This document shows, piece by piece, positions 1 to 64,000 of a stretch of 64,000 nucleotides of DNA. The translations under genes were made by a program, and so were the position numbers. How positions within the stretch are numbered: position 1 is the stretch's first letter; every line of letters begins with the position of its first letter. This stretch comes from Zygnema circumcarinatum SAG 698-1b (lineage: Eukaryota; Plantae; Zygnematophyceae), in assembly GCA_037447605.1 (NCBI GenBank), contig CM074811.1, forward strand, positions 2,976,001-3,040,000. Direction: 5' to 3'. The notes under the pieces are model-generated. The model was not told the origin of the DNA. It did not search any database and saw nothing but the letters and a program-made list of their open reading frames with translations.

Positions 1-139
1 CGCGTCCTCGTTAAGTGTCACGTCACGCACACGGACGTGTTGTCGCTGCTCGACTCCGCCGCATTCACTTGAGCATTCTTTCCACGTCACTTTTGCTTGT
101 GCTGCAAACATGGGCCAGATTTGTGAAGCCTTTCTTTTT

Positions 140-2570
140 CTGATTTTGGCAGAAGCTTGTATGGTAATACCCTAACAGGGTCTATCCCGAATTCTATCGG
201 AAACCTTGCGAATCTACAAACATTGTAAGTATTTTTCCCCTTAAATCTGAAATGAAAGTGATAGAAATGCCAGACAGAGGAATGACAGTGATAGAAATGC
301 TATTCGTGGCAGCATGTTTATTCAGTGCCTTATTTTTTTTATTTTTGGCAGATCCTTGGCTTCTAATTCCCTAACTGGATCTATCCCGGATTCTATCGGC
401 AACCTTGTGAATCTGCAAGGCTTGTAAGTATCTTTCCTCATAAATATGAAATGAAAGTGATAGAAATGTTAGACAATGAAATGCCAGTGATAGAATTGCT
501 AGTAGTGGAAGCATGTTTATTCAGTGCCTATTTTTTAATTTGGCAGATCCTTGGCTTCTAATTCCCTAACGGGGTCAATCCCGGATTCTATCGGCAACCT
601 TGCGAATCTGCAAGACTTGTAAGTTTTTTTTGTCAATAAATCTGAAATGAAAGTGATAGAAGTGCTAGTCGTGGCAGCATGTTTATTTAGTACGGGGTCT
701 TTTTTTTTTTTTTTTGGCAGAGAATTGGTTTTTAATTCCCTAACGGGTCCTATCCCGGATTCTATTGGCAAGCTTGCGAATCTGCAAGGATTGTAAGTAT
801 ATTTCCTCGTAAATCTGAAATCAAAGTGGTAGAAATGTCAGACAGAGGAATGCCAGTGATAGAAATGCTAGTCGTGGCAGCATGTTTATTGAGTGCCTAC
901 TTTTTTATTTTTTGGCAGATACTTGTATGGTAATTCCCTAACAGGGTCTATCCCGGATTCTATCGGCATCCTTGTAAATCTGCAAGCATTGTAAGTATTT
1001 TTCCCAATAAATATGAAATGAAAGTGATAGAAATGTTAGACAATGAAATGCCAGTGATAGAATTGCTAGTAGTGGAAGCATGTTTATTCAGTGCCTATTT
1101 TTTAATTTGGCAGAGATCCTTGGCTTCCAATTCCCTAACGGGGTCAATCCCGCATTCTATCGGCAACCTTGTGAATCTGCAGTACTTGTAAGTATTTTTC
1201 CTCATAAATCTGAAATGAAAGTGATAGAAATGCCAGACAAAGGAATGCCAGTGATAGAAATGCTAGTCGTGGCAGCATGTTTATTGAGTGCCTACTTTTT
1301 TATTTTTTGGCAGATACTTGTATGGTAATTCCCTAACAGGGTCTATCCCGGATTCTATCGGCATCCTTGTAAATCTGCAAGCATTGTAAGTATTTTTCCC
1401 AATAAATATGAAATGAAAGTGATAGAAATGTTAGACAATGAAATGCCAGTGATAGAATTGCTAGTAGTGGAAGCATGTTTATTCAGTGCCTATTTTTTAA
1501 TTTGGCAGATCCTTGGCTTCCAATTCCCTAACGGGGTCAATCCCGCATTCTATCGGCAACCTTGTGAATCTGCAGTACTTGTAAGTATTTTTCCTCATAA
1601 ATCTGAAATGAAAGTGATAGAAATGCCAGACAAAGGAATGCCAGTGATAGAAATGCTAGTCGTGGCAGCATGTTTATTGAGTGCCTACTTTTTTATTTTT
1701 TGGCAGATACTTGTATGGTAATTCCCTAACAGGGTCTATCCCGGATTCTATCGGCATCCTTGTAAATCTGCAAGCATTGTAAGTATTTTTCCCAATAAAT
1801 ATGAAATGAAAGTGATAGAAATGTTAGACAATGAAATGCCAGTGATAGAATTGCTAGTAGTGGAAGCATGTTTATTCAGTGCCTATTTTTTAATTTGGCA
1901 GATCCTTGGCTTCCAATTCCCTAACGGGGTCAATCCCGCATTCTATCGGCAACCTTGTGAATCTGCAGTACTTGTAAGTATTTTTCCTCATAAATCTGAA
2001 ATGAAAGTGATAGAAATGCCAGACAAAGGAATGCCAGTGATAGAAATGCTATTCGTGGCAGCATGCTTATTCAGTGCCTAATTTTTTAGTTTTGGCAGAT
2101 CCTTGGCTTCTAATTCCCTAACAGGATCTATCCCGGATTCTATCAGCAACCTTTTGAATCTGCAAGGCTTGTAAGTATCTTTCCTCATAAATCTGAAATG
2201 AAAGTGATGAAAAATTCAGACAGAGGAATGCCAGTGATAGAAACGCTAGTCGTGGCAGCATGCTTATGCAGTTCCTATTCTTTTATGTTTGGCAGATTTT
2301 TGGCTTCTAATTCCCTAACGGGGTATATCCCGGATTCTATCGGCAACCTTGTAAATCTGATAGGATTGTAAGTATTTTTCCCCAGAAAACTGAAATGAAA
2401 GTGATAGAAATGCCAAGCAGAGGAATGCCAGTGATAGAAATGCTAGTTGTGACAGAATGTTAATTCAGTGCCTAGTTTTTATACTTCTGGCAGACACTTG
2501 GATTTTAACTCCCTAACGGGGTCTATCCCGGATTCTATCGGCAACCTTGCGAATCTGCAAGATCTGTAAG
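140..2570 (+). repeat. Tandem array of 13 exon+intron modules (~174-199 bp), including a ~393-bp two-module unit repeated 3 times (about 919-2000)
   Basis: Exon start spacings are 199, 195, 174, 198, 197, 198, 195, 198, 195, 197, 197, 198. Introns are near-identical (GTAAGTATTTT...AAATGAAAGTGATAGAAATG...GTGATAGAA...GCAGCATGTTTATT...TTTTGGCAG). Confidence 0.97.
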
Positions 2571-5145
2571 TATTTAAGAAGCTGAAAGCCCCTCTCCCCG
2601 TATCAGATCGCACTGATGTGTCGAGAATCTTTGAACCAATCACGTCGTAGTGCCAGATACGCTTCAGATTCTTTCCTGCGCCATTCCTCCGATCTGTACG
2701 CTGCCGTACCGTACTCTCGTACTTCCTCCTGCCGGTGCCGGCCTGCGAGCGGCCTGTCGCCGGGCGGCGCCCACCCGCCCTTGAGAGGACCCGTGTCGTG
2801 TCACCCCAACTGCGCGTGTCCCTTGGCGACATCTCCTCCTCCATGCCACGCTGCGCAGAGCCCACCGCACCCTCCCCCATCCATGGAGGAGGAGGTGCCG
2901 TGAAGCTTCTCATTGGTCGATTGGCACGGGGCAACTTCGAGCTTCGGTTTGCATTTGAGCAATCATCCAACTGAGTTTCATTTTTTTTTTTTCCGCAAAA
3001 CATTTGCCGAGCTAGTGAAGCGTTTTATGAAGATCGGTGGATGCTAATTCACATGCAGACGCTTTACTAATTTTGAACGGCGTCATCCCGAACTCTATTG
3101 GGAACCTCGCGAGTCTGTATGAATTAAAATGGTTTTTTTTCTGAAATCATAAGTGCAATAACTTCTTGCATCTTACAAAGCAGCAAATTTCGATGTCGTG
3201 TATCCATGATTGCATGGAAAATGTTTGCCGCGTAGTTTTTTTCACTTCTGGTGTTTATATGCGAGTAAAATTTTAATCTCGCACTGCGCGTTTTTGAGAC
3301 TGCGTTTGAGAATTCGACTACAGAACGTGGAGTTGGATACCTGATTTATTCCTTTTCAGTCCAGAACAAACTTTGTCCTTGTCGTTACGTGTGTCTGCAG
3401 GTATTTGGGCAACAACAAACTGGAGGGGAGAGTGTCCGGCTTCATCTCTAAACTCACCCGACTGCAGTACCTGTAAGCACCGCTGCATCGATAACATTGT
3501 ATTCGCCCTTTGAATTTTTTCTCCCGGCCGAGCATTTGCACCTCTCAAACTACTACATTTATATCGCGCTTGGATGAGTTTTAAATTTATCTCATATTTT
3601 TGGTCACTTCTGTCACAGCGCGGGCTATTTTGACGCACAATAATGCACACTTTTGCATGCGAGAGATTACACATCGTTGTTGAGTGTTTAGGATTTAGAG
3701 TTTACGGATTGAGGTGGGGTTTAAGTTTTAAGATTGTATGTCTTAAAGTTCGAGGGGTTTAGGGGCTTATGAGTTAAAGGATTTAGTAGCGATGGGGCTT
3801 TAGTGGGTTCAACGTTTAAGGGATTGCAGGTTGAAAGGTTTATGGGAAGGGATTAGAGATTTAGGGGTTCATTGTTTGAGGACATGTGATGGACATAGGG
3901 TTGTGAGAGGGAGTCGAAGTCCTTGCAGAGAGCACAAGCGAATGTTTTCAGTGTCGGTGACACAAGAAAGACTCAAAGGGTTCTGTTGGAAATCTCCTCC
4001 CTCTCTCTCTAATGCGCCACCGTTAATGTCACCAGGGACTTAAACAACAACAAGTTGACAGGCTCCATAGCTCTTCTGAGCTATAACTACCTTTATAAAG
4101 TGGAGATCCAAGGCAACTACTTCTCCGGGCCAATCAACATTACAATTGTTGGTCGACCTCACTGCTACTCCAACTATACCAAAAACTGCATTTATCGCGA
4201 TATCACAGGATGTGGCGCAGCTCAACAACAGCAGAGACCTCCGCAAGAGTGCGCGGCCTTCTGCCAGAGCGATTCTCCCGAGGGAGCGTGCGGGGGCCGC
4301 GGCACGTGCGGGTACGACACGGCCACGTGCACATGCGACAAGGGATATGCGCTGGCATCCGGCACGTGCGGTGAGTTGCAACCTGCTGCTTGTAGATACT
4401 CGCAAGAAAGGAAAAGTAAAAGGGTGGTATAGGTTGTGGAAACTATCGCATGGCTATCAACTTTTACACTGTCGTTGCTGTTAGAGCACACTGAATGCGA
4501 TCCATGTGATTCCGCCAATAGGAGAGATTCAATTCTCGACCTTCTAGAAGCACATGGCAAGTATTACTTGGTGAACTCTGCAAGCCCATTCAAAAAATGG
4601 TGCAGAGTTTATCAGGAAATATCGAGAGTGCTTCTCCGATACCATGGTCGTAGCTTTCAATCAATTTTCTAGACCCAATCCAATCCCGTGCAAGCTACAA
4701 CATATCTCGTCTACATTTTCACGAGCTAGATAACCTGCGAGTTTGACCTTGCTCCTCTTCAAAGAGAAAATTGCGTAGCCGGAGAAATGACACAGGAATC
4801 TGATTTTCCGTGGAGATGCATATAGCTTGAGATGCACATACATGATGAAATATGACGTTCAGAAGTCTTGAAGTTAGTTTATTTTCATTTTGAAGGGTTT
4901 TCATTTCGTTCTGCATCCTCCCAAAACGTTTGTAAGGACGTGTTTCGATTAGAATATGTAAGCTATGGAAGAAGTGAGTTCGTCTGTAATTATGAACGGG
5001 AACTCACACAATGCCCTGCATTCTTGCAGCTTCACGATCCCCTCCTCCCCGTCCTCGGCCCCCTTCGAAAAGTCCCCCTCCACGTAAGCCTCCTCCCAGC
5101 CGTCGACCCCCTCCTCGACGTCCCCCTCCGAGCCGTTCTCCTTGA
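153..5145 (+). CDS. Multi-exon LRR protein (5' end outside the window): at least 14 single-LRR exons, a Cys-rich/EGF-like exon and a Pro/Arg-rich extensin-like C-terminal exon; no TM or kinase domain seen
   Basis: 72-nt exons flanked by CAG/GTAAG, phase 2-2, at 153-224, 352-423, 547-618, 721-792, 919-990, 1116-1187, 1314-1385, 1509-1580, 1707-1778, 1902-1973, 2099-2170, 2296-2367, 2494-2565 and 3401-3472. Each encodes a 24-aa plant-type LRR such as SLASNSLTGSIPDSIGNLVNLQGL. Exon 4036-4371 gives DLNNNKLTG...QRPPQECAAFC...CGGRGTC...CTCDKGYALASGTC. Exon 5030-5145 (phase 1) gives ASRSPPPRPRPPSKSPPPRKPPPSRRPPPRRPPPSRSP-stop. Confidence 0.88.
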
Positions 5146-5495
5146 GCCCCTCCTCCCGTTACCGATGCTGGTACTCTTCGCCTTGTCCCTTGACACCTCC
5201 TATGGCTGCTGCTGCTTACTGTTGCAGTCTATTTCCTGTCTTCCTTCTGATCATTTTGGAATGTATAGATTCGACTTTGCACAATCGTTGAAATTGATTT
5301 ACTTTGTTTGTTATCATTAGGCTATCTGATGGGAAGTTAAAAATTTAAAAAAAAACGAGAGATCCGTTATGATCCTCTTCACAAGACACGAAGCGTTATC
5401 TTATTGCATCAAATTCCTAGGGAGGTCACTGCATTCAAATAACGGATTCTTTTCATACTCCTCCACTCGTTTTCCCCTTTACTTTCAAGATTCAC

Positions 5496-6604
5496 CTTTC
5501 TTCATCGGCCTGCTCCTGACGGGCTCCTCTGCATGCAGGCGTGCCTTGAGGGGGCCATGGGGCGCGTGATGCTTCTCCTCCATCCTCCGCACTTTTAGAG
5601 GAGGAGGTGGTCAAAACTTGCTATGGCTCTACAGTAGTGCGCGTACCTGCACATGCATGGCATGACGAGGTAGTGGACGCACCATGGTAGTGGTATGCAC
5701 AGTGGATGCATAAAGACACGCTTGGGGGATGGATGAATGTTTTGTCGTCGGCTTTGGTTTCTCGTTGGCCTTGCGGCCTCATGCAGACAGTCGATCGCTC
5801 TCCTTGGTTGGGCAGCAGACCATGTTCGCGTCTCTGTCGAGAATATGTGACAAGTTGAAAATGATGCCAAGGAATGTTGTGAGCTGTCTTTGCTCAGAAG
5901 TCGGAATATTGTCATCTTCATTTTGATGTGCGACATGTCACGTCACGTCACGAGTGCACCCGCGGACGAGGCCAAACCAATTCCTTTTTCTTTAGGGCTG
6001 CGTACTTGAGTGGCGATTGTGTGGAGCATTCGCGGCAGCAGTCATTCGGAAGGATACGTTGGAGAGCGTGGCAGCGCATCGCTCGTGGTTTTGGAGGAAC
6101 AAGAGTTTGCTCATAGCCGCTTTCAAAAACTGTCGCAGGCGAGAAAGTTTCCACAGGACGATTTAAGAGCGTTTCTTTCATCAAAGCGTCCGCAAGTCAT
6201 TTCAGCACCACTCCAAAAACATAAAAAAAATGAAAAAACAATAAAATCGAGAAAACTCATGCTCTTCTTAGCGTACAATCCTGAATAAAAATAAAAATAA
6301 AAATAAAAATTGTCTGTTAAATTTGTTCAAAAAATATGCAGAAAGTTTTCAAAATTGGTCCCCCCCCGTGTTCCCAAACCCCTCACAAAGCTGACGTCGG
6401 CCGCCCCTTCAAGGAGCCGAAGAGCGCCTGCGATCGCTTGAACGCGTACGGATCCAAAATAATTTCTCCCATACCCTTCAAAATTTCTGAGCCCTCCGCC
6501 TCACTTTTTTCGACTGCCCCCTCGTCACATGCCATCGCTGCAGCGCCGTTCAACGGCCCAACTGTGCCCTTCCCTTGCATGGAACCGCCGCCCTTTAGCA
6601 GAGA
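5496..6604 (-). other. Possible fragment of an unidentified minus-strand spliced gene left of the 100-N gap
   Basis: Candidate exons with AG/GT boundaries (e.g. 6427-6387) can be joined as ...MACDEGAVEKSALRLLEGAADVSF..., but I recognise no family and the downstream frame is ambiguous. Confidence 0.25.
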
Positions 6605-6704
6605 NNNNNNNNNNNNNNNNNNNNNNNNNNNNNNNNNNNNNNNNNNNNNNNNNNNNNNNNNNNNNNNNNNNNNNNNNNNNNNNNNNNNNNNNNNNNNNNN
6701 NNNN
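6605..6704. other. Scaffold gap (100 N) truncating the insulysin-like gene
   Basis: Run of 100 N; the sequence on either side does not continue the same gene. Confidence 0.95.
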
Positions 6705-7600
6705 GGGAGGGGAGGAAAAATGGAGGAACCAGAAAGATGGTGGAGAATGGGGAGAGGGATGGAAGGGAGGGGGAGGGGGAGGGGAGGGGGAGGGGAGGGG
6801 GAGGGAGGGGAGGGGGAGGGGAGGAGGGGGATGGGGGAGGGGAGGGGGAGGGGAGCGGGAGGCAGAGCGGGAGGGGGGGAGGGGCAGGGAGGGAGGCATG
6901 CCCAGGGGAGGAGGGGAGGGGGAGGGAGGGGAGGCAGAGACAGGAGATGAGACAAATGGGATGCAAGAGTGTGTAAGGAGAGGGGAGCGGGGCAAGAAGG
7001 AGAGGGGAGGAGGAGGGGAGGGGGAGGGGAGGGGGAGGGGGAGGGGGGAGGCGGGAGGGGAGGGAAGAGAGGGGAGGGGGAGGGGGAGGGGGAGGGGGGG
7101 AGGGGAGGGGGAGGGGATGCAAAGGGGAGGGGGAGGGGGAGGGAGGGGGGAGAGTGGAGGGGGAGGGGAGAGGAGGAGGGGAGGGGGAGGGGGAGGGGAG
7201 GGGGAGGGGGTGGGGGAGGAGGGAAGGGTGGGGGAAGGAGGGGAGGGAGTGGGGGGAGGGGAGGGGGAGGGGGAGGGGGATGGGGAGAGGGGGGAGGGGG
7301 AGGGGAGGGGGAGAGGGAGGGGGCGGAGGGATGGGGAGGGGACACGAGGGGGAGTGTAGATGGAAGGAGATGCAAGGAGCGAAGGTTTTGGATGCGAGGG
7401 GAGGGGGAGGGGGGAAGAGAGGGAGGGGAGGGGGAGGGGAGGGGGAGGGGGATGGGAGGGGAGGGGTGGGGGGATGGGGGAGGGGGAGGGGAGAGGGGAG
7501 GGGAGGGGGGAGAGGGAGGGGAGGCCCAGAGGCAAGAAGCACGCAGACAAGGGGAGGGGAGGAGAGGGAGGGAGGGGAGGGGGAGGGGAGGGGAGGGAGC
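6705..7600. repeat. ~0.9 kb polypurine (G/A) tract, intronic
   Basis: Almost pure GGGGA/GGGA sequence; source of the poly-Pro and poly-Gly/Glu ORFs in the track. Confidence 0.95.
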
Positions 7601-7606
7601 AGGCAC

Positions 7607-8963
7607 CTGTCCAGAGCCTCTTCCAAATGCTCTTGGTTTACATCGAAGTGATAATTTGTGTGCTCCGAAGACGTGTAAGCGTTTGTATGGCCTCCGTGCT
7701 GGAAAAAAATAAATTAGATAAAGGAAAATTGAATTAGTGTTAATAAGCAAATCATGTGGGAGTGAGGCTTATAGACATTAAACACTTTTTGGAAACAAGA
7801 GACAAAAAAACAAGAAAGACTTAACAAGTGCGGCCTTCCACATTGTGCTCTTATTGCTTTGTTACTGCTATTTATACCCCATGTGCTTTTTAACAAAAGC
7901 TTCCCATTTCTTTTTTGCTTTTTTCAAGATTCTTTTGAGAGAGCGCACCTCGTTGAGGAAAATGGAATAACTGTCTTCTGTGGGATATTTCTCGCTCGAG
8001 AAAAACAGCATATGCTCTGTTGAATCAGCAAATAATAAAAATGAATCAACCGTTCGCTCTCTCTCTCTCTATCTCTCTCTCTCTCTCTCTTTCTCCCCTC
8101 TCTCTCTCTCTCAAGTGAAGCACAAATCAAGTGTGAAATATCAAACTTATCCTCTACTTGAATTTCGGGAAAACAAGTGAAACTAGGGTGCAAATGGGGT
8201 GAACTTGGAAGAAAATTGCAGAGGCCATGATTTGGGATTCCAAAATTATAAAAAAAATAAAAGGGATGCAAATGGGGTCTTGCGAGGACCTAGGAAATGC
8301 GCGAGTCCGGGCACGTCCTCGGGGTCGCTGAAATACCCAACGCTCACGGCCAGAGCCGCCGCCGCCTGCACGCCACACGCCTCTCAGATGGGCCTCACTC
8401 TCCCTCCCTCCCTCTTTCTCTCTCTCTCTCGCTCTCTCGCTCTCCCGCTCTCTTTCTCACTCTCTCTCTCTCTCTCGCTCTCTCGCGCTCTCGCTCTCTC
8501 ACCCTTTCTCTCTCGTTCTCAAACTGCTCCCACTCTCCTTCTGCCATACTGGTCTGGCCCACACTCTCACTCTCTCAGTTTCTCTTTCTCGCTTTCTGAG
8601 CAGCCCACTCTCGCCCTCTTGCTCTCCACCCCTTCTCTCTCTCTCTCTCTCCCACCTCCCCACTCTCTCTTCCTCTCCAAAATCAATCGCTCTCTCTCGC
8701 TCGCTCAGGCTGATTCTCTCCCTCTCCATACCTCTCCCTCTCCCTCTTGCCTGTCATCGCCTCTCTTCTTCAAGCAGCGCCCACGCAGAGCCCATCCGCA
8801 AATAAAATCAAATTAAGCAAAACAGAAATTGGACCTTATCAGTCTCCGGGTCGCTCACGAGCAGCACTTGCAGCTCATTCGCCAGCGCCACCTGGCGGTA
8901 CCCCCGCTTGTCGTTCGCGGCCTTCAGCAGAACCCCCCCCTCCCCCTCCTCCACCGCCGCCAT
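7607..8963 (-). CDS. Insulysin / insulin-degrading-enzyme-like M16A metallopeptidase, first 4 exons only (3' part lost at the gap)
   Basis: Exons 8963-8835 (MAAVEEG...NDKRGYRQVALANELQVLLVSDPETDK), 8365-8290 (AAAALAVSVGYFSDPEDVPGLAHFL), 8016-7949 (EHMLFFSSEKYPTEDSY) and 7698-7607 (HGGHTNAYTSSEHTNYHFDV...ALDR). The inverted zinc motif HFLEH (HxxEH) is assembled across a splice junction and all phases are consistent. Confidence 0.93.
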
Positions 8964-9795
8964 GCTTTCTGCGAATTCGAAATTTCCCAAGAAGATAAAT
9001 GCACCGCGCTTCCTTTTCCGGTTATCTTACGCCCAAAATCGCTCCAATTCTCCAATTCTCCAATTTCCTCTTTTTGCTCTTTTTTTTTTTTTCCCTCTTT
9101 CTTTCCTTGCCTCTTCCCCGCCGCGGAGGGCCGGAGGCTTTGGCTCTTGAGAGGCCAACCGTTGGACGTTGGGCCGTTGGCACAGGTGGATCCAAACTTG
9201 GAAGTCGACCTGAATGGGTTCCGAATCCAAGTCAGTAGTAGATCTACGTTGTGGACCCGCGATTTTTGCATTCGAGCAGTCTCAGTTTATAATCGCTGTA
9301 ACTGCCCACAGCTGTTTCTATGTTTGAAGAAGTGCCTGTTTTTCGCAACGAGCCGTTAGTTTACAGTAAAGTAAAGCCATTTCACAGTTCACTACGACAG
9401 TACTGGTACTGTACGAAGGTGTACGGTAATGTACGAAAAAGTACGGAAATGTACGCATCGATGGCTTTCATGGCTCCATGGGGAGGTCAAGGCCTGATGA
9501 TGGGCCCTGCCATCCATATCGGCCAATCAGAATTCACCACGTGTACAAAAATTACACGTGGCTTTCTCCCATTGGCAGATGCTCGACTGTGTAAAGGACG
9601 CGAAGGCGAAATGCCCTCCCTCTGACCTCATTCCCTCCCTGCCTGCCTCCCTCTCCGTCTCCCTCCCTCTCCTCGCTCTCCCTCCCTTTGACCCCTCTCT
9701 CTCACAAGCAGCATCTTCCTCATCCGCCATCTCCTTCCCCTCTCACCTCCCGCCCCCCCCTCCCTCCCTCCTCCTCGGCAGCCGCGGCCGCAGCC
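8964..9795. promoter_or_regulatory. Bidirectional promoter of the insulysin-like gene and NDUFA13, with site-II-like TGGGCC motifs and a phased GTAC array
   Basis: 832 bp between divergent ATGs. TGGGCC at 9170 and 9501. GTAC at 9400, 9406, 9411, 9421, 9431, 9441 and 9451. Confidence 0.55.
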
Positions 9796-11244
9796 ATGAC
9801 GGAGGCGGCGATCCGCGCGAAGCAGGGCATGAAGTCGGTGAAGGAGATGCCCGTGCTGCAGGACGGGCCCCCGCCCGGCGGCTTCCCCGCCGTGCGCTAC
9901 GCGCGCAACATCCCCAATACGGGCCCTTCAGGCGTGGCCATAGCCCTCGTCGCTACGGGGATCATGGCGTGGGGGTTCTACCAAGTGGGGCAGGGGAACA
10001 TCAAACGCAGGTACATTCATGCTGCAGGAGTTTGGAATTGTCTGCGGAGGCGCTTTTTTTTTTTTTTTGGTTGTGGATGTTTTCTTTAGAAGTTAACCCT
10101 AGCCCTAATCCTAGCGTTAACCCTAATCCTAACCCTAACCCTAATCCCAACCCTAACCCTAACCCAACTCTAACTCTAACCATCACCCTAATCCTAATCC
10201 CAAAACTCGTTCTTGCCCGAAACCTTATCGAACTTTGATTCAGTTTTGATAAGTATCTCGACTGACTTATCTCAAATTAATACGTTTCCCGAAATAACAG
10301 CAACAAGCGCCCTTCGTCGCTGCTTTCCGTTAATACCATTTGCACTGCTTCCACCTCACGCTCACTTCACCTCAGAGTTAGGCTACTTTTAGGGTAAGGA
10401 ACGGTCAGGATTAGGTTATGGGGTCAGCGCAAGCTGGGGCAGTGGTTCAGAGCAGAGGGCTAGGGAGTAGGGTTGGAACAGTCATAATCAAATTTGAATT
10501 CAGTTTTCTTTCGAGCTAGGTTTAGGCTTAGGGTTACGGTTTAGAACGACTCGGATTTTAGAAATGCAGGAGAAAGGGAGAAGAGGAAGAGAGAGAAAGG
10601 ATAGAGAGCGAGAGAAGTGAGAGAGACAAGTGAGAGAAAGAGAGAGAATACTTCTGTTACATTTGACTCACTTTACGGAATTTTTGGATACATTCCTTGC
10701 CGTTTCTGATTTTCATTCAGCAGGGAAGCCGTATAAGCAAGCTTGTTCTCTCCGTTTTTTTAGTCGGCTACCTTCTGCTTTTGTCTCTGCTAATTCTGAT
10801 CCTTTGTTTGTTCGGATCCTGAACATGTTTGAATGTGTGCTTTGATGTTTGGAGCAGGGCTCTCAAGAAGGAGAAATTGGATGCAAGAGTCGCGATCCTA
10901 CCCTTGATTCAAGCTGAAGAAGATGCAAGGTGAAGAAGCTTTGCCTACGATGCATGACAAGTTCAACTCATCTCTGGGATTTCTTGTTATAAACATTGAT
11001 ATGGTTCAAAAGGTAAAAAATGACAATCTCTGGCATGCTCCGGTCCACAAGCACAGCTTGCTTACTATATGTTCTTTTTTTTTTTTCCTTTTTTGTTTCC
11101 AGATTTGTTCAAGCGAAGAAGAAGGCCCTGGACGAGGAGGCCAAGATTATGGCGAAGGTACCGGGATGGAAGGTGGGAGAGAACGTGTACAACTCGGGGC
11201 GGTGGATGCCTCCTTCAACTGGAAAGATAGAACTTCAATACTGA
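9796..11244 (+). CDS. NDUFA13: NADH dehydrogenase (complex I) subunit B16.6 / GRIM-19
   Basis: Exons 9796-10010, 10858-10929 and 11103-11244: [46 protein letters not shown]...[33 protein letters not shown]...[19 protein letters not shown]. Confidence 0.97.
10092..10200. repeat. Degenerate (CCCTAA)n telomere-like hexamer array in NDUFA13 intron 1
   Basis: AACCCTAGCCCTAATCCTAG...CCTAACCCTAACCCTAATCCCAACCCTAACCCTAAC. Confidence 0.85.
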
Positions 11245-12206
11245 AACCACATACTGAATGTTGTTGTCATACAACATAAACATTAACGGATATGCTCACA
11301 GACTCCTGACATTTCGTTCAAGTTCCACTACCAGGTGGCTGGCACTCGTGGATTCGGTCCAATATTGCACAGTGTATGTAGACTCAAAGCAGGGCCAGAT
11401 GCATCCGGCAGTGTGGGGGGGAGGGTGCCAAAGGACCGCTCTCTCCTTATCACAGTCTGCAGTTAAAACTTGCGGAAGTTCAAAGAGCCATTTATTAGGT
11501 AGACATAGAGAAGGGGAACTGATTTAATGGATTTTTTTTTTGTCATAGCTGATGGGTAGATGCAATTTCTGCTTTAACGGAGGTTCCATGCACAGCAGGG
11601 ACTCAGTTGTGGCACATTTGCTTGGGGTGTGTGGAAGGACGCCTCCAACCTTCTTTGTCAGCTCGATCGCTGCCGCAGTTTTCTACAAGAAACCTGGAAA
11701 GTAAAACGAGTGAATGTACGAAAAGTAAATGAGGAATAGACAGTAAAAAGCGCCCAGTCAAAATAAAATCCTTTTTCTCTCTTTTTCCAAATCTCAAATA
11801 AGGACCGCCCTGAGACGAGGCAGTTGAACGAAACGGCCATAGAACCCATCGAACGGCCTCTATCCAAACCGCAGCCTGAAAAAAATTCAGCATTAGCTGT
11901 CGACAGTTACAGTCAGTGCGAACAAATTTCGGAGCTTTCACTCATGTAGCGGCAGTTCCCCAATCTCTAAGCCGTCGGCGCATGCACGGAAAGGAAGGCG
12001 CGTGACTTCTGTCGACGCTGATGCTTCCTCTCCAACTGACGGCAGCCCTAAGCAGGGGCGTTTCGCCGCGTAACTAATCATTGGAAGCTTCCAGAGCTTC
12101 TCCTCTCACCTAAAGCTTTCAGCAGAAAATTGCCGGAGGCAGGGGGTGGTGCGAGAACAGGAGAGGCGGCTGGAGAGTAAGCCAAAGCGGTTGAAATTTT
12201 CTTCGT

Positions 12207-13847
12207 ATGCTGCGTAGTTGCATCCGCTCTCTCCGACCCTCATCTCTCCCTCTGTTTTCTACCTTTTCCGAGACTCCACCTTATCTCCCCCGCCGCACCC
12301 TCAACAAAATCAGCTGCATATTCAGTCCCAAGAAAGACCCACCCGCCATGGCTGCCCACTCAAGAGCTACGCAGCAGCACAAGCTCGCCTCCGCCCTCGC
12401 TCACGCCGCCATAGCCATCCCCTCGGCCGAGTCCCTGAAGTCCCTCTCCATGCAGGTGGAGCGTTTCCCTGTAGTTCTACTGGGCGAGGCCTCCCATGGA
12501 ACTTCGGACTTCTACCGCCTGCGGCAACACCTCTCCCGCTCCCTCCTGCGAGAGAGCTCTCCCGTCCGCTTCCGCTTCATCGCGGTGGAAGGCGATTGGC
12601 CCGCCTGCTACGCCGTGCACCGCTACGTGACACGTGGCATCGGCGGCTCGGCGGAGGCTGTTCTGAAGGCGGAGTTCAGGCGGTGGCCGCCATGGATGTG
12701 GGCCAACCGAGAAATGGTTGACTTTCTTGACTGGCTAAGGGCACATAACAGCCAGCTGGCGCCCTATGATAGGGTGGGTTTTTTTGGGCTGGACGTGTAT
12801 TCCCTGTACGAGTCGATTGAAGCTGTTGTGGAGGAGCTCGGCCACGTGGACCCTGCTATGGCGGAGGAGGCTAAAAGGCACTATGCATGCTTTGACAGAG
12901 TGGGAGGAGGGGATGAGAAAAGGTACACACGCTCTCTTTTATTTCGACCGGAGGGGTGTAGAGAGCAAGTGATTTCTGTGCTCAGGAAGCTTCTGCGAAA
13001 GAAGATGCCGGTACATGATGGGGATTCTGATGAAGATCCGAACGATCCCGACAGTCATATTTTCAACGCAAAGCAGAATGCAATAGTGGTGAAAGATGCG
13101 GAGAATTACTACAGAACTATGGTGTTGGGGGATGGGGAGTCGTGGAATGTGAGGGACTATCACATGGCGGATACGCTGCAACGGCTGATGCATGCTTACG
13201 CTAGCTGTGCAACGAAACGGGGCGGAACGGACACAAAGAAACCGGTGGGGGCGATAGTGTGGGCTCACAATACCCATGTGGGGGATCATAGGTTTTCGGA
13301 TATGATGAAGAGAGGGGAAATTACGATTGGGGGAGTGATGAGAGAAAGAGTGGGAGAGGAAAATGTGTGTCTTGTCGGGTTCGGAACATACAGAGGAAGT
13401 GTGATTGCTGCTCGGGATCAGTGGGGAGACCCTCCGAAAGTTCTGGAAGTTCCGCCGGCAGTTTCTGGAAGCTATGATGACGTCATGAATCGAGTGAGCC
13501 TGCAGCAGAAGATGCCTGTGTGGTATGTGATGTTCCGGAAAGATGACGTGGAAGTGAAGGAAAGGATGGGAGGAGAGAGCAAGGAAAAGGAAGGAGAGGG
13601 GAAAGAGGAGAAGGAGGAGAAGGAGGAGGTAGATTTCAGAAAGGAGTTTGGAGATTTTACGGCCGGGCAGCGTGCGATGGGTGTTGTTTACGATCCCAGA
13701 ATTGAGTTTTTGGGGAATTATGTTCCATGTCAAATTGTGAAGCGGTATGATTCGTTCGTTTTTGTTCATACCTCGAGAGCTTTGAAGCCCTTGGCAGCAA
13801 AAGTTGACCCTACGGAAGTGCCGGAGACGTACCCTACCGGCGTTTGA
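12207..13847 (+). CDS. Erythromycin esterase (Ere/ChaN-like) family protein, intronless, with a putative organellar transit peptide
   Basis: 546-aa uninterrupted ORF. Family motifs VVLLGEASHGTSDFY, FIAVEGDWP, WPPWMWANREM, GFFGLDVYSL, ESWNVRDYHM, VWAHNTHVGD and GQRAMGVVY. The N-terminal ~48 aa are Ser/Arg/Leu/Pro-rich and nearly free of acidic residues. Confidence 0.9.
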   Translation: MLRSCIRSLRPSSLPLFSTFSETPPYLPRRTLNKISCIFSPKKDPPAMAAHSRATQQHKLASALAHAAIAIPSAESLKSLSMQVERFPVVLLGEASHGTSDFYRLRQHLSRSLLRESSPVRFRFIAVEGDWPACYAVHRYVTRGIGGSAEAVLKAEFRRWPPWMWANREMVDFLDWLRAHNSQLAPYDRVGFFGLDVYSLYESIEAVVEELGHVDPAMAEEAKRHYACFDRVGGGDEKRYTRSLLFRPEGCREQVISVLRKLLRKKMPVHDGDSDEDPNDPDSHIFNAKQNAIVVKDAENYYRTMVLGDGESWNVRDYHMADTLQRLMHAYASCATKRGGTDTKKPVGAIVWAHNTHVGDHRFSDMMKRGEITIGGVMRERVGEENVCLVGFGTYRGSVIAARDQWGDPPKVLEVPPAVSGSYDDVMNRVSLQQKMPVWYVMFRKDDVEVKERMGGESKEKEGEGKEEKEEKEEVDFRKEFGDFTAGQRAMGVVYDPRIEFLGNYVPCQIVKRYDSFVFVHTSRALKPLAAKVDPTEVPETYPTGV

Positions 13848-15076
13848 TGAGAGTGAGAGTTCAGGGAATGAAGATGAGTGTTGGAAGAGAGAGAGCTGCG
13901 ACTCAGTTTTTCAGGTTTTCAAAGCTTTTAGAGCCTTTGGTGTCTTTAGGGTTAGTGTTTTGAGGGTTGTTGCGCAGAGTAGAATGTAGGGTTATGTGAT
14001 GGAATGCGAATGCTGTAAATAGTTCTGAACTTTCAGACATAAAGAGTTGGGGTTCGTTGAAAGGCTTACCGTTTTTAGGCCTATTCCCTTCCTTTGCTTC
14101 CTTTTGGATTTTAGAGGTGATCTTAAGGCTTAAGCAGTGAGTTTGTGTAACATAGCTGGAATGGAGATGGGTCTTCTGTACATAGCTTTAAGGAAAGAAA
14201 GAGATGAGGGGCTGATTTCTGCCGCTGGTGGGTGCAAGCACGAGTGGAAGGAGTTGGGAAAAGAACGAGAGAGAGAGGGGACGAGGAGAAGCAGGAAGGG
14301 AAAGAATGATACATGGAGAAAGGTAAAGACATTGAGAGAGTGAGCGAAAGATTAAGGGAGCTAGAAAGAGGGGACAGAGGGAGAGCAGAGGGAAAATGGG
14401 GGAAAGGAATGCACTGAGAAGGTTGCTTTTGAACCCATGGATGGACAAGAACTGACCGACTGTTGCCGAGTTTCCCACATGAATTGTCCGAATAAAATCT
14501 AGGACAGTACTTCCACGTTCCTTGGTCTTATTCATACTATGAGGCTCATGAAAAACTCAAACCACGTGACTCTTGACTAATGAGTTTTGCAGATAAGTCA
14601 CTGGCAATGACTAACATGACTCGTGTATGGCTACCTCAAGCCTGACCACAATATCATGTTTTACATTCTATACATGGCTTTCCCACAAACCCTCTCTGAA
14701 GGTGCGCCAAATTCGACCTTCCATACTTGTTAACATCATACTGTCCTTCATCAAAACACCACCCACTCCTATAGTAGACCTCAGCATTTTGATCTTGTAT
14801 AGGATAAATACCAATAAAGTATTCAACACCCAAACTGAACACTTTCCCCAAAACCGCACTCACCCAACTCATTCATAATAGATAGACCTCCATATTTTGA
14901 TCTTACATAGGATAAATACCAGCAACCAGGATAAATACCAGCAGCCAGCAGGAGCAGCCATTCCTTCTCCCTCCACAGAAAGAAAGCTTCAGCCCCCCCC
15001 CTCCCTCCCTCCCTCCCTCCTTNNNNNNNNNNCCCTCCCTCCCTCCCTCCCTCCCTCCCTCGGCCCATTTTTGGCC

Positions 15077-16064
<988 letters not shown>

Positions 16065-16499
16065 TATGCCTCTGCTGCCTCTCCTGCACTGTCCCCCTCT
16101 CTCTGTCTGCTCCTCGCTCTCCTTGCCCCCTCACACTTCGCTCTCTTACTCACTCTCTCTGTCCTCTCTCTCTCTCTCTCTCTCTCTCTGTTCGCAGTAT
16201 TGTCCTCTCCGCCCCTCTCTCTCCCTCTCTCTGTTCGCAGTATTTCTCTCTCCGCCCCTCTCTCTCTCTCTCGCTCTCCTGGGAGGAATGCGCTCTCCAG
16301 GACCTCCTTTGCAACTATGTACTTACAGCCTTCCGCAAAGGTAGCCTCCCCGCCTAGGTCGGTGGCACTGTACGGTGAGGCATGTCAAGAGCTTGCGAGG
16401 AAGCTTCCTCTTTCGCAGCAGACACGTTTAGGCGTTGCCAGCAGGCGATTTTCGAGGAGCCTTCGCGGAAGGTGTGTGGACCCGTGCCTGTTCCTTGAT

Positions 16500-17360
16500 C
16501 GAATGGAGGTGCTGGCGGCCAATCGGAGACCTTGTCTGTGTCACGTGGCGCAATGTGACTGGCTAACCTTCCACACTTATGAGGGTTCTGGGCCATCGAG
16601 TTCCCTGCTGACGTGACGTGACATCCGTCGATGAGCACGGTTGGCTGCCAACCTGTCATCGGACATTTCTGCGAAGGAGCACAATTGTTCCATGCCAACA
16701 TCACAATGGCGTAATATTGCATGACATGGCCGTGTCACAAGGCCACGTGGCAGGGTGGGATTGGCGGAATGACGTGACAGCTCCAATTGACGGTTTCCAT
16801 TGGCTGTCGTTCGCGTGAAATTGCCAAATGTGACGTGGCAGGCTCTCCTCGAGGGAAATGCAGGCATCGTCAAATCAGGGATTCCCTAAAATCCCGAATT
16901 TTACTGACCCTTGGGGGACGAAAGCTACAACGGACGGGCTGTAGCGGCCGTAGCAATATTTGAAGGGGGCCAGATGGCCCACGTGGGAAGATCAAGTGGT
17001 AAACTGGCCAATGTGAAGACGACACGTGTACAAATCATAATATTTCAACCAATAGAAAGCCGCGAAGTATGCTGTTGGAAATAATGTCCTCCTGCATGGA
17101 GTCTTTCGCGGAAGCTACCAGATACTGTTCGTGTCCTTTACGAACTGTCCAAAGAGTCCACGTTGGCAAAAGGGTTTAAGGCCGCCGCCAATCAGCATCT
17201 GGCACGTCAGACAGGACTACCTGAATCTGCCACGTGGCATCCCCTGACCGGGCCGCCAGGCGGAAGTTTTTTTTGATATCCCCGCCCGGGCTTGGCGCTC
17301 CGCCAGCTGGCCGCCGTGCAGTTCACGAAACGGAGCCTTCCCGGAAAGCGCAGGACGTGC
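16500..17360. promoter_or_regulatory. G-box/ABRE-rich bidirectional promoter between the two USP copies
   Basis: CACGTG at 16542, 16744, 16980, 17023 and 17231. ACGTGGC (ABRE core) at about 16544, 16745, 16833 and 17232. Additional TGACGT and CCAAT motifs. Confidence 0.5.
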
Positions 17361-17607
17361 CTGCTGCGGTGAGTCCGTACAGTCCACCGACCAAAGAGGG
17401 CGGTGGCGGCGGTAAGTTCGAGTGTGAGGCTGTGGGGGGCACACTTATCATGAATGGATTCTTGAAATAGCGTGTCTGAGAGAAAGAGAGAGAGAGACAG
17501 AGAGAGAGAGAAAGAAAAAAAGAAAGGGCAGAGAGAGAGAGAGGAGCACACACAGGCAGAGAGAGAGAGGGAGAGGGGGACAGTGCAGGAGAGGCAGCAG
17601 AGGCATA

Positions 17608-17953
17608 ATGGCGCGCACGATAGTGGCGGTGGTGGAGGAGGAGGCGGCGAGCGAGGCGGTGTTCGCGGCGGCCATGGCGGAGCTTCAGGAAGGCGACCGC
17701 CTGCTGATTGCATTCCCGCGGCCCGTTCGCCAAGGAGGTGAGGGAGGAGAAGAATAATAATACCAATGTCGCGATTTTTTGTTGATTTTTTTTTTTTGCA
17801 TTAAATTGAGTTGGGAGTGAGTGCCCTGCCTGCCCGGCTGCCTTCAGGGCGGCACTGGGAGGAGGCCGCGCGGACTGTGACCGCCGACTTCGACCGGAAG
17901 GCGCAGCGCACTCTTCGCAAGTACTCGGAGAAGGCGGCCGCCGCTAAGGTGGC

Positions 17954-18000
<47 letters not shown>

Positions 18001-18516
18001 TCTCTCGCTCTCCCTCCCTCCCCCCCATCCCTTTCCTCCTTCCCTTCCCCCCACTTCCTTTCACTTTTTCTGTGAGATTCTCTCCTGCTGGGGCTCTCGT
18101 CTGCCTTAAATTATTATTGAAATTGTGGGAAATGCAGGTCACGCAGATTGATGATTTTCTGACTGGTTTACGGAACCGGGGGCGCATGGAACGGGCAGGT
18201 GCTATTCGAGGCGAGGGAGGTGGAGGGCTTCCATCCGGAGGCCGCGCTCGCTGCCACGTGTCGCGACGTCGGCGCAGATCTGGTCGTGCGGAGGGCGGCG
18301 CAGTGGAGTCTGTTCCATGGGGCGCGTTCCGTCGGGAGCAACTGCTGCCCGAACTGCAACCCGTTCCTCCGTCCCGGCGGGCTCCATGGCTTCCCTTCCT
18401 CGTGCGAGTTCAAGCATGGAACGCCCTCTTTTCCGTGCGCTGTGAAGGAGGTGAGGGCGGGGAGGGGCCGCACGGCGAAGGTCGGCGACGAGGAGGGCGC
18501 GCTCGGCGCCGAGTAG
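17608..18516 (+). CDS. Universal stress protein (USP-A)-like protein, copy 2, 3 exons, 182 aa
   Basis: Exons 17608-17737, 17848-17948 and 18199-18516; same translation as copy 1. Confidence 0.78.
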
Positions 18517-19595
18517 GGCCAAAAATGGGCCGAGGGAGGGAGGGAGGGAGGGAGGGAGGGAGGGAAGGAGGGAGGGAGGGAGGGAGGGNNNNNNNNNNAG
18601 AGAGGGAGGGAGGGAGGGAGGGAGAGAGTGAGGGAGGGAAGGAGGGAGGGAGGGAGGGAGGGAGGGGAAGAAGCTTTCTTTTTGTGGAGGGAGAAGGAAT
18701 GGCTGCGAGGATGGATGGGAGGATCTCTCGTGTGCTAATGGGTGCTGGTATTTATCCTATGTAAGGTCAAAACATGGAGGTCTATCTATTATGAATGAGT
18801 TGGGTGAGTGGGGTCTGGGGGCATTTCTTTTAAGAAGCTGCGTACATGAGTAAGAGGAATATAGAACCTTTGGGTTCAGGTTATTGGAGTGATGGCTCTC
18901 GCCTTTAGCTTGTTGAAAGACAATACTATGATCAAACAGGTCGTATATTATGCGTTGAGGCAGCAGGTATATGAGGGCGGGTGATATGGAGGGTATATGG
19001 TAGGCAAGTTTGGTAGGGCTCATGCTATGAAACGGTATGTGTGCCATTTATCTATTTTCAACATTTAGAGTGCTCCTTGGGAAATGACCGATGGGCAGAA
19101 CAATTAATTTGACTCTTTGTTTCATGTGAGTGGAGGGAGGGTGGGAGATGACGCGATGTCCCTGCGATGATTGACGCGGTCAACGCTTAGTCAACGCATG
19201 CGTACGCTTTGTGGTGCGCATATCAACGTGTTGTCCAGCATGCCATGCCATGCGTGCGTGTTGCTTCTTCTCAAGGCAATGGTTGGGCGTTGACCTCACG
19301 ATGGCGATGTGCCGCCAACGTGCATGCATGCACAACAACAAAAAGACAACAAAATATTGTTGCCTAACAATAACAACGGTTAAAACACGGGCCACGACTT
19401 GCCTAGGCACAAAAGAAAGGCCATGAGCGCAAGTTTGCTTCGCGGCCCAACAACAATACGTCCCTAGGAGGGTCGCGAAGGTCGCCTATGCGCGCCACTT
19501 GTCGCGCGGCGAGAGGTGCTGAAAGCCGCCGAAAAAGTACGGACCGCTGCCGTTCGACTGCAGATTAGAGATGGATTAGTTACGACTATATAATA

Positions 19596-20115
19596 CAGTC
19601 GGGGGTCCTCGTATTTACCACCCCAAGGAGTGCGCCCTCAATATTTTCGCCCCAATTTTGCCGAAACCACTTTTTTGTACGGTAACTTGTGTTAGCCGTA
19701 CTGTTGGTACTGTTCGTACTTTTCGTACTATCTGTACTAGCCGTTACGGGCTTACGCAAAACTCACCTAATCTCCCCGCTCGTGCCGCCGTAAGAGGCGC
19801 TCGCTCTTCTCCCCGTCTTCTTGACTTCGATACGAGACGATACGATACGGTCAATACGATACGAAACTCCCCGATGGTTGGATGACGACAGTATGTACGA
19901 CAGTATATGCGTCGCGATATGTTACGATACGATACGATGCTAAATGATACGGGACGATACGATACGATATGGCACGATGCGATACGTACGATTCAACATG
20001 AACTCTAACATAATACCGCCCGTCTATTCGTAACACGAAACTTATATATGCAAATTTAATATTTTCGCCTCATTTTGCCCGGAACCAGGGTGGAAAATAT
20101 GAGGACCCCCTACTG
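19596..20115. mobile_element. Tc1/mariner-type MITE (520 bp) with ~28-bp TIRs and a TA target-site duplication
   Basis: Left end TA-CAGTCGGGGGTCCTCGTATTTACCACCC; right end (reverse complement) TA-CAGTAGGGGGTCCTCATATTTTCCACCC, 25/28 identical. Interior has a GTAC cluster and (GATAC)n degenerate repeats; no transposase. Confidence 0.75.
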
Positions 20116-21000
20116 TATATGAGGACCCCCTAATATATTCGGAATTTATAACGCGGGCCATCCCTACTGCAGATGCGCTCCAAGACGAAACGGCAGATGG
20201 TGCCGACAAAAGTGCGGTCAACAGTGGACAAGACAAGTTAGGACATATCGGACACAACAAAAACGTACGAAAGGCATTTATAATGTATTATAAAAAAGGT
20301 ACTCTGCTATGATCAAAACTATCCTTCGTCAAGTACTCATTTTGGTAGCCAACGAGCGAACAGGAATGACGGATTTCAAGTCTGACGAGTCCTCCCGGAT
20401 GCGAATCTTATAAGATTCTGTTCAGCGCTACGCGCACGCCATTGGCCAATGGGCGGTACCCGTCGCACGAGCATCGCGTCTTGTGCGACACGTGGCAACA
20501 AAGTCAACGGGTAGCACTCGAAAAAGGATCGCTGAAGTTATTTTCCTTCAAATTATTTTCCATTAGGCCGTCTTCCGCGGCTGGCTCCCTCCTCCCTCCC
20601 TCCACAGGGCGGCGGCGGCGGCGGCGGAGGAGGAGGGGCCGCAGGGAGCCACGTGGAGCCCATCGGAAGGAGCGCCACTTGGGGGATGACACGTGGCGGT
20701 TCCAGGTGAGGATGGTCCCTTCCACGTGGCAATTCAGGGCGGCAAGGTAGCAGGGAGAGGGAATGCTTCCAGCCGCTTTGGGACGTCGCCATGGCGGCCA
20801 TGGTGTTGGGTCATGGCTGATTTAGGGTTTAGAGCTCACTGGTTGGGGGAGATAAAGGTCTAAAATATTGGATTATGGGGGAAAAATAATGGTGAAGAGA
20901 AACATGATGATGAACTCCCCATTACATGAATCCTCTGTTCATGTCGAATTTTTCCCTCCATTTTTTGGCCTCAACAGGTCCAAGCGAGAAGAGGGAAGCC

Positions 21001-23193
21001 ATGGGGGTCCTGGAACTGAGCCAAGAGCAAGTCCGTATTGCCACGGGGGGCTTCTCCGAAGCTTCTCTTTTGGGCAGTGGAGGCTTCGGAAAAGTGTACA
21101 TAGGAACCCTGTTTGGTCTGAAGGTGGCTGTGAAGAAAATTTCAGACTTTGACGGAACGCAGGAGTTTGAAAAGGAAGTGAATTCGCTGCAGGAGATGCG
21201 ACACCCCCATATTCTTCAACTTATCGGATGGGCCCCCTCCTGCATGTGCCTTGTGAGCGAATACATGGCGGGGGGCAGCCTGCATGCATGGCTGCGAGAT
21301 GCTGCAAAAAGGAGGGCTCTCACATGGAAGGACAGGATTAGAATATGCAGAGAAATGGCTTCCGCCATCTGCTACATGCATGCGAGGGAGGTTCTGCATC
21401 TCGACCTAAAACCGGCGAACATTCTTTTAGATTCTCACAAGGTCAGCAAAGTTGGGGATTTAGGGTTGGCCACGCTGTGCGGCGGATCATCTGAATTTCC
21501 CGTTTCGAAGCTAAGGGGAACTGCAGGATACATGGACCCTGAGATGCTTTCCAAAGGGCAAGTCAGTAAGCAGACGGATACATATGCGTTCGGGTTGATC
21601 ATGCTTCAGCTTCTTACTGGAATGACGAGAATTGAGGACTTGCACGGGCTATTGGGGGAGTTAGAAGGGGGGATACAAGGAGAGCAGCGTTTGAATAATT
21701 TCTTGCGAAGTTTGAGTCTTGCTTCAGAAAGCAAAAGCTTTTCGTCTGAAGTCAGCCTTCCCTCATGTGTTAGAGAACCCTCCTCTCCTCATTCTAACCC
21801 TACTTTCAGCTCTGACCGAAATCTATCTACTTCTCACTCTATGACTTGGCACGCGGAACTTCACCCTGATCGGAATTCTAACCCTAATTCGAACTTGAGT
21901 TTGAGTAACAACGACCGGTTACCATCCTCTCTGAATAGAACACCATGTTCTACAAGCAGGTGGTCGGAAAGTTCAACTGAGTTTGAATCCACCATTCAAA
22001 AGCTGCTGAAACGTTTGGACCCTGAAGCAGGAGACTGGCCAATAGAGAGGCTACAGCTGGCAGTGGGTTTGGCCCTGCTCTGTACAGAGAGGAAAAGAGA
22101 GCTTCGCCCTCGGATGGATGAACACATATTGACTGTTCTCCAGGAATTGGACGAGAGTTTTCAGAATGATGGAATAGGAAGAGGCAATGGAAACAATGCA
22201 GGAAATGACGAAGCAAATGCTTCATCAAATTCACAGAGTTTTGAAGCAGACGTGCTGCAAGACCCGTCCTGTAAAAAGGATCTTTCCAGGAGTGCATCGA
22301 AAGGTTTTGCAGAATGGTTCAAGGAAGCAGTCGATTTGGAACATCCCGAAGCTTTATTCAAGGTTGGGGAGTGTTTCTATGAAGGTAAAGGGACAGCCCA
22401 AAGCTTTGAAGTAGCCGTTGAGTGGTTCAAACGCGCCGTTACAAAGAGGCATCTTCCAGCCTTCCATATGCTTGGGAAATGCTATTTGAATGGGAAGGGG
22501 GTAGAAAGAGATGAGAATAAAGGAGTGACATTGTGTACATATGCTGCCCAAAGTGGATGGTGTCCTGCCCAGTACACTCTCGCCCATTGCTACGCAAATG
22601 GTCGAGGGGTAGTGAAGAGCGAAAGTGAAGCTTTTAAATGGTATGGCTGGGCAGCTCATCAGGGGCATCCCGAAAGTCAACATGAATATGCATCGATATG
22701 TTTGAAGCAAAAAAATTATGAAGTGGCGTTGCAATTCTTGTACAAAGCAGCTGTGCAGGGGTATGGGGACTCGCAGTATGCTCTCGGCATGCAGTTGAAG
22801 GGGAATAAAAAAAAAGGAGAGGATCAGTTGAGTCAGGCTATTAGGTGGCTTGAATGTGCTGCCTCACATGGACATGTACAGGCTCAGTTTCAGTTGGGAC
22901 GGATGTTCGCTGTGGGCTCTCAAGTAGATAAGAACATGGAAACGGCAGCAAAGTGGTACGGAATGGCGGCTCAGAACGGGCATGTTGGGTCGCAGATCGA
23001 GTATGGGTGGTTTTGTGAGAAGGGCATTGGGGTGGAGGTGGACTTTAAGAAGGCGGAGACTTTATATTGCCTCGCGGCGGCGAGTCCGGAGGGTTCAGGT
23101 CCTGCTACAGAGATGTTGGCAGGGCTGAGGAAGAGGGTAGCAAAGGAACAGAGTTCAGGTATGGAGAGGAGAAAAAGGGGAGGGTGGTTGTAA
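21001..23193 (+). CDS. RLK/Pelle-type cytoplasmic Ser/Thr kinase fused to ~7 Sel1-like repeats; single coding exon
   Basis: The ORF is open from 20926, but a polypyrimidine+CAG acceptor at ~20978 suggests the start is ATG 21001. Kinase motifs GSGGFGKVY, VAVK, HLDLKPANILLD, VGDLG and GTAGYMDPEM. Sel1 repeats such as AQYTLAHCYANGRGVVKSESEAFKWYGWAAHQGH run from about 22340 to 23090. Confidence 0.92.
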   Translation: MGVLELSQEQVRIATGGFSEASLLGSGGFGKVYIGTLFGLKVAVKKISDFDGTQEFEKEVNSLQEMRHPHILQLIGWAPSCMCLVSEYMAGGSLHAWLRDAAKRRALTWKDRIRICREMASAICYMHAREVLHLDLKPANILLDSHKVSKVGDLGLATLCGGSSEFPVSKLRGTAGYMDPEMLSKGQVSKQTDTYAFGLIMLQLLTGMTRIEDLHGLLGELEGGIQGEQRLNNFLRSLSLASESKSFSSEVSLPSCVREPSSPHSNPTFSSDRNLSTSHSMTWHAELHPDRNSNPNSNLSLSNNDRLPSSLNRTPCSTSRWSESSTEFESTIQKLLKRLDPEAGDWPIERLQLAVGLALLCTERKRELRPRMDEHILTVLQELDESFQNDGIGRGNGNNAGNDEANASSNSQSFEADVLQDPSCKKDLSRSASKGFAEWFKEAVDLEHPEALFKVGECFYEGKGTAQSFEVAVEWFKRAVTKRHLPAFHMLGKCYLNGKGVERDENKGVTLCTYAAQSGWCPAQYTLAHCYANGRGVVKSESEAFKWYGWAAHQGHPESQHEYASICLKQKNYEVALQFLYKAAVQGYGDSQYALGMQLKGNKKKGEDQLSQAIRWLECAASHGHVQAQFQLGRMFAVGSQVDKNMETAAKWYGMAAQNGHVGSQIEYGWFCEKGIGVEVDFKKAETLYCLAAASPEGSGPATEMLAGLRKRVAKEQSSGMERRKRGGWL

Positions 23194-24341
23194 TAGTGGG
23201 AAGATGTGGAAAGTAGTGGGGCCATTGAAACAAAACGTATGTATTCTGCTGAAATACAATGGTTGTGATATATTTAAGAGTTTATTTAGGGTCACTGTTA
23301 TAGTGTAGTGTAAAGAAAGGGGTATAGGAGGCAGTGGGGTCCTGGCACATGTTCTATATGGATGCTGCGATATAGTATATGGTTCATGGCTGGAATTTTT
23401 TCGTAAAGGAGAGAATGAATGTGATGATGCTGCCATGTCCCGCTATAATGCAGTGAATGTTATCTATCATGCTGTGCACGACGTGATATCTTCATGTAAG
23501 GTTGAATCTATCATGCTGTGTGTGGTGCAGAACATGCGCAAGTGATAGAAGTCAAATATCAGTCAGTCATTATGTGTCGACAGACCCAGTCTGCACTTAG
23601 TCGGTCTAGTTTGACTCAATGGAGAAACTCTCCACGCTCATTCAAACATCACCACCAACTGCGCTCTCCTTCCTGCCTTGCGTGCATGCGAAATGGACTT
23701 TTATTGACCAGTCTCCTCCCACAGGGAGGCAGAATTGTGCAGTTGACAAGGGGGGGGAGGAGGAGGGGGAGGGGGGGAGGAGGAGGGGGAGGGGGGGAAG
23801 GGGAGGGGGAGAAGGGAGTGGGAGGGGGGGAAGGGGAGGGGGAGAGAGGGAGAGTGAGAGGAGGGGGAAGGGGGGAGAGAGAATCCCTATTGGCTGACAA
23901 CCGCATCAATTATATTAAAGCAAAGTTTATGGGGGATCTGCCTCTAAAACAAGCAAACGTCCAAAACGGATTGTATTTTTGCATCCCAACAAGGTAACAC
24001 CCCTCCTCCCCACAACTGGACACCAGAATAAAGCTTATTGTTATTTACACCCTCTCTCCCTCTCCCTCTGCCTCACCGTCCTATACCTCCCTCGTTCCAT
24101 GTCAAAAATTCCAAGACTCGAATCCCAGGAAGGTCCTCACTTGTCCTATGCAGTTTTCACAACACGGACACTGTACATCCTTGCCACCATTCCATTTTTT
24201 TATTTTTTTTCATTTTTTTTGTTGCTTCCCTTCCCTTCATTCCCTGCCTATTCCATTCCGTTCCATTCTGTTCCATTGCTGCTCCCTTTCGTTCCGCTAT
24301 CTTCCGTTCAGTCCCACTTCTTTCCTTTTCCGTTACTCCCC

Positions 24342-25934
24342 TCACATTAGGAATGTGAAGTAGACGAAAGCGGCGAGCAGGAAGGAGAAGGCTTCCGCCA
24401 TGAAGGCGAAGAAGGCCATGGCGGTCGCTGCCTCCGTCTGAGAGCAGAAGCTACCGCACCCGTCGCAGTAGTCGCCGCGGAACACAGTAGTGCTCACTCC
24501 GGCGGCGGCGGAGAAAGCGGAGAGGGAGAGCACGAGGATGATCTGCAAGGGGAAGAAGGGCAGAAAAATAGAGAGATAAAAAGAAGGGGGGGAAAGGAGG
24601 GGGAGGGGGGGGGAGGAGAGAAGGAAAGAGGGGGGAGGATTAGGAAGGAAGGGGATGAAGGTTTGATTATCTGGCACATATTTATGCAGGTTTAAGGTTT
24701 TTTAATTTTAGGCTTTGGTGTTTCTCTCATTTTTTTGCACAGACGGTGTGATGCTAATAGACTTGGATGGAGCAATTAAACTGGCAATAGTTTGCTATTT
24801 CGTTTTGGGGGGCCGGAGGGAGGGAGGGAGGGAGGTGGGGAGGAGGGGCGTAGCTAATGCAGAGAAGTAAGTTGCACTTTAACAAATAAGCGGTCGTGTC
24901 ATGTAAATAGACTTAGTTTTCTCGTCTTATTTCAGGTCACCCGAGCTTCTTTCAATGCTTGATGTTTTTTTTTTCGAATTTGAAAAAAAAAAACAACTTT
25001 TCAGACATCATTATTGTCCTTTTCTCTCCTTAAAGGGCGCAGTTTTCACTTTGAGAAAGCGAAAAATGGAGAGAGAGAGGGAGACAAAGGAAGGTTCAGA
25101 GGAAGAGGGAGGAGAGAAGGAAGAGAGGGGAAGGGAGGCGAGAGAGGGCGGGAGTAAGAGATAAATGGTAGCAGGAGACGGAGAGAGAGTTGACAGAGGC
25201 GCAGTAAAACACTAGAAGTGTATGCGTAGAGAGAGAGAGAGAGAGAGCGAGCGAGAGAGAGAGAGCGAGAGAGAGAGAGAGAGAGAGGGAGAGAGCGAGA
25301 TAGAGGGAGAGAGCGAGAGGGAGCGAGAACGAAAGGAGGTAAAACGTATATAGGTGCAATACTTACATTCCTTTTTCTTCAGGGTTAAAATCCTCTATCT
25401 TTGCTGACCGGGGCCAGGACATAAAATGGACACAATCACAAACTTACAAAATCTCCTGCAAAGCGGGTCATGCTGAAGATTCGCCCGCCCGCCAGCGAGC
25501 CCTCCCTCCGCAGCATCACCTGCTCTGCAACCAACATCCCCAGAGACCACGCAAGCTGCAGGGCCATGGCCGCCACCAAATACCTGCGAGAAAACACCCC
25601 ACAAAAAAAAAAAATTACACCCCCAAAAAAATAGAAGAAAACCCAAAAAGGGGGACCCAAAAATCGAGGAAACAAGCCCCTCCGCCAAAAGACCCAAGTG
25701 TTATTTATTTTTGAAACCTTACTCGAACGCGCGGAAATACGAAAAATCTAAGCCGCAGTCGGAGGCAGTCGCCATGACGATGAGGGCCACGAAGGAGAGC
25801 ACCACTTGGGCCGCGCGGAGGGAGGCGGCGACGACGCGGGTCGAGGGCTCAGAGAGGCGCCCGGGCAGCACGGAGACCTTGGAGGTGCGGGGGGCGGGAG
25901 AGGGCTCCGGCATGGGGACAGCTGTCTCCGCCAT
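24342..25934 (-). CDS. CASP-like (DUF588/MARVEL-type, CASPL5-like) four-TM protein, paralog 1
   Basis: Exons 25934-25723, 25583-25448 and 24542-24342: ...ASLRAAQVVLSFVALIVMATASDCGLDFSYFRAFEYLVAAMALQLAWS...GDFIILVLSLSAFSAAAGV...CDGCGSFCSQTEAATAMAFFAF. Confidence 0.9.
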
Positions 25935-26204
25935 GGCGGGGTCGGTGCAGGCAGGAGAGAGGAAGGGAGAGAGGGAGAGGGAGAGGGAGAGGGAGAGGGA
26001 GAGGGAGAGGGAGAAGGAGAGGGGGGAGAAGAGGGAGGGGGGGGGAGAGGGAGAAAGGAAGAGAGGGCGAGAGAGGGCGAGGGAGAGGGGTGGAGGGAGA
26101 GAGGGGGAGGGAGGGAGAGGGCAACTGTCAGAAAGAATCAACCTGCGACAACGGACTACTTCCAGTTGAACGTAGGGCTGGCAAAAGTCCGTACAAGGGA
26201 GTTC

Positions 26205-26480
26205 TAGAGTTTTAGATTTCAGAATTGAACGTTCTAATATCTAAAATTTCAGAGTTTTGGTTCACTTTTAAAACGGCCGTACGCCCATTGATATCGAACG
26301 GCACGTAAAGTCGTACGATCAGCGAATTGGCGCTGGTCCGTCAAAGAACTTTGCCGTACGACCATACGGCAAACTTCTTCTTCTTCGTTCTAAAAGCGTT
26401 TATAAAATGGCCTAAAACACGACACTGCGTTGAAAATATCCATACCAAACCATACGGACACCTTCCGTACGAATACGGTA
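26205..26480. repeat. GTAC-rich dispersed repeat, reverse-complement relative of about 57590-57890
   Basis: TTTCAGAATTGAACGTTCTAATATCTAAAATTTCAGAGTTT matches in reverse complement AAACTCTGAAACTTTTAGATATTAGAACATTCAAATTCTGAAA at ~57832. Similarity continues through TTTTATAAAA and the GTACG boxes. Confidence 0.7.
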
Positions 26481-27950
26481 ATCTGAGCCGTACGACAACC
26501 CGTACGGATGTTCCGCCGTGGCGTCTGCTGGTGACACGTGTGCAAGGAAGATGTCGGACGCCGACATTTGCGCGGTAGCCAATGCGAGCACGACACGGCG
26601 GGACTGCGCTTGACCGTGAGGACACGTGTGGTAAGAACTTGCTGACACGTAGCGTGGTACTGCGTTGCCTCATCATCAGGGCCATGATGGCTTGAGCTCA
26701 CCATAGAACCACACGGATCCTACGTGGCGTCTACGTGGCAGTCAGTTCACGTTCATGAGCTTGAGTTCATACAACTGGGGGTTGACTTCCTCAACTCTTG
26801 GAGAAAAACCAATGAACGACAGGCGCGTGGCAGATAAGATTGTGGCAGTCCACGTCAAAAGAAATCCAATAGGGATCCCCGCTGCGACACGTGTCAACAC
26901 CATTGGATATTTGAAGGGGGTTTCTAAAACGAGTACATGCGGAGGCACTTAATGAAATCCGATTCAAACTTGAGAGTACTCTTTCCAAAGTGGCGAAACA
27001 TCAGAATTGCGGTGATCGCCACAATAGGCAAATTTCTCGAGTTCTGAATTGTGAATCCCAGAGAAACGGAAAATGAAGACAAAATCTTTTTTCCGGTTAA
27101 TTTCTCTTCTCTGATGGGTTTCTCCCTTTCTTCAAATGTCAGAGCTTTTCCGCATCCTTGGCATAATTCAGCTCTCTTTCCGTAAGTTCGTTTCAGGAAC
27201 AGTTACCGAAAGTTATCACCATCTCGAATTGTTCCCCCCCCTACCATCCCATCCGCACAAAAGCTCCACACCCAGCGACCACCACCAGTCTCCGTAAATT
27301 TCAACGCTTAACAAAATTTGGTTTCCCGAATCCGTTACAATCAACACTCTCCGTTCACCGCCGCCTCCCGCACCCAGCCATCCCCAAAATTATAATCGAT
27401 CAAAATTTCCAAAATACAAACACCATTTTCACGGTGCTCCCCCACACCAATAACTACCCCCCCCTCTCTCCCCCCTCTCGCTCCCCACCTCTCTCTCCCC
27501 CACCTCTCTACCCTTTCTCCCCCCCCTCCCTCTCTCCCCTCCTCTCTTCCTTCCCCCCCCCTCTCTCCACACCCTCTCTTCCTCTCTCACCCCCCACCCC
27601 CTCTCTCCCCCCCNNNNNNNNNNCGGAGGGAGGGATGGGGGGGAGGGAGGGAGGGAGGGAGGGAGGGGAGGGAGGGAGGGAGAGGTGGGGGGGAGGGAGG
27701 GAGGGAGAGAGGACGGAGAAGAGGAAGGCACAGCCAAGAGGACAGGAGGCAAAGAGGCACGGATAGAGGCAGGGAGGGAGGCAGAGATGGACATGGAAAG
27801 AAAGGGAGAGATGGATGTGGGGGGAGGGAGAGAGAGGGCAAGAGAGGGAGGGCGGGAGTGAGAGTCAGTAAATGAACGAGAATGAGAAAGTTGCTGTGCG
27901 GTGATTGGCCCGCACTCATCATAGAAAGGCGAGCAAGATAGAACGAGTAC

Positions 27951-31482
<3,532 letters not shown>

Positions 31483-32089
31483 GGCGGACCGGGGAGGGAG
31501 AGGGAGGGAGGGAGAGGGGGAGGAGGGGGAAGGAGGGAAGGAGAGGGAGGGAGGGCGAGGGAGGGGGGGAGAGTGGATGGGAGGTGTGCGGGAAACTCCC
31601 GAGGCTGGGGAGGGAAGCAGGCTGCAAGCAATGGCGGCGGAGGGTCAGAGTTTCGGAGGGGGCTCGTTAGGCAGCGGCCGAGCATCGCCCAATGAGGATG
31701 TGCCACGTGTAAAGTCTGTACACGTGGCGAACGATTGTTGGTGGATGTTCTTTATCTCAAAATGTTCCTGGTCTCAGTCGGTACCGGACAACTTTGCGCT
31801 ACATGTGTAACTGGACGGGTTCTGCGTTGAAGGATGGAACAATTACATCTCATGGAACTAAGCAGCATCTGTGCGGTTCTGGCTTGCCGGTCAACGTTGC
31901 CGTTGACTTTCTTCAATAGTCACCAAATTCTCAACTGAGCCTACAGCTGAAGCAACAACCCATTGCCAAGTATTGGAACCAATGGTCGACCGTTGTCAAT
32001 GGTTGGTCCCAGGGTTGGTTTGTTGCGATACAGACAACCATGACAATTCAAGGGTTGGTTGGCTCGTTCCAATCTCAAAACATGTTTTT

Positions 32090-32497
32090 AGCGGGTTACG
32101 TGGGCACGTGCCATTCGCTGGTACTGAGCCCGGTTGTGATCTGCCGTGGTGCGATCTGCGAGGAAATCGGCGGCTGAGATTAACACACGTGTAAAGGACG
32201 GACACCAGTGAACGATCTCTTGGCGGACGGATCTTCCGCTCCGAGCGGATTCGGGCAGGCTGATATTTTTTTTCTTTCAAAAAAAAAAAAAAGATCAGGG
32301 GGACGAGATATTCAAAATGGGGTGACGGGGTGTCATTTTCCTTGTTTTACAAAAATAAAATCTGCCGACGGAAAAAGGTGGGTATCGATTCCAAAAGGAG
32401 TGAAAAAAGCATTTTCCGTTTTAAAGCCGTTTTAAAATCTGCCCGGCCGGGATGGAATGTTTTGATTTAGAAAAGGCGTGGAGATAACACGCCCCTT
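32090..32497. mobile_element. Degenerate partial copy (right half) of the Harbinger-like element, abutting the intact copy
   Basis: Strong direct similarity to about 33050-33454 (GAACGATCTCTTGGCGGACGGATCTTCCGCTCCGAGCGGATTCGGGCAGG...AAATCTGCCCGGCCGGGA), with a decayed terminus CACGCCCC. Confidence 0.65.
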
Positions 32498-32502
32498 CTT
32501 TA

Positions 32503-33454
32503 GGGTAGTGATATTTCCACCCCTTTTTTGGATCCAAACACCCCTTCCCGGCCGGGCAGATTTCAAAAAGGATTTAAAACGGAAAATGCTTTTTTCACTC
32601 CTTTTGGAATCGATACCCACCTTTTTCCGTCGGCAGATTTTATTTTTGTAAAACAAGGAAAATGATAACCCATCACCCCATTTGAATATCCCGCCTACCT
32701 GAATTTTTTTTCACGCGTGCGGTCAATCGCAGCCGTCGATTCTTTCGCGGATCGCAACACGGCAGATCACTATTTGATCGGCAGCCGGGCTCGGTCACAG
32801 CGCATGGCAAGTGCCCACGTATCCCGCCAAAGTCGTCTCAAAAGTTTTTCCGTACAAATATCGTACGGTCGCAACTTGAGGAACCCAAAATTTTGTACAT
32901 TGAGATCTTGAACCAATCATAATTTTCCACGTCAAAGAAGTAACAAGTGGTAGATGTTGATTGGCTGAGAGCTAACAATCAGAAACGAGATCTCAGGCCG
33001 AGGGAGTCGCGCACTCGCTCGTGCGATTTGGCTTTTGACGGGACTCGTGGGCGCTTTCCATTCGCTAAGATCGAGCCCGGCTGCAGATCGAACGGTGATT
33101 TTTAGCGGTGCGATCTGCGAGGGAATCGACAGCTGCGATTGACATACACGTGTGAAGGACGGACACCCGCGAACGATCTCTTGGCGGACGGATCTTCCGC
33201 TCCGAGCGGATTCGGGCAGGCAGATATTTCTTTTCCTCAAAAAAAAATTCAGGGAGGCGGGATACAGTATTCAAAATGCGGTGACGGAGTATCATTTGCC
33301 TTGGTTAGCAAAAATAAAATCAGCCGACGGAAGAAGGTGGGTATCGATTCCAAAAAGGTGTGAAAAAGCATTTTCCGTTTTTAATCCCTTTTGAAATCTG
33401 CCCGGCCGGGAAGGGGTGTTTGGATCCAAAAAAGGGGTGGAAATATCACTACCC
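32503..33454. mobile_element. Non-autonomous PIF/Harbinger-type element (952 bp) with ~200-bp TIRs and a TTA target-site duplication
   Basis: TTA-GGGTAGTGATATTTCCACCCCTTTTTTGGATCC ... GGATCCAAAAAAGGGGTGGAAATATCACTACCC-TTA. The first ~65 nt of the TIRs are identical, and imperfect inverted similarity extends to ~290 nt. No ORF. Confidence 0.85.
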
Positions 33455-33817
33455 TTAAAATAAAGACATTTCCAGCGCCTTGAAACTGCCCGAGCCGCTC
33501 GTGTTGTGCGCAAAAGTCAACCGCGTGTTGACTTTATCGAGCGCCGGCTCTAGTCATTGTCGCCCCCCGTGCGACAATGACCGTGCGTCTGACTGACTGC
33601 AAGAGTGCAAAGGGGGAGGCCAAAGCGAAAGGGGCAGAGGGCGGAGTGGGTGGCGACACGGCGCAGGCCCACACCCACCCCTCAATCGCTCTCTGTCTCC
33701 ACTCATCCCCTTCTCCATCTCTCTCTCTCTCTCTCTCTCACTCTCTCTCTCTCTCTCTCACCCTCTCTCTCGCCCCTCCCTCTCCGTCCTCCCATTCCTC
33801 CCTGTACGGACTCGGCA

Positions 33818-35964
33818 ATGGCAGAACCACACCCTCCTCCCGCCCCCCCTCCCCCTGCTCCCATGCCACCGCTTCTGCCTGACCGCTTCACTCCCTCCCA
33901 AAGGCGCATCGCTGCAGCCTTCTTCCGCATAGCCCAGTTAATCTGCGCCTTTCTTTCCATCGTGATTATGGGCACCGCCTCTGACTGCGTTGCTTTCAGC
34001 CATTTCAAAGCTTTCAGGTAAAATTTTAAGCCTTTAAGAACTGGGATTCTTACTTTGGGGCCCAATTACGTAAATTGGGCCGTTCTCACTTCATTCGATC
34101 GGCCCTGTTCATGCTCTTTTTTGGAGATGTTTCCTCGCAGATATCTGGTGGCAGCTATGGTCTTCCAAATGGTGTGGTCAGGGGTGCTGCTCGCAGTGGA
34201 GCAGACCCTTGCGACCAGGAGGGCCTCCATCTCAGGCGGGAAGGGATTCAGCTTGGGCCGCTATATGGGAGATTTCGTGAGTTTTTTTCCAGCCACATTC
34301 CAAACATCAAGCGTGTTTTCTCTCTTTCTCTCTCTCTTCTCTCTCTCTCTCGCGTTCTCTCTCAAGAAATTTCTGAAATTCCTCTTCCTCTCTGTTCTCC
34401 CCCCAAACGTACTCTTTTACTCCAGTCTTCATTCACACTGTATCTGTGTTACCACGTTATCTTCCTCCCCTTTCCCCGACTTGTTACTTATGCTGTTCTG
34501 TACTCTCCCCTCCCGCCCCTCCCTCTCCTTTTGTCAATCGTCTCCAATAACATAAGGACGCCTTTTAAGTGTTGACAATTTGAGCCTGGTCCCTCCCACT
34601 ACTCTCACTCTCTGACATGCTTGCAATGTCTGAATCAATACAACCCTCAAGTGCACACACTGAAAAGCAAATGATCCAATCAAGCAAACACCGAAAGAGA
34701 ATAAGTAAGGAGAAAGCTCCTCGGCCTCAAAACTCCTTAATAAAGAAATGAAGAGAAACAAGCATTTATGTCAAGCCCTCAGGCTTCCACCTATGCTCTG
34801 ACTAACTCCCCTACTTCCTGCTGCCCATACAGCCAGGCAACTACACTCGGCAACACGAGCCAAGCTACAGCTGAATTAAGTTGAAATCTCAGGTTAATTA
34901 ACTCCTAATCAACACCTACTTAAATACTAAGCGCTGCACTACTCCACGTTCTACTGCACGCCGCCGCGCGCCACCGCGCTCCACCGCACAGCGCACCTCC
35001 ATGTCGCTGGTGATGCTCCACGTCTCCAGGAGCTCGCCTCGCACCGCGCTGGAACTCACCCTCAGGGTCGCCATGGCCAGGAGGGAGAAGGTCCGTACAG
35101 TTTCCTCCTTCCAAAGGCGCACCGACCTTCTCGAAGCTTCGCATCCACGCGCGCGCTTCTCCAGCGCCTAAGTGTTGGTCGTCCGTACACCCATGCATCT
35201 CGTACGCTCCGGACATTCTGTACGGTCGTCCACTAAAGCAATAAGCAATACAAAGCTGATCGCGCAGCCTATCGCTGCGCGCCACGTGTCCAAACTATAC
35301 TTATAAATTCTAAGTAGACTCCTGTGGTGGCGCGGCCTATCGCCGCCCTCCACGTGTCTTACTCAGACTTCCCGTGTTCCCACCAAGAACAGCGCCCTAG
35401 CGCCCTGTTCAGACTGTGACCAAATCTCCTAAGGACCGCCGACAAAAGGCTAAGGACCGTACAGCGTACAATTCTAGGCTATACCCTTATTGTACCCAAC
35501 ATTAAGGAGGCAAAAGGGCACTTATGACGAGAACTTGATGGCTCTTAAAACTGAAACATTGGCGAACGCACTTGCTAACGAAGCGTGACCTGACCGCATA
35601 AAAGCCACGCATTGGGTTCTTCCATTCTGTACCTCCAACCTCCCACCTTTTGTACTATATTCTAAACCTTTGCATTAGCTCTTGCGACCCTAATCCTTCC
35701 CTCACTCTCCTTCCCTCTCCTATTTCCTTGTCGTCTTTTTGCCGTTCTTTCCTCGCCTGTCTTTCTAAGCAGATCATTCTTGTTCTCTCACTATCAGCTG
35801 CCAATGCCTCTCTTGGAGTGGCGACCTATATCAGCTGCACCAACAGCTGCCGAAACTTCTGTGTCCAAGCGGAGGCTGCGTCCGCCATGGCCTTTCTCGC
35901 CTTCGCGGCGGAGGCGCCCTCCTTTCTGTTCTCCGCCTTCATCTACTTTGTCTACCTATTGTGA
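33818..35964 (+). CDS. CASP-like four-TM protein, paralog 2
   Basis: Exons 33818-34017, 34141-34276 and 35773-35964: AAFFRIAQLICAFLSIVIMGTASDCVAFSHFKAFRYLVAAMVFQMVWS...GDFIILVLSLSAANASLGV...CTNSCRNFCVQAEAASAMAFLAF. Same intron phases and 136-nt middle exon as paralog 1. Confidence 0.92.
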
Positions 35965-37332
35965 AGGGATCATCGTGATTTGTGGATATAGGAATGTCAC
36001 GATCTGACTCAGAATGGGGTCTTGAATTGTTTATGCTTGCGGGAGGGGAATAAGAGAAAGGGGGAATGACAAGAGAGAGGGAGGGGGAGAGACAGAGGGC
36101 AAGAAAGAGAAGGCGAGAGAGAGAGAAAGGTTCATCTTGATTAAGAGTTTAGGAAGATATCGCTTGGCTGCATGCAAGCAGCTTGAGACGAGGTGGCGGG
36201 CTTGGAATTCCAAGCCAGGAATTTTTTTTGGAAATAAAATTATCTAATGGCAACAGTACGAAGTTAATCGGAAAAATACGATGACTCTGTATTTCGGTCT
36301 CAAGAGATACGGCAAGACCTTTCTCCTCCCCTGTGTCTCTCCCGCTCCACACGTGTCTCTTACCCTTTCGTCGCTCTATTTGCATGTCGTCTAGTCACCC
36401 GACCTTCCTTCCGTCCTCTTTTTTTTCAAAGCGTGGCTCATCCTCTCATTTGATGTCTGGGATGCCTTTCTTGGATGCTCGTACTCTTCCTCTTTTTCTT
36501 TATCCGCCGAAAAGTCCGTCATGCCCTCATGTGCATTCCTAGGACGAATTTGTTTAAAACATTTGATGGCTTCGTCAACGAATCGTCAACGAGCGGTCAG
36601 TGCCAATCACCTTTGGAAATAACTACTGCACTCCCACGCTTGATCGTCGAACGCTCTCATTGAGGGGCGTGGTTCCATGTACACGCTGGCAGCCATAGAC
36701 CGCTATCCTTCAGTACAGTGCGCTTCCATAATGTCTGGAGGTGGTAATTTGAGCAGAGATCAGCTCCCAGCAGTCAAGGCTGGAAATTAACTGTAACTGT
36801 AACTGTGAGCAGGCCCTGTGTCATATGCGAGTAGCGTAATCTCATTGAGCATGCGAGCTTACTGCTCTGCGTAACATTGTTTTTTTTTTTTGGGTCTTGA
36901 AAGTTGGCATGGTTTGCATGCACAAAGACAAAGTCCCACCCATACCTCACTGTAACGGAACGGGACAAAACGATAACGGTAACGGGACTCCGTTCGCACG
37001 TGTCCCTCTGTTCCATGCACCTCCTCAAGTCGAGTAGTTTCGGGCAGTCTTGCCAGGAAAGATTCTGCCGCTGCCCGGAGCCAAAATCTGACCAAAAAAT
37101 CTTGAAATATCTCTGTTCGAATTTTCTGGGTTTCGTCCGGACAAATAAAAATACACTTTTGTCCTTTTCGAAAACTTTCGCAATTCCCTTTTTTTTTTTC
37201 CCGAAGCACCTCTTTACCACCTCACATTTGCCAGCTGGATTGGTCAAAGATCCGTTCATTGTGCCATCAAGCTAGCCAATGAGTACTCACCACGTGCCTT
37301 TGACGCCCGTGCCGAGCTGCGACGTCCTCATA

Positions 37333-40100
37333 CAAAACACGCGGCACGATGCTATTGACTTCAGCCGAATCACGACTTTATCAAGCATATCAGTAATCGC
37401 GAAATTTGGCCTCGATAAAGTTATACAGTTCCGTACCGCACTCTCGAAAATTTTGAGCCGTCGACCTCCGCCTCCGTCACCCCCGGCCGCTGCCGTACAT
37501 GTCTCCCTCCCTCCCTGCCATTGGCCTCTGACTCCCTCGCTCTCCCATAGACATGTCTCTCGCGTGAGCTTTTTCTCTCCACCATTGAACCCTCTCGCTC
37601 TCTCTCCGTGCTATTGACCTCTCTCTCTCTCTCCCTCCCTCTCTCTCTCACTGTCATTGATCTCCCTATCTCTCTTTCTCCCCACTATTGACCTCTCTAT
37701 CTCTCTCTCCCTCTCTCTCCCATTGCCATCGATCTCTCTATCTCTCTATCTATCTTTCTCCCTAATATTGAACTCGCTCTGTATCTCTCTCTCCCTTTCC
37801 CAACTGTCATTGATTTCTTTATCTCTCTTTCTCCCCAATATTGACCCCTCTCTCTCTCTCTCTCCCCCCCTGCCGTTGACCTCTTCCTGTCTTTCTCCTA
37901 TCTTCCTTCTGCTTTAAAGGCATGGCAGAGACCGTGGTCCCTGTATCCCCTCTCCCTGCAGTCCTGCCCTCCCCCGAATGGCCCGTCGTCCCCGAGTTCC
38001 TTATTTCGAGTTCCGCACTCACGGCCGGACTTGCTTGCAGATGGCTCCAAACAGTTTCTTCCTTTTTGGCAGCCACTGCGTTGATTAGCAGCCACTGATG
38101 ATGCCACTCCCACACTTTCTCCCACAGCCACAGCCTCTCTCCCTTCATGGCGGTCGTTACGGGGCGCAATTTGCGGAAAGTGTTCGTGACGGAGCTTATC
38201 CTCCGAGTCCTGCAGACCGGCTGTGCGATTATTGCGATCATCTTCATGGTGGACCTCACCAAGTGCTACGGCTACAGCACCTTCAAATACGTCACCGGGT
38301 TCAAGTACGCACGGAATATGGGCTGGCCCTGGTAGTTGGAGGGGGGGGGAGGGGGGAAGGGGAGAGGGGGGTACAGCAGGATTGAGGTCTGCACTTTGGG
38401 GGAAATGTATGCGTGTATGAATGCATGTATCATGCGCGTATTTTTTTTTTATTAGCGGTTTATGTGTATGTTGGTATGCCTGAGCATTCGCGCCATGGCA
38501 GGTACCTTGTGGGCACCGCCGGTATTGCGGCGGGATGGGCCTTCGCCATGCTCATTGTGGCAGGCATCGGAGCGGCCTCCAGGAAGGACCCCATGGGGAG
38601 TAGGAATGCCGCGATGTTCCGGCTCGCTGCAGACATTGTAAGTGGTTGGAAGGAGGGAGGGAGAAAGGGGGCCGGGGGGGAAGGGGAGAGAGGAGAGGGG
38701 AGAGGGGAGAGNNNNNNNNNNCAAAACACGCGGCACGATGCTATTGACTTCAGCCGAATCACGACTTTATCAAGCATATCAGTAATCGCGAAATTTGGCC
38801 TCGATAAAGTTATACAGTTCCGTACCGCACTCTCGAAAATTTTGAGCCGTCGACCTCCGCCTCCGTCACCCCCGGCCGCTGCCGTACATGTCTCCCTCCC
38901 TCCCTGCCATTGGCCTCTGACTCCCTCGCTCTCCCATAGACATGTCTCTCGCGTGAGCTTTTTCTCTCCACCATTGAACCCTCTCGCTCTCTCTCCGTGC
39001 TATTGACCTCTCTCTCTCTCTCCCTCCCTCTCTCTCTCACTGTCATTGATCTCCCTATCTCTCTTTCTCCCCACTATTGACCTCTCTATCTCTCTCTCCC
39101 TCTCTCTCCCATTGCCATCGATCTCTCTATCTCTCTATCTATCTTTCTCCCTAATATTGAACTCGCTCTGTATCTCTCTCTCCCTTTCCCAACTGTCATT
39201 GATTTCTTTATCTCTCTTTCTCCCCAATATTGACCCCTCTCTCTCTCTCTCTCCCCCCCTGCCGTTGACCTCTTCCTGTCTTTCTCCTATCTTCCTTCTG
39301 CTTTAAAGGCATGGCAGAGACCGTGGTCCCTGTATCCCCTCTCCCTGCAGTCCTGCCCTCCCCCGAATGGCCCGTCGTCCCCGAGTTCCTTATTTCGAGT
39401 TCCGCACTCACGGCCGGACTTGCTTGCAGATGGCTCCAAACAGTTTCTTCCTTTTTGGCAGCCACTGCGTTGATTAGCAGCCACTGATGATGCCACTCCC
39501 ACACTTTCTCCCACAGCCACAGCCTCTCTCCCTTCATGGCGGTCGTTACGGGGCGCAATTTGCGGAAAGTGTTCGTGACGGAGCTTATCCTCCGAGTCCT
39601 GCAGACCGGCTGTGCGATTATTGCGATCATCTTCATGGTGGACCTCACCAAGTGCTACGGCTACAGCACCTTCAAATACGTCACCGGGTTCAAGTACGCA
39701 CGGAATATGGGCTGGCCCTGGTAGTTGGAGGGGGGGGGAGGGGGGAAGGGGAGAGGGGGGTACAGCAGGATTGAGGTCTGCACTTTGGGGGAAATGTATG
39801 CGTGTATGAATGCATGTATCATGCGCGTATTTTTTTTTTATTAGCGGTTTATGTGTATGTTGGTATGCCTGAGCATTCGCGCCATGGCAGGTACCTTGTG
39901 GGCACCGCCGGTATTGCGGCGGGATGGGCCTTCGCCATGCTCATTGTGGCAGGCATCGGAGCGGCCTCCAGGAAGGACCCCATGGGGAGTAGGAATGCCG
40001 CGATGTTCCGGCTCGCTGCAGACATTGTAAGTGGTTGGAAGGAGGGAGGGAGAAAGGGGGCCGGGGGGGAAGGGGAGAGAGGAGAGGGGAGAGGGGAGAG
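37333..40100. other. Exact 1389-bp tandem duplication (37333-38711 and 38722-40100), each copy ending at a 10-N gap; probable assembly artefact
   Basis: Identical ORF sets offset by 1389 nt in the track; both copies break at the same GA-rich position. Confidence 0.8.
39311..39487 (+). pseudogene. Relic / uORF CASP-like first exon upstream of paralog 3 (duplicate at 37922-38098)
   Basis: 58-codon ORF MAETVVPVSPLP...ALTAGLACRWLQTVSSFLAATALISSH-TGA-TGA resembles paralog 1 exon 1 (MAETAVP...VVAASLRAAQVVLSFVALIVMATAS). Confidence 0.5.
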
Positions 40101-40742
40101 NNNNNNNNNNGAGAGGGGAGAGGAGAGAGGGGAGAGGGGAGAGGGGAGGGGAGGGGGAGGGGATGTGAGGGGAGAGGAGAGGTTGAGAGGAATGAAGGAA
40201 GAGGGAGCGGGACGAATGGGAAGGGCAAGGAGGAAGTGAGGATAAAGAGGAAAGCGGGAGAGGAAGTGGGAGTGTGGGAGGGGAAGTAGTGGAATACAGA
40301 GAGGAGAAGCGAGATAGAGGGAGGCAGGTGGGGAGGGAGTGGCGGATGAAAATGGGAGGGAGAGTACCAGAGGGTGAAGTGGGGGAGAAGAAGGGAGAGA
40401 TCAGGGCGGAGAAATATAGGAAGATTCTGCTCTAACACAATTCCATTTTCCCCATCACCTATGTTTTTTATTTTTATTTTTTCTTTTTGTATTATCTTTT
40501 TGCAGGCCGTCATTTTTCTCGTGTTTGGTGCCGGCTGCGTGTCAGCGACTGTGATCGACCTTTTTGGAAGTGACGCCTGCGATTATTTGTGCGACAAGTT
40601 TTGCAGTTTTTCAAAGGCGGCCACAGCAATGGCTTTTGCGTTGTGGGCCTTTCAGCTTCGCTCCGTCTACCACTCGGTCACATTGGTCTATGACGTCACA
40701 GAGGGTTCAGAACTCTCTCGCACGGTTCTGTCCATCACTTAG
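39536..40742 (+). CDS. CASP-like four-TM protein, paralog 3 (exons 1-2 also duplicated at 38147-38304 and 38502-38637)
   Basis: Exons 39536-39693, 39891-40026 (136 nt) and 40506-40742: ELILRVLQTGCAIIAIIFMVD...FKYLVGTAGIAAGWAF...AADIAVIFLVFGAGCVSATV...CDYLCDKFCSFSKAATAMAFALW. Confidence 0.85.
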
Positions 40743-41090
40743 CCGCCGGTCATTGTGGAGGTTTCTTAAAGGATGTCTCCGGAGGGTTGAAGGTTTAGGG
40801 TTTGTAAGGTATTTGGATCTTAGGGATTCGGGTTTAGTAGGATCATTAGGGAATTTCTACCTTTCATGACATTCGACTACAAAATTGGCTCAATCATGAA
40901 GGAAGGCTCTCTCTCTCCGTCTCTTCTGAACAGAAACACATACCTCTCCCCACCTCCTTCTGAAACCATGAATCCTTATCCTTCCGCTATGTCTGTGCTC
41001 CTAAACCCTAAACCGGAAAACAACGAAAGAAAACAAAATGCATAAAAAATTACAACTCTGTTCCCTTCTCGCTTCCCTCTGCTCTCTGTA

Positions 41091-44000
41091 CTACTTTACG
41101 GGACTGAGCCCAAATTTCCGTCGCACGAGTCCGTTTAACTGAGGCCATCTGTCGTATCCGTGAATTACGGCAAATGGCCTCTCGCCCATAGAAGTGACCA
41201 CATTTCCTCCCACAATAATAAATGGCGCTTTTATTCTAAAAATGGTCAAAACCGGACCCCTCTCGTTGCTCTCCAATTTATGGCGCGGGAGAGACATCCT
41301 CAGCCTCCCTGAAAGGACACACGGGCCAAAAAAGAAATTAATATTTTATTTTTTCAAGTTGACTTTTTTTTCCGGGGGAGGTGGGGGTGGGGGAGGGGGG
41401 AAGGGGAATTGTGGTTACAGGGTTTGTAGGATTTTCTGGGGTCAGAAAGGTTTGAAAGGTTCACTTTTCCATGGCGGAAGGGTCTTAAGATGTTTGGGAA
41501 TTATCTTAGTCTAATGCTTAGCAAATTAGAGGGCTTCAGCACATGTAGAATATAAAATCTGCAGGTTCTAAAAAACCTCAACATTCCTGTACAAAAGTAA
41601 CCTCCTAAAGGCCAAGTAACTGTTCAATCCAACAGAAAAATGCTGCTGCCCTCTCCCTCCCTGCTTCTCTCTCTACCTGCACCCTCTCTCCCTCTTCCTC
41701 CCTCCCTCCCTCCCTCCCTCCCTCCCTCCCTCCCTCTCTCTCTGTCTCTCTCTCAGTTCCCCAAAAATAACTTTCCTATCCACTCACCTGATTTGATCAC
41801 GTGATTCAAGGTGGCCTGGTCGGCTCCAAAATTTCTCAAACAATATTTTGGGACGCGCGAAAACTCGACTCTCATGTCATTGAGAAGAAGTAAAACTTTC
41901 GAAGTTGGGCCCAAAATGAAGCCCGAACTGATCACGTGCGTGCCTCCGTAGGTCCATGCGATCCGTTCCGTAAAACAGCGCATCATCCACTGCCAGTTAT
42001 CCATCAGTTGGTCGCGCGCAACGGACGTGTTTGAGGGGTATATAGTCGACTCCTGAATGGGTACAAATGGGGTATTTGATTAAAGGAAGGGGGGAAGGGG
42101 AGAGAGGAAGGAGGGAGGGGGAGATGGGAGGAAGGGGGGAAGGGGAGAGAGGAGGGAGGGAGGGGGCGATGGGAGGGAAGGGGGGAAGGGGAGAGAGGAA
42201 GGAGGGAGGAGGTTGTGAGGGAGGGGGGAAAGGGGAGAGAGGAAGGAGGGAGAGGGGGAGGGGAGTGGGGAGGGAGAGAGGGAGAGAGGGATAGGAAATG
42301 CCCGAAGTGCTTCGTTCCAGTTCTTCACCCACTTCGATTTCCTTTTTCTTTTTAGGTTATTTTGGGCACCTGAAAGAAGTGAAGCTCGCTGTCGGGCAGC
42401 GCGTCAAAAGGATCTCCCAAAAAGGCGACGTCAAGGGAATCGCACAAAAGAGAAGTTCCGTTGTGGGCGGTCACTTTGAGAAATAATTCGAACACCAAAA
42501 ATCGTTCAATCCAGAACCCTAAATTAGAGTTCCGCCCTGCAAAGAAGCGGAGGAAGGCGAAGTGAAATTGTGAGGGGGGGAGGGGAGTGAATGAGAGGAA
42601 GGAGAGAGAGGGGCGGAGAGAGGGNNNNNNNNNNGGGGGGGGGAATTGTGGTTACAGGGTTTGTAGGATTTTCTGGGGTCAGAAAGGTTTGAAAGGTTCA
42701 CTTTTCCATGGCGGAAGGGTCTTAAGATGTTTGGGAATTATCTTAGTCTAATGCTTAGCAAATTAGAGGGCTTCAGCACATGTAGAATATAAAATCTGCA
42801 GGTTCTAAAAAACCTCAACATTCCTGTACAAAAGTAACCTCCTAAAGGCCAAGTAACTGTTCAATCCAACAGAAAAATGCTGCTGCCCTCTCCCTCCCTG
42901 CTTCTCTCTCTACCTGCACCCTCTCTCCCTCTTCCTCCCTCCCTCCCTCCCTCCCTCCCTCCCTCCCTCCCTCTCTCTCTGTCTCTCTCTCAGTTCCCCA
43001 AAAATAACTTTCCTATCCACTCACCTGATTTGATCACGTGATTCAAGGTGGCCTGGTCGGCTCCAAAATTTCTCAAACAATATTTTGGGACGCGCGAAAA
43101 CTCGACTCTCATGTCATTGAGAAGAAGTAAAACTTTCGAAGTTGGGCCCAAAATGAAGCCCGAACTGATCACGTGCGTGCCTCCGTAGGTCCATGCGATC
43201 CGTTCCGTAAAACAGCGCATCATCCACTGCCAGTTATCCATCAGTTGGTCGCGCGCAACGGACGTGTTTGAGGGGTATATAGTCGACTCCTGAATGGGTA
43301 CAAATGGGGTATTTGATTAAAGGAAGGGGGGAAGGGGAGAGAGGAAGGAGGGAGGGGGAGATGGGAGGAAGGGGGGAAGGGGAGAGAGGAGGGAGGGAGG
43401 GGGCGATGGGAGGGAAGGGGGGAAGGGGAGAGAGGAAGGAGGGAGGAGGTTGTGAGGGAGGGGGGAAAGGGGAGAGAGGAAGGAGGGAGAGGGGGAGGGG
43501 AGTGGGGAGGGAGAGAGGGAGAGAGGGATAGGAAATGCCCGAAGTGCTTCGTTCCAGTTCTTCACCCACTTCGATTTCCTTTTTCTTTTTAGGTTATTTT
43601 GGGCACCTGAAAGAAGTGAAGCTCGCTGTCGGGCAGCGCGTCAAAAGGATCTCCCAAAAAGGCGACGTCAAGGGAATCGCACAAAAGAGAAGTTCCGTTG
43701 TGGGCGGTCACTTTGAGAAATAATTCGAACACCAAAAATCGTTCAATCCAGAACCCTAAATTAGAGTTCCGCCCTGCAAAGAAGCGGAGGAAGGCGAAGT
43801 GAAATTGTGAGGGGGGGAGGGGAGTGAATGAGAGGAAGGAGAGAGAGGGGCGGAGAGAGGGAGAAGGGGGGGGAAGAAGGGCCGGGAGGGAAAACTTGTG
43901 GGAAAGATAGGAAGGGGAGGGGAGGGAGGAAGGAGGGAGGAGGAGGGAGGGAGGGAGGGAGGGAGGGAGGGAGGGAGGAGGGAGTGGGAGGGAGGGAGGG

Positions 44001-45232
44001 AGGGAGGGAGGAGGGAGGGAGGGAGGGAGGGAGGGAGGGAGGGAGTGGGAGGAGGGAGGAGGGAGGGAGGAGGGAGGGAGGGAGGGAGGGAGGAGGGAGG
44101 GAGGGAGGGAGGGAGGGAGGAGGGAGGGAGGGAGGTGGGAGGGAGGGAGGGTGGAGGGAGGGAGGGAGGGAGTGGGAGGGAGGGAGGGAGGGAGGGAGGG
44201 AGGGAGGGAGGGAGGGAGGGAGGGAGGGAGGGAGGGAGGGAGGGAGGGAGGGAGGGAGGGAGGGAGAGAGGGAGGGAGGGAGGAGGAGGGAGGGAGGGAG
44301 GGAGGGAGGGAGGGAGGGAGGGAGGGAGGGAGGGAGGGAGGGAGGGAGGGAGGGAGGTGGAGGGAGGGAGGGAGGGAGGGAGGGAGGAGGGAGGGAGGGA
44401 GGGAGGGAGGGAGGGAGGGAGGAGGAGGGAGGGAGGAGGGAGGAGGGAGGGAGGGAGGGAGGAGGAGGGAGGGAGGGAGGAGGGAGGAGGGAGGGAGGGA
44501 GGGAGGGAGGGAGGGAGGAGGGAGGAGGGAGGGAGGGAGGGAGGGTGGGAGGAGGGAGGGAGGGAGGGAGGGAGGAGGGAGGAGGAGGGAGGGAGGGAGG
44601 GAGGGAGGGAGGGAGGGAGGGAGGAGGGAGGGAGGGAGGGAGGGAGGGAGGGAGGGAGGGAGGGAGGGAGGGAGGGAGGGAGGAGGGAGGGAGGGAGGGA
44701 GGGAGGGAGGGAGGGAGGGAGGGAGGGAGGGAGGGAGGGAGGGAGGGAGGAGGGAGGGAGGGAGGGAGGAGGGAGGGAGGAGGAGGGAGGGAGGGAGGGA
44801 GGGAGGGAGGGAGGGAGGGAGGGAGGGAGGGAGGGAGGGAGGGAGGGAGGGAGGGAGGGAGGGAGGGAGGGAGGGAGGGAGGGAGGGAGGGAGGGAGGGA
44901 GGGAGGGAGGGAGGGAGGGAGGGAGGGAGGGAGGGTGGGAGGTAAAGAGAGATCATCAACGAACATTCACCTTTAGTTGGAGACCGATAAACCTGCAGAA
45001 TCACATTTTTCTGATCCACCCATCCCCGCGGGTATCCCTTTGCGAAAACCACCACAAGTGCGTTCTTTACATTTACTTGGAACGATTTTAAGAACACTGT
45101 CAAATTTCGCTCTTCCAAATTTGTGGCCATGGTCAGAATTAGTCGACTTGGCCAGTCTTGGGGCACCTCCTTTAGGGGCTCTAGCCAGAACACCTCGTCT
45201 TCGTTGGATCCGTCTTCATGGGGCTCCTCAAC

Positions 45233-45315
<83 letters not shown>

Positions 45316-46043
45316 GAGAGAGAGAGGGGGGAGGGGGTGAAAGTTAGGAGAAGAAGCGACAGGAGAAGGAGGAGACCGAAAACAGGATCGCATTGCAGCC
45401 CAAAGCCCTCAATCCTGAACCCCGAGTCTTGAACCCTAAATCTGAAACCCTAAAGATTGAACCAAAGCTTGTAGATCCTAGCATAAACCTGAGACCTTCA
45501 ACCCTCAATTCCCAATAAACCGTAAATCAGTATCTTTCAACCTTCAATATTAAATCCTGATGCCTACTTCCAAATTGTAAAATCTCAAGTCTTAAAAGCA
45601 TATACGCTGGATCCAAATCCTAAAACTCTTTCACTCTAAACCCTCACCTTAACCCTAAACCATAATTTCTAACTCTAAACATTAGACCCTGACCCTCAAC
45701 CCTAAGCCCTAAACCTTAATGCAGAACCCATCCCATCAACCCTAATTTTAAACCCTAAACCCTAACCCTACACCCTAACCCTAAACTCTTAAACCGCGCA
45801 AACCCTAACCCTAAACCCTATAAACTTACTCTCGCGAGTTTTTCGAATGGGGAGCTCCTCCCTCTGAGTCGCAACCACCTCCTCCACCTCCGGTTCTCTG
45901 CGGCCTCCGTTCCCCACTGTCCGCAGTTGCCGGAAGGCCAACGGAACTACGAGCATGGCAGCCGTCACAAGGAACGCCATCCAAACGCAGCGATTGCGGC
46001 GGCTTCCATGCCTCCTCAGAGCCCGCTTCACCTGCCGCCTCAT
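41091..46043 (-). CDS. Type II membrane GT-A-fold (nucleotide-diphospho-sugar transferase-like) glycosyltransferase of an uncharacterised family
   Basis: Exons 46043-45830, 45231-44971, 43773-43607, 43289-43025 and 41308-41091, phases consistent. N-terminal basic stretch plus TM (VWMAFLVTAAMLVVPLAF). Motifs ERFLVF, LLCDSLDVAFLGDPF, VISSGFILG, DQATLN, GPVLT and VIHGYDR. Exons 3-4 appear a second time at 42536-42370 and 42052-41788. Confidence 0.75.
41403..43861. other. 1237-bp direct duplication straddling the 10-N gap at 42625-42634; probable unmerged contig overlap
   Basis: Identical ORFs offset by 1237 nt (41753 vs 42990, 41997 vs 43234). Confidence 0.8.
43830..44940. repeat. ~1.1 kb (GGAG)n polypurine microsatellite in intron 2 of the glycosyltransferase gene
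   Basis: Near-pure GGAG/GGAGG units. Confidence 0.97.
45420..45822. repeat. Degenerate AAACCCT / AACCCT telomere-like array in intron 1 of the glycosyltransferase gene; more telo-boxes upstream (46050-46225)
   Basis: e.g. AAACCCTAAACCCTAACCCTACACCCTAACCCTAAAC. Confidence 0.8.
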
Positions 46044-46587
46044 CGTCAGGGTTTAGGGTTTAAGCCGCGGGATTTAAGCCTCAGTCTATGAATTTGGGGT
46101 TTAACCCTTAGGGTTTAAAGTCTTGGGGTTTCTGGATCAAAGAAATCTGAAAGAATTCAGGTTCACGGTCTTCAGTCTCAGAAAGTAGGGCTCAGGGTTC
46201 AGGGTTAGGGGTTAGGGTTTAAGGTCTCTGAGCTCAGCGAGTGCTCAGGATTCGCAGGGTTTCTGGTTTCTGGTCCCAAACTTTTGGAGGGCCTTTGGGA
46301 AATGAAAAAAAGTGAAGATTCGAGGGTCGGAGGGCTTTTCAGGGGCGTCATGCCGAATAGTGTGACGTGACAAAACTATTTTTTATGAGCTTCGGCCAAT
46401 GGGGGAGACACACGTCAACTTTACCGTTGGGAAAGGAATCTCTGGCGGAATAGAATCCTACGTGGTAAAGGACAATCCAACGTGGCGTTATGCTCGGTAT
46501 CCACGTGGCAAAAAGATTCTTTCGTCAATATGCCGTACCAGAAGACGACGAGATAAAGATTCTGATCCGTACGAGTTTTCTTTTTCA

Positions 46588-47004
46588 GTAGTGCTAAACT
46601 CACACCTTTTTTTTGTCTAGACACAGACCTTTTTTCGCCGGGCAGATTTTAAAATAGACAAAAAGGATTAAAACCCAGAAATGTTATGATATGTTCGCTG
46701 GGACCGAGGCCCGGCTGCAGATCGAACGGTGATCTGCCATGATGCGATCTGTGATTAAGTCGACGGCGGAGATTCACCGCACGTGTAAAGGACGGCCACC
46801 TGCGAACGATCTCGTGGCGGACGGATCTTCCGCTCAGTGCGGATTGTAAAATAAAATCTGCCCGACGGAACAAGGTCTGTATCGATTCCAAATAGGTGTG
46901 AAAAAAGCATTTTCTGTTTTTAATCCTTTTTTGTCAATTTTAAATTCTGCCCGGCGAAAAAAGGTCTGTGCCTAGGCAGAAAAGGTGTGAATTTAGCACT
47001 ACCC
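46588..47004. mobile_element. Internally deleted relative of the Harbinger-like element, with ~90-bp inverted ends
   Basis: GTAGTGCTAAACTCACACC...CGCCGGGCAGATTTT at the left and AAATTCTGCCCGGCG...GGTGTGAATTTAGCACTACCC at the right. Interior matches 33070-33400. Confidence 0.7.
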
Positions 47005-47301
47005 TTTTTTTTTTTTCACATGTTCAGTGTCGAAGGTGTTGTACACTGAGAAATTTGCGGGCAGCCGTCCGCGTTCGTAGAAAGTTAGGGTAGTTGGATA
47101 AAATTTTCACTACCAGCTCGGCATCTGGTTCCAAAAGAGCATGAACGCAAGTTTTTGTTGTTTTCTTCCTAAGAATAAATCCCACTTCGAACACTTACCT
47201 ACGCTGTTTCCTACTGCAGCTAATGTCCCTAAGACCCTAAATCCCTAAATACCATATACTCTAAAACCCTAAATACCCTAAACCCTAAAGCTCTAAATAC
47301 C

Positions 47302-52415
<5,114 letters not shown>

Positions 52416-52649
52416 GGCTCCGACAGCTCAAAAGGATCCTGCCGCCGAGGTTAGGTCAACGGATTTTAGGGTTTCGGGTTAGGGTTTAAGCGGTTAGGGT
52501 TTACATTCGGGGTTTAGGTTTAGGATGTGCGCGTACTGCAATTTCCCTTTCACAGGAGGTTCAAAATTAGGGCCATGTCAGCGTCTCTTGTGTTTGGACG
52601 TCGTTAACGGCACCATAGAGAGGGCGCTAACGGCACGATGAAGCTGTCA

Positions 52650-53185
52650 ACCACCGACCAATCGTACGAGCACTAGACGACAAAACATGTACGAATAGGA
52701 CCTTGTGAGGCGGGGCGGCCACCGACAATTCATTCGGATTCTGTTCAGATCAGTGCGAAAAAGACACGGGCGACTGGCAACCACCGACCATACACATGCT
52801 AGACGACAATAATTGTACGAATAGAACTGTGCGAACGGGGGCAGTCACCGGCCATACACATGATAGACGACAATACGAGTACGGATGGAACTTGTGCGAA
52901 CGGGGCAGCCACCGGCCATACACATGCTAGACGACAATACGAGTACGGATGGAACTTGTGCAGACGGGGCAGCCACCGACCATACACATGCTAGACGACA
53001 ATACTAATCACGGGTGGAATACGGGTGGAACAATTGCGGAGGAGGCAGCCACCGACCATACACATCCTAGACGACAATAATAGTACGGATGGAACTTCTG
53101 CGGACGGGGCAACCACCGACCATGTAGACGGATGATAGACGACAAGGCTTTGTACAAACAGGGCTTGTGCGACGGGGCGGCCTGC
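52650..53185. repeat. ~64-bp minisatellite x ~7 between the divergent PIP and O-fucosyltransferase-like genes
   Basis: Unit CACCG(A/G)CCATACACATGCTAGACGACAATA...GTACG(G/A)ATGGAACTTGTGC...GGGGCAGC starting at about 52650, 52781, 52846, 52910, 52974, 53050 and 53114. Confidence 0.9.
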
Positions 53186-54064
53186 TTGTCGTTTGTGATG
53201 AGCGGAAGCAAATCGTCATATCGCCGGCGTACTGACAGTAACCGACAGATCGCGCCGGTGCCGGCAGCATGTCAAAGTACCGTACGGTGACGGCGGGCGG
53301 CGGCGCAGCACTGGCAAGTTTTGTCGGCCACAGCCGATACTTCGGCGATATCAGCGATATCGGCAATATCTCGGAGTTTTAAAGCTGTTCAACAGGGCAA
53401 AAAGGGAAATGGACGCCATCCACGAAGCCAGAAAGTGCCTAGAACTTTGACAGCGACTTGGCAAGTTGTCATCAAACTTTGTACCATTTCTTTGACCATT
53501 TTTGACATTTCCAGAAGATGCACTTTTTGAAACTAGTACCTGTTTGTTGAAATGAATCAGGTTTTCGAATGTACTGATTTCAAATCTGGATGATGAAGCG
53601 CCACGAGAAGGTAGACACGCCCGAATCTCAATCTTCCGTCAAACCTTGGAAAAATCATTATCGCCGTTTTACTCAAACTTGAGTTCGAAATCAGTACGTT
53701 TTCTGTTGCTTCTGAGCGTATTTCCCTGGACACGAATACGAGTTTCGAGCTTAGTACGAGCTTAGTATTTTGACAGGCTCTACAGTAATGATTGTCGGTG
53801 CCCGTTTTGAAGGTTTTGACTCTCCTCATGGAGGCTGTCGCCAACCGTTGGCAGTTTGGGGGCGCTTGGACGCGTTCAGTTTGTCTTGCAAGCAGGAGGC
53901 GGCCCGCGGAGAACTGGACCGGCGGTCGACGTGCATGGCAGAAAAATAAATAAATAAAATGGGGGGAGAGGAGGGAGAGGGAGAGGGAGAGGGAGAGGGA
54001 GAGGGAGAGGAAGGAGGAGGAGGGAGAGGGAGAGGGAGAGGGAGAAGCGGCGCATGAGATAGCC

Positions 54065-56459
54065 ATGGCGACTGGAACTTACGCGCTGCTGCTCGCTACC
54101 ACAGCCATGGCTATTCTGATTTCCTTCACCCCGCTGCCTACCTCCGCCATGCAACCTCCCCTCTCCCCTCACTCTCCTCCGCGTTCCTCCAATCCTCCTA
54201 CACACTCTCTCCTGCCCGCTCCCTCCCCCTCCCCCTCTCCCTCTCCCTCCCAACCCTACCCGCCATGGCGGAGAGGCGAGAAAACCTTCCACCCCTCCGA
54301 CCTGTACCTCCTGTACCCCCCCTCCCCCTGCGACCTGTGGGTGGGCGTACGGCACCGCGCGGCGAGTCTGAGCTGCCAAACGAACGAGGCGGCGCTTTTC
54401 CGCCGCGTTCTCGCGCTCGACCTCAATTTGCGCATTCCAAAGGAACACAACGGGGGGGTCATGGAGACTCGCCCGCTTGAGCTTTACTTCGACCTGCCGT
54501 ACCTTCGCCAGTAAGGGCCCGAGTGGGGAATACTACTACTACTAAACAAGCAGGGAGGGATGCAGGGGTTTTGGTCGGGGGGGGAGGGGGGGCGAAGGGC
54601 TTTGTAATACATGAAATAAGATAAAAATAGGGTTGAATTTTTGAAAATTTGAAGGGGGGGGGGGTAAGATTCTGAAGTTGTCTATGTAGGAGGTCCGGGA
54701 CTGCCTGCAAGGATGACCCCAGTTGCTTTCTGGATTGAAACCTGGAGGCGTGATCAGGAATCGACTGACAAAGTCAAAATGTTTGTCGTTTTGTGTAGCC
54801 ATGTTGCTGTCATCGAGGTGAACAGTTTCTTGAAAGGATGGAAGCAGTGGGACCGAACGCATTCGAGGAAAAAGGCGACCTTGGAGATAGTTCCAATTCG
54901 TTTGGGGAACAGTACGGCGGTTTTGAGTCGAAGCACAGCCACCGTTGTGAAGCGGGAATACTCGGCCTCGGGGATGTACGGATTCTTGCCCTGCAGAGGA
55001 CCTGAAGGGGTGGGCATTCTGAATAATACCCTCTCCACTTTTATCTTGTCAAAAAGGGAGGAATCGCACAGGCTCAAATGTGGCACGAATTAATAAAAAT
55101 AGAATAGAATGATAATAATGATGATGATAATGATAGAATGGTGGTGGTATTGATTAAGAAAATCACTGCTGGATATGGGGTAGTATCTCAAACAAAAATC
55201 GTTTGTGCTTTCTGGAATGAAGGACATTCTTATTTCTCCGGTGAAGGAAGGTGAAAGTGAAGGTACTTTGTTGAGGTGTCTCCTTGTGAAGCAGTTGCTG
55301 CTTTCATAGAAGAACGCTGGTCAGTTTTCTAGATCGCTCGTCAATGTTGTATCTTTCTTCGCTGAGAACAATCATAATTCAATAATTCATATGCTGCCAT
55401 AGGGTCATCCTTCATAGATAATGCTCGCACATAGACCTTTGTCTCCCTTCCCTTTAAGTCGGTCGAGAAAGATACTCTTCCACGCTTTCGTAGTTTCAAA
55501 TGTGAAATCCTGAGATAGCCTCTAGTTCCGCTCAAATAACAGCTTGAAATATAATAGTAATCCCCCCCCCTGCTTCGAATTTGAGCGCAGCTCAGCGAAG
55601 TCGTCCAAGCAATTCGGTACGCCACTCCTCTGCGCAAAATTGCAGAGACCATTCTCTTGGATCTGCCAAAGGATACGGTCGGCTTGCACGTGCGAAGGGG
55701 AGATAAGCTAAAACTCAAAGAGAAATACCCTCATCTCCATAGCGACACTCAACCGGCTCAGTGAGTATCTCAGAGCTTGCTTGCTGGTGATGGCTCGTCA
55801 GATGCAGAGAGTTGGCTTCAGTAATAAAGGGGTGTAGAGAAAGAGAATACAAACTGACTAGTCGAAAACAGTGCCTTTCCTTTCTGCTAATGTTGTTAAT
55901 GATATAGAGTGTTTACCTCTATGAAGAATGCGTCAGTTCATACCTTTTTTACTGCTTGCTTCTTGCATGGCAGCATTATGGAGGTTCTCCGCGCGAGAAA
56001 GATTCCCAAAGGAAGAATGATCTACATTGCGACGAATGAGAGGGAAGATTTTTTCCAGCCACTCTCTGCTGTATATGAGCTGAGATTCTTAAGCTACTAT
56101 TCACATTTGTGGGCTCCGAATTCCTCATGGTGGAACAGTACCCTGCAGTCACTAGGCGGACGGGGTGCGCCCAAATTTGACGTTGCAATGCAGGTAAGAA
56201 AGTTGGCTCTGTATACAACTTGGCTGCTTGGACATTTTCTCATCTGCTTTTTCTTCTAAGGGTCTATTCCCCCTTCTCACTAGCACTGTTTAGTATTGAG
56301 AGAATGCTTTGGCCATGCTTCTTCATAGATTAAGAAAAGGGCATGGCTGAACTGTTGGCTATCTATCATCATGTGCAGGGCATTGTGGACTACTCAATAA
56401 TGCATGGACTCAAAATTCAGCTTGAAACCTTCAACGATTTGACCCCGGACCCAAGATGA
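54065..56459 (+). CDS. O-fucosyltransferase-like protein of the plant SUB1 (At4g08810-like) family, ~375 aa, with N-terminal signal/anchor
   Basis: Exons 54065-54510, 54799-55009, 55591-55760, 55974-56193 and 56379-56459, phases consistent. Motifs EAALFRRVLALD, LYFDL, LHVRRGDK, GRMIYIATNE..FFQPL and LETFNDLT. Confidence 0.85.
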
Positions 56460-57417
56460 TAAGCAAGGTAGGGATCAAACTCCAATTCCTTGCCAGAATT
56501 GGAGATTTCGGTGGCATATTAAAACGCTTGGAAAGGAAGAAGGAGCAGCTTAAGATTTTGGAGGGTCGAGAAACTCACCATAATCAACAGGCTTAAAACT
56601 TAATTGAGGATCACTGCATGCGCCAAGTAATAGGGCGCATTTCGTTGGTTGCAGCAGCAGAATGGAGAGAAGGAATGTCCCTTTCGCCCTTGAACTGAGA
56701 TGGCTACGAGGAAAATGCGAGCGAAATTTCATAGTTTCCAGCTCACGCAGTTCGTCTTTGTTCGCTACAAAGACAAAAAAAAAAAAAAAAAAAAGAGAAA
56801 AGAAAAAGCTTTTTTAGCTTTGTACAGAACATGGCCAAGGTTGTGTTACGCTGTACATTGTCTACTCAAATTGATCTGACCATAAAGGGCCAAATTTGCC
56901 TCAGGTTCTTGAGGATTTACTTCTAGATAGTGCTCTTTTCTTGGGTATGAAGTGACAATGACAGTTTTTACTTAAGGCTGATTCTCGGTAGTGTAGAAGC
57001 TCTAAGCCACTGTTAGTACTCAATTCTCTATATGCTGATGCCTCATCCTCTCAGAGCATGCTTTCCTCTGGGCAGATTGCATTCAAACTGACTCCAAATA
57101 AAGTATGCAAAGACATACAAGCACAAAGAAAACATACACATAAAAATACGACATGTATGAAGAAACCCGCAAGGGCCATAAAGCTCCATTAAGGGTAATC
57201 AAGAACGTACAGCTCAATGGTTAAGCCCACAGCTCTTCACCGCTAGCCGCTACAGCCTCCCTGTCCCCCCCCATAAATCAATACATGCTACAGGCTACAG
57301 CCGTACAAGCCCGGACCGCCCTCCTCCCTCAGCCCCAATGCAAGGGGCTGCTCCCCTAATGAAAAAAAAAACACACAAAGGGCGAGGCTCTCACAACCCT
57401 CACAGTCCCTCATAGGT

Positions 57418-57450
<33 letters not shown>

Positions 57451-57589
57451 CTGGCCGGCCTCGGCCCCCCGACTGGTCCTCCTCGGCCTCGGGCCAATCG
57501 TTGGTCGCCATGTGTCACGGCTGTCTCGCGACCAGTCATGTCGCTCCACGTCACACGCCTCTTGCGTTCTGCTCGCGCCACGTGTACAT

Positions 57590-57890
57590 ATGTCCGTACA
57601 ACAAAATCAATCTGTACGGCCGTACATTACCTGTCGGGTTTGGCGTGCTAGTGGAGCTCAAATCAAAAGTTCTAAACGTCAGGCCGTTTTATAAAACACT
57701 TTTAGAATGGCCGAACAATCGTAGAGTTGTACGGTCCTAATGTTTAACTGTACGGTCAGAGCGAGCGCCATTCCAGTTGCATTGGCGTGTTCAATTTCAA
57801 TGGTCGTACGGTAATTCTAAAAGTGTTCTGAAACTCTGAAACTTTTAGATATTAGAACATTCAAATTCTGAAATATAAAACGCTAAAAGT
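57590..57890. repeat. GTAC-rich dispersed repeat related to 26205-26480
   Basis: See the partner feature; multiple (C)GTACG boxes. Confidence 0.7.
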
Positions 57891-58754
57891 TGCTGTACGG
57901 ACAAATGTACATTCCTACTTGCTAGTTGGAAATGAAGTTTTCTCCAACGACCTTGAGCTTGTTGAGCCTGCACCGGCCGGAGGGAAAAAGGCGGCGGATA
58001 GCGCCAACGAAAGCACCACGTGTTACCCACGTGGCACCCTGCAAAGCATCAAACAGCCAATGCTGGAGCGTTTGAGGCTGCCCGCAGAATGTTTGGACTG
58101 CCGGTACAAGTATAGACCACGTGTCGGCGTCCAATTACTTCAGATAAATCGACAAGAACCAATAACGACAAAACCTGAGAAGCAACAACTTTTGTCCACG
58201 TCATGGCCACGTCAGCATCGCTCCAAAACAGTTGGAAGCCGCAACCTCCACCGTACGAAAAGAAAACTTTTGACGTCATCCTTCGGCAGCAGCGCTTAGC
58301 CTCTGCCTGAGATGACGTCATTAGTTGTCCATTTTCCTCTTATCCATGACGTCAGCAATCCCCGCCCTCGGCAGTCTCGCCGGGTCCCCCTCGATCCGTC
58401 CGAAAGCGGACACGGCATTCACTGCCACCCGTACTCTCGCCCTGCCACGTCGACGATATTTTTGAGACTCTCGACACGTGGCGCCATCTGATTCGGTCTT
58501 GCTGCCAGCTGGTGCACATTGGCTGGCCGCCCTCCTTGGAAATTGGAAACGTCCTAAAGCCCTGAACCCTTCCCGTTATAGCCCTCCTCTCTCGTTCCAA
58601 AACGAGTTACAAAAGAAACAAAGGGAAGAAAACCTCTCTTCCCCGCCTTGTCCTCGACCCTAACCCGGAACTCCACATTTCCGAGCCTGCTGGGAGGAGC
58701 CCTGAACCCGAAATCCTGCTCCCAGTTGGGCCCTGAACCCTCCCCTCCCCCCGC

Positions 58755-59362
58755 ATGGCGGCCGAGTCGGTCCTCGTGGTTTTGGTGGGGGTTCCGGCCG
58801 TGGTGGCGGTGATGAGGTGGCGGCGGAGGAGGGCGAGATGGGAGCAGAGCGGGCCCCTGTTGGAGCTGCAGCGGCGGGCGGCCGAGTACTTGCCGTACAG
58901 GTGGGAGAGCTCTCTCTAACTCTCCCTCTCTCGCTCTCTCTCTCTCACTCTCGCTTTCCTCCCTCTCTCTCTCCCCCTCTCGCTTTCGCCCCCCCTCTCT
59001 CTTTCCCCCCCCTCTCTCTCTCTCTCTCGCTCTCTATCTCTCTTTCTCTCCCTCTCACTCTTCCCCCCCTCTCCCACTTTCCTGCCCCCACATTCTCTTT
59101 CCCTCTCTTTTGATCATACCCCCTCTCGGGCTCCTTCTCTCTGCCTCTCCTCCCGCCCCTTTTACTTTTCTCTCTGTTCCCCGCTCTCTCCCTCTTTCAT
59201 TTTCTCTCGCTTTCCCACTCTCTCCTTTTTTTTATCTCTCTCTGCCGCTCTCTCTTTCATTCTCCTGGCTGCCTCTTTTCCCCCTCCTTATCCGGTCCTG
59301 CCGCTCTAATCTACGTGTTCCTACTCCTCTTACCACATCTTATTATGTTCCTTTTCTTAACC

Positions 59363-59414
<52 letters not shown>

Positions 59415-60105
59415 TACACACACCACCTCGGCCACTCTCTCACCCCATCTCCTCTCTCTCTCTCTCTCTCCCTCCCCCACCACTGGCAGTCTCCCTCCTC
59501 CGGACGACTCCCTCTCCCCCATGCTTCACATCACTCTCCTCTCCTTCACCGCGCCACCTGTCATCAAATCCTCCTCTCCCGGCATCGTTGTTCCGTTCCT
59601 TGTTCTCCGCTACGGAGCCGCCATGGAACTCTCCCAGCCCCTCTGGACATCCCCTCCCTCTATGGCCCCCCTCTCCCGCCTCCCTCTCTCCCCAGAGCTC
59701 CTCCGCCTCTCCCTCCCTCCTTTCCCCTCCTCCCCCTCCTCTCCCTCCCTTGAGCTCTTCCTCTACGGCAAAAAGCAGCGCCGCTCTCACCCAACTTGGC
59801 AAAGGTCAAAACTGCGACTCCTGGCAGCAGGAACCTTCAGCTTCCTTCCGCTTCCAGGAAGCTTCCTGGAGGGAGGGCCTGTGTCGCCCTATGGAGATGT
59901 AGTGGCGGTGCCGCTTCTCACACGCAAAGGGTTGCCAGCTGGCACTATCCAATTGGCTGTGGCCGTTGAGGGAGGCGGTGTGAGGGGAGGGAGAGGGCCA
60001 ATGGGAGGCTGCCACGTGGCGGTGAGTAGTGGGATGGCGCCGATTGTGGTGATATCTGCCGGGCAGGAGCCGGCCATCGCTGTTCCGACAGGTGGCGCGA
60101 TGTGA
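58755..60105 (+). CDS. Putative N-terminally membrane-anchored C2-domain-like protein, 2 exons, ~253 aa
   Basis: Exon 58755-58900 (MAAESVLVVLVGVPAVVAVMRWRRRRAR: TM plus basic cluster) splices in phase 2 to 59490-60105. That exon has a beta-strand pattern LHITLLS / PFLVLRYG / LELFLYGK / LLAAGTFS / VPL...GTIQLAVAV reminiscent of C2 domains. Confidence 0.55.
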
Positions 60106-61306
60106 AAGGCGGAATGGAGTCTCTTCTCTCTCTCTCTCCCGCTCCCTCTCCCTCTCTCCCTCTCCCCCCTCTCTCTCCCTCTCACTCTCTCTCTCTCTTC
60201 TCCCTCTCCCTCTCTCCCTCTCCCTCTCCCTCTCCCTCACACTCTCTCCCCCAGATCCTTTCCTCCCCTTACCATTTTAGGGGAGGAGAAATTCGAAGAT
60301 GAATGTTTGGATGTTCCAATATTTGTGAATTTGTACCAATCGTCGTTTTTTTTTTCTCCCCTGTCATAGAGGTATGGAGGAGTTATTATGTAAAAACGTT
60401 TTTCTACTTCAGATTTTAGGAGCAGGCGTTACTATCTAGCTTGGTTTAAGGCTTTTCAGTCTTTAGGGTTTTTGCATCAGAAGTGCGTCAGAGCACCGAA
60501 GTATGTTTAAGGTGAATAAGTAGCCGTGCTTCAGAGGTTCATTTTGGCACATTTTAATAGCATTTAAAGAGGGTTTTGTGTGGAGTATTTTATCGATGAA
60601 TAATCTGAAGACAAAAGAATTAAGGATTTATCGTGTCGTAAACAGATACTAAGGAACAAAGAAATGAAAAAAAGCACAGAAAATTTGCTGAGGGTAGAAT
60701 GCGTTCTGCAGTTGAATGGCGTTCCATGTTCAAACTAATTTTTAAATCTCAGGATGGAGTGGAGAGCTGGAGCGGGGAGAGGGAGGAGGAGAAATGGAGG
60801 GCGAGGGAGAGGGAAAGGTCAGATGAGAGGGGACGAGAGAGTGAGGGGGAGAAGCGAGAGGTGGGGAGAGAGAGAGAGGGAATGGGAAAAACATGGTCCC
60901 TAAATCCTATACCCCCCGCAATCCTTCATCCTGAACCTTGGAAGCCACCCCTGAACCCCAAACCCTGAACCCTTAACACTAAAATTCGCAAAGTAATCCC
61001 ACACCAATCCCATTCCAGCTTCCCTTTTGCATGGCCCCAATCGAAAGTGCACATCCACCCAGCCACGTGTTCACACCACAACGACCAACAGAACGCGATA
61101 TTGTTCAACCAACCTTTAAGCTTTAGCCAACGCTTCACAACCATTTTCTAGGAACTTACCAGCTCCCAAAAATCATGATACCCAAAATACTACAAAACTA
61201 ATGCCTTATCGCCTCCCCACTACTCTCTGCCCCTCTCCTCCTCTACTCCTCTCCTCCTGAACTCCTCCAAAACTCTTAAAAGAAAGAATCCTTCCATCTC
61301 GCCTCC

Positions 61307-63782
<2,476 letters not shown>

Positions 63783-64000
63783 ACGAGGCTACGGGGCGGA
63801 GGGGAGAGGGGCTTGGGAATGAGGGTGAGGCTTCTTCGTTGCGGGCTAAGCGTTTGGGGCTTAGGGTGGACGATTTCACGGCTGAGGGCGTGAGGGTGAG
63901 GGTGAGGGTTCAGGGTTGAGGGTGGAGGCTGGCGGGAGTGAGACAGAAGGCTTTGGGTTGTTTGACAGGGCGTGGAGAAGTTTTTGTTTATTAAGGGGCG

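Follow-up and report, generated by a model that had tools for sequence, protein, structure and literature searches.

Positions 153-2565 of the window (the whole stretch of DNA analysed here, 64 kb in length) contain a tandem array of 13 exons, each exactly 72 nt long and all delimited by introns in phase 2, as located from donor and acceptor sites in positions 1-3600 (Table 1). The exon boundaries are uniform, with GGCAG at the 5′ side and GTAAGT at the 3′ side in 13 of 13 cases, and each exon consists of 1 nt, 23 codons, and 2 nt and encodes one plant-type leucine-rich repeat (LRR) of 24 residues. Read from their second base, the exons are free of stop codons and follow the pattern x-L-x-x-N-S-L-T-G-S-I-P-x-S-I-G-N-L-x-N-L-Q-x. 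The codon at the splice junction always encodes Leu, being composed of TT (CT in E13) plus A (G at 3401), which, together with the constant phase 2, implies that the exons can be combined in any subset without loss of the frame or of the Leu at the joint. An initial reading of this DNA, made from the sequence alone, had described 13 consecutive 72-nt phase-2 LRR modules of which any subset remains in frame. Coordinates, phase, splice ends, and the invariant junction codon bear this description out, with a correction as to the introns: the outer flanks of E1 and E13 are unrelated introns, so that the 13 exons enclose 12 array introns.

Table 1. Features of the array and of the gene that contains it (positions in the window; recs, contig records of sequencing runs)
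Feature	Position	Strand	Evidence or remark
E1, SLYG type	153..224	+	covered exactly by X7 rec 24 and X11 rec 9 (RNA-like)
E2, SLAS	352..423	+	96% identical to E11
E3, SLAS	547..618	+	93% identical to E6
E4, ELVF	721..792	+	splice-site location, translation
E5, YLYG, type A, copy 1	919..990	+	identical to E7 and E9
E6, SLAS...QY, type B, copy 1	1116..1187	+	acceptor AGAG
E7	1314..1385	+	sequence identical to E5
E8	1509..1580	+	sequence identical to E6; X1 DNA contig 1402-1595, depth 211
E9	1707..1778	+	sequence identical to E5; RNA joint 1778>1902, GT..AG
E10	1902..1973	+	sequence identical to E6; X7 rec 25, depth 237
E11, SLAS	2099..2170	+	X11 rec 10 joins E11 directly to E12
E12, FLAS	2296..2367	+	joint 2367>2494, GT..AG, X7 and X11
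E13, HLDF, final array exon	2494..2565	+	joint 2565>3401, GT..AG, X7 and X11
Array introns I1-I6	225-351, 424-546, 619-720, 793-918, 991-1115, 1188-1313	+	
Array introns I7-I12	1386-1508, 1581-1706, 1779-1901, 1974-2098, 2171-2295, 2368-2493	+	
Tract of three identical A-B units	846..~2051	+	sequence comparison; 3x k-mer depth in X1, ~2-3x in X7
Decayed 58-nt LRR exon relic in 835-nt intron	3059..3116	+	3085-3112 86% identical to E1; spliced out (joint 2565>3401)
Diverged 72-nt phase-2 LRR exon	3401..3472	+	joint 2565>3401
Exon with last LRRs and Cys-rich EGF-like cap	4036..4370	+	Pfam, alignment of relatives
Last coding exon, Pro-rich tail	5030..5145	+	TGA at 5143-5145; 3′ UTR contigs to 5600 (X11 recs 12-15)

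The regularity of the array is also evident from Tandem Repeats Finder, which reported a period of 198 in 12.5 copies with 81% matches and a higher-order period of 393 in 4.8 copies with 92%. The plant-specific 24-residue LRR consensus LxxLxLxxNxL(T/S)GxIPxxIGxL fits all 13 exon translations, and the Pfam LRR_1 profile matched each of the seven array exons that were scanned singly, in the same register (profile positions 6/7-21/23) and with E values of 0.007-0.16 each. In a motif scan of the six frames of the 64-kb window, this LRR form was found only at the 13 array exons. The 12 array introns measure 102-127 nt, I3 having a deletion of roughly 24 nt, and their identity matrix separates two main types, alpha (I2, I5, I7, and I9) and beta (I1, I4, I6, I8, and I10). 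The acceptor of E6 is duplicated (AGAG); splicing at its first AG (1112-1113) would yield a 74-nt exon and an early TAA, and this allele may thus be frame-shifted if that first AG is the one employed.

The array is the middle part of a longer gene that starts upstream of the window, where its N-terminus and any signal peptide would also be encoded. Two sequencing runs, X7 and X11, are RNA-like, since their contigs lie on exons only and show GT..AG joints. The RNA-like contigs covering E1, which leave an RNA loose end at position 153, run 198 letters upstream into an LRR exon outside the window (...I-G-N-L-T-K-L-T-Y-L). In its order of parts, the gene comprises at least three upstream LRR exons, the 13-exon array, a diverged LRR exon, an EGF-like Cys-rich cap, and a basic Pro-rich tail. 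The Cys-rich part of 4036-4370 gave Pfam matches to EGF_2 and EGF_Teneurin at E values of 0.002-0.006, below threshold. An X11 RNA loose end at 5029 matches 4360-4369. The tail is basic and only 38 residues long, contains two SPPP and three K/RPPP motifs and no Tyr, and had no match in a Pfam scan. No hydrophobic span precedes the TGA, the reading frame up to this stop codon encodes no kinase, and transcript contigs continue unspliced through the stop. A ROC-COR GTPase tandem is likewise absent from the C-terminal side of the LRRs, which are followed instead by the EGF-like cap, the Pro-rich tail, and the stop.

Homology searches were run on single exons. When the 111-residue C-terminal exon served as query in an exhaustive profile search, only 23 relatives were retrieved, the best of them with 40% identity and an E value of 1e-8; an Atlas search with the same exon yielded weak LRR leads only. 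Two scans of metagenome contigs for the exact pattern of the exon scaffold had 0 matches. The relatives have the last LRRs and the C-terminal cap in common with the array gene, and seven Cys residues are invariant across eight sequences (alignment A1). In the relatives P0002, P0011, and P0014 the ectodomain continues through a Pro-rich stalk and a membrane span into a protein kinase, and relative P0001 ends after a Pro-rich tail, like the array gene. Judged from this sequence comparison, the gene is best classified as a kinase-less member of a family characterized by an LRR/EGF-like/Pro-rich ectodomain. Its product is likely to be a secreted or wall-bound protein and would presumably have a binding role. 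The term “receptor”, which the sequence-only reading applied to this locus, is too strong, given that the frame ends after the EGF-like cap and the short tail with neither membrane span nor kinase, although some distant relatives do carry a kinase. In two NCBI assemblies, a further relative, P0017, has no introns.

The array introns provide a reference against which change in the exons can be measured. As a measure of rate we took the fewest changes per site that the nine distinct copies require; these copies are short sequences of mosaic history whose sites are not fully independent. On this scale, the exposed codons have undergone 21 changes at 12 sites (1.75 per site), the third positions of the scaffold 12 at 19 (0.63 per site), the first and second positions of the scaffold 12 at 41 (0.29 per site), and the introns 55 at 123 (0.45 per site). 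The rate of the exposed codons exceeds that of the introns by a factor of 3.9 (p=1.9e-6), whereas scaffold third positions did not differ from introns (p=0.28). Pairwise pN/pS was 1.65 for exposed codons and 0.36 for scaffold codons. Amino acid variation peaks at the x positions of LxxLxLxx (exon codons 1, 3, 4, and 23), in keeping with the earlier observation that exon differences concentrate at the exposed xxLxLxx positions; the residue strings listed at that time match as well. The fast sites fall within the first 13 and the last 9 bases of the exon, that is, both of its ends, so that every xxLxLxx beta-strand is encoded across a splice junction.

Mean p-distances among the nine distinct copies are 0.169 for exons and 0.132 for introns, and the introns are indeed, as had been noted, about as conserved as the exons. 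Exons appear about as diverged as introns because the exon average mixes a slow scaffold with very fast exposed sites. The introns themselves show no special conservation, an idea that we rejected because they change at approximately the rate of the scaffold third positions and not below it. They are young and roughly neutral. The contrast between exposed codons, scaffold, and introns points to diversifying selection on the concave binding face, with positive selection as the likely cause of the fast exposed sites. A different history could also produce these values, in which old exon differences were kept by selection and the introns were homogenised by conversion; this would still be selection for diversity.

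The most recent change in the array is apparent from the 393-nt A-B unit (E5-I5-E6-I6), which is present three times with zero substitutions, the sole difference being the extra AG at 1114-1115. Identity starts 73 nt before E5 and E7 and ends 345 nt into the third unit, both ends falling in introns of the beta type. The recent A-B triplication recognised in the initial reading is accordingly confirmed as a tract that is identical throughout save for this AG. Among the remaining modules, exons are 74-96% and introns 76-98% alike, and their similarities change from one segment to the next: I2 and I5 differ at 3 of 123 sites and their flanks by 7-15%; I4 and I6 differ at 6 of 126 sites and the exons E4 and E6 at 17 of 72; I1 and I10 differ at 8 of 125 sites and E2 and E11 at 3 of 72, with 19 differences at 123 sites in the introns that follow. 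Exon and intron relationships thus disagree, which is the mosaic pattern expected of repeated unequal crossover or conversion between misaligned modules. Together with the location of both triplication ends inside introns, this mosaic supports the earlier proposal that whole exon-plus-intron modules are copied by unequal crossover, a mechanism that we infer from the comparison of the modules.

Taken together, these data probably reflect an expressed gene for a kinase-less LRR protein, in which the array arose by germline copying of modules followed by diversifying selection on the binding face. In the germline, near-identical exon-plus-intron modules would have undergone unequal crossover or replication slippage repeatedly, the homology being provided by the introns together with the conserved scaffold portion of each exon; the latest event, with its breaks in introns, would have triplicated the 393-nt unit of two modules. 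Once copied, the scaffold codons (N-S-L-T-G-S-I-P-x-S-I-G-N-L) would have been held by purifying selection, the introns would have drifted roughly neutrally, and the four exposed codons per beta-strand, straddling the splice junctions, would have diverged about four times faster. All exons would normally be spliced in, consecutively.

The number of A-B copies was also addressed from contig depth in DNA runs. In run X1, the contig at 1402-1595, inside the unit, has a depth of 211 versus 66-74 for single-copy sequence, corresponding to three copies. In run X4, a different genotype with five SNPs at 2665-2713, binned depth over the triplicated unit is 19.5-36, and 0-36 in bins containing only its unique parts, versus 38-55 for single-copy sequence. 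This fits approximately one copy, but the contig boundaries in this run are not given and each multi-mapping contig is assigned to a single site. The X4 values are a hint that one strain carries fewer A-B copies, and we treat them as a lead rather than a result. Extending this lead, the triplication might be polymorphic between strains (13 versus ~9 modules) and the locus a fast-turnover recognition repertoire, with introns serving as recombination substrates and hypervariable beta-strands being re-paired upon gain, loss, or skipping of modules. We consider this extended scenario unlikely; if true, the locus would be a streptophyte counterpart of the exon shuffling of brown-algal LRR-ROCO genes, in a close algal relative of land plants.

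Also improbable in our view is an array of such high recombinational turnover that the number and order of its modules vary between strains or even between cells. The zero substitutions of the triplication, the mosaic history of the modules, and the difference between the X1 and X4 genotypes in fitted copy number would all agree with it, but depth per bin is a weak measure when contig extents are unknown and multi-mapping contigs are assigned to one site, no joint indicative of another module order occurs among those listed from the DNA runs, and nothing points to a dedicated enzyme. The surrounding sequence also argues against it. A search of both strands of the 64 kb by blastn-short and a loose LRR motif scan revealed no orphan or opposite-strand cassettes and, as the only cassette-like remnant, the relic at 3059-3116, which led us to reject donor-cassette models within the window. 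Assembly of the VLR type relies on an incomplete germline gene and flanking donor cassettes devoid of splice sites, whereas the cassettes of this array are spliced exons of a complete reading frame and the window contains no orphan ones.

Germline module copying as the preferred explanation involves constitutive inclusion of the exons, and the RNA-like contigs are consistent with this. GT..AG joints were found at 1778>1902, 2367>2494, and 2565>3401, E11 and E12 are contiguous on one contig, and position 376 in E2 is covered by RNA-like contigs at a depth equal to that of the E1 contigs. In X7, depth is 82 at E1, 112 at E11, and 237 at the E9-E10 junction, which is common to all three A-B copies; a value two to three times that of the single-copy exons fits constitutive inclusion of all three. 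Exon-skipping GT..AG joints are absent among the joints listed from X7 and X11, all of which link neighbours, the runs consisting of assembled contigs, which drop rare forms, rather than raw reads. Joints such as 418>2326 and 610>929 were rejected as splicing, as they have no GT..AG ends and contain foreign letters in between, and they were assigned to paralogous LRR transcripts. Many contigs match the scaffold sequence yet have other letters at the variable positions, indicating that a large expressed paralogue family exists.

These observations bear on the suggestion, made likewise for brown-algal ROCO genes, that frame-symmetric cassettes are alternatively spliced, allowing one gene to produce many combinations of LRRs. 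All skipped forms would be in frame, every exon being 72 nt long and in phase 2 with Leu at any junction, and for brown-algal genes whose exons are designed alike, several splice variants have been annotated. Yet the listed GT..AG joints connect neighbours only, the contig over the triplicated junction is two to three times as deep as the single-copy exons, the donors and acceptors are all strong and nearly identical, and intron pairing elements were not found, all of which makes such isoform diversification very improbable. The diversity through exon skipping that the sequence-only reading envisaged is thus not substantiated by joints, junction depth, or introns, and for its broader interpretation as a diversification system the array at 153-2565 provides no mechanistic evidence.

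Nothing was found in the introns that would direct the choice of cassettes. An Rfam scan of positions 1-6000 at a permissive threshold produced no match in the array and a single chance-level match outside it, the four introns that were folded had z values of -0.4 to +0.6, that is, no stable fold, and no inverted repeats were found in the array; an intron-encoded RNA was rejected on these three grounds. Clusters of the Dscam type have complementary docking and selector elements in their introns, and one exon is chosen per cluster. The array differs from them in its lack of inverted repeats, its fold z of about 0, and the joining of neighbouring exons in RNA, for which reasons we also rejected a Dscam-like code of intron pairing. 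Finally, that the three identical A-B units are one unit over-expanded by the assembler is hardly credible despite their perfect identity over ~1.2 kb, an N gap in the scaffold at 6605-6704, and a lone AG indel that could be a consensus error, since the X1 DNA contig in the unit has 3.0 times the single-copy k-mer depth (X1 may be from the assembled strain) and the RNA junction contig 2-3 times the depth.

In our literature searches, no report of arrays of this sort came up for Zygnematophyceae or for any other streptophyte algae. Outside this lineage, the LRR-ROCO type I genes of the brown algae Ectocarpus and Saccharina have 72-bp phase-2 LRR exons subject to exon shuffling, with positive selection on the concave face, several splice variants, and inactivated LRR exons in introns (PMC3341825, PMC11378527). 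The comparison with Ectocarpus drawn in the initial reading is apt, as the exons there are likewise 72 bp long and in phase 2; the array shares with these genes one-LRR exons of 72 nt in phase 2 that are used as mRNA exons. Unlike them, it encodes extracellular LRRs of the plant type, which lead into an EGF-like cap and a Pro-rich tail instead of ROC-COR, and its modules are arranged in a clean head-to-tail fashion with near-identical introns. Compared with the inactivated exons of the brown-algal genes, the array gene has a single decayed exon on the coding strand (3059-3116) and none on the opposite strand; compared with their splice variants, it exhibits only neighbour joints among those listed from contigs. 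In the ciliate Tetrahymena, tandem arrays of 90-bp LRR exons are extremely biased towards phase 2, and adjacent exons share the codon at their junction; the young ones among these arrays are still alike in nucleotides, unequal crossing-over has been proposed along with a possible role of retrotransposons, and the arrays occur in thousands of genes (PMC6564038). The array resembles these in its tandem LRR exons of equal length, in phase 2, with a shared junction codon, and departs from them in exon length (72 instead of 90 bp) and in LRR class.

Among land plants, the tomato genes Cf-2 and Cf-5 reportedly contain near-identical LRRs of alternating A and B types, the number of which varies between alleles and is attributed to unequal crossover. 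Their variation is likewise said to lie at the solvent-exposed positions of xxLxLxx, in intronless genes for membrane-anchored receptor-like proteins. In the array, unlike in Cf-2 and Cf-5, each LRR is an exon of its own and the introns contribute homology. Subfamilies of land-plant LRR receptor-like kinases (such as SERK / LRR-II) also encode 24-residue LRRs in 72-nt exons separated by phase-2 introns, these introns being old and mutually unrelated; the array exons are, by contrast, recent tandem copies in a gene without kinase. The LRR-extensins (LRX) are characterized by an N-terminal signal peptide and by a long extensin domain in which Ser-Pro3-5 and Tyr motifs recur. The array gene is similar to LRX in the order of its parts, from LRRs to a Cys-rich region and a Pro-rich tail with SPPP motifs, and dissimilar in that this basic tail has just 38 residues and lacks Tyr cross-link motifs, and in the EGF-like character of its Cys-rich part, which algal receptor kinases also contain.

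The array locus is a textbook example of a known route of binding-protein evolution, operating in a streptophyte alga, and involves no new mechanism. It indicates that duplication of exon-plus-intron modules, as published for brown algae and ciliates, is still lengthening the LRR domains of a plant-like alga, and its introns serve as an internal neutral yardstick relative to which the ligand-facing codons evolve about four times faster. Should copy number prove variable between strains, the locus would become a convenient marker for the speed at which a binding surface is reshaped, and would bear on the diversification of extracellular recognition proteins before land plants. Elsewhere in the window, a neighbouring intronless ORF (12207-13847) returned exclusively bacterial erythromycin-esterase clusters in an Atlas search.

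The Cys-rich, EGF-like cap that follows the leucine-rich repeats (window 4037-4369), with its seven invariant cysteines, defines a small family: relatives of the capped C-terminal exon number only 23 among 1.84 billion representative proteins (P0001-P0023, retrieved by a profile search with this exon). Some members continue beyond the cap with a Pro-rich stalk, then a membrane span and a kinase, whereas others have a Pro-rich tail alone.

Contigs assembled from public sequencing runs differ from the window at several sites. The DNA run X4 carries five SNPs in a 50-nt stretch inside the 835-nt intron downstream of the array (2665-2713), and the DNA run X1 has A in place of T at position 376, where the RNA-like runs agree with the window; therefore, more than one genotype exists among the public runs. 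Over 936-1870, binned contig depth for the A-B unit, the 393-nt two-module unit present three times in the window, fits about three copies in X1 and about one in X4, a contrast that may reflect a strain-to-strain difference in copy number.

The first B exon of this tract (exon 6) has an extra AG at its acceptor (1112-1115), giving CAGAG, which is absent from the other two B-exon copies. The first AG is the stronger one (CAG), and splicing there is predicted to yield a 74-nt exon, with an in-frame TAA reached after seven codons. One of three things accounts for the extra AG: an indel from the assembly, an allele with a weak acceptor, or a disabling mutation. The 835-nt intron also contains a decayed LRR exon relic (see table), left out of the RNA-like contigs by the joint 2565>3401, which splices the last array exon to a diverged LRR exon.

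At the 3' end of the gene, DNA contigs of X1 and of X4 depart from the window past 5549, and the foreign letters that follow are identical in the two runs; a contig of the RNA-like run X7 jumps at 5171 to letters similar to these. Such shared departures suggest a paralogous or alternative 3' end.

Elsewhere in the window, two pairs of direct repeats (see table) are recent local duplications with no relation to the LRR array. A scaffold gap of 100 N lies at 6605-6704, and the adjoining ~0.9 kb (6705-7600) consists of purine-rich low-complexity sequence of the GGGAGG type; similar GA/CT-rich tracts recur across the window.

Coordinates of the intronic relic and of the direct repeats
Feature	Window position	Length	Identity	Spacing	Remarks
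Decayed LRR exon relic	3059-3116	58 nt			Within the 835-nt intron; translation ...N-G-V-I-P-N-S-I-G-N-L-A-S-L
Direct repeat pair	37333-37632 / 38722-39021	at least 300 nt	99-100%	1389 nt	
Direct repeat pair	41398-41697 / 42635-42934	at least 300 nt	99-100%	1237 nt

Follow-up and report, generated by a model that had tools for sequence, protein, structure and literature searches.

The analysed stretch of the Zygnema circumcarinatum genome (64 kb, from here on the window) carries an open reading frame (ORF) that the preliminary description had read as an erythromycin-esterase (Ere) family gene. The ORF is intact and encodes a protein of 546 amino acids (aa). It lies 960 bp downstream of NDUFA13, which is spliced and which was matched to Pfam exon by exon rather than as a joined protein. 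The features of the locus are collected in Table 1.

Table 1. Features at and around the Ere ORF, with positions in the window (A1 and A2 are protein alignments).
Feature	Position	Strand	Remarks
NDUFA13 (GRIM-19), penultimate exon	10856..10929	+	Pfam GRIM-19, E = 3e-4; spliced to the last exon in RNA contigs of four runs
NDUFA13, GT-AG intron	10930..11102	+	Absent from RNA contigs of four runs (spliced out)
NDUFA13, last exon including stop	11103..11245	+	Pfam GRIM-19, E = 2.5e-10
NDUFA13 3′ UTR and intergenic region or Ere 5′ leader	11246..12206	+	Fully covered by RNA contigs
In-frame stop capping the Ere ORF on its 5′ side	12192..12194	+	
Ere-superfamily (PF05139) hydrolase CDS	12207..13847	+	Intronless, 546 aa; ORF, Pfam, RNA contigs, AF2 model
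N-terminal extension, 47 codons; candidate organellar presequence	12207..12347	+	First ATG in weak context (cgtATGc)
Met48 ATG; possible alternative or true start	12348..12350	+	Strong context (gccATGg)
GEASHG, residues 93-98	12483..12500	+	Glu94 and catalytic base His97 (EreC E47/H50); conserved in A1 and A2
AVEGD, residues 126-130	12582..12596	+	Glu128 (EreC E78); conserved in alignments
Acidic insert, residues 265-283	12999..13055	+	Low-confidence surface loop, pLDDT 66-69; missing in homologues
NVRD	13146..13157	+	Arg316 (EreC R261, transition-state stabiliser); invariant in A1
AHNTH, residues 353-357	13263..13277	+	His354 (EreC H289) and His357; conserved in alignments
Glu/Lys-rich low-complexity insert, residues ~450-476	13554..13634	+	Encoded by a purine tract

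RNA-derived contigs from three runs follow the genome colinearly and without gaps from 11102 to beyond 14600, and show the Ere ORF to be unspliced. The contig of run X2 spans this interval with neither gaps nor mismatches, and in runs X3 and X6 (from studies P3 and P2, respectively) the stretch between the NDUFA13 splice junction and the end of the Ere ORF is covered by single contigs, equally gap-free and mismatch-free. In run X1, RNA contigs cover hardly any of the ORF's 5′ third, and an abrupt contig boundary is seen at about 12806. Since two independent studies yielded contigs that connect NDUFA13 with the ORF and show no splicing within it, the Ere ORF is a real nuclear gene that is linked to NDUFA13, transcribed and unspliced. 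The RNA coverage of the Ere leader may be mere read-through from NDUFA13. Three short upstream ORFs (uORFs), with ATGs at 11944, 11982 and 12021, are found in the region between the two genes.

The preliminary description had set this gene, as intronless, among neighbours with 2 to 15 introns. The first part stands, on the RNA contigs of three runs, while the introns of neighbours were verified for NDUFA13 only. An uninterrupted ORF of 755 aa also occurs in the window, and the fern homologue is intronless too. Given the fern gene, missing introns are typical of the Ere subfamily and by themselves a weak signal. The 755-aa ORF, at 20926-23193, encodes a kinase that is plant-like, as is NDUFA13, in keeping with a streptophyte host.

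Family membership and predicted fold

The protein matches the Pfam profile Erythro_esteras (PF05139) over profile positions 6-357 of 358, with a score of 335.9 bits (cut-off 26.4) and an E value of 5.7e-100. The GEASHG, AVEGD and AHNTH motifs, which had been picked out from the ORF translation, all fall in conserved alignment columns. EreA, EreB, EreC and EreD share superfamily and fold with the algal protein, and the catalytic set of EreC (E47, H50, E78, R261 and H289; residue roles as given in PMC7979712) has all five counterparts in the alignments, namely E94, H97, E128, R316 and H354. The equation of Arg316 with R261 comes from a HMMER alignment to EreC, with the offset in chain numbering inferred. 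Glu94 and His97 would serve as the water-activating base, with Glu128, Arg316 and His354 completing the set.

The AF2 model of the 546-aa protein (pLDDT 86.6, pTM 0.86) has the two-lobe Ere/Bcr135 fold. A Foldseek search with the model found Bcr136 (TM 0.82), Bcr135 (0.80) and EreC (0.70), with E values down to 3e-22. Bcr136 and Bcr135 of Bacillus cereus (PDB 2QGM and 3B55/2RAD) are also the best PDB sequence matches, and have the two-lobe fold and the conserved Glu/His/Glu/His residues in common with the algal protein. They differ from it in being Firmicute proteins that carry no eukaryotic leader or inserts, and identity is only about 16-17%. Both are generic esterases (PMC6109786); their “succinoglycan biosynthesis” label is annotation only.

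Against the NCBIfam models for EreA (NF000208), EreB (NF000209) and EreD (NF000516), the algal protein gave no match at E ≤ 0.01, and the scores of its nearest relatives among prokaryotes and ferns on these models are 22-34 bits, compared with cut-offs of 750-800. EreC is about 14% identical to the algal protein (13-14% in the structural alignment) and can be aligned by sequence at the N-terminal motif only. The profile of the algal subfamily aligned with EreC at residues 48-117 alone (E 4e-6), as against the full length of Bcr136 (E 1e-31) and most or all of the length of Bcr135 (E 4e-27). As judged from profiles and the modelled structure, the algal protein is outside the EreA-D macrolide-resistance clade and nearer to Bcr136, a protein that does not hydrolyse macrolides even though its catalytic residues are the same (PMC6109786). 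By comparison with EreC and Bcr136, we infer its activity to be most likely that of a metal-independent ester or lactone hydrolase, with a natural substrate that is probably not a macrolide.

Prokaryotic ancestry and land-plant relatives

Sets of 7,733 and 7,245 homologues were retrieved, the best of them 40-51% identical to the algal protein, and those that carry names are bacterial or archaeal. The subfamily is very large and consists of proteins of about 440 aa from Bdellovibrionota, Gemmatimonadota, Nitrososphaerales, haloarchaea and others. In prokaryotes it often adjoins, or is fused with, a phosphoribosyltransferase (PRTase) and an alpha/beta hydrolase of the dienelactone hydrolase (DLH) type, as in a Nitrosocosmicus neighbourhood (locus L003) and in a triple fusion (P0031). 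Fusions of at least 600 aa account for 20 of 150 cluster representatives, and the linkage is also seen in Pfam labels. The nearest prokaryotic kin of the algal gene are such PRTase-(DLH)-Ere modules or fusions (P0031, P0382 and L003), with an Ere domain that is 40-45% identical, whereas the algal gene is the Ere domain alone. No PRTase or DLH partner, second Ere fragment or copy of the leader was found in the 64-kb window. The algal protein had no match in PADLOC, where generic PRTase similarity (ShosT) appeared in fusion proteins only, and an Atlas feature search returned bacterial Ere clusters only. A literature search for Ere in Klebsormidium, in land plants, or together with a PRTase and dienelactone hydrolase found nothing relevant.

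In phylogenetic trees the neighbours of the algal protein are all prokaryotic or metagenomic, with the exception of a few vascular plants. Its exact position is unstable, as it depends on the taxa sampled which of two large prokaryotic groups the protein falls in, and the HMMs of the two groups score it nearly equally. Of the horizontal acquisition proposed in the preliminary description, the part concerning prokaryotic ancestry is supported by this nesting and by the bacterial or archaeal identity of the best relatives. The gene would have passed from a prokaryote into the host nucleus long ago, gaining host-type low-complexity inserts and the 47-codon extension. Long residence in the host is indicated by these gains and by a composition that matches the host's. 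Purine tracts like the one encoding the Glu/Lys insert are common across the window, and the GC3 of the Ere ORF is 0.60, with values of 0.50 and 0.64 for two host ORFs.

Among the best 120-150 matches listed, most of which are unlabelled proteins, the plants are Selaginella (SELMODRAFT_120707), the ferns Ceratopteris (KAH7279848) and Adiantum (L7F22_058319), and a fern-like transcript, P0278; bryophytes, seed plants and other algae have no member among them. The land-plant genes belong to the same subfamily as the algal gene, are 42-45% identical to it overall (alignments A2 and A3; 50% over the matched stretch of the Ceratopteris fragment), and are likewise nuclear and intronless or nearly so. 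They differ in forming a clade of their own inside a Bdellovibrionia-type group and in having neither the N-terminal extension nor the Glu/Lys insert; the insert found in the ferns is another one. Bacterial-type Ere-family genes have also been reported from the nuclear genomes of the haptophyte Chrysochromulina tobin (Ctob_004084; PMC4580454), the dinoflagellate Fugacium kawagutii (PMC11453091) and the pelagophyte Aureococcus anophagefferens (PMC10756674). These are lineages other than that of Zygnema, with genes likened to this one by their published description. All three were read as defence genes, and a putative horizontal transfer is listed for Fugacium only.

These relatives bear on whether the alga acquired its gene independently. 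The preliminary description had named orthologues widespread across green plants in a vertical tree as evidence against its reading, and the results go part of the way towards this, in that Selaginella and two ferns have the gene and the tests leave one common streptophyte clade standing. A single ancient transfer from a Bdellovibrionota-like donor, before the divergence of land plants, followed by retention in the alga, lycophytes and ferns and loss in seed plants, would make the algal copy a fast-evolving orthologue or paralogue rather than an alga-specific acquisition. We regard this as a serious possibility, while leaning slightly against it. The clade of Selaginella, Ceratopteris, Adiantum and P0278 (98/88) sits inside the Bdellovibrionia-type group, which the alga joins at 99/91, its exclusion from the group having only 76% bootstrap. 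FastTree pairs the alga with the fern, AU tests do not reject monophyly of the streptophyte sequences (p 0.242 and 0.24), and the shared lack of introns with the fern gene is also in keeping with one transfer. On the other hand, the site-heterogeneous model never groups the alga with land plants. The alga lacks the insert common to the ferns and P0278 and shares several motifs with the other prokaryotic group. The land-plant proteins score 61-87 bits higher with the HMM of group B, whereas the alga shows no preference, and the absence of bryophyte, seed-plant and other algal members from the matches listed also counts against this history.

The N-terminal extension and the start of translation

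The preliminary description placed a targeting peptide before a second Met, and the segment there is 47 aa long, basic, rich in Ser and Pro, disordered and of a make-up typical of targeting peptides. Its net charge is +6, with 8 Ser, 3 Thr, 8 Pro and 2 acidic residues; three Arg fall within the first 10 residues and the start is amphipathic (hydrophobic moment 0.78 for residues 1-11). In the AF2 model the extension lies outside the fold, most of residues 1-38 having a pLDDT under 50 (block means of 40-48 over residues 1-40). The first domain helix starts at residue 47, and prokaryotic homologues begin near Met48. No aligned homologue, prokaryotic or land-plant, has such an extension. The leader that encodes it is 67% pyrimidine, and a leader this rich in C and T would be read as Ser, Pro and Leu in any case. 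There is no further ATG between 12207 and 12348. A basic, disordered extension encoded by a CT-rich leader, with Met48 next in a better context, makes organellar targeting plausible, and the segment is best called a putative presequence.

The protein may instead be cytosolic, with translation starting at Met48 and the apparent targeting peptide being no more than what an open frame in a CT-rich 5′ leader happens to encode. This we consider tenable, if somewhat less probable than its opposite. The strong context of Met48 compared with the weak one of Met1 favours it, as do the start of the folded domain and of prokaryotic homologues at about residue 47, the pyrimidine content of the leader, the lack of the extension in all homologues including those of land plants, and the three uORFs, should transcription begin far upstream. 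However, an ATG-initiated open extension of at least 47 codons arises by chance in just 0.9-2.8% of local shuffles, and the presequence-like make-up described above also speaks against a start at Met48. The first ATG lies inside RNA contigs, possibly as NDUFA13 read-through, and under a scanning model the first AUG would then be used at least partly. If it is used despite its weak context, the extension would serve as a presequence for mitochondrion or plastid, and a cytosolic form would come in addition from leaky scanning to Met48 with its strong context; targeting and dual initiation are what we infer from the make-up of the extension and the contexts of the two start codons.

Overall reading of the gene

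Our preferred reading, to which we give a probability of roughly 0.6, is that of a transcribed gene in the nucleus of a freshwater streptophyte alga for a prokaryote-derived Ere-superfamily hydrolase, which belongs to an uncharacterised, PRTase-associated subfamily outside EreA-D and has long been resident in its host. As the same branch is found in ferns and a clubmoss, and is not the antibiotic-destroying one, this would be a fairly ordinary old gene transfer. A more elaborate account combines an acquisition independent of that in lycophytes and ferns, a presequence arising de novo from the CT-rich leader, and one intronless mRNA from which leaky scanning would give a Met1 form for the organelle and a Met48 form for the cytosol, detoxifying a bacterial ester or lactone, possibly macrolides, in both compartments. 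Taken as a whole, we think it unlikely.

The function suggested in the preliminary description, that of a macrolide esterase sent to an organelle to protect plastid or mitochondrial ribosomes against macrolides of bacteria, is slightly more doubtful still. The intact catalytic residues and the presequence-like extension would suit it. The concept is workable, as bacterial ereB expressed in a green-algal chloroplast confers erythromycin resistance (PMC6315944), and a similar reading has been published for the haptophyte gene (PMC4580454). The results on family membership point elsewhere, however: the EreA, EreB and EreD models are unmatched, EreC aligns at the N-terminal motif only, and the closer protein in both profile and structure, Bcr136, is without macrolide esterase activity. 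Moreover, the prokaryotic relatives adjoin PRTase and DLH genes rather than resistance genes, and are also found in archaea, for example Nitrosocosmicus and Halobaculum.

With regard to how the gene came to be intronless, a processed retrocopy of an intron-containing Ere-like gene would account for the uninterrupted copy in the window. It is very unlikely, as a poly(A) remnant was sought downstream without success, and the intronless fern homologue suggests that the condition is ancestral. Bacterial contamination or mis-assembly, which a bacterial-type, intronless protein gene might bring to mind, is effectively refuted by the RNA contigs of two independent studies that join spliced NDUFA13 to the Ere ORF (the link put forward as a check in the preliminary description), and is also opposed by the host-like composition, the host-type purine-tract inserts and the eukaryote-style leader and extension.

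On the preferred reading of a long-resident, prokaryote-derived hydrolase, a streptophyte alga joins the eukaryotes known to retain a member of the Ere superfamily. Its copy and those of land plants belong to a huge uncharacterised subfamily associated with PRTases, not to the antibiotic-resistance clade, and the annotation “erythromycin esterase” in algal and plant genomes therefore need not mean antibiotic defence. Should the presequence prove functional, this would be a neat case of a transferred gene that drew its organelle targeting from its own leader.

Family assignment and prokaryotic relatives

The erythromycin-esterase-family (Ere) ORF lies on the + strand at exactly the position first noted, and its product matches nearly the whole Pfam profile Erythro_esteras (PF05139, E 5.7e-100). 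The three motifs singled out in the preliminary description are genuine, and the alignment columns that they occupy are conserved in prokaryotic and plant homologues. Its observation is confirmed and its interpretation partly supported.

Features of the Ere region and of the plant Ere-like genes
Feature	Position or handle	Strand	Remark
Ere ORF	12207..13847	+	546 aa
In-frame stop upstream of Ere ORF	12192	+	caps reading frame
Met48 ATG	12348	+	second Met of Ere ORF
NDUFA13 intron	10930-11102	+	GT-AG, skipped in RNA contigs
Ceratopteris Ere-like gene	L009:4001-5464		
Selaginella Ere-like gene	L008:5001-6414		
Adiantum Ere-like protein	P0277		

The proposal that the protein is a macrolide esterase is not upheld. 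The alga's protein has no match at E ≤ 0.01 to the NCBIfam models of the resistance enzymes EreA, EreB and EreD, whose cut-offs are 750-800 bits, and its closest prokaryotic and fern relatives score 22-34 bits on the NCBIfam Ere models, through the N-terminal motif alone. When searched by itself against PDB sequences, it matches solely the Bacillus cereus Ere-superfamily proteins Bcr135 and Bcr136. The subfamily profile aligns with the greater part or the whole of Bcr136 and Bcr135 (E 1e-31 and 4e-27); its match to the esterase EreC is confined to the GExxHG region (E 4e-6). A confident AlphaFold model built on 99 sequences (pLDDT 86.6, pTM 0.86) is also structurally nearer to Bcr136 and Bcr135 (TM 0.82 and 0.80) than to EreC (TM 0.70), at 13-17% identity. 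The EreC catalytic residues E47, H50, E78, R261 and H289 (PMC7979712) have counterparts in E94, H97, E128, R316 and H354, all conserved, which naturally suggests hydrolysis by a water molecule that His activates; the conserved motifs are uninformative about macrolides.

Homologues number 7,733 in a word search and 7,245 in an exhaustive search, the best being 40-51% identical, with no self match or close orthologue among ~15 billion proteins. Named matches come from Bdellovibrionia/Bacteriovorax, Gemmatimonadaceae, Thermoleophilaceae, Thermoproteota/Nitrosocosmicus and Halobaculum. Fusions of at least 600 aa, in which the Ere domain is C-terminal, make up 20 of the 150 best cluster representatives, and precomputed Pfam labels on homologues place an N-terminal phosphoribosyltransferase (PRTase; Pribosyltran) domain, with or without dienelactone hydrolase (DLH)/Abhydrolase domains. 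In Nitrosocosmicus a stand-alone PRTase is followed by the Ere-like gene, with a DLH gene nearby, and the protein P0031 unites PRTase, DLH and Ere in a single fusion. Type-I PRTase and DLH/Abhydrolase_11 recurrently adjoin or fuse to prokaryotic Ere (Nitrosocosmicus locus L003:3003-7368, locus L004:6001-8589, and proteins P0031 and P0382-P0388). The literature search found no paper on this module, and the module matches none of the defence systems catalogued in PADLOC. The conserved association, together with the presence of the subfamily in archaea (Nitrosocosmicus, Halobaculum), argues that its native role would be other than macrolide resistance.

Host linkage, transcription and the N-terminal extension

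The final two exons of NDUFA13 lie ~960 bp upstream of the Ere ORF; they were identified exon by exon rather than from a joined gene model, each matching Pfam GRIM-19 when searched separately (E 3e-4 and 2.5e-10). The region is present in seven public runs from three studies, and contigs of four runs (X1, X2, X3 and X6) were aligned to 10700-14600. Since the NDUFA13 intron is skipped in all four, the contigs derive from RNA. One contig each of X3 and X6 (studies P3 and P2) runs from the NDUFA13 splice junction past 14600, colinear with the genome, and an X2 contig spans 11102 to beyond 14600, all three with zero gaps and zero mismatches. Quite apart from the genome assembly, this shows that the Ere ORF is contiguous with a nuclear gene that is spliced, that it is transcribed and that it is itself unspliced, in agreement with the lack of introns first noted. 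Linkage to NDUFA13 had been proposed as a check on contamination, and the RNA contigs that join the two genes in two studies exclude a bacterial contaminant.

The contigs carry no strand, end or local-depth information, and all end near 14860-14890. Coverage of the ORF's 5' third is sparse in X1 (study P1), at depth 0-10 and from separate small contigs, and a 2,058-nt contig starts abruptly at 12806 inside the ORF and extends to ~14863, with a depth of 1,417 that is a per-contig mean and hence a hint only; this start could reflect an overlapping transcript such as the 3' UTR of a convergent gene, an internal start or library bias. Upstream ATGs at 11944, 11982 and 12021 open uORFs of 1, 7 and 18 codons in the RNA-covered stretch that follows the NDUFA13 3' end (~11759) and precedes the Ere ORF, and are relevant only if the Ere transcript begins that far upstream.

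An extension before the second Met, put at about 48 aa in the preliminary description and taken as an organellar targeting peptide, is indeed present, with a length of 47 aa. It has three Arg in its first ten residues, a net charge of +6, eleven Ser/Thr, eight Pro, only two acidic residues and an amphipathic start, a composition that fits a presequence. In the AlphaFold model it is unstructured, with the domain's first helix starting at residue 47. The rival explanation is mere open reading through a CT-rich leader: the leader is 67% pyrimidine, a composition that encodes Ser/Pro/Leu whatever the frame, the first ATG has a weak context and Met48 a strong one, the extension was found in no homologue aligned, and the RNA coverage of the leader may come from NDUFA13 read-through. 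However, an ATG-initiated open extension of such length arises in only 0.9-2.8% of local dinucleotide shuffles, so that an accidental origin appears unlikely, and the make-up remains presequence-like. Judged from sequence, organellar targeting of the alga's protein has an even chance at best. As no further ATG lies between Met1 and Met48, leaky scanning could give a targeted form as well as an untargeted one.

Plant relatives and origin

The closest named neighbour in the first tree is a Ceratopteris richardii protein, encoded on a 136-Mb chromosome. A search with this protein recovered Adiantum (72% identical to it), Selaginella moellendorffii (48%) and P0278, a 444-aa Ere-like protein on an mRNA-like 1.4-kb transcript contig (L006, L007; Logan contigs of SRR8475539, SRR21021229) that groups as sister to the ferns and has the same insert. 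The fern gene is without introns, and the span of the Selaginella gene implies one of ~49 bp. UniRef already labels the Selaginella and fern proteins "Erythromycin esterase". A plant-sequence profile search added no further named plants; seed plants apparently lack the gene in these searches. The nuclear gene that the ferns and the lycophyte have in common is a candidate for an old transfer from a bacterium to vascular plants (or streptophytes).

The four land-plant sequences make up one clade in the LG+C20 PMSF trees (98 SH-aLRT in the 65-row tree, 98/88 in the careful 44-row tree) nested within the Bdellovibrionia-type group (group B). On a long branch of 1.05-1.32 substitutions per site, the alga's protein attaches to the internode separating the two big prokaryotic groups, falling on the Gemmatimonadota/archaeal side in the 65-row tree and on the Bdellovibrionia side in the 44-row tree (99/91), where its exclusion from that group has only 76% bootstrap. 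With group-specific HMMs, land plants favour group B by 61-87 bits; the alga's protein is neutral (521 versus 510 bits), compared with a gap of ~135 bits for true members of either group. It lacks the insert common to ferns and P0278 and mixes signature motifs of both groups. Of the horizontal acquisition first proposed, prokaryotic ancestry is well supported by the trees and homologue searches; a single streptophyte clade with Selaginella and the ferns is not rejected by AU tests (p 0.242 and 0.24). The gene may have entered streptophytes by one ancient transfer or by two separate ones, and the donor could belong to either prokaryotic group.

The GC3 of the Ere gene (0.60) falls between the values for two host ORFs of the window (0.50, 0.64), its Glu/Lys insert belongs to the purine tracts pervading the window, and no poly(A) remnant was found in the window, which together point to an old resident, not a recent arrival. 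Within 12351-13847, GC3 shifts sharply from 0.73 (12351-12900) to 0.53 thereafter. The 3' half of the ORF and its UTR are strongly G-/purine-rich (GC skew +0.42), and this purine bias probably accounts for a 276-aa antisense ORF at 12939-13769.

Ere-family genes have been noted in the haptophyte Chrysochromulina tobin, where the gene was read as antibiotic defence (PMC4580454), among putative bacterium-derived genes of the dinoflagellate Fugacium kawagutii (PMC11453091) and in the pelagophyte Aureococcus (PMC10756674). In Dunaliella, bacterial ereB serves as a marker for the chloroplast (PMC6315944), so organelle protection would be possible in principle, for a true macrolide esterase only. 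The Zygnema gene is a prokaryote-derived Ere-superfamily member in a photosynthetic eukaryote, of a kind already known; its modest novelty lies in a possibly self-made presequence and in the assignment of plant and algal copies to an uncharacterised PRTase-linked subfamily.
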